64,000 nucleotides of DNA from an uncultured Chloroflexia bacterium (lineage in GTDB: Bacteria > Chloroflexota > Limnocylindria > Limnocylindrales > CSP1-4): contig CAVPPB010000003.1 of the NCBI GenBank assembly GCA_963707215.1, positions 608,001 through 672,000 of the forward strand. Direction: 5' to 3'. Below, in pieces: positions 1 through 64,000 of this stretch. The notes below the pieces were generated by a model. It ran no database searches, was not told the origin of the DNA, and worked only from the letters and a program-made list of their open reading frames with translations. Position numbers and translations under genes: made by a program. Each line of letters opens with the position of its first letter. Within the stretch, counting starts at the first letter, position 1.

Positions 1-897
1 CCGATCCGGCTCGGGGAGCACGGTCGGGGCCGGCCCGTCGGCGGCCAGTTCCCCGAGGCGGACAAGGAGGGCCTGCTTCTCATCGGCCAGTCGTTCCCAG
101 CCCCGCTGGCGGTACCGGCGAACGAGGGCCAGGTGGACCGACGGCTCGGTCGGATCGAGGGCCAGGGCCCGGTAGCAGGCGTCGAGGGCGGCGTCGGGAC
201 GATCCGCCTCGGCATGGGCATCGGCCGCAGCGACCAGGGCGACCCGGGCCGCGGCCGGATCGCCCGCCTCGAGAGCGGCCTCGGCACGGTCCTCGAACGC
301 CGACGCCTCGAGCGGCTCTGGCTCGGGTCCCGGACCGCTGTCTGCCGCGGCCGGTGTCTCTGCACCCGCTCCCTGCTCGGGCGTCGGCCTCGGCTCCAGC
401 GGGCCGGTCAGCAGCCGGTCCGCCCGCTCGAGCGTGGCCGCGGCGGAGGCCGACGGGCCGGCCGTGCGCAGCAGGTCGACCAGGCGGCTCACGGTCGCCC
501 GCCGCTCGCGCAATTCGGCCAGCGACAGCGCCAGGACGGACGTCTCCAGGGCCTCGGCGACGCGCCCGTCGGACTCCTGGACCTCGGCGAGCAGGTCCAG
601 GCTGACGGCGGCCTCGGCCGGCCGCCCAAGGGCCTGGAGGGCATCGGAGCGACCGGCGAGGGCTGCCTCATCGCGCGCCGACCGGGACAGGGCCGCGTCG
701 AAGGCGACCAGGCCGTCGGCGGGCCGGCCGACCCGCTGGTAGAGCCCACCGATCCCGATGTGCGGGAGCGCCCGTTCGGGTGCGATCGCGGCGGCTTCGG
801 CGTACGCCCCGAGAGCCGCCTCGACCTGGCCGCGCAGGGCCGCGACGTGGCCGCGCCGGAGCGCGTCCTTGTAGCGCTCGTAGACCGCCTGGCTCAT
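1..897 (-). CDS. TPR-like helical repeat protein (partial, runs off the left edge)
   Basis: Not in the ORF track. Manual translation from ATG 897 (SD GAGGTGG) gives MSQAVYERYKDALRRGHVAALRGQVEAALGAYAEAAAIAPERALPHIGIGGLYQRVGRP..., a TPR-like A/G/Y/P pattern. Confidence 0.7.
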   Translation of the reverse strand, partial: MSQAVYERYKDALRRGHVAALRGQVEAALGAYAEAAAIAPERALPHIGIGGLYQRVGRPADGLVAFDAALSRSARDEAALAGRSDALQALGRPAEAAVSLDLLAEVQESDGRVAEALETSVLALSLAELRERRATVSRLVDLLRTAGPSASAAATLERADRLLTGPLEPRPTPEQGAGAETPAAADSGPGPEPEPLEASAFEDRAEAALEAGDPAAARVALVAAADAHAEADRPDAALDACYRALALDPTEPSVHLALVRRYRQRGWERLADEKQALLVRLGELAADGPAPTVLPEPDR

Positions 898-970
898 CCC
901 CACCTCGACCGACCGACGGGCCGGCAGCGACCGCGTCGGGTCTCGAGGGTACCCGACCCGGCGGTCCGGG

Positions 971-1369
971 TCAGCGCTTCGTGTACTGCGGCGCCTTGCG
1001 GGCCCGCTTGAGCCCGTACTTCTTGCGCTCCTTCATCCGCGGATCACGGGTCAGGAGCCCGTTCTGGCGGAGCGGGGCGCGGTAGGACTCGCGGTCGATC
1101 TCCAGGAGGGCCCGGGCGATGCCATGGCGGATGGCACCGGCCTGGCCCGTGACCCCGCCGCCCTCGACCTTGACCATCGCGTTGTATTGGCCCTCGGTGC
1201 CGGTGACACGGAACGGGAGGCGGATGTCCGCCTCGCTCACCGCGTTGCCGAAGTGCTCGTAGAGGGAGCGGCCGTTGACGACGATCTCGCCCTCCCCATC
1301 GATGAGACGGACCCGGGCGACCGAGGTCTTCCGACGGCCGGTCCCGGAATGGAACGCTGGCGTTGACAT
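971..1369 (-). CDS. rpsI: 30S ribosomal protein uS9
   Basis: [48 protein letters not shown]. Confidence 0.99.
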
Positions 1370-1383
1370 CGACGACTCCTCCC

Positions 1384-1815
1384 TCAGGCGAGCGGCTCAG
1401 GCCGCTGGGCCTGATGCGGGTGGTCGGGACCGGCGTAGATCTTCAGCTTGCGGAGCTGCTGCGCACCCAGCCGATTGTGGGGCAGCATCCCCTTGACCGC
1501 CCGGCGGACGGCCTCCTCGGGGCGGCGCTCAAGCAGGTGGCCAAGGGTCTCGTGGCGGAGGCCCTGCGGGTAGCCCGTGTGGCGCATGTAGAGCTTGGTC
1601 CGGCGCTTGTCCCGGCTCACGGCGACGCGCGCCGCGTTCAGGACGATCACGTGGTCGCCCGTGTCGAGGTGGGATGCGTAGGTGGGCTTGTGCTTGCCCT
1701 CGAGGACACGGGCGATCCGCGACGCGAGCCGGCCGAGCGTCTCGTCCGTCGCATCGACGACGTACCAGCGTCGCTCGATCTCGCCCGCGCGAGGGGTGTA
1801 CGTCTTCGCGGTCAT
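1384..1815 (-). CDS. rplM: 50S ribosomal protein uL13
   Basis: [35 protein letters not shown]. Confidence 0.99.
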
Positions 1816-2576
1816 CGTTCCTCGTGTTCTCCATCGCGGGCCTGCCCGGTCCGCCCGAGGGCGACCCGTCGCAGGCAGAGGCCCTTCGCCGGGGCGCTCG
1901 CCCCATTGAGGGCCGGACGGCCGGCGGCCAGGGCCGCCGCCACGTCTGCCTCATCGATCCTTCCACGGCCGACCTCGATGAGGACGGCCACGATCCGGCG
2001 GACCATCCCCCGGAGGAAGGCGTCCGCTCGGACGTCGATCGTCACGAGCCGGCCCTTCCGCCGGACCCGGACCGCATGAACGGTCCGGACGGTGCCGGTC
2101 TGGTTCGCCGCCCCGAAGGCCCGGAAGTCGTGCCGGCCCTCCAGGACCGACCCGGCCCGCGCCATCGCGGCGGTGTCGAGCGGGGCCCGCAATCCGAGCG
2201 CGAAGCGCTCGTTGAGCGGGCTTGGCGGCCCGTTCCAGACGGTGTAGCGGTACTCCCGGTACCGCGCCGCGTGGCGGGGATGGAACCTGGTGTCCACCTG
2301 GCGCAGGTCGCGGATCGCGACATCCGCCGGGAGGAGGGCTCCCAAGGCCCGCTGCAATCCCTCGGCCGTGAGCCGACCGCGGTAGGTGAACGCGATCACC
2401 TGGTCCGCGGCGTGCACTCCGGCGTCGGTCCTGCCGGCTCCGTCGACCACGACCCTGACGCCCACCAGGCGTCGGAGCGCGGCCTCGAGCTCCCCTTGGA
2501 CCGTCCGGGTCCCCGACTGGGCCTGGAACCCGGCGAAGTCCGTGCCGTCGTATTCGACCCGCGCGACATAGCGCAC
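1812..2576 (-). CDS. truA: tRNA pseudouridine(38-40) synthase TruA
   Basis: GTG start at 2576; EYDGTDFAGFQ, GAGRTDAGVHA, GRHDF, FLRGMVR, SAPAKGLCL. Confidence 0.96.
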   Translation of the reverse strand: MRYVARVEYDGTDFAGFQAQSGTRTVQGELEAALRRLVGVRVVVDGAGRTDAGVHAADQVIAFTYRGRLTAEGLQRALGALLPADVAIRDLRQVDTRFHPRHAARYREYRYTVWNGPPSPLNERFALGLRAPLDTAAMARAGSVLEGRHDFRAFGAANQTGTVRTVHAVRVRRKGRLVTIDVRADAFLRGMVRRIVAVLIEVGRGRIDEADVAAALAAGRPALNGASAPAKGLCLRRVALGRTGQARDGEHEER

Positions 2577-2607
2577 GGGCGCGCCCTCTCGAGCGCCTTC
2601 GCCGCGG

Positions 2608-2961
2608 TCAGACGAGCTCGATCTGGACGATCTCAGCTGCGTCGCCGGGCCGCTGGCCGATCCGGACGATCCGGGTGAACCCGGACTGCCGGTCGGCGTA
2701 CTTCGGGGCGATCTCATCGAATAGCTTCTTGACGACGAGCGGCTCGTTGGGCATCTCCGAGATGACCGTCCGCCGCGCGGTGAGGTCGCCCTTCTTGGCA
2801 AGGGTGATCATCCGCTCGACCCGACCCCGGATCTCCTTGGCCTTCGCCTCGGTGGTCCGGATGCGCTCGTAGCGCAGCACCGACACCGTGAGGTTGCGGT
2901 AGAGGGCCATCCGTGGGCCGTGCTTCCGACCGAGCTTGCGGCCGTCGATGCGGTGCGCCAT
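2608..2961 (-). CDS. rplQ: 50S ribosomal protein bL17
   Basis: MAHRIDGRKLGR, ERIRTTEAKAKE, R.GD.AE. Confidence 0.98.
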   Translation of the reverse strand: MAHRIDGRKLGRKHGPRMALYRNLTVSVLRYERIRTTEAKAKEIRGRVERMITLAKKGDLTARRTVISEMPNEPLVVKKLFDEIAPKYADRQSGFTRIVRIGQRPGDAAEIVQIELV

Positions 2962-2962
2962 C

Positions 2963-3958
2963 TCAGGCCTCCACCTCGGCCGTCTCCTCGTCGACCAGGA
3001 TCTCGTCGGCCTCCGCGCCGTCGGCAACCTCGTCGTCAGGCAGGATGAAGCCGCGCATCCGGAGGCGCTCCTTCATCTCGTCGAGCGACTTCTTGCCGAA
3101 GTTGCGCATCCGCAGCAGGTCGTCGTCCTTCAGCTGGAGGAGCTGACCCACCTTGACGATGTTGTTGCGCTTGAGCGAGTTGTAGGCCCGCATCGGGAGA
3201 TCGAGCTCCTCGATCGGCATGTCGAGCATGTTCGGCGGCAGTGCCGGGGTACCCGGCGCGGCCGGCTCCACGATCGGGGCGATGCCGATCGTGGCGAACG
3301 GCTGGAACTCCCGGATCAGGATGCCAGCGGCCTTGCTGAGCGCGTCCTGGGGACCGACCGTCCCGTCGGTCTCGACCTCGAGGGTCAGCTTGTCGTAGTT
3401 GGTCATCTGGCCGACGCGCATGCTCTCGACGCGGTAGTTGACCTTCCGGACCGGGGTGAAGATCGCATCGACGGCGATCACGCCGATCGGCAGCTGCTCG
3501 GCCCGCTCGGTCCCGAGGTAGCCGATCCCGCGCTCGACGGTCAGGTCCATCTCGACCGTGACGTCGTCGGCGTCGATCGTCATCAGGACCACATCGGGAT
3601 TGACGATCTCGATGTCGGCAGACTCGGCGATGTCTGCGGCGGTGACGGGACCGGCCCCGCTCTTGAGGAGCCGCAGCGCCACCGGGTGCGAGGCGTAGCT
3701 CTTGAGGCGGAGCTTCTTGACGTTCAGGACGATCTGGGTGACGTCCTCCTTGACGCCGGGGATCGTCGAGAACTCCTGGTAGACGTCACGGATCTGGATG
3801 GAGGTCACCGCGGCGCCCTCGAGGGACGACAGGAGCACGCGACGGAGGGCGTTCCCGATCGTCACGCCGTAGCCGGCCTGGAGGGGGCCGGCCTCGTACT
3901 TGCCGTAGGTCCCGGCTTCCTCGACGGGCTCGATCTGCGGGGTCTCGAGTTCGATCAT
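2963..3958 (-). CDS. rpoA: RNA polymerase alpha subunit
   Basis: GYGVTIGNALRRVLLSS, DAIFTPV, YDKLTLEVETDG, alphaCTD RAYNSLKR / NFGKKSLDE. Confidence 0.99.
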   Translation of the reverse strand: MIELETPQIEPVEEAGTYGKYEAGPLQAGYGVTIGNALRRVLLSSLEGAAVTSIQIRDVYQEFSTIPGVKEDVTQIVLNVKKLRLKSYASHPVALRLLKSGAGPVTAADIAESADIEIVNPDVVLMTIDADDVTVEMDLTVERGIGYLGTERAEQLPIGVIAVDAIFTPVRKVNYRVESMRVGQMTNYDKLTLEVETDGTVGPQDALSKAAGILIREFQPFATIGIAPIVEPAAPGTPALPPNMLDMPIEELDLPMRAYNSLKRNNIVKVGQLLQLKDDDLLRMRNFGKKSLDEMKERLRMRGFILPDDEVADGAEADEILVDEETAEVEA

Positions 3959-3968
3959 CGTGTGGTGC

Positions 3969-4595
3969 TTACCTCGAGTAGTACTCGACCACGAGCTGCT
4001 CGTTGAGGTCCTGGGGCATCTGCTCCCGACGAGGCGGCTCGACGATCGAGGCGGCGAGCTTCGCCGCATCGACGCTGAGCCACTCCGGGGCCTGGTGCGA
4101 GCGAAGGGTCTCCTTGACCAGCTTGAACGGCTCTCGCGACATCCGCGACTCGCGGACCTCGATGCGATCGCCGGGCTTCAGCTGGAACGATGGGATGTCC
4201 GTCGGGCGGCCGTTGACGGCGAAGTGCCCATGGCCGACGAGCTGCCTGGCCTGGGCCCGGGAGTTCGCGAAGCCAGCCCGGTAGACGGCGTTGTCGAGCC
4301 GCAGCTCGAGCATCCGGAGGAGGTTCTCACCGGTGACACCCGGGCGCATCTCGGCGCTGTCGAAGTAGTTCTTGAACTGGCGCTCGAGGACGCCGTAGAC
4401 GCGGCGGACCTTCTGCTTCTCGCGAAGCTGGAGACCGTAGTCCCCGACCTTGCGGCGGCGGACGCCGTGCTGTCCGGGCGGGCTCGGGCGCCGCTCGAAC
4501 GCGCACTTCTTGGTGTAGCAGCGCGAGCCCTTGAGGTAGAGCTTCATGCCCTCGCGGCGGCAGAGGCGGCAGACGGAGTCGGTGTAGCGAGCCAT
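3969..4595 (-). CDS. rpsD: 30S ribosomal protein uS4 (Zn-binding Cys type)
   Basis: [37 protein letters not shown]. Confidence 0.99.
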
Positions 4596-4610
4596 GGTCA
4601 GGACCCCCGC

Positions 4611-5006
4611 TCAGACGCGGCGCCGCTTGGGCGGGCGGCATCCGTTGTGGGGGATGGGCGTCACGTCGGTGATCGCAGTGACCTCGATGCCGGCCGCCTG
4701 GAGGGACCGGATGGCCTGTTCGCGGCCGGCCCCGGGGCCCTTCACGAAGACCTCGACCTGGCGCAGGCCATGCTCCATGGCCTTCTTCGCGGCCACGTCG
4801 GCCGACAGGGCCGCCGCGTAGGGCGTGCTCTTCCGAGAGCCCTTGAAGCCGGCCACACCGGCCGAGCCCCAGCTGAGGACGTTGCCCGACGGATCGGTCA
4901 GGGTGATGATCGTGTTGTTGAACGACGCCTGGATGTGGGCATGCCCCTGGGGCACGTTCTTGCGCTCCCGGCGTCGCTGTTTCGGCGCTCGCTTGCGATC
5001 GGCCAC
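4611..5006 (-). CDS. rpsK: 30S ribosomal protein uS11
   Basis: GTG start; [39 protein letters not shown]. Confidence 0.99.
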
Positions 5007-5022
5007 GGCGGTCCGGTTCCCC

Positions 5023-5400
5023 TTACTTCTTGGCTTTCTTCCGAGCGCCGACCGTCCGCTTGGGACCGCGCCGCTGGCGTGCATTGGTCTTGGTGCGCTG
5101 GCCACGAGACGGCAGGTTGCGCCGGTGCCGCAGCCCCCGGTACGACCCGATCTCGATGAGCCGCTTGACGTTGAGGGCGACCTCTCGACGGAGATCACCC
5201 TCGACCTTGTAGGTCCGGTCGACCACCTCGCGGAGGCGGTTGACCTGGTCCTCGGTCAGGTCACGGACTCGGGTGTCCGGGTTGATGCTGGTCTGCGCGA
5301 GGACCTTCTGCGACGTCGGCAGGCCGATGCCGTAGATGTAGGTGAGGGCGACCTCGACGCGCTTCTCGCGGGGGATGTCGATTCCGGCGATACGTGCCAT
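5023..5400 (-). CDS. rpsM: 30S ribosomal protein uS13
   Basis: [39 protein letters not shown]. Confidence 0.99.
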
Positions 5401-5403
5401 CGG

Positions 5404-5517
5404 CTAGCCCTGCCGCTGCTTGTGCTTGGGATTGGTACAGATGACCATCACGGTCCCGTGGCGACGGATGACCTTGCAGTTGTCGCAGCGGGCCTTGACG
5501 GATGCTCTGACTTTCAA
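5404..5517 (-). CDS. rpmJ: 50S ribosomal protein bL36
   Basis: Below the ORF-track cutoff. TTG start; [37 protein letters not shown]. Confidence 0.98.
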
Positions 5518-5533
5518 CGCGTCCTCGCGGTGC

Positions 5534-5752
5534 TCACTTGAGCCGGTAGGTGATCCGGCCGCGGGTCAGGTCGTAGGGCGACAGCTCCACCCGGACCCGG
5601 TCGCCCGGGAGGATTCGGATGAAGTTCATCCGGAGCTTGCCGCTGATGTGGGCAAGGACACGGTGACCGCTCTCGAGCTCGACCGCGAACATGGTGTTCG
5701 GCAGCGGTTCGATGACGGTCCCCTCGACCTCGATCGCGTCCTTCTTACCCAA
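5534..5752 (-). CDS. infA: Translation initiation factor IF-1
   Basis: TTG start; [36 protein letters not shown]. Confidence 0.98.
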
Positions 5753-5814
5753 CGATATCGTTTCCTCATGTCGCGACGAGTGCCGGCCCGACGCGGGCCG
5801 ACACACGAACGCGT

Positions 5815-5844
5815 AGCGTATCAGACGAATGGCAGAACCGGCAA
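5815..5844 (-). promoter_or_regulatory. Putative sigma70 promoter for infA and the alpha operon
   Basis: TTGCCG-N18-TACGCT with extended -10 TG, in the map-infA intergenic region. Confidence 0.55.
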
Positions 5845-5861
5845 CCGCGGCCTCGACCCGC

Positions 5862-6647
5862 TCACAGCGCGGTCAGGACCTCCGGGCCGTCGTCGGTGAT
5901 GGCGATGGTGTCCTCGAAGTGGGCGGCCAGGGATCCGTCCGTCGTCGCGACGGTCCAGCCGTCCTCGAGGACGGCGACGGCTGGGTCGCCGATGGTCAGC
6001 ATCGGTTCGATCGCCAGCGTGTGACCCGGCTCGAGCCGGATCCCCGCGGTCGCCGTGCGGTAGTTCGGGATCTGCGGCGCCTCGTGCATGTCGGTCCCGA
6101 TCCCATGGCCGACGAACTGGCGGACGATGCCGAAACCCGCCTCGTGGGCGACGTCCTCGACGGCCCCTGAGATGTCGATGATGCGGGCCCCCCGGACAGC
6201 CGCGGCGATGCCGGCATCGAGGGCGGCACGGGTCGACTCGACGAGCCGACGGGCATCCTCCCCCACCATCCCCACGGTCCAGGTGCGGGCCGCGTCACCG
6301 TGCCAGCCGTCGATGGAGCACCCGGCGTCGACCGACACGAGTTGGCCGTCCTCGATCATCCGTGCGCCCGGGATACCATGGACGACCTCGTTGTCGATGG
6401 AGAGACAGATCGTCGCCGGATACGCCCCGGGACCGTCCCCGTAGCGGCCGGCACCGAGATAGCCCTTGAACGACGGGATGGCTCCGTTGGCCCGCATGTG
6501 GCCCTCCGCGATCGCGTCGAGCCGGGACGCCGACAGGCCCGGCCGGAGCTCGGCCTCGATGAGGGCGAGCACCTCGGCGACGACGCGACCGGCGCGACGC
6601 ATCCGCTCGACCTCCTGGCGCGACTTGCGGGTGACAGGGCGGCTCAG
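5862..6647 (-). CDS. map: Type I methionine aminopeptidase
   Basis: VVHGIP, DAG...GD.A, GHGIG..MHE.P, AIEPM, AHFEDT. Start is either CTG 6647 (after SD GGAGGT) or ATG 6602. Confidence 0.96.
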
Positions 6648-7309
6648 CCTCGACCTCCGGAGGTGGCGGCGATGGCGTCGAGGAGCGAGCTGCTCACCGC
6701 ATCGATGGGCTGATCACCGTCGACCTGCCGGAGCAGACCGCGCTGTCGGTAGTGCTCGACGACCTCGTCGAGCGCACCGAGCTGGCTGGCCAGGCGAGCC
6801 CGGACCGTCTCGGGCCGGTCATCGTCGCGCTGGACCAGGCGGGAGCCGTCGACGTCGCAGCGACCCGGCTCCCTGGGCGGATTGGACGACTCGTTGTAGA
6901 CGTGTCCCGCGGCCTCGCAGATCCAGCGTCCCGACAGTCGCCTGACGAGGACGTCGTCCTGGACCGCGATGAGGAGGGCACACCCGAGCCGGGCGCCATC
7001 GGCGGCCAGTGCCCGGTCCAGGGCCTCGGCCTGGCCCCGGGTGCGCGGGAAGCCGTCGAGGACGACGCCCGCCTGGGCGTCCGGTCGGGCCAGGCGCGCC
7101 CGGAGCATGTCGATGACGATGGCATCGGGCACGAGCTCGCCACGGTCCATGAAGGCCTTGGCCTGGAGCCCGATCGCCGTGGCCTCGCGGACCTCGGTCC
7201 GGAAGAGGTCGCCGGTCGCCACATGGATCAGCCCGAGCCGCTCGGCCAGCAGAACGGCCTGGGTGCCCTTCCCTGCTCCGGGAGGGCCGAGCAGGACGAC
7301 CAACCTCAC
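6644..7309 (-). CDS. adk: Adenylate kinase
   Basis: GPPGAGKGTQA, LDGFPRT, LID region C..GHVY..C, QRDDD. Confidence 0.98.
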   Translation of the reverse strand: MRLVVLLGPPGAGKGTQAVLLAERLGLIHVATGDLFRTEVREATAIGLQAKAFMDRGELVPDAIVIDMLRARLARPDAQAGVVLDGFPRTRGQAEALDRALAADGARLGCALLIAVQDDVLVRRLSGRWICEAAGHVYNESSNPPREPGRCDVDGSRLVQRDDDRPETVRARLASQLGALDEVVEHYRQRGLLRQVDGDQPIDAVSSSLLDAIAATSGGRG

Positions 7310-8583
7310 CGGATGAAGCCCTCGTAGTTGCGCATCAGCAGCTGGGCTTCGATCTGCTTCATCGTCTCGACGACGACGCTCACGGTGATGAGCAGGCCGG
7401 TCCCGCCGAGGGCGAGGTTGCCAAGGGATGGGAGCACTGCCGACATCACGTACGGGGCCACCGCCACCGAGCCCAGGAAGAGGGCTCCGGCGAGGGTGAT
7501 CCGGGTCACGACCTTGGCCAGGTACTCCTGGGTCGGCCGGCCGGGACGGATGCCCGGGATGAACCCGCCGTTCTTGCGAAGCTGCTCGGCGGTCTCATCC
7601 GGCTTGAAGGTGAAGGCCGTGTAGAAGTACGTGAAGCCGACGGTCAGCAGGAAGTACAGCAGGGCGTAGACGAACTGGTTCTGGAAGAACTGGACGATCG
7701 CGTTGGCGATGTCGGCGACGATCGTGATGTCTGAGGTCGTGAAGTACTGGGCGATCTGGGCCGGGAACAGCAGGATGCTGACGGCGAAGATGATGGGGAT
7801 GACGCCGGCCATGTTGACCCGCAGGGGCAGGAACGTCTGGCCACCCTGATAGAGGCGTCGCCCGCGCACCCGGCTGGCGTATTGGATCGGGATCCGCCGC
7901 TGGCCCTCCTGGATGTAGATGATCACGGCGACCGCGGCCACCGCGACGATCGCGAACGCGACGCCGGCGACGAGGTCCGGGTTGGTCAGGAAGGCGACGA
8001 TGGCAGTCGGTGCCCGACTCACGATCCCGGCGAAGATGATGAAGCTGATGCCGTTCCCGATGCCCTTCTCGGTGATGAGCTCGCCGAGCCACATCAGGGT
8101 GACCGAGCCCGCGGTCAGAGTGATGATCTGGGTGAGTGTCTCGAAGGACGCCAGGTCGAACGGGGTGGTCAGGACGTTCTGCGAGTTGAGCAGGGCCAGG
8201 AAGCCGTAGGCCTGCACGGCCGCCAGCGGCACCGACAGGTAGCGGGTGTACTGGTTGATCTTGTTGCGCCCGTACTCGCCCTCACGGCTCAGCTGCTGGA
8301 GGGACGGGATGACCCCGGTCATCAGCTGCATGATGATCGAGGCGTTGATGAACGGGTTCACCCCGAGGCCGACGATGGAGAAGTTCGAGAGGCCGCCACC
8401 GGAGAAGAGGTCCAGCAGCCCGAAGATCGCGTTGTTCTCGAAGAACTGGTCCAGGGCCTCGCGATCGACGCCCGGCACCGGCACGTGGGCGAGCAACCGG
8501 AAGACGATCAGGATCCCCAGGACGTAGAGGATCCGGCGCCGGATGTCCGGCGCCCGGAAGGCGTTGAGAAGGGACTCGAACAC
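7306..8583 (-). CDS. secY: Preprotein translocase SecY
   Basis: About 10 TM segments; ASII.QL, MWLGE.I...GIGNG.S, AGVIPIIFA, FIPGIRPG, GGTGLLI. Confidence 0.99.
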   Translation of the reverse strand: MFESLLNAFRAPDIRRRILYVLGILIVFRLLAHVPVPGVDREALDQFFENNAIFGLLDLFSGGGLSNFSIVGLGVNPFINASIIMQLMTGVIPSLQQLSREGEYGRNKINQYTRYLSVPLAAVQAYGFLALLNSQNVLTTPFDLASFETLTQIITLTAGSVTLMWLGELITEKGIGNGISFIIFAGIVSRAPTAIVAFLTNPDLVAGVAFAIVAVAAVAVIIYIQEGQRRIPIQYASRVRGRRLYQGGQTFLPLRVNMAGVIPIIFAVSILLFPAQIAQYFTTSDITIVADIANAIVQFFQNQFVYALLYFLLTVGFTYFYTAFTFKPDETAEQLRKNGGFIPGIRPGRPTQEYLAKVVTRITLAGALFLGSVAVAPYVMSAVLPSLGNLALGGTGLLITVSVVVETMKQIEAQLLMRNYEGFIR

Positions 8584-8585
8584 GG

Positions 8586-9332
8586 TCAGGCGTCGGCCGG
8601 GGTGGACCCTTCAGGGTCGTCGCCCGCCGGCTGGCTGGTCGGGACCTCCGTCGCCGCCTCGGTCGTCTCGACGGGCTGCGTCGCCTTGGCCCGGCTGCGG
8701 CGCGGACGGGCGGCCGGCTTCGCCGCGGGTGCCTCGTCCACCTTGTCCGCCTGGGGCTCGTCCGACGGCTCCGGCGTCGTCTCGACGGGCTGGCCGACCT
8801 CCTCGACTCCGAGGGCCTGCATCGGCCGTGTCGGCACCTCGAGGACCTGGACGCTGCCACCGGCCCGCTCGATCTTCTCGACGGCCGATCGGGTGAAGGC
8901 GTCGGCGACCACGAACAGGGCCACGTCGATCTCCCCGTGTCCGAGGATCTTGAGCGGCTTGTCGAGCGTGGTGACGAGCCCGGTGGCCCGGAGGATCTCC
9001 TGGTTGACCGTGATCGGGGCCGCCTTGCCCTTCTTGGTCCCCGTCTCGACCGACTCGAGGCGGCCGGCCGCCACGAGGTCGGCGATCCGGCCGATGTTCA
9101 CGACCTCGTACTCGACCCTGAAGGGGTTGCGGAAGCCGCGGAGCTTGGGGATGCGGACGTGGAGCGGCGTCTGGCCGCCCTCGAACCACGGCGCGATCGA
9201 GCCGCCGGCCCGGGACTTCTGTCCCTTGGTGCCCCGTCCGGCGGTCTTGCCCTTGCCGGCCGCGATGCCGCGACCGACCCGGGTCCGGGGACGGCGGGAG
9301 CCGTCGGCGGGGCGGAGGTCGTGGAGCTTCAT
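8586..9332 (-). CDS. rplO: 50S ribosomal protein uL15 with long C-terminal extension
   Basis: RVGRGIAAGKGKTAGRGTKGQKSR, FEGGQTPL, KIERAGG, followed by a ~75-aa P/E/A/T-rich tail. Confidence 0.98.
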   Translation of the reverse strand: MKLHDLRPADGSRRPRTRVGRGIAAGKGKTAGRGTKGQKSRAGGSIAPWFEGGQTPLHVRIPKLRGFRNPFRVEYEVVNIGRIADLVAAGRLESVETGTKKGKAAPITVNQEILRATGLVTTLDKPLKILGHGEIDVALFVVADAFTRSAVEKIERAGGSVQVLEVPTRPMQALGVEEVGQPVETTPEPSDEPQADKVDEAPAAKPAARPRRSRAKATQPVETTEAATEVPTSQPAGDDPEGSTPADA

Positions 9333-9532
9333 GCCTTCTCCTGGGACTCGGGGATCTCCTCGACGCTGACGAGGAAGCGGACCTGCCGGACCATCCCCCG
9401 CGTCGCCGGGTTGTCGGGGACCTCGACGGTGTCGCCGATCCGCTTCAGGCCGAGGGCGCGGATCGTCGCCCGGTTGCGGGCGATGTGGCTGATCGTGCTC
9501 TTGACCTGGGTGACGCGCAGCCTACCGGGCAT
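9329..9532 (-). CDS. rpmD: 50S ribosomal protein uL30
   Basis: [21 protein letters not shown]; canonical position. Confidence 0.97.
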
Positions 9533-10055
9533 CGCCGGCCTCCCCACTCGGCTGCCCCGAGACGAAGGCCCGGACCGGCACGCCGCGCCGGGCGCTGACC
9601 TCCTCGGCTGACTCGAGCTGGGCGAGCGCGCCGAGGGTCGCCCGGACGACGTTCACCGGGTTCGTCGAACCATAGACCTTGGAGAGGATGTCCTTGATCC
9701 CGGCCGCCTCCACGACCGCCCGGACCGATCCGCCGGCGATGACCCCGGTGCCCTGGGAGGCGGGGCGGAGCATGACCCTGGCGGCCGCGTACTCGGTGCG
9801 GACCTCGTGGGGGATCGTCGTGCCCTGGCGGGGGATCCGGATGATGTGCTTCTTGGCGTCCTCGACGCCCTTCCGGATCGACTCGGGGACCTCGCCGGCC
9901 TTGCCGAGCCCTACGCCCACGTGGCCGTCGCCATCGCCGACGACGACGACGGCACTGAAGCTGAAGCGCCGGCCGCCCTTGACGACCTTGGCGACGCGGT
10001 TGATCTGGACGACGCGCTCCTCGAGCGCGAGCTTGTTCGGGTCGATCTTGGCCAT
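9522..10055 (-). CDS. rpsE: 30S ribosomal protein uS5
   Basis: [30 protein letters not shown]. Confidence 0.99.
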
Positions 10056-10071
10056 TGGTTCGTCGCTCCTC

Positions 10072-10434
10072 TCAGAAGTCGAGGCCGGCGCCCCGGGCGG
10101 CGTCCGCAAGGGAGCGAACGCGTCCGTGGTACCGGAACCCGGCCCGATCGAGGACGACCTTCGAGACGCCGGCGGCCTTGGCCCGCTCGGCGATGAGTCG
10201 CCCCACGGAGGCAGCCGCTTCCGACTTCGACCCCTCGGACCCGCGAAGGTCCTTTTCCAGGGTCGAGGCGGCGGCCAGCGTCCTGCCCGTCGTGTCGTCG
10301 ATGACCTGGGCGTAGATGTGGTTCAGGCTGCGGAAGACCGCGAGACGCGGTCGCTCGGGCGAGCCCGAGACCCGCAGGCGGATCCGCTGGTGGCGCTTAT
10401 GCCGCGCCGCGGTCCGGCTGGCGACCTGCGTCAT
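10072..10434 (-). CDS. rplR: 50S ribosomal protein uL18
   Basis: [27 protein letters not shown]. Confidence 0.98.
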
Positions 10435-10456
10435 GCTCTCGATCCCCTCGTCGTTC

Positions 10457-11005
10457 CTACTTGGCGCCGATCTTGCCGGCCTTGCCGGCCTTTCGGCGGA
10501 TCCTCTCACCGGCATACCGCACGCCCTTGCCCTTGTAGGGCTCCGGCTTGCGGGTCGACCGCACCTTGGCGGCGATCTCGCCGACGAGCTCCTTGTCGAT
10601 GCCGACGACCGCCAGCCGGGTCGGATTCTCGACCTCGAAGCTGATACCGGCCGGCGGATCGATCTCGATCGGGTGGCTGTACCCGAGGTTGAGCTGCAGC
10701 TTGCTGCCCACCAGCGCGGCCCGGTAGCCGACACCGGTGATCTCGAGGCCCTTTCGGTAGCCGTTCGAGACGCCCTCGACCATGTTGGCCACGAGGGTCC
10801 GGGTCAGCCCGTGGAGCTGCTTGTGGACCTTCTGCTCCGTGGGCCGCTCGACGATGATCGAACCGTCGTCCTGGCGCACGGTCATGTCCGGGTGGAGCTC
10901 GCGAGTCAACGTGCCCTTGGGTCCCTTGACGGTGATCCGCCGACCGTCGATCGCGATGTCGACCCCGGACGGGATCTGGATGGGGAGACGACCGATCCGT
11001 GACAT
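10457..11005 (-). CDS. rplF: 50S ribosomal protein uL6
   Basis: [25 protein letters not shown]. Confidence 0.99.
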
Positions 11006-11012
11006 CGGCGAC

Positions 11013-11411
11013 CTACCAGACGTAGGCGAGGACTTCCCCGCCTAGCTGGGAGCGCTTCGCCTGCGTCCCGGTCATGATCCCCTGGCTGGTGGAGACGATG
11101 ACGATCCCGAGGCCACCAAGGACCCGGGGGATGTCGGTCTTGCGCGCGTAGACGCGCAGTCCGGGCTTGCTGATGCGCTTCAGCCCGGAGACGACCGGCA
11201 CCTTGCCGTCGACGTACTTGAGAGTCAGCACGAGCTGGGCTGCGGGCCCGTCCTGCTGCTCTCGGACGCCGGCGATGAAACCCTCCTCCTGGAGGATGCG
11301 GGCGATCTCACGCTTCACCCGCGAGGCCGGCACGATCACTTCAGTGTGACGGGCTCGGCTCGCGTTGCGGATCCGCGTGAGCATGTCCGCGATCGGATCA
11401 GACATCTGCAT
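11013..11411 (-). CDS. rpsH: 30S ribosomal protein uS8
   Basis: [31 protein letters not shown]. Confidence 0.99.
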
Positions 11412-11417
11412 CGCTGC

Positions 11418-11603
11418 TCACCAGCTCGACTTGGTCACGCCAGGCAGCTCACCGCGGAGCGCGCGCTCGCGGAAGCAGATCCGGCACAGCGCGAACCGGC
11501 GCATGTACCCGCGCGGACGCCCGCAGAGGGTGCAGCGGTAGTACGCCCGCACCTCGTGCTTGGGCTTCCGCTTCGCCTTGGCGATCATCGACTTCTTGGC
11601 CAT
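11418..11603 (-). CDS. rpsN: 30S ribosomal protein uS14, short Zn-binding type
   Basis: 61 aa; RC..CGRP, CRICFRE, GELPGV.KSSW. Confidence 0.98.
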
Positions 11604-11619
11604 CCGGACTCCTCCCCGC

Positions 11620-12159
11620 CTAGCCGGCGAAGGGCATGCCGAGGAGCTCGAGCAGACGCTTCGACTCCTCGTCGGTCTTCGCCGTCGTCACGATGCTGAT
11701 CTCCAGCCCGCGGAGACGGTCCACCTTGTCGTAGTCGATCTCCGGGAAGGCCAGCTGCTCCCGAAGACCGAGCGAATAGTTGCCGCGCCCGTCGAAGGAC
11801 TTCGAGGGCACCCCCCGGAAGTCACGGATCCGCGGGAGCGCGAGCGTCGTCAGGCGCTCGAGGAAGTCCCACATCCGCTCGCCCCGGAGCGTCACCTTGG
11901 CACCGATCGAGTTGCCCGTCCGGAGCCGGAACTGGGCGATCGACCGGCGAGCCTTGGTCACCACCGGACGCTGGCCGGTGATCATGGACAGGTCGCCCAC
12001 TGCAGCATCGATCGCCTTCGCGTTCGTCAGAGCCTCACCGAGGCCGATGTTGACGACGATCTTGCTGAGACGGGGGACCTCCATCGGGTTCTCGTACCCG
12101 AACTGGTTGGTCAGCGCCGGACCGATCTCGGTCCGATAGCGCTCATGGAGACGGTTCAC
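11620..12159 (-). CDS. rplE: 50S ribosomal protein uL5
   Basis: GTG start; [29 protein letters not shown]. Confidence 0.99.
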
Positions 12160-12596
12160 GAGCGGGCCTCCAGGGTCTCCCCGCAGCGCTTGCACGCGCG
12201 GACCCGGCGGCCGTTGTCGAGCACGCGGTGGCCGATCCTCGTCGGCTGGTCGCACGAGCGACAGACGACCATCACCCGGCTCGCCGGTAGCGGCTGGGGG
12301 ATGTCGAGGATGCCGCCCTGCTGGACGCGGGGCGCCCGGTCGCTCTGGCTCTGCGTCGGCCTCGGCTTGGTGTGCCGCTTGGCCACGTTGAGGCCCTCGA
12401 CGACGACGTAGACGCCACCCTTGACGGAGGTCCGCCGGTAGACGGTCCGCTGGCCGCTCGGCGAGGGGTTCCGGCGGATGATCCGCTGGACCTCGCCGCG
12501 CCGACCGGCGTCCTTGCCGGTCAGGACGACGACGGTATCGCCTTTCCGGATCTCGGGCACCTTCGTCCGCCCGGTGACGCGCTGGGCAAGGGGCAT
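12156..12596 (-). CDS. rplX: 50S ribosomal protein uL24 (with internal insertion)
   Basis: [16 protein letters not shown] (KOW), VEG.N..KRH.KP, GGI, C..CDQPTR.G. Confidence 0.96.
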
Positions 12597-12964
12597 CACA
12601 GCACCTCCGGCGCGAGCGAGACGATCTTCATGTAGTTGCGGTCGCGCAGCTCGCGGGCGACCGGACCGAAGATCCGGGTCCCCCGCGGGTTGCCCTGGTT
12701 GTTGATGAGCACGGCGGCATTCTCGTCGAAGCGGATGTAGCTGCCGTCGGGACGCCCGTACTCCTTGGCAGTACGGACGATCACGGCCCGGACGACGTCG
12801 CCCTTCTTGACCGGTGCGTTCGGCATCGCCGACTTGACGGCCGCGATGATCACGTCGCCGACCTCGGCGGTGGTCTTCCGGCTCCGGCCCATGATCCGGA
12901 TGCACTCGATCACCTTGGCGCCCGTGTTGTCCGCGACCTTGACGCGGCTCGAGGCCTGGATCAT
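12596..12964 (-). CDS. rplN: 50S ribosomal protein uL14
   Basis: [37 protein letters not shown]. Confidence 0.99.
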
Positions 12965-13377
12965 TCGCCGCCCTCCGGCGGCGTCACCGTCTCGGCCTCG
13001 GCCTCCGTCGCAGCCTCGCCGTCGCCCTCGCGGACGCGACCCGGGTGCGCCATCGCGTGGATGACCTCGGTCGTCTCGGCTTCCTCGGCCACGATCTCGC
13101 CCGTCACCTCGCCGGCCCGGGCGATGACCCGGACCAGGCGCCAGCGCTTGGTCGCGGACAGGGGCCGGGACTCCTCGATGAGGACGGTGTCGCCCAGGCG
13201 AGCCTCGTTGAGCTCGTCGTGGGCCTTGAACTTGGTCGACAACCGGATGACCCGCTTGTAGAGGCGGTGTCGGGCCAGGCGCTCGACCGCGACGACGATG
13301 GTCTTGTCCATCTTGTCGCTGACGACGCGGCCGACCTTGGTCTTCCGCTTGCTGCTCACTGCCGTTGTGGTCGTCAT
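12961..13377 (-). CDS. rpsQ: 30S ribosomal protein uS17 with acidic C-terminal tail
   Basis: [29 protein letters not shown]. Confidence 0.98.
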
Positions 13378-13391
13378 CGCGTGATCTCCCG

Positions 13392-13598
13392 TCACGCCGT
13401 CTCGACGCGCTCGCGCAGGCGCTCGCGCTGGACGGTCAGGATCCGCGCGATCCTTCGCCGCGTCTGCGGGATCGTGCTGTAGTCCTTGAGCTGTCGGGTC
13501 GACAGGGCGAAGCGCGCAGCCCAGAGCGCCTGCTTGGCCTCGACGAGCTCATCGGCGAGCTCCTTGTCGGAGAGCGCACGGACCTTATCGATGTCCAT
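13392..13598 (-). CDS. rpmC: 50S ribosomal protein uL29
   Basis: [14 protein letters not shown]...RF...QL....I...RRRIARILT. Confidence 0.96.
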
Positions 13599-14023
13599 CG
13601 GCGGCCTCCCGGTGTCCGTGCCTTGACGACGACGCGCGTCGCCACGGGGAGTTTGTGACTGGCGAGCCGCATCGCCTCGCGGGCCTGGGCCTCGTCGACA
13701 CCCGCCATCTCGAACAGGATCCGGCCGGGCTTGACGACGGCCACCCAGTGGTCGGGGGCGCCCTTGCCCGAGCCCATCCGGGTCTCGGCGGGCTTCTTGG
13801 TCGCCGGCTTGTCGGGGAAGATCCGGATCCAGATCTTGCCGCCTCGGCGGACCGACCGGGTCATCGCCCGTCGGGCGGCCTCGATCTGCCGGCTGGTGAT
13901 CCAGGCCGGCTCGGTCGTGGCAAGGCCGTACTCGCCGAAAGCGACGCTGTGGCCGCCCTTGGCGAGGCCCGACATGCGGCCGCGCATGACCTTGCGGTGC
14001 TTGACTCGTCGGGGCATCAGCAT
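13585..14023 (-). CDS. rplP: 50S ribosomal protein uL16 (apparent +1 indel near the 3' end)
   Basis: [33 protein letters not shown]. Removing one base near 13608 restores a stop at 13585; as written the ORF runs to 13436. Confidence 0.96.
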
Positions 14024-14026
14024 GGC

Positions 14027-14702
14027 TCAGGACCCTCCGCCGGACGTGCCGCCGGCCACGGGCGGGGTGGCCCGCTCGACGGCGTGGTCGCCGCGGTAGA
14101 TCCAGACCTTGACGCCGATCCGGCCGTAGGTCGTGTGCGCGTGGACCTGGCCGTAGCTGATGTCCGCTCGCAGGGTGCCGAGTGGGATGCGTCCCTCGCG
14201 GTCCCACTCCCGGCGGCCCATCTCGGACCCACCGAGGCGGCCGGCAACGGCCATCCGGACGCCCTTGGCGCCGGCCTTCATCGAGCGCTGGATCGACTGC
14301 TTGATCGCCTTGCGGAAGGCGATCCGGCGGGACAGCTGCCGCGGCGATGTTGGCGGCCACCAGCTGCGCGTCGAGCTCGGGCTGGCGGATCTCGCGGATC
14401 TCGAGCTTCACCTTGCGCTGGGACAGTGCGCCCAGCTGCTGGCGGAGCAGCTCGACGTTCGCGCCGCCCTTGCCGATGACGATGCCCGGCTTGGCGGTAT
14501 GGACGGTGACCGTCACGTGGTTGATGCCGCGCTCGATCTCGACCCGGCTGACGCTGGCATTGGCCAGCCGGCGCTCGACCAGCTGGCGGATGGCCAGGTC
14601 CTCCTTGAGCAGGTCGGTGTACTCCTTGTCGGCGTACCACTTGGCGGTCCAGGTCCGAGTCGTGCCCAGCCGGAAGCCGTACGGGTGGACCTTGTGACCC
14701 AT
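14027..14702 (-). CDS. rpsC: 30S ribosomal protein uS3 (frameshifted near 14340, probable sequence error)
   Basis: [13 protein letters not shown] and KH motif PGIVIGKGG in one frame; GRLGG.E..R, PL.TLRADI, T.YG.IG.KVWI in another. Confidence 0.96.
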
Positions 14703-14705
14703 CGC

Positions 14706-15044
14706 TCAGACCTCCTGATCCCCGACGACGACCGTGATGTGCGTCATCGGCTTGTGGATCGGGAAGGCCCGACCCTGGGCGCGCGGCCGCCAGCGCTTGA
14801 TCGTCGGGCCCTCGTTGGCGTGCGCCTCGACGACGACCAGGTCGTCGGCGGACAGGTTGTGGTTGTTCTCGGCGTTGGCGGCGGCGCTCTGGAGCACCTT
14901 GGCGACGTCGCGGCGGCGTGCTGCGGCATGAACCGGAGGAGGGCGACGGCCTCCTCCACCCGCTTGCCCTGGATCGACCTGGGTCACCAGGCGGGCCTTG
15001 CGGGTCGAGCCGCGGAGGTACTTGGCGGTGGCGGATACACGCAC
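14706..15044 (-). CDS. rplV: 50S ribosomal protein uL22 (compensating indels)
   Basis: [29 protein letters not shown]; the central part reads in an alternate frame ([11 protein letters not shown]). Confidence 0.95.
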
Positions 15045-15057
15045 GATCGTCCGGCTC

Positions 15058-15344
15058 CTACTTGACGCCGGCGCGACGATCGGTGTGCTTGCCGTGCCCG
15101 CGGTAGGTGCGGGTCGGGCGCGAACTCGCCGAGGCGGTGGCCGACCATGTTCTCGGTCACGTAGACCGGGACGTGCTTCCGGCCGTTGTAGACCGCGATC
15201 GTGTGGCCGATGAAGTCGGGGAAGATGACCGACGGCGCGAGACCAGGTCCGGACGACCTTCTTCTCGTTCTGCTTGTTCATCTCCTGGACGCGGCCGAGG
15301 AGCCGCGCCTCGACGAACGGTCCCTTCTTGACCGAACGCGACAT
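15058..15344 (-). CDS. rpsS: 30S ribosomal protein uS19 (frameshifted)
   Basis: [16 protein letters not shown]; [15 protein letters not shown] and MVGHRLGEF in a shifted frame. Confidence 0.95.
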
Positions 15345-15363
15345 GCTGCTCGTCTCCTCCGCG

Positions 15364-16202
15364 CTACTTGCGCTGCCGCGACCGGACGATCGATCCGGCC
15401 GGTGGTCTTGTTGCGTACGGGTGCGGTAGCCCATCGCCGGCTTGCCCCAGGGTGTCTTGGGCGGCATGCCCGTCGGCGACTTGCCCTCGCCACCGCCGTG
15501 CGGATGGTCGCGCGGGGTCATGGCCACGCCGCGGGTCTCGGGTCGGCGGCCCAGGTGCCGCGCCCGCGCCGGCCTTGCCGAGGCTCTGGTTCTCGTGGTC
15601 GAGGTTGCTCACCTGACCGACCGTTGCCATGCACCGGATCGGCGACTCGGCGGACCTCGCCCGACGGGCAGGCGCATCTGGGGCGTAGTCGCCCTCCTTG
15701 GCGAGCAGCTGGGCCGAGGTGCCGGCCGAGCGGACGATCTGGCCGCCCTTGCCGGGCACGAGCTCGATGTTGTGGATCGTCGTGCCGAGCGGGATGTTGC
15801 GCGAGCGGCAGGGCGTTGCCGACCCGTGCCTCGGCCGACGGGCCCGCCACGACGACGTCACCGACCTTCAGCCCGTTCGGCAGCGAGCATGTAGCGCTTC
15901 TCGCCGTCGACGTAGTGGAGCAGGCCGATCCGGGCCGAGCGGTTGGGGTCGTACTCGATCGTCGCCAGCTCTGGCCGGGACTCCCGATCTTGTCGCGCTT
16001 GAAGTCGATCCGCCGGTAGTGGCGCTTCTCGCCGCCGCCGCGATGACGGACGGTGATCCGGCCGTCCGAGTTCCGGCCCGGCCGCCGCTTCTGGGGCTCC
16101 AGCAGCGGCTTGTACGGCTCGCTCGGTCGTGATCTCCTCGAAGGTCGAGCGGGTCATGAACCGGCGACCGGGCGAGGTCGGCTTGTAGGAGCGGAGCGGC
16201 AT
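15364..16202 (-). CDS. rplB: 50S ribosomal protein uL2 (multiple indels)
   Basis: [45 protein letters not shown] spread across frames. Confidence 0.95.
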
Positions 16203-16204
16203 CG

Positions 16205-16515
16205 TCAGACCCCCTCGAAGAACTCGATCTTCTGGCCGGGAGCCAGGGTGACGACGGCCTTCCGCCAGGGCGAGGTGTAGCCCGATGACGCGGCCGCGCC
16301 GCGTGCCGCGACGCTTCTCCTTCGCCTTCTGGGTCAGGACGTTGACCTTGACGACGGTGACCTTGTCGTAGAGCGCCTCGACCGCCGCCTTGATCTGGAT
16401 CTTGTTGGCGTCCGCGTGGACGGCGAAGGTGTACTTGCCGCGTTCCGACTCGTCGATCGACTTCTCGCTGATGACCGGTCGGAGGATGATCTCCGGGGCC
16501 GTCAGGCACGCTCAC
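16205..16515 (-). CDS. rplW: 50S ribosomal protein uL23 (indels)
   Basis: Manual translation: [32 protein letters not shown]. Confidence 0.92.
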
Positions 16516-17146
16516 GCGTACACCTCCTCCATCCGCCGGATCGCCGGTGCCTCGATGAGCACCAGGTCGGCCTTGAGCAGGTCGACGACGTTGAGCGAGT
16601 CGGCGAGCAGGACCTCGACACGCGGCAGGTTGCGGGCCGACAGCTCGAGCGTCTCGTCGCGGCCGGGAGCGACCAGCAGCACCCGGCGGCCCTGCCGTTG
16701 CCACCACCGAGGGCCTCGAGCGAGGCGACCAGGTCGCGGGTCCGGAAGGCCTCGGGGCCGAGGTCGTCGACGACCCGGATAGCGTCGTCGTCGAGCTTGG
16801 CGGTCAGCGCGCCGCGGAGCGCCAGGCGCTTCATCTTCCGTGGCAGGCGCTGCTCGTAGGACCGTGGATGCGGTCCGAACACGGCGCCGCCGCCGGCGTA
16901 GTGAGGCGCGGAGCGCGAACCCTGGCGGGCGCGCCCGGTGCCCTTCTGGCGGTACGGCTTGCGGCCGCCGCCGCGCACTTCGCCTCGGGTCTTGGTGTCG
17001 TGGGTGCCGATCCGCCGGGCGGCGAGCTGGGCCGTGACGACCTGGTGGATGACGGCCTCGTTGACCGGCGCCGCGAAGAGCGCGTCCGGCAACTCGACGG
17101 AGCCGACCGATGCCCCGGTGCGGTCGTACAGGGTGATCTCAGGCAT
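16512..17146 (-). CDS. rplD: 50S ribosomal protein uL4 (indel near 16690)
   Basis: TKTRGEVRGGGRKPYRQKGTGRARQGS, GGG.VFGP.PR. Confidence 0.96.
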
Positions 17147-17148
17147 CG

Positions 17149-17756
17149 TCAGGCCTTCCTCACGAGGACGAGCGTGCCGCGGGCGCCGGGCACGCTCCCC
17201 GCACCAGCAGGAGGTTGCGCTCGGCGTCGGCCCGGACGACCTGCAGCTTGCGGATGGTCGTCTGCTGGGCGCCCTTGTGGCCGGCCATCCGCAGACCGCG
17301 GTAGACCCGGCCCGGCGTCGTGCCCGGACCGATGGAGCCAGGCTTCCGGTAGTTGTCGGAACCATGGGTCTTGGGGCCGCGCTTGAAGTGGTGGCGCTTC
17401 ACCGTGCCGGCGAAGCCACCGCCCTTGGAGACGCCGGTGACATCGACCATCTCACCGGAGGCGAAGAGGTCCACGCCGAGCGTCTGGCCGACCTCGAACT
17501 CGTCGACGGACTCGACCCGGAACTCGCGCATGGCGGCGACCTGGGGCAGGCCCTTGAGCTGCCCGGCCACCGGCTTGGTGAGTCGCCGAGCCTGGCCGGC
17601 CCCGAGCTGCACGGCCGTGTAGCCGTCGCGATCCGACGTCCGGAGGCGGGTGACGGTGTTGGGCGTGATCTCCAGCACGCTGACGGGGACCATCGTCCCG
17701 TCATCGGCGAAGAGCTGGGTCATGCCGACCTTGCGGCCGATCAATCCGATGCTCAT
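17149..17756 (-). CDS. rplC: 50S ribosomal protein uL3 (indel near 17195)
   Basis: [35 protein letters not shown]. Confidence 0.96.
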
Positions 17757-17763
17757 CGGCCGG

Positions 17764-18072
17764 TCACATCTTGATCTCGATGTCGACACCCGCGGCCAGC
17801 GAGAGTCGCATCAGGGCGTCGATCGTCTTCGACGACGGGTCGAGGATGTCGATCAGGCGCTTGTGGGTCCGGATCTCGAACTGCTCCCGGCTGTCCTTGT
17901 CGATGAAGGGCGACCGGAGCACGGTGAACTTCTCGATCCGGGTCGGGAGCGGCACCGGGCCCACGACGTCGGCCCCGGTCCGCTGGGCGGTCTCGACGAT
18001 CTGCGAGGCCGACTGATCCAGCAGCCGGTGGTCGTACGCCTTGAGGCGGATCCTGATCCGCTGCTTCGCCAT
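17764..18072 (-). CDS. rpsJ: 30S ribosomal protein uS10
   Basis: [31 protein letters not shown]. Confidence 0.99.
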
Positions 18073-18078
18073 GGCGCC

Positions 18079-19275
<1,197 letters not shown>

Positions 19276-19324
19276 CGGTCGGGAAGCTCCTTGCTCCTTG
19301 CGGTGACGGTCCGGGGCGACCGGC

Positions 19325-21400
19325 TCAGACCTTGCTCTTGGCGACGAGTTCCGCCGCGATGCTCGCGGGGACCTCGGCGTAGTGGGACAGCTCCATGGAG
19401 TAGCTGGCGCGACCCTGGGTCATCGACCGCAGATCCGTCGCGTAGCCGAACATCTCGGCCAGGGGCACGAAGGACCGGACGACCTGGGTCGAACCCCGGG
19501 AGTCCATCCCTTCGATGTGACCGCGCCGACTGTTGAGGTCGCCGATGACGTCGCCCATGTACTCCTCGGGCATCGTCACCTCGACCCGCATCATCGGCTC
19601 GAGAACGGTCGGACTGGCCTTCTCGACGGCGGCCTTGACGGCCATCGAGCCGGCGATCTTGAAGGCCATCTCCGACGAATCGACCTCGTGGTACGAACCG
19701 TCGTGGACGGTCGCCTTGACGTCGACCATCGGGTAGCCGGCGTAGATGCCGGTGTTGAGGGCCTCCTGGATGCCATTGTCGATCGCCCGCATGTACTCGC
19801 GCGGGATCGTCCCCCCGACGATCTTGTCGACGAACTCGTAGCCGGCGCCCTTCTGGTTGGGCTCGAGGGTCAGGATGACGTGACCGTACTGACCCTTGCC
19901 TCCGGTCTGGCGGACGAAGCGGCCGTTGCCCTCGGCGGCCCGGCGGATCGTCTCCCGGTAGGAGACCTGGGGCTTGCCGATGTTGGCAGCCACCTTGAAC
20001 TCGCGGGTCATCCGGTCGACCAGGACGTCGAGGTGGAGCTCGCCCATCCCGGCGATCCGGGTCTGGCCGGACTCCTCGTCGGTCGAGACCCGGAAGGTCG
20101 GGTCCTCCTCGGCCAGGCGCTGGAGGGCGATGGCCATCTTGTCCTGGTCGGCCTTGGTCTTCGGCTCGATCGCGACCTCGATCACCGGCTCGGGGAAGGT
20201 CATCGATTCGAGGATGACCGGGTGCTCCGGCTCGGCAAGCGTGTCGCCGGTGAAGGTCTCCTTGAGCCCGACCGCCGCCGCGATGTCGCCCGCGTGGACC
20301 TCGGCGATCTCCTCACGGTGGTTGGCGTGCATCTGGAGGATGCGCCCGATGCGCTCCTTCTTGCCCTTGGTGGCGTTGAGGACATACGAGCCGCTCTTCA
20401 ACGTCCCCGAGTAGACCCGGAAGTAGGCCAGCTTCCCGACGAACGGGTCGGCGGCGATCTTGAAGGCCAGGCCGGCGAAGGGCTCGCTGTCGTCGACCGT
20501 CCGGAGCACCTCGGCATGGGTCCGCGGGTCCTCGCCGATGACGGGCGGGACGTCGAGCGGCGACGGCAGGTAGGCGACGACCGCGTCGAGCATCGGCTGG
20601 ACGCCCTTGTTCTTCAGGGCGGAGCCGCACAGGGTCGGGACGATGCGGTACTGAAGGGTGCCGAGGCGGAGCCCGTGGACGATGTCATCCTCGGTCAGCT
20701 CCTCGCCCTCGAGGAACTTGTGGGTAAGGTCGTCGTCGACCTCGGCCACCAGTTCGATCATCCGCTCGCGGTAGCGGGCTGCCTCGTCGGCCAGGTCGGC
20801 CGGGATGTCGGTCTCCTCGAACGTCGAGCCCAGGTCGTCGCTCCAGACGATCGCCCGCATCCGGACGAGGTCGATGACGCCCTTGAAGGTGTCCTCCGAG
20901 CCGATGGGGATCTGGATCGGCACCGGGGTCGCGCCAAGACGGTCGCGGATCATCTCGACGCAGCGCCAGTAGTCGGCGCCGGTCCGGTCGAGCTTGTTGA
21001 TGAAGCAGATCCGTGGCACGCGGTAGCGGTCGGCCTGCCGCCAGACCGTCTCCGACTGGGGCTCCACACCCGCGACACCGTCGAACACGACGACCGCTCC
21101 ATCGAGGACGCGGAGGCTCCGCTCGACCTCGACCGTGAAGTCCACGTGCCCGGGCGTATCGATGATGTTGATACGATGGTCGCCCCAGAAGGCGGTGGTG
21201 GCCGCCGCGGTGATGGTGATGCCCCGCTCCTGCTCCTGGGGCATCCAGTCCATCGTGGCGGCACCTTCGTGGACCTCGCCGAGCTTGTAGATCTTCTTCG
21301 TGTAGAAGAGGATCCGCTCGGTGACCGTGGTCTTGCCGGCGTCGATGTGGGCGATGATCCCGATGTTGCGGGTGCGACCGAGGGAGACGGGTCGGGCCAC
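19325..21400 (-). CDS. fusA: Elongation factor G
   Basis: [41 protein letters not shown]. Confidence 0.99.
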
Positions 21401-21405
21401 GGTGA

Positions 21406-21873
21406 CTACCAGCGGAAGTGGCTGAAGGCCTTGTTGGCCTCGGCCATCTTGTGGGTGTCCTCGCGACGCTTCACCGCCGCGCCGAGGCCGTTCGACGCGT
21501 CGACGAACTCCGCCGCGAGCTTCTCGCCCATGCTCTTGCCGCTCCGCTTCCGGGCGGCCTGGACGAGCCAGCGGACGCCGAGCGACATCCGACGATCGCC
21601 GCGGATCTCGACCGGGACCTGGTAGGTGGCACCACCGACCCGCCGCGGCTTGACCTCGATGATCGGGGTCGCGTTCCGCATGGCCGCCTCGAGGACCTCG
21701 AGGCCGGGGCGACCCGACTGGGCCTCGGCGCGCGCCAGGGCCTGGCGGAGGATGCGGTCGGCCAGGTGCTTCTTGCCCCGCACCATGAGCTTCGCGGTGA
21801 AGCGAGCGGTCGTCCGGTTGGCCGGGACCTGCTCGTACTTCGTCTTGCGGGGGATGGACTGGCGGCGCGGCAT
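21406..21873 (-). CDS. rpsG: 30S ribosomal protein uS7
   Basis: [31 protein letters not shown]; N-terminal third is divergent. Confidence 0.98.
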
Positions 21874-21880
21874 GGTCGCT

Positions 21881-22312
21881 CTACCTCTGGCCCGTTGGCG
21901 TCGGGTTCGCCTTGGCGCCGTACTTGCTGCGGCCTTGCCTCCGGTCGCGCACGCCGGCCGCGTCGAGGGTTCCGCGGATGATGTGGTACTTGACCGACGG
22001 CAGGTCCTTCACCCGGCCGCCGCGGACGAGGACCACCGAGTGCTCCTGCAGGTTGTGGCCGATGCCGGGGATGTAGGCGGTGACCTCCATCTGGTTCGAC
22101 AGACGGACGCGGGCGATCTTGCGGAGGGCCGAGTTCGGCTTCTTGGGCGTCATCGTCCGGACCTGCAGGCAGACGCCACGCTTCTGCGGGGCGCCCGGGA
22201 TGGGCACCTGGCGCCGCTTGAGGCTGTTCCAGTTCTTGCGCATGGCGGGCGCCTTGATCTTGGAGATCTTGGGCTGGCGGCCCTTGCGCACGAGCTGGCT
22301 GATCGTCGGCAC
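21881..22312 (-). CDS. rpsL: 30S ribosomal protein uS12
   Basis: GTG start [11 protein letters not shown]; [32 protein letters not shown]. Confidence 0.99.
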
Positions 22313-22446
22313 GACGATGCGACTCCTTTCGATCACCTGTGGTGTGGTTGGTCCGGCGCATCCCACCGTCCGATGGGCGGTCCCGGATCCGCGACGAGAG
22401 CCGGGGCACGAGGAGCCCACGACCCCCTTCGAGGCCACGAGCGCGG

Positions 22447-22475
22447 AGTGTAGCAGCGGCCCTTCGGACCGTCAA
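22447..22475 (-). promoter_or_regulatory. sigma70 promoter of the str/S10/spc superoperon
   Basis: TTGACG-N17-TACACT with extended -10 TG, immediately after the rpoC terminator hairpin. Confidence 0.75.
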
Positions 22476-22480
22476 ACGAG

Positions 22481-22507
22481 CGGGAGCCCCGCCTGGCGGG
22501 GCTCCCG
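22481..22507 (-). terminator. Terminator hairpin after rpoC
   Basis: 12-bp perfect stem CGGGAGCCCCGC/GCGGGGCTCCCG starting 8 nt after the stop; weak U-tract. Confidence 0.7.
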
Positions 22508-22514
22508 ATGGCGA

Positions 22515-27002
<4,488 letters not shown>

Positions 27003-27113
27003 CGGTCTCCTCTGCGTCGTCGCCTGGCTCGACGACGCGGTGCGCGGCGGGGGCGGACGGCGCCGGATCGAGCCGGATCCGGAGCCGTGGGGCGATCGGG
27101 TCGGTCGGCTGCA

Positions 27114-30647
<3,534 letters not shown>

Positions 30648-30700
30648 GAACCGCTCCTTGGCGGAGGTAGGGGGAAAGGGCCGCGCTCACAGAACACAAA

Positions 30701-30728
30701 AGGATACCGCCCCCGGGCCATCTGTCAA
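30701..30728 (-). promoter_or_regulatory. sigma70 promoter of rpoBC
   Basis: TTGACA-N16-TATCCT between rplL and rpoB. Confidence 0.7.
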
Positions 30729-30774
30729 GCGACCCGGGGGCGGCATCAGGGTGCGCGTCGCCGGCGCGAGCGTC

Positions 30775-31167
30775 CTACTTGATCTCGACCTTGGCGCCCT
30801 GCTCCTCGAGGGCGGCCTTGATCTTCTCGGCCTCGTCCTTGGCGACGCCCTCCTTGACCGGCTTGGGCGCCGCGTCGACCAGGTCCTTGGCCTCCTTGAG
30901 GCCCAGGCCGGTCAGCTCGCGGACGACCTTGATGACCGGGATCTTGTTGGGTCCGACCTCGGCGAGGACCGCGGCGAACTCGGACTGCTCCTCGGCGGCG
31001 GCGTCGGCGGTCGGAGCGGCGGCTGCCGGGATGCCGGCGGCGACGGCCATCGGAGCGGCGGCGGTGACGCCGAACTTCTCCTCGAAGGCCGTCTTGAACT
31101 CGGCGAGCTCGAGGACGGTCATGTTCTCGAACGCCTCGAGGAGCTGGTCGGTGGTCAGCTTGGCCAT
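30775..31167 (-). CDS. rplL: 50S ribosomal protein bL12
   Basis: [29 protein letters not shown]. Confidence 0.99.
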
Positions 31168-31239
31168 GGTTCTGGTGTTCCTCCTTGGGTCCACCCGGCG
31201 GGTCGCGCCGGGTGGCGATGCTGCTGCGTCGGCGGCCGC

Positions 31240-31761
31240 CTAGGCGGCCGAGGCCCTCTGCTCGTGGAGCGCCGAGACGAGCCCGGCGACGTCGCGGAGT
31301 GGCGCGGCCAGCAGGCCGGCCATCGTCGAGAGCGGAGCGGTCACGGTTCCGGCGACCTGGGCGAGCACGACCTCCCGGGCGGGAAGCTCGGCGAGCCGCT
31401 GGACGCCGCTGGCGTCGATGGCCCGGTCGCCGAGGACGGCGCCCGTGACCTTCACCACCTTGTACGGCTTGACGGCGTCGAGAAACGCCTTTGCAGTGGC
31501 GCCCTCGTCGGTGCCGAAGGCGATCGCGGTCGGGCCTTCGAGCAGGGGCGACAGGGCCTCCCCCACCGAGCCCTCGGCGGCGATGCGCATCAGCCGGTTC
31601 TTGACCACCCGGTAGGTGACGTCCTGCTTGCGCAGGGCCACCCGGATGTCGGCGATCTCCTTGACGCTGAGGCCGCGGTACTCCGAGACGATCATGGTCC
31701 GGCTCTGCGAGAGGGCCTCGCGGAGCTGCTCGACCGTCCGTTGCTTGGCCTCCGTCGGCAT
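31240..31761 (-). CDS. rplJ: 50S ribosomal protein uL10
   Basis: YRGLSV, VVKN.L, GPTAIAF, LAELP.RE. Confidence 0.98.
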   Translation of the reverse strand: MPTEAKQRTVEQLREALSQSRTMIVSEYRGLSVKEIADIRVALRKQDVTYRVVKNRLMRIAAEGSVGEALSPLLEGPTAIAFGTDEGATAKAFLDAVKPYKVVKVTGAVLGDRAIDASGVQRLAELPAREVVLAQVAGTVTAPLSTMAGLLAAPLRDVAGLVSALHEQRASAA

Positions 31762-31779
31762 GGACGTCCTCCTTCGTTG

Positions 31780-32035
31780 CTGGCGCGCAGCCGGCGCGCG
31801 GCGGAGGGCGTCGGTCCCGGGGGACCGGAACGCCCCTGCGACGACTCCCGTGGCTCGCAGGGGCGCGGTTCCCCACCAAGGGGGGCGCTGGTCCTGCCTC
31901 GGCGTGCTCGCCGTCGTCCCCGGCACCGGTCGATCCGGCTGCCGATCCGATCCGGCGGATCAAGCCCCGACCGACGGTGACCGGCCGATGCCGGTCGGTC
32001 CGCGGTCCGCGGGCGCAGGCTGTCTGCGGCGGTCC
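31780..32035 (-). promoter_or_regulatory. Probable L10 leader (autoregulatory RNA)
   Basis: GCCGCAGACAGC...CGCCGAGGC core resembling L10_leader, in a 325-nt rplA-rplJ spacer with many stems. Confidence 0.55.
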
Positions 32036-32086
32036 GTCGTCTTCTGTTGTCCGATGGCGCGCCCGCCGGCCGCCATCACGTCTGGT

Positions 32087-32797
32087 CTAGGCCGCGGCGG
32101 CGACCGCGAGGAGCGCGGGAACCTCGACCCGGACGCCCGGGCCCATGGTGCTGGAGATCGAGAGGCCCTTGAGGTACTGCCCCTTGGCACCCGAGGGACG
32201 GGCGCGGTTCACCGCGTCCATCAGAGCGGCGAGGTTGGCGACGAGGGCCTCGCCCTCGAAGCTCGCCTTGCCGACCGGGACGTGGATGATGCCGGCCTTG
32301 TCGACCTTGTACTCGACCCGGCCGGCCTTGACCTCACCGATCGCTCGCTCGAGGTCGAAGGTGATCGTCCCGGCCTTGGGATTCGGCATCAGGCCGCGGC
32401 GGCCGAGGATCTTCCCCAGGCGACCGACCTGGCCCATCAGGTCCGGCGTCGCGAGGGCCACGTCGAAGTCCAGCCAGCCAGCCTCGATCTTCTTCACGAG
32501 GTCGTCGCTGCCGACCTCGTCGGCTCCTGCCCGCAGCGCCTCCTGGGCCTTGTCGCCCTGGGCGAAGACGGCGACCCGGACGGACTTGCCGGTGCCGTGG
32601 GGCAGGACGACCGTGCCGCGGACCATCTGGTCGGCGTGGCGCGGATCGACGCCGAGGCGGATGTGGGCCTCGACGGTAGGATCGAAGCCGAGGGTCGAGG
32701 TCTGCTTGACGAGCTCGACGGCCTCGGTGGGCGGGTAGAGGTGCTCGCGATCGACGAGCTCAGCGGCGGCGCGATAGCGCTTCCCGTGCTTGGTCAT
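32087..32797 (-). CDS. rplA: 50S ribosomal protein uL1
   Basis: [37 protein letters not shown]. Confidence 0.99.
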
Positions 32798-32804
32798 GTC
32801 GTAC

Positions 32805-32832
32805 TCCTGTCGGCCCAGGCGGGCCTCCCCCT
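32805..32832 (-). promoter_or_regulatory. Putative uL1-binding mRNA site before rplA
   Basis: GGGGGAG-GCCC-loop-GGGC-CGAC next to the rplA SD, resembling L1 autoregulatory sites. Confidence 0.45.
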
Positions 32833-32879
32833 TGTCGCGGGGTGATCGATCCGGCGAACGGTGCCGGCACCGGGTCTTC

Positions 32880-33305
32880 CTAGCCGACCACCTCGATGCC
32901 CATGCTGCGGGCGGTCCCCTCGACCTGGCGCATCGCGGCCTCGATGTCGTTGGCGTTGAGATCGATCATCTTGGTCTCGGCGATCTCTCGCACCTGGTCT
33001 CGACTCACCCGCCCGACGATGGTCCGCTTGGCCGTCGCTGCACCCTTGTCCAGGCCGGCCGCCTTGCGGAGCAGGTCCGCGGCTGGCGGGGTCTTGAGGA
33101 CGAAGGTGAATGAACGGTCCTCGAAGATCGTGATCTGGGCCGGGATGATCTGGCCGACCTTGTCGGCGGTCTTCTCGTTGTAGGCCTTGGTGAACTCGAC
33201 GATGTTGATGCCGTGCGGGCCCAGGGCGGTGCCGACGGGCGGCGCAGGCGTCGCCTTGCCGGCGGGGAGCTGGAGCGTGAGGACGATGCGGATCTTCTTC
33301 GCCAC
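32880..33305 (-). CDS. rplK: 50S ribosomal protein uL11
   Basis: [27 protein letters not shown]. Confidence 0.99.
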
Positions 33306-33338
33306 GGGCGCGGGGTCCCTTCTCTCTTGGTCGCTGTG

Positions 33339-33908
33339 CTAGAGCTTCTCGACCTGCAGGAAGTCGAGCTCGACGGGCGTCTCCCGGCCGAAGATGCTGA
33401 CCAGGACCTTGACCTTGTTGCGCTCGGGGTTGACCTCCTCGACCGTGCCGATGAACTCGGCGAACGGCCCGTCGGTCACCCGGACGCTCTGGCCCTTCTG
33501 GAAGGCCACCCGGTACTTCGGCGTCTCGACGCCCATGTGCCGCAGGATCTGCTTGACCTCGCTCTCATCGAGCGGGATGGGCTCGCTGCGGGTCCCCGGC
33601 ATGTTGCCGCCACCGACGAAGCTGGTGACGCCCGGCGTGTTGCGGACGACGTACCAGCTGTCGGGGTCGAGGATCATCTCGACCAGGACGTAGCCCGGGT
33701 AGACCTTCTTCTGGACGGTGTGCCGCTGGCCCTGGCGGATCTCGATCTCGTCCTCCATGGGCACGAGGACCTGGAAGATGCGGTCCTCCATCCCCATCGA
33801 CTCGATGCGGTGCTCCAGGTTGGTCTTGACCTTGTTCTCGTAGCCCGAGTAGGTGTGGATGACGTACCAGCGCTTCTCGCGCTTCTCCTGCATCGTCTCG
33901 ATGGTCAC
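33339..33908 (-). CDS. nusG: Transcription elongation factor NusG
   Basis: [40 protein letters not shown]. Confidence 0.98.
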
Positions 33909-34096
33909 CCCACCACCCCCTCGAGCAACGCGACCGCCTGGGTGAACACGATGTCGAGCACGGTGATGTAGACGCCGACGGCAAGGCTGATGATGAAGAC
34001 CAGGATGGTCAGCGTCCTCACCTGCTCGGGCGTCGGCCAGGTGACCTTCTTGAGCTCGGACCACGCCTCCTGGAGGAAGCGGCGGATTCGTGTCAC
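33905..34096 (-). CDS. secE: Preprotein translocase SecE (single TM)
   Basis: ELKKVTWP followed by a TM helix; between tRNA-Trp and nusG. Confidence 0.96.
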
Positions 34097-34126
34097 GTCA
34101 GGTGGTTCTCTCTCGACTATCTGTGG

Positions 34127-34203
34127 TGGCAGGGGCGATAGGACTCGAACCTACAACCGCCGGTTTTGGAGACCGGTGCTCTGCCAAATTGAGCTACGCC
34201 CCT
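34127..34203 (-). tRNA. tRNA-Trp (CCA)
   Basis: Cloverleaf AGGGGCG...CGCCCCTGCCA; anticodon loop CT-CCA-AA. Confidence 0.97.
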
Positions 34204-34224
34204 ACGATGCGGCCGGCCCGACCG

Positions 34225-34389
34225 CTACTTGGCCTCCCGGTGGAGGGTGTGCCGCCGCTCCCGCGGACAGTACTTCATGAACTCCAACCGGTTGGGATCG
34301 TTCCTCTTGTTCTTGCGGGTCGCGTAGTTGCGCTGCTTGCACTCCGTGCAGGCAAGCTGGATGACCGGCCGGTTCTCCGCCTTCGCCAT
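34225..34389 (-). CDS. rpmG: 50S ribosomal protein bL33
   Basis: Manual translation: [54 protein letters not shown]. Confidence 0.97.
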
Positions 34390-34395
34390 GGCGCC

Positions 34396-35592
34396 CTACT
34401 CGATGATGCTGGTGATCGCCCCGGCACCGACGGTCCGGCCGCCCTCGCGGATGGCGAAGCGCTGGCCGGTCTCGATGGCGATCGGGGTGATGAGCTCGAC
34501 GGTCATCTCGACGTTGTCGCCGGGCATGACCATCTCGGCGCCGTCGGGCAGGCCGATCGAGCCGGTCACGTCGGTCGTCCGCAGGTAGAACTGCGGCCGG
34601 TAGCCGTTGTAGAAGGGGGTGTGGCGGCCACCCTCGTCGCGGGTCAGGACGTAGACCTGGGCGGTGAACTTCGTGTGGGGGGTGATCGAGCCGGGCTTGG
34701 CGAGGACCTGGCCCCGCTCGATGTCGTCGCGCTCGATGCCCCGCAGGAGGCAGCCGACGTTGTCGCCGGCCTCGCCCGCGTCGAGGAGCTTCTTGAACAT
34801 CTCGACGCCGGTGACGACGACCTTGCGGGTGGCGTGGATGCCGACGATCTCGACCTCGTCGCCGACCTTGATCATGCCGCGCTCGACGCGACCGGTCGCC
34901 ACGGTCCCCCGGCCCTTGATGCCGAAGACGTCCTCGACCGGCATGAGGAAGGGCCGGTCGATCGCCCGCTCGGGGTTGGGGATGTACGTGTCGACCGCGT
35001 CCATGAGCTCCTGGATCGGGGCGTAGGCCGGGTCGGACGGGTCGTCGGGGGCCTCGAGGGCCTTGAGGGCGGAGCCGCGGATGACCGGGATGTCGTCACC
35101 CGGGAACTGGTACTTGGAGAGGAGCTCGCGGACCTCGAGCTCGACGAGGTCGAGGAGCTCGGGGTCGTCGACGGCGTCGACCTTGTTGAGGAAGACGACG
35201 ATGAAGGGCACCTCGACCTGGCGCGCCAGGAGGATGTGCTCGCGGGTCTGGGGCATCGGCCCGTCGGTCGCGGCGACGACGAGGATCGCCCCGTCCATCT
35301 GGGCGGCGCCGGTGATCATGTTCTTGATGTAGTCGGCGTGCCCGGGACAGTCGACGTGGGCGTAGTGGCGGGCGTCGGTCTCGTACTCGACGTGGGCGAT
35401 GGCGATGGTGATCCCGCGCTCGCGCTCCTCGGGAGCGTTGTCGATCGACTCGAAGGCGCGGTACTCGGCCTCGCCCTTGAGGGCCAGGTACTTGGTGATC
35501 GCCGCCGTCAGGCTCGTCTTGCCGTGGTCGATGTGGCCGATCGTCCCGACGTTGACGTGGGGCTTGGTGCGCTCGAACTTCTTCTTGGCCAC
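34396..35592 (-). CDS. tuf: Elongation factor Tu (tRNA-linked copy)
   Basis: GTG start; protein identical to the 18079-19275 copy except one E/D. Confidence 0.99.
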
Positions 35593-35695
35593 GGGGGCTC
35601 GTTCTCCACTACTGCCCGGTCGTCCCACCCGCCCTGCCGGGCGCGCTGGCGCGACGCTGGATCGCTGTCGAACGCGAAGGGATCCGCCCGGATGA

Positions 35696-35771
35696 TGGAG
35701 CCCACAATCGGACTTGAACCGATGACCTCTTCCTTACCAAGGAAGTGCTCTGCCGGCTGAGCTATGTGGGC
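35696..35771 (-). tRNA. tRNA-Thr (GGT)
   Basis: GCCCACA...TGTGGGCTCCA; anticodon TT-GGT-AA. Confidence 0.97.
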
Positions 35772-35816
35772 CCGCTGGCCGACCGGTGAGATCGGGTCCG
35801 GAGGGCGATTCGCGAT

Positions 35817-35892
35817 TGGAGCCGACGCCGGGATCCGAACCCGGAACCTGCGGTTTACAAAACCGCCGCTCTGCCAGTTGAGCTACGTCGGC
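35817..35892 (-). tRNA. tRNA-Thr (TGT)
   Basis: GCCGACG...CGTCGGCTCCA; anticodon TT-TGT-AA. Confidence 0.96.
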
Positions 35893-35932
35893 GCGCACGG
35901 CTATCCCGCTCGGGACCCCGGAGCGCCCGCGA

Positions 35933-35962
35933 ATGATAGGTCCGGGGGCCCCGGAGGGTCAA
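35933..35962 (-). promoter_or_regulatory. sigma70 promoter for the tRNA-Thr/tuf operon
   Basis: TTGACC-N18-TATCAT. Confidence 0.65.
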
Positions 35963-36000
35963 GCGAGCCGCTCGGGGGACGTTCCCGGCTGCTGCGCGGA

Positions 36001-37620
36001 TCAGGCTGGGTCTGGCCCGCCGGGGAGCAGGTCCTCCTCGCTCCCGCTCCCGCCTCCGGGCACATCATCGTCGGTGGATCCGTCGCGCCCGGTCCCGTCG
36101 TGCCCCCGTGACCGGCGATGGCCACGCTGCCCGGGTCGTCGCCGGGGGCGGCCGCGGCCACTTCAGCGCCGACACCGTCGGGATCTAGCTCGACCGCGTC
36201 GAGGTCGTCATCCACCTTGGGCTCGGTCGGTCCAGGGTCAGACGGAGCCTCGGCACCGCCGTCCGGATCCCGCTGGGCCACCGCCTCGAAGAGCAGGATC
36301 GATCCGGCCACCGCCGCGTTGAGCGAACCGACGGCCCCCCGCATCGGGATCCGGATGAAGAGATCGCAGCGCCGTCGCACGGCCGCACCGAGGCCCCGTC
36401 CCTCCGAGCCGACGACGACGACGAGCGGGCCCCGCAGGTCCGCCTGGCGGGCGGTCAGCGACGCCTGGGCCTCCGAGCCGACGACCCGGATCCCTCGGGC
36501 CCGAAGGTCGACGAGGGTCGCCGGCAGATCGACCGACCGGCGCCAGCAGGAGATGCTCGACCGCGCCAGCGGAGGCCTTCTCCGCCGCCGGCGTGATGGG
36601 AGCCTGCCGGTGGACCGGGTACACGACGCCATGCACGCCGGCCGCCTCGGCGCTGCGAAGGAGGGTCCCCACGTTCTGGGGGTCCTCGAGCGAATCGAGG
36701 ACAAGGACGAACGGCGGCTCGCCTCGAGCGACCGCCCGGGCGAGGATCTCGTCGATCGAGGCCGGCCGGCGACGCTCCACGACGAGGGCGACTCCCTGGT
36801 GCCCGTCGAATCCGGCCACCGCGGTCAGTGAGCCACCCTCGACCTCCAGGATCGGGATCCGCAGCCGGGTGGCGTGGAGGACGATCTGCTCGAGCGCATC
36901 GCGGCGGTGCGGGACGACGAGCAGACGGCGAGCGGGTCGCCGGGCGACGAACGCCTCCTCGACCGGGCGCCGGCCGGCCACGATCTCCTCGTCCTCGCCG
37001 AGCCGAGGCACGGGCGCCGCGCTCGGACGACGGACCGGCGGATACGCTGCCCCGGGGCCTGCGCCCGGCCAGCGGCCCGGCCGAGGATCCCGCTCGTGGC
37101 CGCCGGGGCCGGGCGGTCGACCGTAGGGTCCGGGCCGCCGCCCGCCCGGGCGCGGCGGCCCCTCGTGACGTCGGTCGGCAGGATAGGGCCTCGGACCGGG
37201 TCTGGCACCGGGCGAGCGGCCCTGGGGGTACGGAGGCCTTGGCCCGCGGGCGTCTCCCTCGCCACGCGGTCCGCGGTCCGGGCGAGGTCCCGCCTCACCC
37301 GGACGGCCGCGGCGATCCGGGCGGTCCGCTCCGCGCCAGCCGAAGCTATCGCGGCTCACAGGACGGCCGCCTCCCGGCGACCCACCGGAGCGGTCGCGAT
37401 CGTCGGGGCGGCCCGGCTTCGGGTCCTGATCCGAACGAGAGCGAGACCGGTCGTCACCGTCGGCCGCCGGTCGCGAGGGACCGCCCTCCGGCGGTCGAGT
37501 GGAGGATCGCTTCGGAGCCGGATCCTTCCCGTGTCCCCCTGGCGACCCCCCGGACTTCCCTCCGGGCTTCCCCCCGGACTTCCCTCGGCCCTTCGGTGGC
37601 GGGCGGCGTTCGTCAGGCAT
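36001..37620 (-). CDS. rlmB: 23S rRNA (G2251-2'-O)-methyltransferase RlmB with long N-terminal low-complexity extension (frameshifted; 3' end 36001 or 35901)
   Basis: HQGVAL, LDSLEDPQNVG.LLRSA, KASAGA; after an indel near 36535, VGSEG.G and IPMRG.V.SLN.AVA (SPOUT motifs). Confidence 0.9.
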
Positions 37621-39026
37621 CGAGCGACGCCTCGGTTCGACGCCATCGCTGCCCGTCGCGGGTGTCCTCGACCACGACGCCCCGCTCCAGCAGTGCATCG
37701 CGGAGTCGATCGGAGGCCGCCCAGTCACGCTCTGCCCGCGCCCGGGCACGCTCGTCGAGCAGCGCCTGCAGCGCTGGCGACAGCTCAGCCTCGGGGTCGG
37801 GGCCGATCGCCAGGACCTGATCGAGCTCGGCCAGCATCCCGAGGGCCCGGGCGGCGTCGGCGACCGACAACTGGCGGGCGTCGATCCGTCGGTTCAGCTC
37901 ACGGACCAGGTCGAAGATGGCGGCCAGCGCGGCCGAGACGTTGAGGTCGTCATCGAGGGCGGCCTCGAAACGAGCCCGGGCGCCGGAGAGCACCGTCGCC
38001 ATCCCCGGCTCGTCGGGAGCGTCCGAGCGGTACGCACGGAGAGCGGCGACCAGGGTGTCGTAGCGCTCGATGGCGGCGGCGGCGGCGGCCAGCGACTCGT
38101 CGCTGAACTCGAGCGGCATCCGGTACTGCACGCTGATCAGCGCCAGGCGGAGCGCGCGGGGCGACGTGCCGAGCCTCGATGAGGTCGGCGACCTTCGCGA
38201 TGTTGCCCTCCGACTTGGCCATCTTGCGGCCGCCCATCCGCAGGTGGGCGCAGTGCAGCCAGGTCTGGACGAAGGGCTGGCCGGTGGCCGCCTCGCTCTG
38301 GGCGATCTCGTCCTCGTGGTGCGGGAAGACCAGGTCCTCCCCGCCCGTGTGGATGTCGAACGACGGGCCGAGGTGGGCCATGCTCATCGCCGAGCACTCG
38401 ATGTGCCAGCCGGGACGTCCCGGGCCGATCGTCGTCTGCCACGAGGGCTCGGCATCTCGGGGGCCCTTCCAGAGCGCGAAGTCGCGGACGTCGTCCTTGG
38501 CGTACTCGTCGGCCACCACCCGCTCCCCCACCCGTTGCTGGCCGGGTTCGAGCCGGGCGAGGCGGCCGTAGGTCGGCCAGGACGCGATCCGGAAGAAGAT
38601 CGAGCCGTCGTCGGTCCGGTAGGCATGGCCGCGCTCGAGCAGGATCGTGATCAGGTCCACGATGGCGCCGATGTGCTCGGTGGCCCTCGGCAGGACATCC
38701 GGGGTCGTCATCCGCAGGGCCGTGGCGTCGGCCAGGAAGCGCCGGGTCCAGCGCTCGGCAAGCTCGGCCGTCGGGATCCCCTCGGCCGCCGCCCCCCGGA
38801 TGATCTTGTCGTCGATGTCCGTGATGTTCATGACCCAGGTGACCCGGAGCCCGCGGAAGCGGAGGTAGCGGACCAGGAGGTCGGCGGCCAGGAACGAGCG
38901 GAAGTTGCCCACGTGGGCGGGGCCGTAGACCGTCGGGCCGCAGCTGTAGATCCGGACGCGGTCCGGTTCGAGCGGCTCGAGCGGGCGGACCGAGCCACTG
39001 AGGGTGTCGTGGAGGCTGATCGTCAT
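37613..39026 (-). CDS. cysS: Cysteine--tRNA ligase (indel near 38170)
   Basis: CGPTVY..AHVGN, DFALWK, GRPGWHIECSAM, HTGG.DL.FPHHE, KMAKS; anticodon-binding domain in the second frame. Confidence 0.96.
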
Positions 39027-40237
39027 CGGCCGGCCGCCTCGATCACCACGACGGCCCGGGCCGACATCGCGCGACCGGCCCCCTCGTCGCCGGCCAGGTT
39101 ACCGGTCGAAGCCTTGACGCTCACCCGCTCGGTCGCGAGTCCGAGTGCCGCGGCGATCGTCGCGGTCATCGGGTCGAGCCAGCCGGCCAGGCGCGGACGC
39201 GCCCCGATGATCGTCAGATCGACCGACGAGGGTCGATAGCCCGCAGCCTCGAGCCTCTCGACGACGGTGGACACGAGCAGGGTCGACGCGATGCCGCGGG
39301 GCGTCGATGGGCCGGCCGGGAAGAGCCTCCCCAGGTCGCCGAGCCCGGCGGCCCCCAGTAGCGCGTCGGCGACCGCGTGGAGGGCGACGTCCCCGTCGGA
39401 GTGTCCTGCCAGCCGGGGGGCTCCCGGGATCTCGATGCCGCCGAGGGCCAGCGGCGTGCCGGGCCCGAAGGGATGGCTATCGTGCCCGAAGCCGACCCGG
39501 ATCCCGGTCATGGCACCCAGCGCGATCTCGGCCCGCAGGAGATCCTCGGGCACCGTCACCTTGAGGTTGGAGGGTTCGCCGGGAACGACATGGACGGCGA
39601 TGCTACAGGATTCGAGGAGGGCGGCCTCGTCGGTCCACTCCTCGCGGCCCGTCGGGTCGCGCCGGGTATGGGCGAGCCTGAAGGCGGCCCGGGTGGCGCC
39701 CTGCGGCGTCTGGGCGGTGCCGAGCCCTGTCCGGTCCACGGTCTCGTGGACGCGATCGCCGTCGATCCGCTTGACGGTCTCCACGAGTGGCAGGATGGGG
39801 ACGGCCGCACCGCACCGCTGGACCGCTTCGACGACCCGCAGGACCAGCTCGGCCCTGACGAGCGGGCGAGCCCCATCGTGGACGAGCACGACCCTGTCGT
39901 CGGGGACGGCCGCATCGTCCATCGAGTCGAGCCGGTCGAGCTCGGCAAGACCCGACGCGACGGACTCCTGGCGGCGGCGGCCCCCGGCCACTACTGCGGC
40001 CACAGCCCCGGGCAGCCCCGGGCGCGAGCGGAGTGCCTCTACCCGATCGGCCGATACCACGAGGACGATGCGCTCGAGGCCCGGAACCTCGGCCAGCGCC
40101 GCCAGGGTCCGGTCGAGGACCGGACGGCCCGCGAGCAGCGCCTCGAGCTTGTCGACGCCCCCCATGCGACGGCTCGACCCGGCGGCCACGACGATGGCGT
40201 CGAAGGGGATGTGGCCCCCTTGACGGTCGGCGCTCAC
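39023..40237 (-). CDS. ispDF: Bifunctional IspD/IspF (MEP pathway)
   Basis: AAG.SRRM, VHDGARP, QTPQ, N.KVT.PED; then GFGHDSH, GHSDGDV..HA..DA.LGA. Confidence 0.95.
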   Translation of the reverse strand: MSADRQGGHIPFDAIVVAAGSSRRMGGVDKLEALLAGRPVLDRTLAALAEVPGLERIVLVVSADRVEALRSRPGLPGAVAAVVAGGRRRQESVASGLAELDRLDSMDDAAVPDDRVVLVHDGARPLVRAELVLRVVEAVQRCGAAVPILPLVETVKRIDGDRVHETVDRTGLGTAQTPQGATRAAFRLAHTRRDPTGREEWTDEAALLESCSIAVHVVPGEPSNLKVTVPEDLLRAEIALGAMTGIRVGFGHDSHPFGPGTPLALGGIEIPGAPRLAGHSDGDVALHAVADALLGAAGLGDLGRLFPAGPSTPRGIASTLLVSTVVERLEAAGYRPSSVDLTIIGARPRLAGWLDPMTATIAAALGLATERVSVKASTGNLAGDEGAGRAMSARAVVVIEAAGR

Positions 40238-41292
40238 TCGGGCTTCGGCTGCGCGAAGACCATCCGCCCGGCCACCGTCTGGAGCACGCGGGTGACGGTC
40301 ACCTCGAGATCGCGGTCGAGGAAGCGGACCCCGCCCTCGACGACGATCATCGTTCCGTCGTCGAGGAAGCCGACGCCCTGCCCCGACTCCTTGCCCTCCT
40401 GGATCACCCGGACCTCGAGCTCCTCACCGGGCAGCACGGCCGGCTTCACGGCATTCGCCAGCGAGTTGACGTTCATGACCCGGACGCCCTGCAGCTCGGC
40501 GACCCGGTTGAGATTGAAGTCGTTGGTGAGGATGACCTTGCTGCGCGCCTTGGCCAAGGCGACGAGCTTGGCGTCGACCTCGTCCGCCTCGGGGACCTCG
40601 TCGTCGACGATCTCGACCGGGGTAGGCCCGTCCTTCTGCATCCGGCCGAGGATCTCGAGCCCGCGGCGTCCTCGGTTCCGACGCATCGTGTCGGGACTGT
40701 CGGCGATCCGCTGGAGCTCCTCGAGTACGAAGCGTGGGACGACCAGCGTCCCGTAGATGAAGCCCGAATCCACGACGTCGGCGATCCGACCATCGATGAT
40801 GACGCTCGTGTCCACCACGATCCGGGGTTCTCCGCTGCCCGCGTCGCCGGCCTCCGTCTTCTGGGGCCGGAAGATGCCGAAGGCCTCGGCGGCCGCGACG
40901 AGGTCCTCGCGCTTGGCGACGGTCAGCCCGACCATCCCGAAGCCGAGGATGATCGAGACGGCGAGGGGCAGGATGTCACCCAGCGGACCCTCGATCTGGG
41001 AGAGCGGGATCCCGAGGAGCAGCCCCATGAGCAGGCCTACCAGGAGGCCCGCGACCGCGGTCACGAACTCGGCCGTCGACAGCTCCTGGGTCCGCCGCAC
41101 CAGCCAGGCGGCGGGCACGACCGTCAGGTAGGGGAAAACGGCGAAGCCGACCACGACCCAGGCCACCACCCAGGTCGCCAGCAGCGCCCCGCCGTAGTCG
41201 CCTCCTCCGGCGATGTCCGGCAGCGACGCCGCGAGGCCCAGCCCGAAGATCCCTCCCAGGGCGGCTCCCAGCAGGCGGATGTTCCGGATCAC
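40234..41292 (-). CDS. Membrane PIN/TRAM domain protein (YacL-like)
   Basis: 4 TM segments, DTSVIIDGRI, RGRRGL, TND.NL, GKE..QGVGFLDDGTMIVVE; radA-yacL-ispD synteny. Confidence 0.93.
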   Translation of the reverse strand: MIRNIRLLGAALGGIFGLGLAASLPDIAGGGDYGGALLATWVVAWVVVGFAVFPYLTVVPAAWLVRRTQELSTAEFVTAVAGLLVGLLMGLLLGIPLSQIEGPLGDILPLAVSIILGFGMVGLTVAKREDLVAAAEAFGIFRPQKTEAGDAGSGEPRIVVDTSVIIDGRIADVVDSGFIYGTLVVPRFVLEELQRIADSPDTMRRNRGRRGLEILGRMQKDGPTPVEIVDDEVPEADEVDAKLVALAKARSKVILTNDFNLNRVAELQGVRVMNVNSLANAVKPAVLPGEELEVRVIQEGKESGQGVGFLDDGTMIVVEGGVRFLDRDLEVTVTRVLQTVAGRMVFAQPKPE

Positions 41293-41416
41293 CTCGGTCT
41301 CGCTAGCTCGAGGGTGGGCCAGGCGGCGGTCCAAGCCGATCCCCCGGGTCGGTCGGGTCCCCGGGCGGCCGCCAGCCTAGCACCGTCGAGTGGCCGGCCG
41401 CCACGGCCGGCCAGCC

Positions 41417-42841
41417 TCACCGCTCCCTCCGGAGAGCGGTGCGAGCCGGTCCGGTGTCCTGCAGGGCAGTCCGGAGCGCCTCGGCCAGGGTCGCCACGGG
41501 AGCGACGGTCAGGCTCGATGGCGCCTCGGCCATCGGGCGGCCCGTCGTGGCGGGCACGATGGCCCGTACGAACCCGAGCCGGCTCGCCTCCCTCAGGCGG
41601 CGCTCCAGGCCAGGCACACCCCGAAGCTCGCCGAGCAGCCCCACTTCGCCGATGGCGATCGTGCCTGCGGGCACCGGGACATCCCGGAGCGACGAGGTGA
41701 GCGCCAGGCAAAGCGGCAGGTCGAGAGCCGGGTCGTCGAAGGCGAGCCCTCCCGCGAGGTTCGCGTAGACGTCGTGCCCCGACAGGCCGATGCCAGCCCG
41801 GCGTCCCAGGACGGCGATCAGCAGGGCCAGCCGGTTGGGATCAAGGCCGCTGGTCGTCCGCCGCGGCGAGCCGATCGCCCCGGACGCCGTCAGCGCCTGG
41901 ACCTCCACCAGGATCGGCCGGGTCCCTTCGAGCGTGGCGCCGACGACGCTGCCCGGGGCAGGCTCGAGGTGCTCGCCGAGGAAGGCACGAGCCGGATCGG
42001 GGACCTCCACGAGGCCCTCCTCGAGCATCTCGAAGACACCGATCTCCTCGGTCGAGCCGTAGCGGTTCTTGGGCGAACGCAGCAGCCGCAGTCCGCCGGA
42101 GCGATCGCCTTCGAGGCCGAGGACCACGTCGACGAGGTGCTCCAGCGTCTTGGGCCCGGCGAGCGTCCCATCCTTGGTGACGTGCCCGACGAGGACGACC
42201 GGGATGCCCGAGGACTTGGCCAGCTCGCCGAGCCGGGCGGCCGACTCGCGGACCTGGCCGACACTACCGGGGGGACCGTCGAGCTCCTCGACCACTGCCG
42301 TCTGGATCGAGTCCACGATCAGGAGCCCGGGCAGATCCGCCCGAGTGAGCTCGATGACCCGCCCGACGTCCCGCTCCGCGACCACCCGGATGGCGCTTCC
42401 CGCCGCGCCGTCGAGGATGCCGAGTCGGGCAGCTCGCAGGCGGAGCTGGCCGGCCGACTCCTCGCCCGACGCGTAGAGCACGTGGCCCTCGCGCGAACCG
42501 GACGCCACCGCGGCGGCGACCTGCAGCAGCAGGGTGGACTTGCCGATGCCGGGCTCGCCGCCCAGCAGGATCACCGACCCGTCGACGATCCCGCCCCCGA
42601 GGACCCGGTCAAGCTCGCCGATCCCGGTCGAGCGCCGCCCTGCAGCCTCGTCGGAGCCCGCGCCGGCGAGCGTCTCGGCGCCGCTCGAGGGCCCGGCGAC
42701 CGCTCGCGCCCGGGTCTCGGCGACCCGGACGACCGTCTCGACGAGGGTGTTCCAGGCACCACAGTCCCGGCACTGACCCTCCCAGCGAAGCTGGGCGGCA
42801 CCACATGCCTGGCAGATGTACCGGCTCTGGCTGCGCGCCAC
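41417..42841 (-). CDS. radA: DNA repair protein RadA/Sms
   Basis: C..C...C..C Zn finger, GGEPGIGKSTL, DSIQ, GHVTK, KNRYG, Lon-like C-terminal domain. Confidence 0.97.
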   Translation of the reverse strand: MARSQSRYICQACGAAQLRWEGQCRDCGAWNTLVETVVRVAETRARAVAGPSSGAETLAGAGSDEAAGRRSTGIGELDRVLGGGIVDGSVILLGGEPGIGKSTLLLQVAAAVASGSREGHVLYASGEESAGQLRLRAARLGILDGAAGSAIRVVAERDVGRVIELTRADLPGLLIVDSIQTAVVEELDGPPGSVGQVRESAARLGELAKSSGIPVVLVGHVTKDGTLAGPKTLEHLVDVVLGLEGDRSGGLRLLRSPKNRYGSTEEIGVFEMLEEGLVEVPDPARAFLGEHLEPAPGSVVGATLEGTRPILVEVQALTASGAIGSPRRTTSGLDPNRLALLIAVLGRRAGIGLSGHDVYANLAGGLAFDDPALDLPLCLALTSSLRDVPVPAGTIAIGEVGLLGELRGVPGLERRLREASRLGFVRAIVPATTGRPMAEAPSSLTVAPVATLAEALRTALQDTGPARTALRRER

Positions 42842-42863
42842 GCCTCGGCCCTGCCGGCCGATG

Positions 42864-45338
42864 CTAGCGGGCTTCGACCGGGGTCTTCGACTCGGCCGCG
42901 CGGATGTCGAGCCCACCCTCCGGGTCGCGGTCGACGACGATCGTCGTCCCGGCCTCGTACCTCCCGAGCAGCAGGTGCTCGGCAAGGACGTCCTCGATCA
43001 GGTTCTGGATGACCCGGCGGAGCGGCCGGGCCCCGTAGCCCGGGTCGTAGCCGAGCTTGATCAGGTGGTCCTTGGCGTCGCCCGTGACCTCGAGCGCCAT
43101 GTCCTGGGCCTTGAGCTGGTCGCGAACGCGGGCCAGCATCAGGTCGACGATCTGGCGGATCTCGTCCTGGGTGAGGCTTCGGAAGACGACGGTCGCGTCG
43201 ATGCGGTTGAGGAACTCCGGACGGAAGCTCGACTTGAGCTCGGCCTGGACCTTTTCACGCATCAGCTCGTAGCTCGATTCCTGGCGGCCCGCGGCGGTGT
43301 CAGCCTGGGGTCGGAATCCGAGCGCGCTGTTGGTCTGGAGCTGTCGGGCCCCCAGGTTCGAGGTCATGATGATGATGGTGTTCCGGAAGTCGACCCGCCT
43401 CCCCTTGGCGTCGGTCAGCTGGCCATCCTCCAGGATCTGAAGGAGGATGTTGAACACCTCCGGGTGGGCCTTCTCGACCTCGTCGAGCAGGACCACCGCA
43501 TAGCTCTTGCGGCGGACCGCCTCGGTCAGCTGGCCGCCCTCGTCGAAGCCGACGTAGCCGGGTGGTGCGCCGACCAGGCGACTCACGTTGTGGCGCTCCA
43601 TGAACTCGCTCATGTCGATCTTGATGAGCGAGTCCTCGGATCCGAACATGTACTCGGCGAGCGCCTTGGCCAGCTCGGTCTTCCCTACCCCGGTCGGGCC
43701 CAGGAAGATGAACGAGCCGATCGGGCGCTTCGGATCCTTGAGACCGGCCCGGGCCCGGCGGACGGCCTTCGAGATCGTCTCGATCGCCTCCTGCTGACCG
43801 ATGACCCGGTTGTGGAGCTCGTCTTCCATGTGGAGCAGGCGCTCCGACTCCTCCTCGGCGATCCTGGTGACGGGGATCCCGGTCCACATGGCGACGACCT
43901 GGGCGATCTCCTCCCCATCGACGTCGGGGGTCTCTCCTGCCAGCGACGACTGCCATGTTTCGCGGAGGCCGTCGACCCGGTCCTTGGCGTCGGTCTCGCG
44001 CTCGCGGAGCGTGGCTGCCTGCTCGTACTCCTGGGCGTTGATCGCCTCGTCCTTCTCCTTGGTGACCCGGTCGAGCTCGCGCTGCGCCTCGCGTAGCTCA
44101 GGCGGGGCGGACGAGTGGCGGAGTCGGACACGGCTGGCGGCCTCGTCGATGAGGTCGATCGCCTTGTCCGGCAAGTGCCGATCGGTGATGTAGCGGATCG
44201 AGAGGTCAGCCGCGGACCGGACCGCATCGTCGGTGATCCGGACCTTGTGATGCTCCTCGTAGCGCTCGCGGATGCCCAGAAGGATCTCGATCGTCTGCTC
44301 GAGGGTCGGCTCCTCGACCATGACCGGCTGGAATCGCCGCTCGAGCGCAGCGTCACGCTCGATGTACTTGCGGAACTCGTCCAGGGTCGTGGCCCCGATG
44401 CACTGCAGCTCACCGCGCGAGAGCGGCGGCTTGAGGATGTTGGCTGCATCGATGGCCCCTTCGGCGGCACCCGCACCGACGAGCGTGTGGAGCTCGTCGA
44501 TGAAGAGGATGGCGTCGTTGGTGCTGCGGAGCTCCTCGATGATCTTCTTGAGGCGCTCCTCGAACTCGCCGCGGTACTTCGTGCCGGCCACAAGCGAGCC
44601 GATGTCGAGGGTCAGCACCCGCTTGTTGGCGATGATCTCCGGAACGTCGCCGGTCACGATCCGGTGGGCCAGGCCCTCGGCGATGGCGGTCTTGCCGACA
44701 CCGGGCTCACCGATCAGGGCGGGGTTGTTCTTGGTCTTCCGGCCGAGGATCTGGATGACCCGCTCGATCTCCTTCTCCCGGCCGATGACCGGGTCCAACT
44801 TGCCGGCCCGGGCGGCGTCCGTCAGGTTGATACCCAGTTGGTCGACCGTGGGGGTCTTGCTCGCCCGCTTCGACTCCTGGGCCGGGGCCGCGGAGGAACT
44901 CTGCGAGAGGACCCGGATGACCTCGTGACGGACCTTGTCGAGGTTGACGCCGAGCGACTCCAGCACGCCGGCGGCGATCCCCTCGCCCTCGCGCACGAGG
45001 CCCAGGAGGAGATGCTCCGTGCCGATGTAGTTGTGCCCGAGGCGCCGGGCCTCGTCGATCGCGAGCTCGATGACGCGCTTCGCCCGGGGGGTGAGGCCGA
45101 CCTCGCCGACGACGGGGCGATCGCCCCGGCCGATGATGAACTCGACGGCCGTCCGGACCTTGGGCAGCTCCACGTTCATGTTCTCGAGGACGCGCGCGGC
45201 GACGCCCTCCCCCTCGCGCACGAGCCCGAGGAGGAGATGCTCGGTACCGATGTAGTTGTGGTTGAACCGCTGCGCCTCGTCCTGAGCCAGGGTCAGGACC
45301 TTGCGCGCGCGATCCGTGAACTTGTCGAACCGATCCAT
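42864..45338 (-). CDS. clpC: ATP-dependent Clp protease ATPase ClpC
   Basis: Two Clp_N repeats, [11 protein letters not shown] linker, [11 protein letters not shown] ClpP-binding loop, GARPLRR. Confidence 0.97.
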
Positions 45339-45486
45339 CGGGCCGATCGCTCTTCCTCTCTGTGGCCGGATGCCACCCGGACGGCCATGCTAGCACGACC
45401 TTCCTGCGTGAACGCTCGCCGGCTGGACCCTCGAGTCGGCTGCGTCCGCCACCCCTAGATACGCACCAGGAGGCGCCGGAGATGCA

Positions 45487-45518
45487 GAACGGCCCGCCGG
45501 GATCCCGGCGGGCCGTTC
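45487..45518. terminator. Perfect 32-bp palindrome, likely rpsA terminator
   Basis: GAACGGCCCGCCGGGA|TCCCGGCGGGCCGTTC, starting 13 nt after the rpsA stop. Confidence 0.75.
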
Positions 45519-45530
45519 CTGTCTGATGGG

Positions 45531-47669
45531 TCAGGCCTTGTCGGCTTCCTCGGCGGCAGCCTCGGTGACGACCTCCTCGGCGACCGCTGCCTCGACCGTC
45601 TCGGCGGCTTCCTCGGCGGCAGCCTCGGTGACGACCTCCTCGGCGACCGCTGCCTCGACCGTCTCGGCGGCTTCCTCGGCGGCAGCCTCGGTGACGACCT
45701 CCTCGGCGACCGCTGCCTCGACCGTCTCGGCGGCTTCCTCGGCGGCAGCCTCGGTGACGACCTCCTCGGCGACCGCTGCCTCGACCGTCTCGGCGGCTTC
45801 CTCGGCGGCAGCCTCGGTGACGACCTCCTCGGCGACCGCTGCCTCGACCGTCTCGGCGGCTTCCTCGGTGACGACCTCCTCGGCGACCGCTGCCTCGACC
45901 GTCTCGGCGGCTTCCTCGGCGGCAGCCTCGGTGCCTTCGGCAGCAGCCTCGCCCCCTTCGGCAGCAGCCTCGCCCCCTTCGGCAGCAGCCTCGAGCTGCT
46001 GTCGTACCTGGGCGAAGGCGGCTGCGAGCGTGTTGTCGATCCCGCCCTCTGGCTCCTGGACGGCGTCGGCCATCGAGTAGCTGCGGTCTCGCTCGCGTCG
46101 CTCGCGCCGCTCCGGGCGGGGTGCGCCCGGCTCGGCCGCCGGCCTGGCCGGCGGGGCCTCGGCCTGCTTGAGGCTCAGGCCCAGGCGATGTCGCTCGGAA
46201 TCGAGGCTGATGATCTTCAGATTGAGCTGCTGGCCCTCGTGGACCACGTCACCCGGATGGGCGACGCGCTGATGGCTCAGCTCGCTGATGTGGATGAGGC
46301 CCTCGAGCCCATCTCGTACGCGGACGAACGCTCCGAAGTTGACGAGCTTCGTCACGGTCCCGTCGATGACGTCGCCCACCTTGAAGTCGGCGACCGTGGA
46401 CTCCCACGGGTCGGGCATCAGGCGCCGGATCGACAGGCTGATCCGGCCTCGCTCGTGGTTGATGTCGATGACCTCGGCCTCGACCTCCTCGCCGACCTTG
46501 TAGCCGGCCTCGGGGTTGTTGACCTTGTTCCACGACAGCTCGCTCTTGTGGACGAGACCATCGATGCCGCCGAGGTCGATGAAGACACCGAAGGGCGCGA
46601 TGGACCGGACGGTACCCTTCACCTTCTGGCCGACCTGCAGACTGCTGAAGAGCTCGTCGCGCTTCTCGCGCCGCTCCTCGTAGAGCGCCACCTTCTCGGA
46701 CAGGATCAGGCGGTTGGCCTTCCGGTTGACCTCCAGGATCTTCAGGCGCAGCTTGCGGCCGACGTACGGCTGCAGCTTCTCGGCGATCTCCTGGGCCGCG
46801 TCACGAGGCTGATCGTTCTGGGGCCGGCGCGGGAAGTCGACGATCTGGCTGATCGGCACGAAGCCCCGGATGCCGCAGTCGACGATAAGGCCACCCTTGT
46901 TGTGGTCGATCACGGGCGCCTCGATGATGACGCCAGCGTCGAACTGCTCTTGCATCCCGCGCCACTTGCGCTCGAGGCCGGCGCGGCGCAGGGACAGGAC
47001 GGCGTGACCCTCGGGGGACTCAGGCTGCAGGACGTAGACCAGCACGGTGTCGCCGATGGCGAGGGTCGGCTGGGTCTCCGCATTACGGCCATAGAGCTCA
47101 CGATTCGAGACGACGCCCTCGCTCTTCGCGCCGATATCGACGAGGATCTCGTCCTTGTCGATGCGGACGACCTTGCCCTCGACGACGTCGCCGTGCTTGA
47201 AGCTCTTGATCTCGGTCGCTTCCTGGGCGAGCAGCTCCTCCATCGTCGTGGGCTCGGGGCCCTCGTAGCGCACGGGCGCAGGCGCCTCCTGGACCGATCC
47301 GCCCTCGACGGACTCGCCCTCGGCAGACTCGCCGGCTTCGCCGCCCGCCGGCGCTTCTGGCTGAGCCGCGGTCTCCGGCCCGGCCTCCGCCGCTACCTCA
47401 GGTTCGACCTCGGCCGCTGCCTCCGTGATCGCCTCCGCGGGCGGCTCGACGACCGCTTCCGGTTCGGCGTCGACCTCCGCTGCCTCGCCCTCTGCGGGCT
47501 TCGCCTCGTCAGTCTTCGCGGCTTCGGCCTCCGGGGCCTCCTGGATCGTCGTCTGGTCGGCGGGATCGTCGGCGACCGCGGTGGTCGCGACGCCATCCTC
47601 GGGTGCCGGGTCGGCGGCGGCGGTCGCCTCCGCCTGCGGCTCGGTCCCGCCCTGCTGCTCTTCCGTCAA
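45531..47669 (-). CDS. rpsA: 30S ribosomal protein bS1 (4 S1 domains) with long acidic N- and C-terminal extensions
   Basis: TTG start with SD AGGAG; VDIG.KSEG, NKGGL, RGFVP.SQ, FGVFIDLGG.DGLVH.SELSW, FGAFV...EGLIHISELS. Confidence 0.95.
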   Translation of the reverse strand: MTEEQQGGTEPQAEATAAADPAPEDGVATTAVADDPADQTTIQEAPEAEAAKTDEAKPAEGEAAEVDAEPEAVVEPPAEAITEAAAEVEPEVAAEAGPETAAQPEAPAGGEAGESAEGESVEGGSVQEAPAPVRYEGPEPTTMEELLAQEATEIKSFKHGDVVEGKVVRIDKDEILVDIGAKSEGVVSNRELYGRNAETQPTLAIGDTVLVYVLQPESPEGHAVLSLRRAGLERKWRGMQEQFDAGVIIEAPVIDHNKGGLIVDCGIRGFVPISQIVDFPRRPQNDQPRDAAQEIAEKLQPYVGRKLRLKILEVNRKANRLILSEKVALYEERREKRDELFSSLQVGQKVKGTVRSIAPFGVFIDLGGIDGLVHKSELSWNKVNNPEAGYKVGEEVEAEVIDINHERGRISLSIRRLMPDPWESTVADFKVGDVIDGTVTKLVNFGAFVRVRDGLEGLIHISELSHQRVAHPGDVVHEGQQLNLKIISLDSERHRLGLSLKQAEAPPARPAAEPGAPRPERRERRERDRSYSMADAVQEPEGGIDNTLAAAFAQVRQQLEAAAEGGEAAAEGGEAAAEGTEAAAEEAAETVEAAVAEEVVTEEAAETVEAAVAEEVVTEAAAEEAAETVEAAVAEEVVTEAAAEEAAETVEAAVAEEVVTEAAAEEAAETVEAAVAEEVVTEAAAEEAAETVEAAVAEEVVTEAAAEEADKA
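45544..45993. repeat. Coding tandem repeats in the rpsA tail
   Basis: Six copies of a 63-bp unit (EAAAEEAAETVEAAVAEEVVT; one copy lacks 12 bp) plus three 21-bp units (EAAAEGG/T). Confidence 0.95.
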
Positions 47670-47840
47670 GTCTTGTCTCCTGTTCCGATGGAGCTCCCCG
47701 AGACACGACGAACGGCCCGAGCGACGCTCGAGCCGTACCGGCTGCTTCGGCGTGGTCCGTGGTTGGTCGGGCCCTGGGCCGCACCTCCGTGTGCTGGACG
47801 TCGAGCTTGCTCTTCAGCTGTCGTGCCCGAAGGCCGGCCG

Positions 47841-47870
47841 AGTCTAGCACGGCACCCAGCGTGCGACAAT
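47841..47870. promoter_or_regulatory. Back-to-back extended -10 elements for rpsA (-) and fpg/nei (+)
   Basis: Minus strand TGc-TAGACT (47841-47849); plus strand TGc-GACAAT (47862-47870), 9 nt before the GTG. Confidence 0.5.
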
Positions 47871-47879
47871 CCGTCCGCC

Positions 47880-48755
47880 GTGCCAGAGTTGCCCGACCTC
47901 GCCGTCGTCGCGGAGGCCTTCCACGCGGCCCTGACCGGACGACCGGTCGTCGATGCGTCCGCGCTGGCGCCCCTGACGGTGCGCGCCACGCCCGATGAGA
48001 TCGCCGGACTGGCCGCTCGCCGACTGTCCGGCATCCGGCGACGGGGCAAGTTCCTCGTCTTCGATCTGGATGGGCACCTGGTGGTGGTGAGCCCGATGCT
48101 GACCGGCCGGTTCCAGCTCGCCCCGCCCGGAAGCCGCCTGCCAGCCAAGACCGCATTCGTGCTGCGGTTCGGCTCCCGGAGACGACCGGCGCCGGACACC
48201 GCCCCATGGACGGTGGGCGCCGACTGGATGCCTGCGCACGCTGACGAGACCGAGGTCCGTTTCCGCGACCCGACCCAGATGGGGAAGGTCTACCTGGTTC
48301 CCGCGGGATCGGCCCGCGCTGTACCAGGCCTGACGGACGAGGGGCTCGGTCCGGACGCTGATGATCCGGCCGTTACGCTGGACGTCTGGCGGCAGCGGAT
48401 CGGTCGCCATCGCGGCGAGCTGAAGAACCTCCTCCGCAACCAGGCATTCGTCGCCGGCATCGGCAACGCCTACTCGGACGAGATCCTCCATGCGGCAGGC
48501 ATCCTGCCATTCCGCCGTCGATCGACCCTCTCGGACGATGAGACGGCGGCGCTATTCGCTGCGACCGGCCGCATCCTCGAGGAGGCCAAGGAGACCCTCC
48601 GCCAGAGGGTCCCACCGACCTTCGAGCACCAGGTGCGCGACTTCCTTGCGGTCCACGGGCATCCGGGCGAACCGTGTCCGCGCTGCGGCACGCGAATCAG
48701 CGAGGTCGCCCCGGGGGGCGTCGCCACCGACTTCTGCCGGGGCTGCCAACGCTGA
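47880..48755 (+). CDS. Fpg/Nei family DNA glycosylase
   Basis: N-terminal (M)PELPD, RRGKF, H2TH NQ..VAGIGN.YSDE.L, C-terminal Zn finger CPRCG...FCRGCQ. Confidence 0.93.
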   Translation: MPELPDLAVVAEAFHAALTGRPVVDASALAPLTVRATPDEIAGLAARRLSGIRRRGKFLVFDLDGHLVVVSPMLTGRFQLAPPGSRLPAKTAFVLRFGSRRRPAPDTAPWTVGADWMPAHADETEVRFRDPTQMGKVYLVPAGSARAVPGLTDEGLGPDADDPAVTLDVWRQRIGRHRGELKNLLRNQAFVAGIGNAYSDEILHAAGILPFRRRSTLSDDETAALFAATGRILEEAKETLRQRVPPTFEHQVRDFLAVHGHPGEPCPRCGTRISEVAPGGVATDFCRGCQR

Positions 48756-48819
48756 CGATCGAGCTTCGGGCCGTGGAGTCACTCGGGACCGATCGCCTGC
48801 TGACGGCGACCCGGGCCGG

Positions 48820-49335
48820 TCAGCCCGAGCGGGCGATGAGCAGGAGGACGAAGGCGACGGCCATGAGCGCCACGAGAGCGATCTGGCCGAGCGAGCGCAT
48901 CCGCGGGCTCCCGAGGATCGCCGGGCGGCCCCGCTCGATGAGGACCGGGGCCGTGCGCGGAAAGGGCCACCGGTGCCCGCTGCGGACCGCCCGGCCGCTG
49001 CGGCCATGGTCGTCCTCAAGGGCCGGCACGAGTGCGCGCCGGGCGGCCAGGTACGTCGAGCACTCGCGATGGCTGGCCACGAGGCAGAGCCGTCGCTGCT
49101 TCTCGGTCGAGAGCGGCGCCGGGGGATCGACGGCCGCACATCGGTGCTCCCGGGATGCGCCGATGGCCCGCCAGTCGCCCCCTCGACCGACCACGTACGG
49201 GCAGAGGCGCCTGGGCGCGGCGGCCTCCGGGGCCGCGGTACTCCCAGCCGACGATCCGGGCGGCGTGTGATCGGCGTCCCGTGGGGGGCCCGGGTCGACG
49301 CCCGACCCTCCAGGCACCGGCTCCTCGATCGTCAT
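48820..49335 (-). CDS. Hypothetical protein with Cys/His cluster and C-terminal TM anchor
   Basis: CPY..HRC..C...H.EC pattern followed by a hydrophobic IALVALMAVAFVLLLI segment; TATCCT 7 nt before the ATG. Confidence 0.7.
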   Translation of the reverse strand: MTIEEPVPGGSGVDPGPPRDADHTPPGSSAGSTAAPEAAAPRRLCPYVVGRGGDWRAIGASREHRCAAVDPPAPLSTEKQRRLCLVASHRECSTYLAARRALVPALEDDHGRSGRAVRSGHRWPFPRTAPVLIERGRPAILGSPRMRSLGQIALVALMAVAFVLLLIARSG

Positions 49336-49409
49336 GGCGTCGAGGATACCGGCCATGGCCCGCGGTCGCCGGGGCGTGGTCCTGGGCAGGACCCTAGGAA
49401 CGGAAAAGA

Positions 49410-49527
<118 letters not shown>

Positions 49528-49671
49528 TCTCCGTGTGGTGGTACGTGCACGCCGGCAGCGCGCCGGCGCCATGCGATGACGCCGGGGCCGCTCGAACGAT
49601 CTGTCTTCGATCTCGCTGTGGTTCCTGGGTCCGATCCGGACCAGCCGCTGAACCCTGGTCAGCTGCTGAAG

Positions 49672-52742
<3,071 letters not shown>

Positions 52743-52866
52743 CTCCAGCATCTGACCAGGCGGTCAGCGGCTGATCGAGGTCCGGGATCGTTCTCCTTAG
52801 AACCACTCGGCGAAATCGAAGACAGATATATCGATCGTTTCGATTGCCGATTCACACGTATCCACT

Positions 52867-52878
52867 TTGAAAGGTGCA
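52867..52878 (-). promoter_or_regulatory. boxA-like antitermination element before 23S
   Basis: TGCACCTTTCAA, matching the leader copy TGCACCTTAACA. Confidence 0.55.
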
Positions 52879-53052
52879 GCGTCCCTCGACCGAGGTCGGG
52901 AGACGACTTCGTCCGATAGCGGACGACGGTCCCAGCGTTCTGCTGGCCCATGGCCTCGACATCGAAGGCGAGGACATGGGCCAGGGGATCGCCGGGCAGA
53001 AGATGAACGATTGATGTCTCTTCGTCCGTTCGGGCCGGGTCGCCCAGCAGGG

Positions 53053-53128
53053 TGGTGGAGACGAGGAGACTCGAACTCCTGACCCTCTCCTTGCAAAGGA
53101 GATGCTCTACCAGCTGAGCTACGTCCCC
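53053..53128 (-). tRNA. tRNA-Ala (TGC), rrn spacer
   Basis: G3:U70 acceptor stem; anticodon TT-TGC-AA; CCA encoded. Confidence 0.97.
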
Positions 53129-53149
53129 GAGCGACGCGGACGAGGGCGA

Positions 53150-53226
53150 TGGTGGGCGTTTCTGGACTCGAACCAGAGACCTCTGCCTTATCAGGGCAGT
53201 GCTCTAACCAGCTGAGCTAAACGCCC
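53150..53226 (-). tRNA. tRNA-Ile (GAT), rrn spacer
   Basis: Anticodon CT-GAT-AA; CCA encoded. Confidence 0.97.
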
Positions 53227-53481
53227 GCCGGGCTGCAGCGATGGCGATCGGCATGGCCGACGCCCCGGGGCTGCATCCTTAACCCTTGAAGAGTGGCAGG
53301 AACTCGCGGCAACGATCATTGCGAGCGGGTTACGGTGTCTCGCCAGGTCACCTTCCGGTCTCACCGAGCCCGAAGGCCCGCTGCATCGCTCACCTGGCGG
53401 GAGCGACGAACGACCGGGGTGATCAACCTGGGAGCCATCAACGCCGAGACCTCACCGTTATGGCCTCGACTCGGATCTCCC

Positions 53482-54984
<1,503 letters not shown>

Positions 54985-55048
54985 AACCACGACCTTGCGG
55001 TCGTGATCGTTTCGAGGGTCTGACCACTCGCTCCGATCCTTACCGGAT

Positions 55049-55079
55049 TTCCTGCCACTCTTCAATTGTTAAGGTGCAG
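55049..55079 (-). promoter_or_regulatory. rrn leader boxA and 16S processing-stem arm
   Basis: TGCACCTTAACAATTGAAGAGTGGCAGGAA is complementary to the trailer at about 53271-53302. Confidence 0.7.
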
Positions 55080-55116
55080 CGTCAGGCACGCAGACACGCA
55101 CTGGCGCAGAGCCCTA

Positions 55117-55145
55117 ATGATGGACCGTTGGGGCACCCGTGTCAA
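55117..55145 (-). promoter_or_regulatory. rrn P2 promoter
   Basis: TTGACA-N17-CATCAT. Confidence 0.7.
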
Positions 55146-55214
55146 ACGACCTGGGGGCCTGGCCGGCCGGTGGGCCGGCCGCTCCGTCACCACGTGGCGA
55201 CGAGCCGACGCGGA

Positions 55215-55243
55215 ATGCTAGCGGCGACCTTGGAGGGTGTCAA
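55215..55243 (-). promoter_or_regulatory. rrn P1 promoter
   Basis: TTGACA-N17-TAGCAT, 98 bp upstream of P2. Confidence 0.75.
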
Positions 55244-55281
55244 ACCAGGTCATCAGACGCCGGGACCCAAGCCCTCGACCG

Positions 55282-55467
55282 TCAGATCGGGCTGGTCTCG
55301 ACGAGCAGGATGAAGGCGGCTCCGGAGACCCAGGAGAGGAGCGCCAGCTCGACGCTGGGATCCGCTCCCAGCAGCCCGACGGCGACCACGAAGACGAGCA
55401 GTCCCACCAGGGCGGCCGCCGCGGCCTTCACCAGCCTGAGGACGATCTCGAAGACGAGAGGGGTCAT
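55282..55467 (-). CDS. Small 2-TM membrane protein (61 aa)
   Basis: ATGA overlap with the recR stop; two hydrophobic segments. Confidence 0.75.
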   Translation of the reverse strand: MTPLVFEIVLRLVKAAAAALVGLLVFVVAVGLLGADPSVELALLSWVSGAAFILLVETSPI

Positions 55468-56093
55468 CGATCGGTCCCCATCGCCCGGCGACCCTGGAGG
55501 GCGCGGATCAGGGTGACCTCGTCAGCGTACTCGAGGTCGCCGCCGACCGGGATGCCGCGGGCGATCCGGCTGATCGTCCCGACGCTCCCTTCGAGGCGTT
55601 CGGCGAGGTACATCGCGGTCGCCTCCCCTTCGAGGGTCGGATTGGTCGCCAGGATCACCTCGGCGACCTGGTGGCCGTCCCGCTGAGCCTCATCGACCCG
55701 GGCGAGCAACTCCCGGATGCGGAGCCGCTCGGGGCCGATACCGTCGAGCGGCGAGATCGCACCGTGGAGCACGTGGTAGCGACCCCGGAACTCGCCGGTC
55801 CGCTCGATCGCGAGGACATCGAGGGGCTCCTCGACGACGCAGAGGCGGGACTCGTCGCGGCCGGTATCGCGGCAGATCGGGCACGTCGGTGCGTCACTGA
55901 TGTTGAAGCAGATGTCGCAGAAGACGACCTCGTCTCGAACGGCCACCAGGGCAGCCGCGAGGGTCCGAGCCTCGGTATCGGGTGCTCGCAGCAGGTGATA
56001 GGTGAGCCGCTGGGCCGTCTTCGGGCCGATGCCAGGCAGGCGGGAGAAGGCCTCGATGAGCCGGGCGACCGGCTCGATCATCGGCGTCGCCAT
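55464..56093 (-). CDS. recR: Recombination mediator RecR
   Basis: LPGIGPKTAQRL, C4 Zn finger, YHVLHG.ISP.DG, TOPRIM EGEATA, G.P.GGDLEYAD. Confidence 0.98.
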   Translation of the reverse strand: MATPMIEPVARLIEAFSRLPGIGPKTAQRLTYHLLRAPDTEARTLAAALVAVRDEVVFCDICFNISDAPTCPICRDTGRDESRLCVVEEPLDVLAIERTGEFRGRYHVLHGAISPLDGIGPERLRIRELLARVDEAQRDGHQVAEVILATNPTLEGEATAMYLAERLEGSVGTISRIARGIPVGGDLEYADEVTLIRALQGRRAMGTDR

Positions 56094-56103
56094 GGTGGCC
56101 GGC

Positions 56104-56409
56104 TCAGATCCCGGGCAGGCGAAGCCCGCCGGTGACGGCCGACATCTTCGACTCGGCCAGCTCCCGGGAAGCCCGGAGCGCGTCGTTGACGGCGGCCACG
56201 ATCAGGTCCTGGAGCATCTCGGCGTCGTCGGGGTCGATCGCCGCGGGGTCGATCTCGACGGAGACCAGCTCCTGTTTGCCGGTCACCGTGGCCCGGACCA
56301 CCCCGCCCCCGGCGGAACCGTCGCAGGTCGCAGTCTCCAGCTCGGCCTGGATCCGCGCCATCTCCTGCTGCATCTGCTGGGCCATCCGCTGCAGGTTCGC
56401 CATGCTCAT
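56104..56409 (-). CDS. ybaB: YbaB/EbfC nucleoid-associated protein
   Basis: AQ.MQ, GSAGGG.V, EMLQDLI.AAVNDA; dnaX-ybaB-recR synteny. Confidence 0.95.
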   Translation of the reverse strand: MSMANLQRMAQQMQQEMARIQAELETATCDGSAGGGVVRATVTGKQELVSVEIDPAAIDPDDAEMLQDLIVAAVNDALRASRELAESKMSAVTGGLRLPGI

Positions 56410-56476
56410 GCTCGAGCGCTCCTTCGCTGGTGCTGGTCGGCCCAGTGTGCCGTAGGCCGCACGTCCCCGTCGTGAC

Positions 56477-58400
56477 TCACCCGATCTCCCCGACGTCGAC
56501 CAGGTCCTCGCCGAAGATCCGTCGCGCCTCCGACACGAGCGTCGAGCCGTCCTCGTCCACCGGGAGCTCGGCCCATCCGTCGACGTTCGTGGCGACGCAG
56601 CGGACCGTCACCGACCGCCCGAGGAAGTGGCCGATCCCCTCCTCCAGGTTGCCCCGCCGGCGCTCGGCCACGTCCTTCAGGAAGGCCTGCCCCTCCGGGA
56701 AGCCGAGTGTGATTACCGCTCCCTCCACCGCGACGGGCCGACAGGCGCTGATGAGCGGCTTGGTGGGCGGGTGCTGGCTGATGTAGGTGACGATCTCCGG
56801 CCACTGGTCGCGCAGGGCGTCCAGCGTGCCGGCGTCGCTGGACGCCTGCGGCGCGGCCGCCCGATGCGGCTCGGACGTCGGCTTCGGCACCTCCACGAGC
56901 AGGGCCTGGGCCGGCGGGCTGGACCCAGCCGCTCCGACCTCTGGTGGCGCCAGCAACGGCTCGGGCGCGGGCGCGGGCTCGGGCGCGGGCGCGGGCTCAG
57001 CGCGGGCGCGGGCTCTAGCGCGGGCTCTGGCTCTAGCGCGGGCTCTGGCTCTAGCGCGGGCTCTGGCTCTAGCGCGGGCTCTGGCTCTAGCGCGGGCTCT
57101 GGCTCTGGCGCGGTCGCGGGCTCTGGTTCGTGCTCGTGCTCGGGGCTCGGGGCGTCGGGGACGGCCCGCCGGGTAGCCGCCGACCTCGACGGCCTGCGCA
57201 CCGTCCCGCCCTCAGGCCGGCCGCCGAGGTCGGGCGCATCGGGCGTGTCGGGCGTTCCGGATGCGTCGGGCGTGCCGGACCCGAGGGTCGCCGCCGCGAC
57301 GGCCCGAGGATCGACGCGTCGCGACCCCACGGGGGCGGGCTCGAGCGTCACCTCAGAGCTGACCGAGGGGTCCCCGAGGAGGGTCAGTTCGAGCTGGAAG
57401 CGCAGACCGCCGGGACCGGCGCGCGTCGGGTCGACGGAAGCCAGCGCCGATGCCGCGACAGCGAGCCGGCCGAGCGCCGATGGATCGCCGCCGCTGGTGA
57501 GGCGCTCGACGATCGCCGAGCGCAGCTCGTCGACGACCTGATCCAGGAACGAGCGCAGGTCGCGCCCACGATCCTCCAGCTCGGCCAGGATGGCCAACCC
57601 GGCAGCGGCGTCGTGCTCCACGAGCGCCCGCACGAACCCGTCGACTTCGTCCGCCTCGGCGAGGCCCAGGAGCTCGCGGACCTGATCCGCGGTGAGCCGG
57701 CCGTCGCCCGAGGAGAGCAGCTGGTCGAGCATCGATTCCGCGTCGCGCATACCGCCGGAGGCGAGGCGAGCGACCAGCCCGATCGCCTCCTCGTCGGCGT
57801 CTCGGCCGTCGGCAGCGAGGATGGTCCGCAGCTTCCCCTCGATCTCGGCAACCGACAGGCGCCGGAAGTCGAACCTCTGCACGCGCGACAGGACAGCGGG
57901 TCGGATCTGGGAGCTGTCCGTCGTGCAGAACACGAAGACGACGTGGTCGGGTGGTTCCTCGAGCGTCTTGAGGAGCAGGTCCCAGCCTTCCTTGATCCGC
58001 TGGACCTCGTCGACGATGAAGACCTTCCGGACGAAGATCCGACGGGGCCGTGTAGATCCGCGGCAGGAGCTCGCGGATGTCATCGACCCGGTTGTTGGAT
58101 GCGGCATCGAGCTCGATCACGTCGAGCGCCCGACCCTCGCGGATGGCGACGCAGCTGGAGCAACGGTCGCAGGGCTCGCCGCCGTTCGGTTCGCAGGCAG
58201 TTGATGGCCTTGGCGACGATCCGTGCCAGTGACGTCTTGCCGGTCCCGCGGGGCCCGACGAAGAGGAGGGCGTGGGCCAGCCGGCCGGTACGGACGGCGT
58301 TCCGGAGCGTCTCGACGACCGGTGTCTGGCCGACGATCTGGCTGAACGTCTGGGCCCGCCAGCGTCGGTACAACGCCTGGTGCGGGCTGGTGGACGTCAT
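56477..58400 (-). CDS. dnaX: DNA polymerase III subunit gamma/tau (several indels)
   Basis: [41 protein letters not shown]; frames switch near 58190-58150, 58040 and 57000. Confidence 0.92.
56960..57105. repeat. 18-bp coding tandem repeat in the DnaX linker
   Basis: Five perfect copies of TAGCGCGGGCTCTGGCTC (57016-57105; EPEPAL) plus three EPAPAL/P variants. Confidence 0.93.
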
Positions 58401-58445
58401 CGGCCCTCCGGCTGCGACGACCCGCGGTTCGCGGGATGGCAGTAC

Positions 58446-58711
58446 GCCGTGCACCCACCGTCGATCCGAGCGCCCCCGTGCCCACCGTTCGGACCGGCTC
58501 GGACCAGGCCGATCCGCGGCACCCGACGATCATCGCTTAGTGCTGCTTCCTTCCGGATCTGACACGGTTCGCGAGTCGCCGCTGCGCGGGACCCGGCCCT
58601 CAGCACCGATCGCGAGGGCGGCCTTCGAGGACGGGGACCTCGGGTGGGAGTTCAGCCCTGCTGGAGCGGATTGCAGGTACAGGGCACCGCTAGTTCCCCG
58701 CCTAGCACGGC
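58446..58711 (-). ncRNA. ffs: Large (Alu-domain) bacterial SRP RNA
   Basis: 5' GCCGTGCTAGGCGGGGAACTAGCGGTGCCCTGTACCTGCAATCCGC as in Bacillus scRNA; helix 8 TCAGATCCGGAAGGAAGCAGC; 3' GCACGGC closes the stem. Confidence 0.95.
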
Positions 58712-58730
58712 GTCGACAGGATAGCAGGGG

Positions 58731-58818
58731 TGGCGGAGAGGGCGGGATTCGAACCCGCGATGGGTTGCCCCATACCGCATTTCCAGTGCGGCGCCCTAGG
58801 CCTCTAGGCGACCTCTCC
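58731..58818 (-). tRNA. tRNA-Ser (GGA)
   Basis: Long variable arm; anticodon CT-GGA-AA; G73; CCA. Confidence 0.96.
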
Positions 58819-58865
58819 ACGGGCCGGGATCAGCCGGCCCGGCGGGCCGGCCAGAGGTGTCGTGG

Positions 58866-58952
<87 letters not shown>

Positions 58953-58988
58953 GCGGGGGATGGTACCAAGAGGCGACCGAGTGGGCGG

Positions 58989-59434
58989 TCAACCGCCCTG
59001 GACGAGTCCCGCGAGGAGCTCCTCGGCCTCGTCGCGCCGGATCCCGCTGATGACCTTCATCCGGCGAGGGAGACCGTCGTGCTGGGCCAGCTGGATCACG
59101 GTGCCGGCGGCGCCCTCGATCGGATCGGGCACAGCGAAGACCAGCGTCTCGATGTCGCACTCGAGGAGCGCGCCGACGCACATCGGACATGGCTCGTGGG
59201 TGGCGAAGATCGTCGCGCTCTCCCATCCGGTCCGGCCCGAGCTTGCGGGCGGCCTCGCGCAGGGCCATGACGACGGCATGCGCCGTCGGATCGCTCGTCT
59301 CGGCGACCCGCTCGTGCGAGCGGGCCACCATCGCCTCGTCGACGACCGCGACGGCAGCGCTCGGGCGCTCGCCGAGCGACCGGGCGCAACTGGGCCTCCG
59401 CGAGCGCTTCGCCCATGTACAGCTCGTAGTTCAT
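58989..59434 (-). CDS. TadA-like Zn deaminase-fold protein lacking the catalytic Glu (about two indels)
   Basis: Reconstructed across frames: MNYELYMGEALAEA..GERPSAAVAVVDEAMVARSHERVAETSDPTAHAVVMALREAA..IFATHEPCPMCVGAL..LVFAVPDP..GAAG. Confidence 0.85.
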
Positions 59435-59585
59435 CGGGCTGATGATACCGGCCCGGGGCGACCGGCCGCGCCACCTCGCCCCCTAGCCCGAGACACGGGA
59501 CCACCGGGCCGTCGTACGATCCAGGGCGGCCGGCATCATCCGGTCCCCGCGACCACGACCCGAGCCCCGGAGGGCCCCGACGACC

Positions 59586-60765
59586 ATGACGACCCAGCGC
59601 CGCATCGGCATCCTCACCGGCGGGGGCGACGTCCCCGGCCTCAACAGCGTCATCAAGAGCGTCGTCTACCGCGCCGGGGAGATGGGCGACGAGGTCGTCG
59701 GCATCCGGCGCGGCTGGAAGGGCCTCACCCACCTGCCGCCGGGCGAGGACCTGGACGGCGAGTGGGTCCGGCCCTTGGACCGGATCAACACCCGGACGAT
59801 CGACCGGACCGGTGGGACGATCCTCCACACCTCCCGGACCAACCCCCGCAAGATGAGCGGGAAGCGGCTGCCTCCACACCTGTCAGCAGAGCGCACCGCC
59901 TCGATGGCCGTGGCCGACGACCTCTACGACCTGACACCGGTCGTCCTCGACAACATCGAGCGCCTGGGGATCACCGACCTGATCGCGATCGGCGGTGATG
60001 ACACGCTCTCGTACTGCGCGAACCCTCGATGCCGCCGGGATCTCGCTCATGGCGGTCCCCAAGACGATGGACAACGATGTCCAGGGCACCGAGTACTGCA
60101 TCGGGTTCTCCTCGGCGATCACCCGGGCCAAGGAGCTCCTGAATCGGCAGCGGACCACTCTCGGCAGTCACGAGCGCATCGGCGTCTTCCGGATCTTCGG
60201 CCGCGATGCCGGCTTCACTGCTCTCTATACGGCATACGTCGCGTCTGCCCGATGCGTCATCCCGGAGGTCCGCTACGACCTGGACCGGCTGGCCGCCCTC
60301 CTGGCCGACGACCATCGGAGCAACCCGAGCCACTACGCCATCGTCATCACCGCCGAGGGCGCGATCTGGGAGGGGGCCAGGATGGTCGACGTCGGCGACG
60401 CGGATGCCTTCGGCCATCGCCACAAGGCGAACGTCGGCGACGCGCTTGCCGCCGAGATCAAGACCCGGACGGGGATCGAGACCCTGGCCTCGGAGCTGAC
60501 CTACGACCTGCGCAGCGGCGAGCCCGACTCGCTCGACTCCATGGTGGCGACGACGTTCGCCAACATCGCCATGGACCTCATCGCCGACGGCCACACCGGC
60601 CTCATGACAGCCGTCCGGGGCGGCCGCTATGCGACCGCTCCCCTGCCCCCCGAGGGCCTCGGACCGCGGACCGTGGACGTCGATGCGCTGTACAACGTGG
60701 AGCGCTTCCGACCCCGCTACGACGGCCGCCTCGGGGACCCGGTCCTGCTGGTCTCCGTGACCTGA
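59586..60765 (+). CDS. 6-phosphofructokinase, PfkA family, probably PPi-dependent (indel near 60020)
   Basis: LTGGGDVPGLN, GGTIL.TSR, IGGDDT, PKTMDND, GR.AG, EG, Y.LRSG. Confidence 0.9.
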
Positions 60766-60792
60766 GCCACGACCAGCCGCGGGCGGCGGCGC

Positions 60793-61668
60793 TCAATCGA
60801 GGCCGGCCAGCTCGCGGAGCGGCCGGGCCACCGCTGACACATCGTCGTCGGCGTGGCCTCGGGCGATGAGCCCCGTCTCGAGTTGCTCGCAGAGCGCCAC
60901 GACCGGCAGGGCGACGCCGACCTCCCGGGCGAGGTCGAGGGCGATGCCGAGGTCCTTGCGGTGGAGGGCGACCCGGAACCCAGGCGGGTACTCGCCGGCG
61001 ATCATCCGCCCCGAGCGGTTGGCCAGGACCCAGCCCTGCGCCGCCCCGCCCGACAGTGCGGTCACGACCTGGCCCGGATCGAGGCCGGCCTTGGTCGCCA
61101 GGACGATGCCCTCGGCGACGCCGAGGTAGACCCCGGCCAGGATGGCCTGGTTGACGGCCTTGGCGGCCTGGCCCGCTCCGACCGAGCCCAGATGGGTAAC
61201 CGTCCGTCCGAGCGTCTCGAGGAGCGGGCGGGCCCGGGCGACATCGGTCTCCAGCCCGCCGACCAGGATCGCCAGGGTCGCATCGCGGGCACCCTCGGGG
61301 CCACCGGTCACGGGGGCATCGACGAAGCCGACGCCGCGCTCCGCCAGCACCCCGGCGATGGCACGGCTGGCAGCTGGTGCGATCGTCGAGCAGTCGACGA
61401 CGAGCGAGCCGGGAGCGACCCCCTCTCCGATGCCTCCGGCGCCGAGGACGACCGCCTCGACGTCCGGGGTGTCGGACACGCAGATGAAGGTGACCTCGGC
61501 GGCGGCGGCGGCCTCGGCCGGGGACGACGCCTCCTTCGCCCCCATGGCGACGAGGGACGCTGCGCGCCCGGGCGTCCGGTTCCACACGGTGACATCGTGA
61601 CCCGCCTTCAGCAGGTTCGCGGCCATGGCCGAGCCCATCGAGCCGAGTCCCACGAATCCGAGTCGCAC
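60793..61668 (-). CDS. NAD(P)-dependent beta-hydroxyacid dehydrogenase (3-hydroxyisobutyrate / tartronate semialdehyde reductase family)
   Basis: GFVGLGSMG, WNRT, D.STI.P, DAPV.GG, GQ.AK.VNQ, F...L..KDL. Confidence 0.92.
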   Translation of the reverse strand: MRLGFVGLGSMGSAMAANLLKAGHDVTVWNRTPGRAASLVAMGAKEASSPAEAAAAAEVTFICVSDTPDVEAVVLGAGGIGEGVAPGSLVVDCSTIAPAASRAIAGVLAERGVGFVDAPVTGGPEGARDATLAILVGGLETDVARARPLLETLGRTVTHLGSVGAGQAAKAVNQAILAGVYLGVAEGIVLATKAGLDPGQVVTALSGGAAQGWVLANRSGRMIAGEYPPGFRVALHRKDLGIALDLAREVGVALPVVALCEQLETGLIARGHADDDVSAVARPLRELAGLD

Positions 61669-61825
61669 GGCGTCACCTCCTTGGTAGGCCTGCCCCGGCC
61701 GGGCGGGCTGCCCGATGGTAGTGGACCGACGGCCTGTGGTCGCCGACCGGTGGCCGCGGCCGAACCGCTGCGCGGACCAGCGCATCGGGCCGGCTGAGCG
61801 AGCCCGGATCCCGAGGACCGGCCGC

Positions 61826-62956
61826 TCAGGCGGCGATCGTGAAGTCGGCGAAGAGGATGGAGGCCAGGACCAGCGCCAGCGCCAGGTTCAGCACGGTGGC
61901 GGAGGCGAAGACGATCACCGGCCGGACGCCCGTCTCACGCAATGACGTCAGGCGGAACTCGAGGCCGATGCAGACGAACGCCAGGGTGAAGAACCAGACC
62001 CGCAGCTCGTTGACGGCCTTGATCGCCGCTTTGGCCGCGTCCGGGTCGCTGGCGGTCTCCAGGAACCAGGTCGCGACCGCCGATGCCACCACGAACCCGA
62101 TGATGAACTTCGGGAAGCGATGCCACAGCGTGGAGAGCGGGACCGAGGCCCCGGGGGTCCGCTCGACGCGGTAGACGAACCAGACAGTGAGCAGGAACGC
62201 GACGACGCCCATCATGGCGTTCTGGACCTGCTTGACGATCGCTGCGATCGACAGGGCGTCCTCGCCGACGATCGAGCCAGCGGCCGTCACGGCGGCCGTG
62301 GTGTCGATGTTGCCACCGATCCAGGCGCCGGCCACGACCTGCGAAAGGCCGAGCTGCTCGGCGAGCCAGGGTTGGATGAAGATCGACGGCAGGGCGAACA
62401 GGATGACCAGGCTGGCCACGTAGGCGAGCTGCTCCTTCTTCGCCGCGACGGCCCCGGCAGCCGCGATCGCCGCAGACACCCCGCAGATGGAGACGCTCGC
62501 GGACAGCAGTGCGCGGAGCTTCTCCTCGACCCCCAGCAGCCCGGCCAGGAACCAGGTGAAGAGGAAGACGGTGGTGATGAGGATCACCGACTGGACGATG
62601 GCGGGACCGGCGGCCTGGGCGATGACCGTCAGGTTGATGGAGGCACCAAGCAGGACGAGGCCGGTCTTGATGAAGAACTCGGTCCGGAATGCGATCTTGA
62701 CGCGGTCCCGGATGCCGAGCGCCCCCAAGACCGCGCCGGCGAGCAGGCCGATCGCGATGGCATACACCGGGAACTCGACCGACTTGATCCAGTCGATGTC
62801 GGGGAAGAACAGCGGGAGGTTCTTCTCCAGGAGTCGGACGAGCCAGGCCAGAGAGAGGACGATCGCCAGCGAGAGCGCGGCTCGACCCCACCAGCGCGTG
62901 TCACGGACCTCGACCCGCTCGGCGGCCTCGGCGGCCTCGGCGGCCTCGGCGGTCAT
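61826..62956 (-). CDS. YeiH/UPF0324 (putative sulfate exporter) family membrane protein
   Basis: KTGLVLLG, SICGVSAAIAA, GAWIGG.I..T, FPKF..GF, AF..IGL. Confidence 0.9.
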   Translation of the reverse strand: MTAEAAEAAEAAERVEVRDTRWWGRAALSLAIVLSLAWLVRLLEKNLPLFFPDIDWIKSVEFPVYAIAIGLLAGAVLGALGIRDRVKIAFRTEFFIKTGLVLLGASINLTVIAQAAGPAIVQSVILITTVFLFTWFLAGLLGVEEKLRALLSASVSICGVSAAIAAAGAVAAKKEQLAYVASLVILFALPSIFIQPWLAEQLGLSQVVAGAWIGGNIDTTAAVTAAGSIVGEDALSIAAIVKQVQNAMMGVVAFLLTVWFVYRVERTPGASVPLSTLWHRFPKFIIGFVVASAVATWFLETASDPDAAKAAIKAVNELRVWFFTLAFVCIGLEFRLTSLRETGVRPVIVFASATVLNLALALVLASILFADFTIAA

Positions 62957-63132
62957 GTGGTTACCAGGGTCGGAACCAGGCCTCCGACGAGGGTGCCGGT
63001 GATCACGCCAGCGAGAGCCAGCGCCAGCAGTACCAGACCGAAGATGGTCGCGGCCCAGTCCTCGTTGATCGAGAAGCGACCCTGCGCCTCCGGTTCGGAC
63101 GGGGGATCGACCGGCTGATGGTCGCTGCTCAT
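62953..63132 (-). CDS. Small membrane protein (59 aa, NEDW motif) coupled to YeiH
   Basis: Not in the ORF track. SD GGAGGAG; MSSDHQPVDPPSEPEAQGRFSINEDWAATIFGLVLLALALAGVITGTLVGGLVPTLVTT; ATGA overlap with YeiH. Confidence 0.8.
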   Translation of the reverse strand: MSSDHQPVDPPSEPEAQGRFSINEDWAATIFGLVLLALALAGVITGTLVGGLVPTLVTT

Positions 63133-63202
63133 CGCTCCTCCAGCGGGCCGCGGCCCCGACGGCCGGCATGCTCTACTAGACCGGTGGGACTACTTCCGAC
63201 GG

Positions 63203-63340
63203 ACGACGACGATACACCTCAGCACGAGGGAGATCCGGTCGGATCCGCACGGCCGAACGACGGGACAGGCTGGCGTCGGACAGATACAACTGGAACCGAC
63301 ACCCAGGGTGGCGCACGAGGACCGGATGGCACGTCGTCGT
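63203..63340. ncRNA. Candidate structured RNA (family unknown)
   Basis: Nested inverted repeats 63203-11/63332-40, 63233-40/63320-27 and 63270-79/63296-306, plus side hairpins. Confidence 0.4.
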
Positions 63341-63412
63341 GGGGCCCGACGGTAGACGGGTCCAGTCCGGTTCCGGCTCGCCGCCGACCGCCGACCGCCG
63401 GCGCGGACCGGG

Positions 63413-64000
63413 TCAGCCTGGCTCGGGCTCCGCGCCCTTCGGCGGACGCCCCAGGAACCCCCTGAACGCCCGCAGCGAGTCGCGCGGCCTGAGGGCCAGG
63501 ACCACGGCCGTGAGGACGAAGTAGACGATCGTGATCGTGCCCCGCGTCTCCGGCAGGAGCATCTGGACGATGAAGAGTCCGAACAGCGCCCCGGCGCCGA
63601 TGAGCGACAGGCGCAGGTTCAGGAGCAGCGCGACCGCGAACAGCGACTGGGCGGCGGTCAGCAGGATCTCGTCCTGCTGGCGGGCGTCGAGGGGCAGCGC
63701 CGAGGGCTCGCCTCGGCCGATCGAGTAGACCAGCGGGAGCATCGCCACCAGGAGCGTCCACTGGTTGATCTTCGAGCTGACCAGGGTGCCGAGGGCCGCG
63801 GTGGTCGCGCCGCGCCAGGCGAACAGGGCGACGACGACGAACTCGGGGGCCTCCGACGCCAGCGGCGCCAGCCACTGGACCAGGAGGAACTCGTCGATGC
63901 CGACCGCCACGCCGGTCTCCACCAGCGAGGTCGCGAACGGCTTGGCCACCAGGAGGATCGCAACGGCAGCGACGATCGCCAGGGCGGCCACGGCGGCCCG
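63413..64000 (-). CDS. CaCA-family cation/H+ or Na+/Ca2+ antiporter (partial, C-terminal part)
   Basis: alpha-repeat-like QWLAPLASEAPE and LVSSKINQWTLL; multiple TM segments. Confidence 0.85.
   Translation of the reverse strand, partial: RAAVAALAIVAAVAILLVAKPFATSLVETGVAVGIDEFLLVQWLAPLASEAPEFVVVALFAWRGATTAALGTLVSSKINQWTLLVAMLPLVYSIGRGEPSALPLDARQQDEILLTAAQSLFAVALLLNLRLSLIGAGALFGLFIVQMLLPETRGTITIVYFVLTAVVLALRPRDSLRAFRGFLGRPPKGAEPEPG

What the first reader, a model, noticed from the sequence alone, without database searches (positions are those of the whole stretch)
58989..59434. Syntenic tadA carries HAV instead of HAE: a bacterial Tad3/ADAT3-like pseudo-deaminase?
Seen: the gene reads GAT CCG ACG GCG CAT GCC GTC GTC ATG GCC = DPTAHAVVMA, with Val (GTC, 59272-59274) at the catalytic Glu position. 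GTC is two substitutions from either Glu codon, so this is unlike the single-base indel errors around it. The Zn ligands (His, PCPMC) and the D..GAAG region are kept. The substrate-binding Asn of TadA (G.N) appears replaced (SHE), and GEVP has become GERP. Known: the HxE Glu is the essential proton shuttle of TadA, and eukaryotic Tad3/ADAT3 has Glu-to-Val at this site and acts as the non-catalytic tRNA-binding partner of Tad2/ADAT2. The tadA-SRP RNA-dnaX-ybaB-recR order matches the Bacillus tadA locus. Inference: this lineage may use a heterodimeric, eukaryote-like I34 enzyme with an active paralog elsewhere, or it may have repurposed TadA as an RNA-binding protein and decode CGN without inosine.
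Basis: partly seen in the sequence, partly recalled or inferred. Interest (0 to 1): 0.78.

Follow-up and report, generated by a model that had tools for sequence, protein, structure and literature searches.

The report
Conserved catalytically dead TadA in Limnocylindria
This soil and water bacterium keeps an intact copy of the tRNA-editing enzyme TadA that has lost its catalytic residue, while the one tRNA that TadA normally edits has changed so that it no longer needs editing.

Summary
The minus-strand gene at 58989-59434 is the positional tadA (tadA, two tRNA-Ser, SRP RNA, dnaX, ybaB, recR). It reads HAV, with Val (GTC, 59272-59274) where TadA has its catalytic Glu; the Zn ligands are kept. 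Its two frameshifts are single-base insertions absent from a same-genus genome and from short-read contigs of near relatives. With those bases removed the gene is 139/147 identical to the genus-mate, dN/dS about 0.035.

The Glu-less form is conserved across two families of Limnocylindria (Chloroflexota): 23 of 24 family relatives, 20 of 20 loci read in a second family, and 120 of 120 nearest protein clusters. It evolves under purifying selection as strong as that on active TadA in a sister family.

It coincides exactly with tRNA-Arg(GCG) replacing tRNA-Arg(ACG). The sister family keeps ACG with canonical HAE TadA, and a streamlined family with GCG has lost the gene.

The window's genome has no other CDA-fold gene and no A34 tRNA, so the ADAT2/ADAT3-like heterodimer idea fails. 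Decoding CGN without inosine is supported.

Best reading: a TadA-derived pseudo-deaminase kept for an unknown non-catalytic role. This is a new variant of a known kind.

The parts
58989..59434 (-). tadA-derived gene. It would encode 147 aa once two single-base insertions are set aside. It is a Glu-less ('HAV') pseudo-deaminase.
   Evidence: Searches give the three reading frames. Searches give TadA NF008113 as best family for both fragments. One search aligns it to the intact same-genus ortholog. One search gives 139/147 aa identical, dN 0.026 and dS 0.758.
59272..59274 (-). Val codon GTC at the position of TadA's catalytic Glu (HAE to HAV).
   Evidence: At this column, active sister-family TadA has E in 27/27, while the HAV clade has V 36, L 2, I 1 of 39.
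59278..59280 (-). His codon, first Zn ligand. It is retained.
   Evidence: The residue is invariant in 66/66 aligned sequences.
59178..59192 (-). PCPMC, the two Cys Zn ligands, preceded by the EPC Glu. All are retained.
   Evidence: C82, C85 and E80 are invariant in both the HAV and HAE groups.
59311..59313 (-). Glu codon at the position of TadA's conserved strand-2 Asn (the E of 'SHER').
   Evidence: The column reads N in 27/27 active TadA. In 39 HAV proteins it reads D 29, E 5, R 3, Q 1, A 1.
59386..59386 (-). Extra base (first frameshift), probably an assembly error.
   Evidence: One search shows a gap here in G001. One search shows contigs of related strains in X1 and X3 lacking one base at 59386/59387.
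59217..59217 (-). Extra base (second frameshift), probably an assembly error.
   Evidence: One search shows a gap here in G001. One search shows the base left out in all covering contigs of X1, X2 and X3.
58867..58952 (-). tRNA-Ser(CGA), 36 nt downstream of the gene.
58731..58818 (-). tRNA-Ser(GGA).
58447..58710 (-). Large bacterial SRP RNA.
   Evidence: RF01854, 178 bits.
56477..58454 (-). dnaX, broken into several frames in this assembly.
   Evidence: It is intact in G001.
56104..56409 (-). ybaB/ebfC.
   Evidence: PF02575, 119.8 bits.
55464..56093 (-). recR.
   Evidence: RecR HhH, ZnF, Toprim_4 and RecR_C domains.

Best explanation
The gene is the positional ortholog of tadA. In an ancestor of two Limnocylindria families it lost three things: the catalytic Glu (to Val), the conserved substrate-pocket Asn (mostly to Asp or Glu), and several anticodon-loop contact positions. 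[quoted passage not shown] I34 is therefore no longer needed.

The gene did not decay. It stayed intact, still encodes a TadA-fold protein with all three Zn ligands, is predicted to form a homodimer, and has evolved under purifying selection across dozens of genera. It is therefore a pseudo-deaminase kept for a non-catalytic role.

Shown here: the orthology, the residue changes, the tRNA switch, the absence of a partner, and the purifying selection. Inferred: loss of deaminase activity (from the established role of the HxE Glu), and that the retained role involves binding a nucleic acid or nucleotide. The actual role is unknown. The frameshifts in the window are most likely assembly errors.
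For: Identity:
- TadA NF008113 is the best family for both fragments.
- A profile of 22 orthologs hits solved TadA best: B. subtilis 7cph at 1e-35, also E. coli 1z3a and S. aureus 2b3j. ADAT3 reaches only 9e-17.
- The AF2 model (pLDDT 79.9, pTM 0.81) matches TadA structures at TM 0.85-0.89.

Orthology:
- The HAV gene is followed by tRNA-Ser(CGA) and tRNA-Ser(GGA) in 22/22 family loci, with dnaX within 1.5 kb in 16/22.
- Canonical HAE tadA lies on the same strand upstream of the tRNA-Ser and SRP RNA cluster in 4 of 5 sister-family genomes tested: 29 nt away in G050 and 2.5-3.4 kb away in G058, G048 and G052.

Conservation:
- The Glu site is non-Glu in 24/24 family loci, in 20/20 loci of family f4, and in 120/120 nearest clusters.
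- The Val codons are synonymously diverse.

Selection:
- Median NG86 dN/dS is 0.27 (f1, 231 pairs) and 0.21 (f4, 136 pairs), against 0.31 for active TadA of f3/f5 (351 pairs).
- G000 against G001 gives dN 0.026 and dS 0.758.

Single origin: HAV proteins form one side of a branch with SH-aLRT 100, on a stem of 1.38 substitutions per site. This holds with the trait column dropped.

tRNA coupling, class sample of 121 genomes:
- Every pattern match is GCG in f1 (31/35), f2 (5/5) and f4 (37/40).
- In f3, 20 of 22 matching genomes are ACG only.
- All 29 f3/f5 TadA loci read are HAE with the Asn.
- f2 has GCG and no TadA hit in 16/16 and 5/5 genomes.

No partner and no substrate: this locus is the only CDA-fold hit in the genome, and none of the 52 ARAGORN predictions has A34.

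Homodimer: predicted complex score 0.74 against a best control of 0.00. That mark was reached by 20 of 30 solved homomers and 1 of 23 proteins solved as single chains. The three runs agree in 100% of contacts and partner pLDDT is 92. TadA dimers are solved, so this pass may be from memory and shows likeness only.
Against: - No activity or binding was measured. Loss of catalysis is inferred from the Glu.
- An acidic residue sits at the Asn site in 34/39 HAV proteins. It could hint at a changed pocket chemistry rather than a dead one.
- The streamlined sister family f2 lost the gene entirely, so the retained role is dispensable in some backgrounds.
- Positions that contact the anticodon loop in TadA vary freely in the HAV clade. 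These include the Lys site, the Asn-His loop and the C-terminal FF..RR. This argues against canonical tRNA binding and leaves the proposed binding role without direct support.
- One f4 bin (G085) holds both an HAE and an HAV locus.
- The deep placement of the HAV clade relative to f3 TadA is unresolved (supports of 81-86).
- Transcription is not shown. The one RNA run laid gave only sparse contig cover.
- The contigs that lack the two inserted bases are from related strains, about 92% identical, not from this strain.
Confidence: 0.75

Rival explanations
1. ADAT2/ADAT3-like heterodimer. The HAV protein would be the non-catalytic partner of an active HAE TadA paralog encoded elsewhere, together making I34.
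For: The Glu-to-Val change mimics Tad3/ADAT3 (Iyer 2011, PMC3239186, passages). One f4 bin, G085, holds both an HAE TadA (184.5 bits) and an HAV gene.
Against: - The own genome has no second hit to NF008113, PF14437 or PF00383 even at E<=1. Completeness is 84.8%.
- Most relatives have one TadA-like hit, and the extra hits read were cytosine- or guanine-deaminase-like.
- There is no A34 tRNA to edit.
- In G085 each of the two loci is followed by its own tRNA-Ser(CGA), so the same single-copy syntenic locus appears twice. A mixed bin explains this more simply.
Confidence: 0.03
2. Decaying pseudogene. After tRNA-Arg switched to GCG, tadA became useless and is eroding; the frameshifts in the window are real.
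For: There are two frameshifts in 446 nt. The catalytic and substrate-contact residues are lost. Family f2 and two f3 genomes with GCG have no TadA.
Against: - ORFs are intact in 22 other genera.
- dN/dS of 0.21-0.27 equals or beats that of active TadA.
- Against G001 there are 62 nucleotide differences but only 8 amino-acid changes, and no stop once the two bases are dropped.
- The Zn ligands are invariant.
- The neighbouring genes dnaX and pfk are broken in the same assembly.
- Both insertions are absent from contigs of near relatives.
Confidence: 0.03
3. Still an enzyme. The Asp/Glu now at the Asn site, or another residue, takes over proton shuttling, or the Zn site catalyses a different reaction on a new substrate.
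For: Zn ligands, the EPC Glu and the fold are strictly kept. An acidic residue appears at the Asn site in 34/39 proteins. Purifying selection is strong.
Against: - The acidic residue is not universal. It is R in 3, Q in 1 and A in 1 of the 39, and N in G007.
- I know of no CDA-superfamily deaminase that works without the HxE/CxE Glu (recalled).
- Val, Ile and Leu are interchangeable at the Glu site, as expected of a packing residue.
Confidence: 0.1
4. Sequencing or assembly error at the codon. The real gene would read HAE.
For: The assembly clearly carries indel errors.
Against: The same residue is seen in independent assemblies of more than 40 genomes and in 120/120 nearest clusters. No listed difference at the codon appears in the laid contigs.
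Confidence: 0.005

Closest known systems
Bacterial TadA (tRNA adenosine-34 deaminase; E. coli 1z3a, S. aureus 2b3j, B. subtilis 7cph/YaaJ)
   Same: - Best sequence and fold match.
- Same size.
- Same Zn ligands and EPCxMC motif.
- Predicted homodimer.
- Same chromosomal position next to SRP RNA, dnaX, ybaB and recR.
   Different: - Catalytic Glu is Val.
- Strand-2 Asn is Asp/Glu.
- The Lys and Asn-His loop contacts and the C-terminal FF..RR are lost.
- Scores 75-128 bits, below the 150-bit NCBIfam cut-off.
- No ACG tRNA substrate in the genome.
Eukaryotic Tad3/ADAT3
   Same: [quoted passage not shown]
   Different: - ADAT3 has an N-terminal tRNA-binding domain and works only with catalytic ADAT2. 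Here there is no partner gene and no extra domain.
- The origin is independent: the protein is nearer to TadA than to ADAT3.
Loss of tadA with tRNA-Arg ACG to GCG in Mollicutes (Yokobori et al. 2013, PMC3711424, abstract and passages)
   Same: The same logic and order of events. tRNA-Arg(UCG) is present first: f3 genomes with ACG already have UCG. Then ACG changes to GCG and TadA activity is dispensed with.
   Different: In Mollicutes the gene is weakened and then deleted, in reduced parasitic genomes. Here a Glu-less gene is kept under selection in free-living genomes of 2-3.8 Mb.
Bacterial phyla reported to carry tRNA-Arg(GCG) instead of ACG (Thermotogae, Spirochaetes; PMC8007984, passages)
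   Same: G34 decoding of CGU/CGC without inosine.
   Different: Those reports concern absence of ACG and tadA. No retained inactive TadA is described in the passages I read.

Membership tests
TadA (tRNA adenosine(34) deaminase, NCBIfam NF008113) | HxE motif with catalytic Glu | tested here: not met
   Reads HAV. The site is non-Glu in 39/39 HAV-clade proteins and Glu in 27/27 sister-family TadA.
TadA (tRNA adenosine(34) deaminase, NCBIfam NF008113) | Zn ligands His plus PCxxC, within EPCxMC | tested here: met
   H52, E80, C82 and C85 are invariant.
TadA (tRNA adenosine(34) deaminase, NCBIfam NF008113) | Conserved Asn in strand 2 (Iyer 2011 table) | tested here: not met
   Glu in the window. 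Across the clade: D 29, E 5, R 3, Q 1, A 1 of 39.
TadA (tRNA adenosine(34) deaminase, NCBIfam NF008113) | Score above the curated family cut-off (150 bits) | tested here: not met
   Intact HAV orthologs score 75-128 bits. Sister-family and other Chloroflexota TadA score about 128-194 bits.
TadA (tRNA adenosine(34) deaminase, NCBIfam NF008113) | TadA fold and homodimer | tested here: met
   Foldseek TM 0.85-0.89 to TadA structures. Predicted homodimer score 0.74 against a best control of 0.00; 20 of 30 solved homomers and 1 of 23 single chains reach the mark. This may be from memory of solved TadA dimers.
TadA (tRNA adenosine(34) deaminase, NCBIfam NF008113) | Substrate tRNA-Arg(ACG) encoded in the genome | tested here: not met
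   tRNA-Arg genes are GCG, UCG, CCG, CCU and UCU. No A34 tRNA is found. Genome completeness is 84.8%.
TadA (tRNA adenosine(34) deaminase, NCBIfam NF008113) | A-to-I deaminase activity | not testable with these tools
   Needs an enzyme assay.
Tad3/ADAT3-type non-catalytic subunit | Lacks the HxE Glu while keeping a Zn site | tested here: met
Tad3/ADAT3-type non-catalytic subunit | Catalytic Tad2/ADAT2-like partner in the same genome | tested here: not met
   No second CDA-fold hit.
Tad3/ADAT3-type non-catalytic subunit | N-terminal tRNA-binding domain, and closest kinship to ADAT3 | tested here: not met
   The protein is 147 aa, deaminase domain only. ADAT3 scores E 9e-17 against TadA 1e-35.

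The most novel reading that the evidence does not exclude
The paired changes Glu to Val and Asn to Asp/Glu turned an adenine-deaminating pocket into a non-catalytic binding pocket. The homodimer would now act as a reader or chaperone of an RNA, most attractively the G34 anticodon loop of the lineage's own tRNA-Arg(GCG). That gene lies 0.06-22 kb from the HAV gene in family genomes. This would be the first bacterial TadA-derived pseudoenzyme with a new function, and an independent replay of the step that produced ADAT3.
Probability: 0.15. Interest if true: 0.8.

Novelty: new variant of a known kind. Interest (0 to 1): 0.62.

Why it matters
I34 in tRNA-Arg and its enzyme TadA are usually treated as near-universal and essential in bacteria, with Mollicutes as the studied exception. 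Three points follow from this case.

1. A large free-living, uncultured class, Limnocylindria, common in soil, sediment and fresh water, has dropped inosine decoding by an A34-to-G34 anticodon change. The same GCG-without-TadA state is widespread across sampled Chloroflexota.
2. Two families did not delete tadA. They kept a Glu-less version under purifying selection for a very long time, with no catalytic partner. This points to a function of the TadA scaffold beyond deamination. It is also a natural bacterial counterpart of the origin of ADAT3.
3. It gives a clean comparative system for experiments: an active HAE family, an HAV family, and a family with the gene deleted, all within one class.

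There is also a practical point. IMG names these proteins 'tRNA(adenine34) deaminase'. That name is very likely wrong and would mislead surveys of tRNA modification.

Tried and rejected
Checks that gave nothing useful:
- Promoter and terminator scan of 58400-59700: no sites.
- pI and net charge of HAV against HAE proteins: no meaningful difference (pI 5.1-5.5 against 5.7), so no clue about RNA binding.
- Domain fusions. Long representatives with the HAV motif (P0035, 662 aa, and five others) carry only the deaminase domain.
- ESM Atlas look-ups of two odd Glu-less representatives (P0059, P0043): only generic TadA clusters, no taxonomy.

Reads:
- No run held the stretch at high share; the best was 0.23.
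- The laid contigs come from related strains, so they cannot prove an error in this assembly.
- Sparse cover of the gene in the one RNA run (X15) is not evidence of transcription.

Corrections to my own steps:
- My first synteny check with 1.5-kb flanks found dnaX or tRNA-Ser next to HAE tadA in 0-1 of 29 f3/f5 loci. It wrongly suggested paralogy. A direct search showed the cluster lies 2.5-3.4 kb downstream in f3.
- My regexes mis-registered the motif in a few rows. I re-read those rows from the printed sequences.
This call resends the same report with that field added.

Rows dropped before the dN/dS and tree work:
- L187, L193, L195, L152 and L163: my ORF filter failed, though all five read HAV or HAE.
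- L022: the N-terminus is missing.
- L027: a cytosine-deaminase-like hit of G020.
- L028: G007, interrupted by N.

Limits of the searches:
- The tRNA pattern searches need the D-arm ATAGAGC and miss variants. G043's GCG tRNA, for example, was found only by BLAST. Non-matches therefore do not show absence. Families f11 and f15 matched neither the ACG nor the GCG pattern and had no TadA hit.
- Paper supplements were closed. Supplementary tables of Yokobori 2013 and of Diwan & Agashe 2018 may list tadA and tRNA-Arg states for Chloroflexi that I could not see.

Full report
**What is in the window**

The minus strand of 58989-59434 encodes a 147-residue TadA-like protein that has to be read in three frames. 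Frame 2 holds GERP, SHER and DPTAHAV. Frame 3 holds EPCPMC, GAAG and the C-terminus. The Val of HAV is GTC at 59272-59274.

Both fragments hit TadA (NCBIfam NF008113) as best family, and the Pfam deaminase families PF00383 and PF14437.

Downstream on the same strand lie tRNA-Ser(CGA), tRNA-Ser(GGA), the large SRP RNA, dnaX, ybaB and recR. Upstream, on the opposite strand and diverging, lies pfk.

**The frameshifts**

The gene is 93% identical in DNA to the intact ortholog of a same-genus genome (G001). It carries two extra single bases, at 59386 and 59217.

With those two columns dropped there is no stop. 139 of 147 residues are identical although 62 nucleotides differ. dN is 0.026 and dS is 0.758.

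Short contigs of related strains (about 92% identical) in three DNA runs lack the base at 59217 in every covering contig. In two of those runs they also lack one at 59386/59387. No difference at the Val codon is among the listed differences (60 weaker rows were not shown).

These contigs are not from this strain, so they show only that the frame is intact in near kin. However, dnaX and pfk next door are broken in the same way, and the 5-contig genome scores only 84.8% complete. I read the frameshifts as assembly errors.

**No partner, no substrate**

In the window's genome (3.26 Mb) this locus is the only match to NF008113, PF14437 and PF00383, even at E<=1.

ARAGORN predicts 52 tRNAs, and none has A at position 34. 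The arginine tRNAs are GCG, UCG, CCG, CCU and UCU. Two or three further predictions are odd in length and probably false.

**Who it is**

Record titles of the loci that encode close relatives name MAGs of Chloroflexota. Most are Candidatus Limnocylindria or Limnocylindrales. That search found 366 confirmed stretches and listed 80, but it was biased because one search pattern was the HAV motif itself.

**Conservation in the family**

- Of 24 genomes from other genera of the same family (f1), 23 carry a Glu-less ortholog. The 24th, G020, is 66% complete.
- Across the 24 loci read, the Glu site is V in 22, I in 1 and L in 1.
- 22 intact proteins align with 65% mean column identity. The His, both Cys, the EPC Glu and DPT are invariant.
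- The 120 nearest protein clusters in the large database read V (115) or I (5), never E.
- IMG names them 'tRNA(adenine34) deaminase'. NCBI names them 'nucleoside deaminase'.

**The split inside the class**

I searched a sample of 121 Limnocylindria genomes with a tRNA-Arg pattern that leaves position 34 open to A or G.

- Only GCG was returned in f1 (31 of 35 genomes matched), in the small-genome family f2 (5 of 5) and in family f4 (37 of 40).
- In family f3, 20 of the 22 matching genomes have ACG only, one has GCG only (G086) and one has both (G134, 76% complete).

TadA follows this split.

- All 29 f3/f5 loci read are canonical: HAE, the strand-2 Asn, Lys and Asn-His loop residues, and the C-terminal FF..RR.
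- All 20 f4 loci read are HAV (19) or HAL (1), with the Asn replaced.
- f2 has no TadA-like hit in 16 of 16 and 5 of 5 genomes. Its syntenic interval holds other genes.
- f3 genomes that carry ACG already carry UCG and CCG as well. This is the order of events proposed for Mollicutes (PMC3711424).
- Two f3 genomes, G043 (97% complete) and G086, have a GCG tRNA with an f3-type body and no strong TadA hit. They look like further independent switches, in which the gene was lost rather than kept.

**Orthology**

The HAV gene sits directly upstream of the two tRNA-Ser genes in 22 of 22 family loci. Canonical tadA sits upstream of the same tRNA-Ser and SRP RNA cluster, on the same strand, in 4 of 5 f3/f5 genomes tested. 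In the fifth, the genes lie on different contigs.

**Single origin and selection**

In a tree of 79 sequences, the 39 HAV proteins form one side of a branch with SH-aLRT 100, on a stem of 1.38 changes per site. The same result holds when the Glu/Val column is left out, with one change of state. These are quick trees, and the deeper nodes are weak.

Median pairwise dN/dS:

| Group | dN/dS | Pairs |
|---|---|---|
| f1 (HAV) | 0.27 | 231 |
| f4 (HAV) | 0.21 | 136 |
| f3/f5 (active HAE TadA) | 0.31 | 351 |

All values are. dS is high, 0.8-0.95, so the ratios are rough but comparable across groups.

**The phylum**

In 301 sampled Chloroflexota:

- The GCG pattern occurs in 157 genomes, which is 124 of the 268 outside Limnocylindria.
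- The ACG pattern occurs in 10, all in families f9 and f28.
- Outside Limnocylindria, a TadA hit at E<=1e-20 occurs in 35 of 268. Of these, 24 are strong (147 bits or more).
- All 24 strong hits read HAE, and none of those 24 genomes has the GCG pattern.
- 9 of the 10 ACG genomes have strong TadA.
- 10 of the 11 weaker hits were fetched. All are other HAE deaminases.

GCG without TadA is therefore common in this phylum. A retained Glu-less TadA was seen only in Limnocylindria f1 and f4.

The window's GCG tRNA has the same acceptor stem, D-arm and encoded CCA as the ACG tRNAs of f9 and f28. It differs in the loop, UUGCGGA against CUACGGA. This fits an anticodon change within the gene.

**Structure**

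The AF2 model of the same-genus ortholog (pLDDT 79.9, pTM 0.81) superposes on TadA structures at TM 0.85-0.89.

Two copies are predicted to pair: score 0.74, best control 0.00. That mark was reached by 20 of 30 solved homomers and 1 of 23 proteins solved as single chains. The three runs agree in 100% of contacts and partner pLDDT is 92. Because TadA dimers are solved, this shows likeness, not proof.

**How it most likely works**

Shown:
- The Zn site, the fold and the dimer-interface residues are under constraint.
- The proton-shuttle Glu is gone.
- Positions that are invariant in active TadA and contact the anticodon loop now vary. The Lys site reads V/R/E/D and others. The Asn of the Asn-His loop is mostly Pro.

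Inferred:
- The protein no longer deaminates.
- It no longer binds an anticodon loop in the canonical way.
- Selection nevertheless preserves something that needs the folded Zn-bound dimer.

The acidic residue at the Asn site, present in 34 of 39 proteins, could mark a changed ligand. It is not universal, which argues against a new catalytic role. I cannot tell what the retained role is.

**Literature**

I found no paper describing a Glu-less bacterial TadA ortholog or TadA loss in Chloroflexota. What I saw of each paper:

| Paper | What I saw |
|---|---|
| PMC3711424 | abstract and passages |
| PMC6063277 | passages |
| PMC12255301 | one passage |
| PMC3239186 | passages |
| PMC8007984 | passages; it states that Thermotogae and Spirochaetes carry tRNA-Arg GCG instead of ACG |
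| PMC8629427 | one passage |
| PMC10454642 (B. subtilis yaaJ dispensable) | search listing only |
| PMC8216470 and PMC7713142 (ADAT2/3 structures) | search listing only |

Supplements were closed.

**Verdict**

This is a new variant of a known kind, of moderate to high interest.

Noticed in passing
G000 contig C3:1515117-1515192 (outside the window) and the whole genome: The genome has a tRNA-Ile(UAU) and only two CAU tRNAs. It has no TilS hit above the cut-off; the best is 20.5 bits against a cut-off of 93.6. This lineage may read AUA with a UAU tRNA instead of lysidine, which is rare in bacteria.
   Followed up: partly
Phylum sample of 301 Chloroflexota genomes: tRNA-Arg(GCG) with no detectable TadA is common across Chloroflexota. 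The GCG pattern occurs in 124 of 268 genomes outside Limnocylindria, and strong TadA in only 24 of 268. ACG and TadA are confined to a few families (f9, f19, f28 and a few others).
   Followed up: partly
window 56477-58454 (dnaX) and 59586-60869 (pfk): Both genes are split over several frames, like the tadA-like gene. The assembly seems to carry many single-base indels. Both extra bases in the tadA-like gene create a GCGC.
   Followed up: partly
window about 57000-57250, minus strand (dnaX linker): There is a low-complexity Glu-Pro-Ala-Leu repeat ('EPEPAL' units) in the DnaX reading frame.
   Followed up: no
Proteins P0043, P0059, P0149, P0018: Other TadA-like representatives of unknown origin also lack the Glu (HPI, HAV, HAA, HAP) and the Asn. 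They keep more TadA-like features than the Limnocylindria clade. Glu-less TadA may have arisen more than once.
   Followed up: partly
G085: L151 (contig C60) and L188 (contig C56): One f4 bin holds a canonical HAE TadA (184.5 bits) and an HAV gene. Each is followed by its own tRNA-Ser(CGA), and GC content is similar (0.70). It is probably a mixed bin, but a real coexistence is not excluded. G023 likewise has two HAV-type loci.
   Followed up: partly
G043 (L260) and G086 (L258), family f3: Two genomes of the otherwise ACG-plus-TadA family have tRNA-Arg(GCG) next to tRNA-Arg(UCG) and no strong TadA hit. These are likely independent, more recent switches that ended in gene loss.
   Followed up: partly
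G007, L028: This family member's ortholog reads HPV, the same tripeptide form as I recall for some ADAT3 proteins. It keeps an Asn at the strand-2 site. The gene is interrupted by a run of N.
   Followed up: no
Family loci L040-L063 and L046: tRNA-Arg(GCG) always sits beside tRNA-Ser(GCU). In family genomes it lies 0.06-22 kb from the HAV gene, and directly upstream of it in G016.
   Followed up: partly
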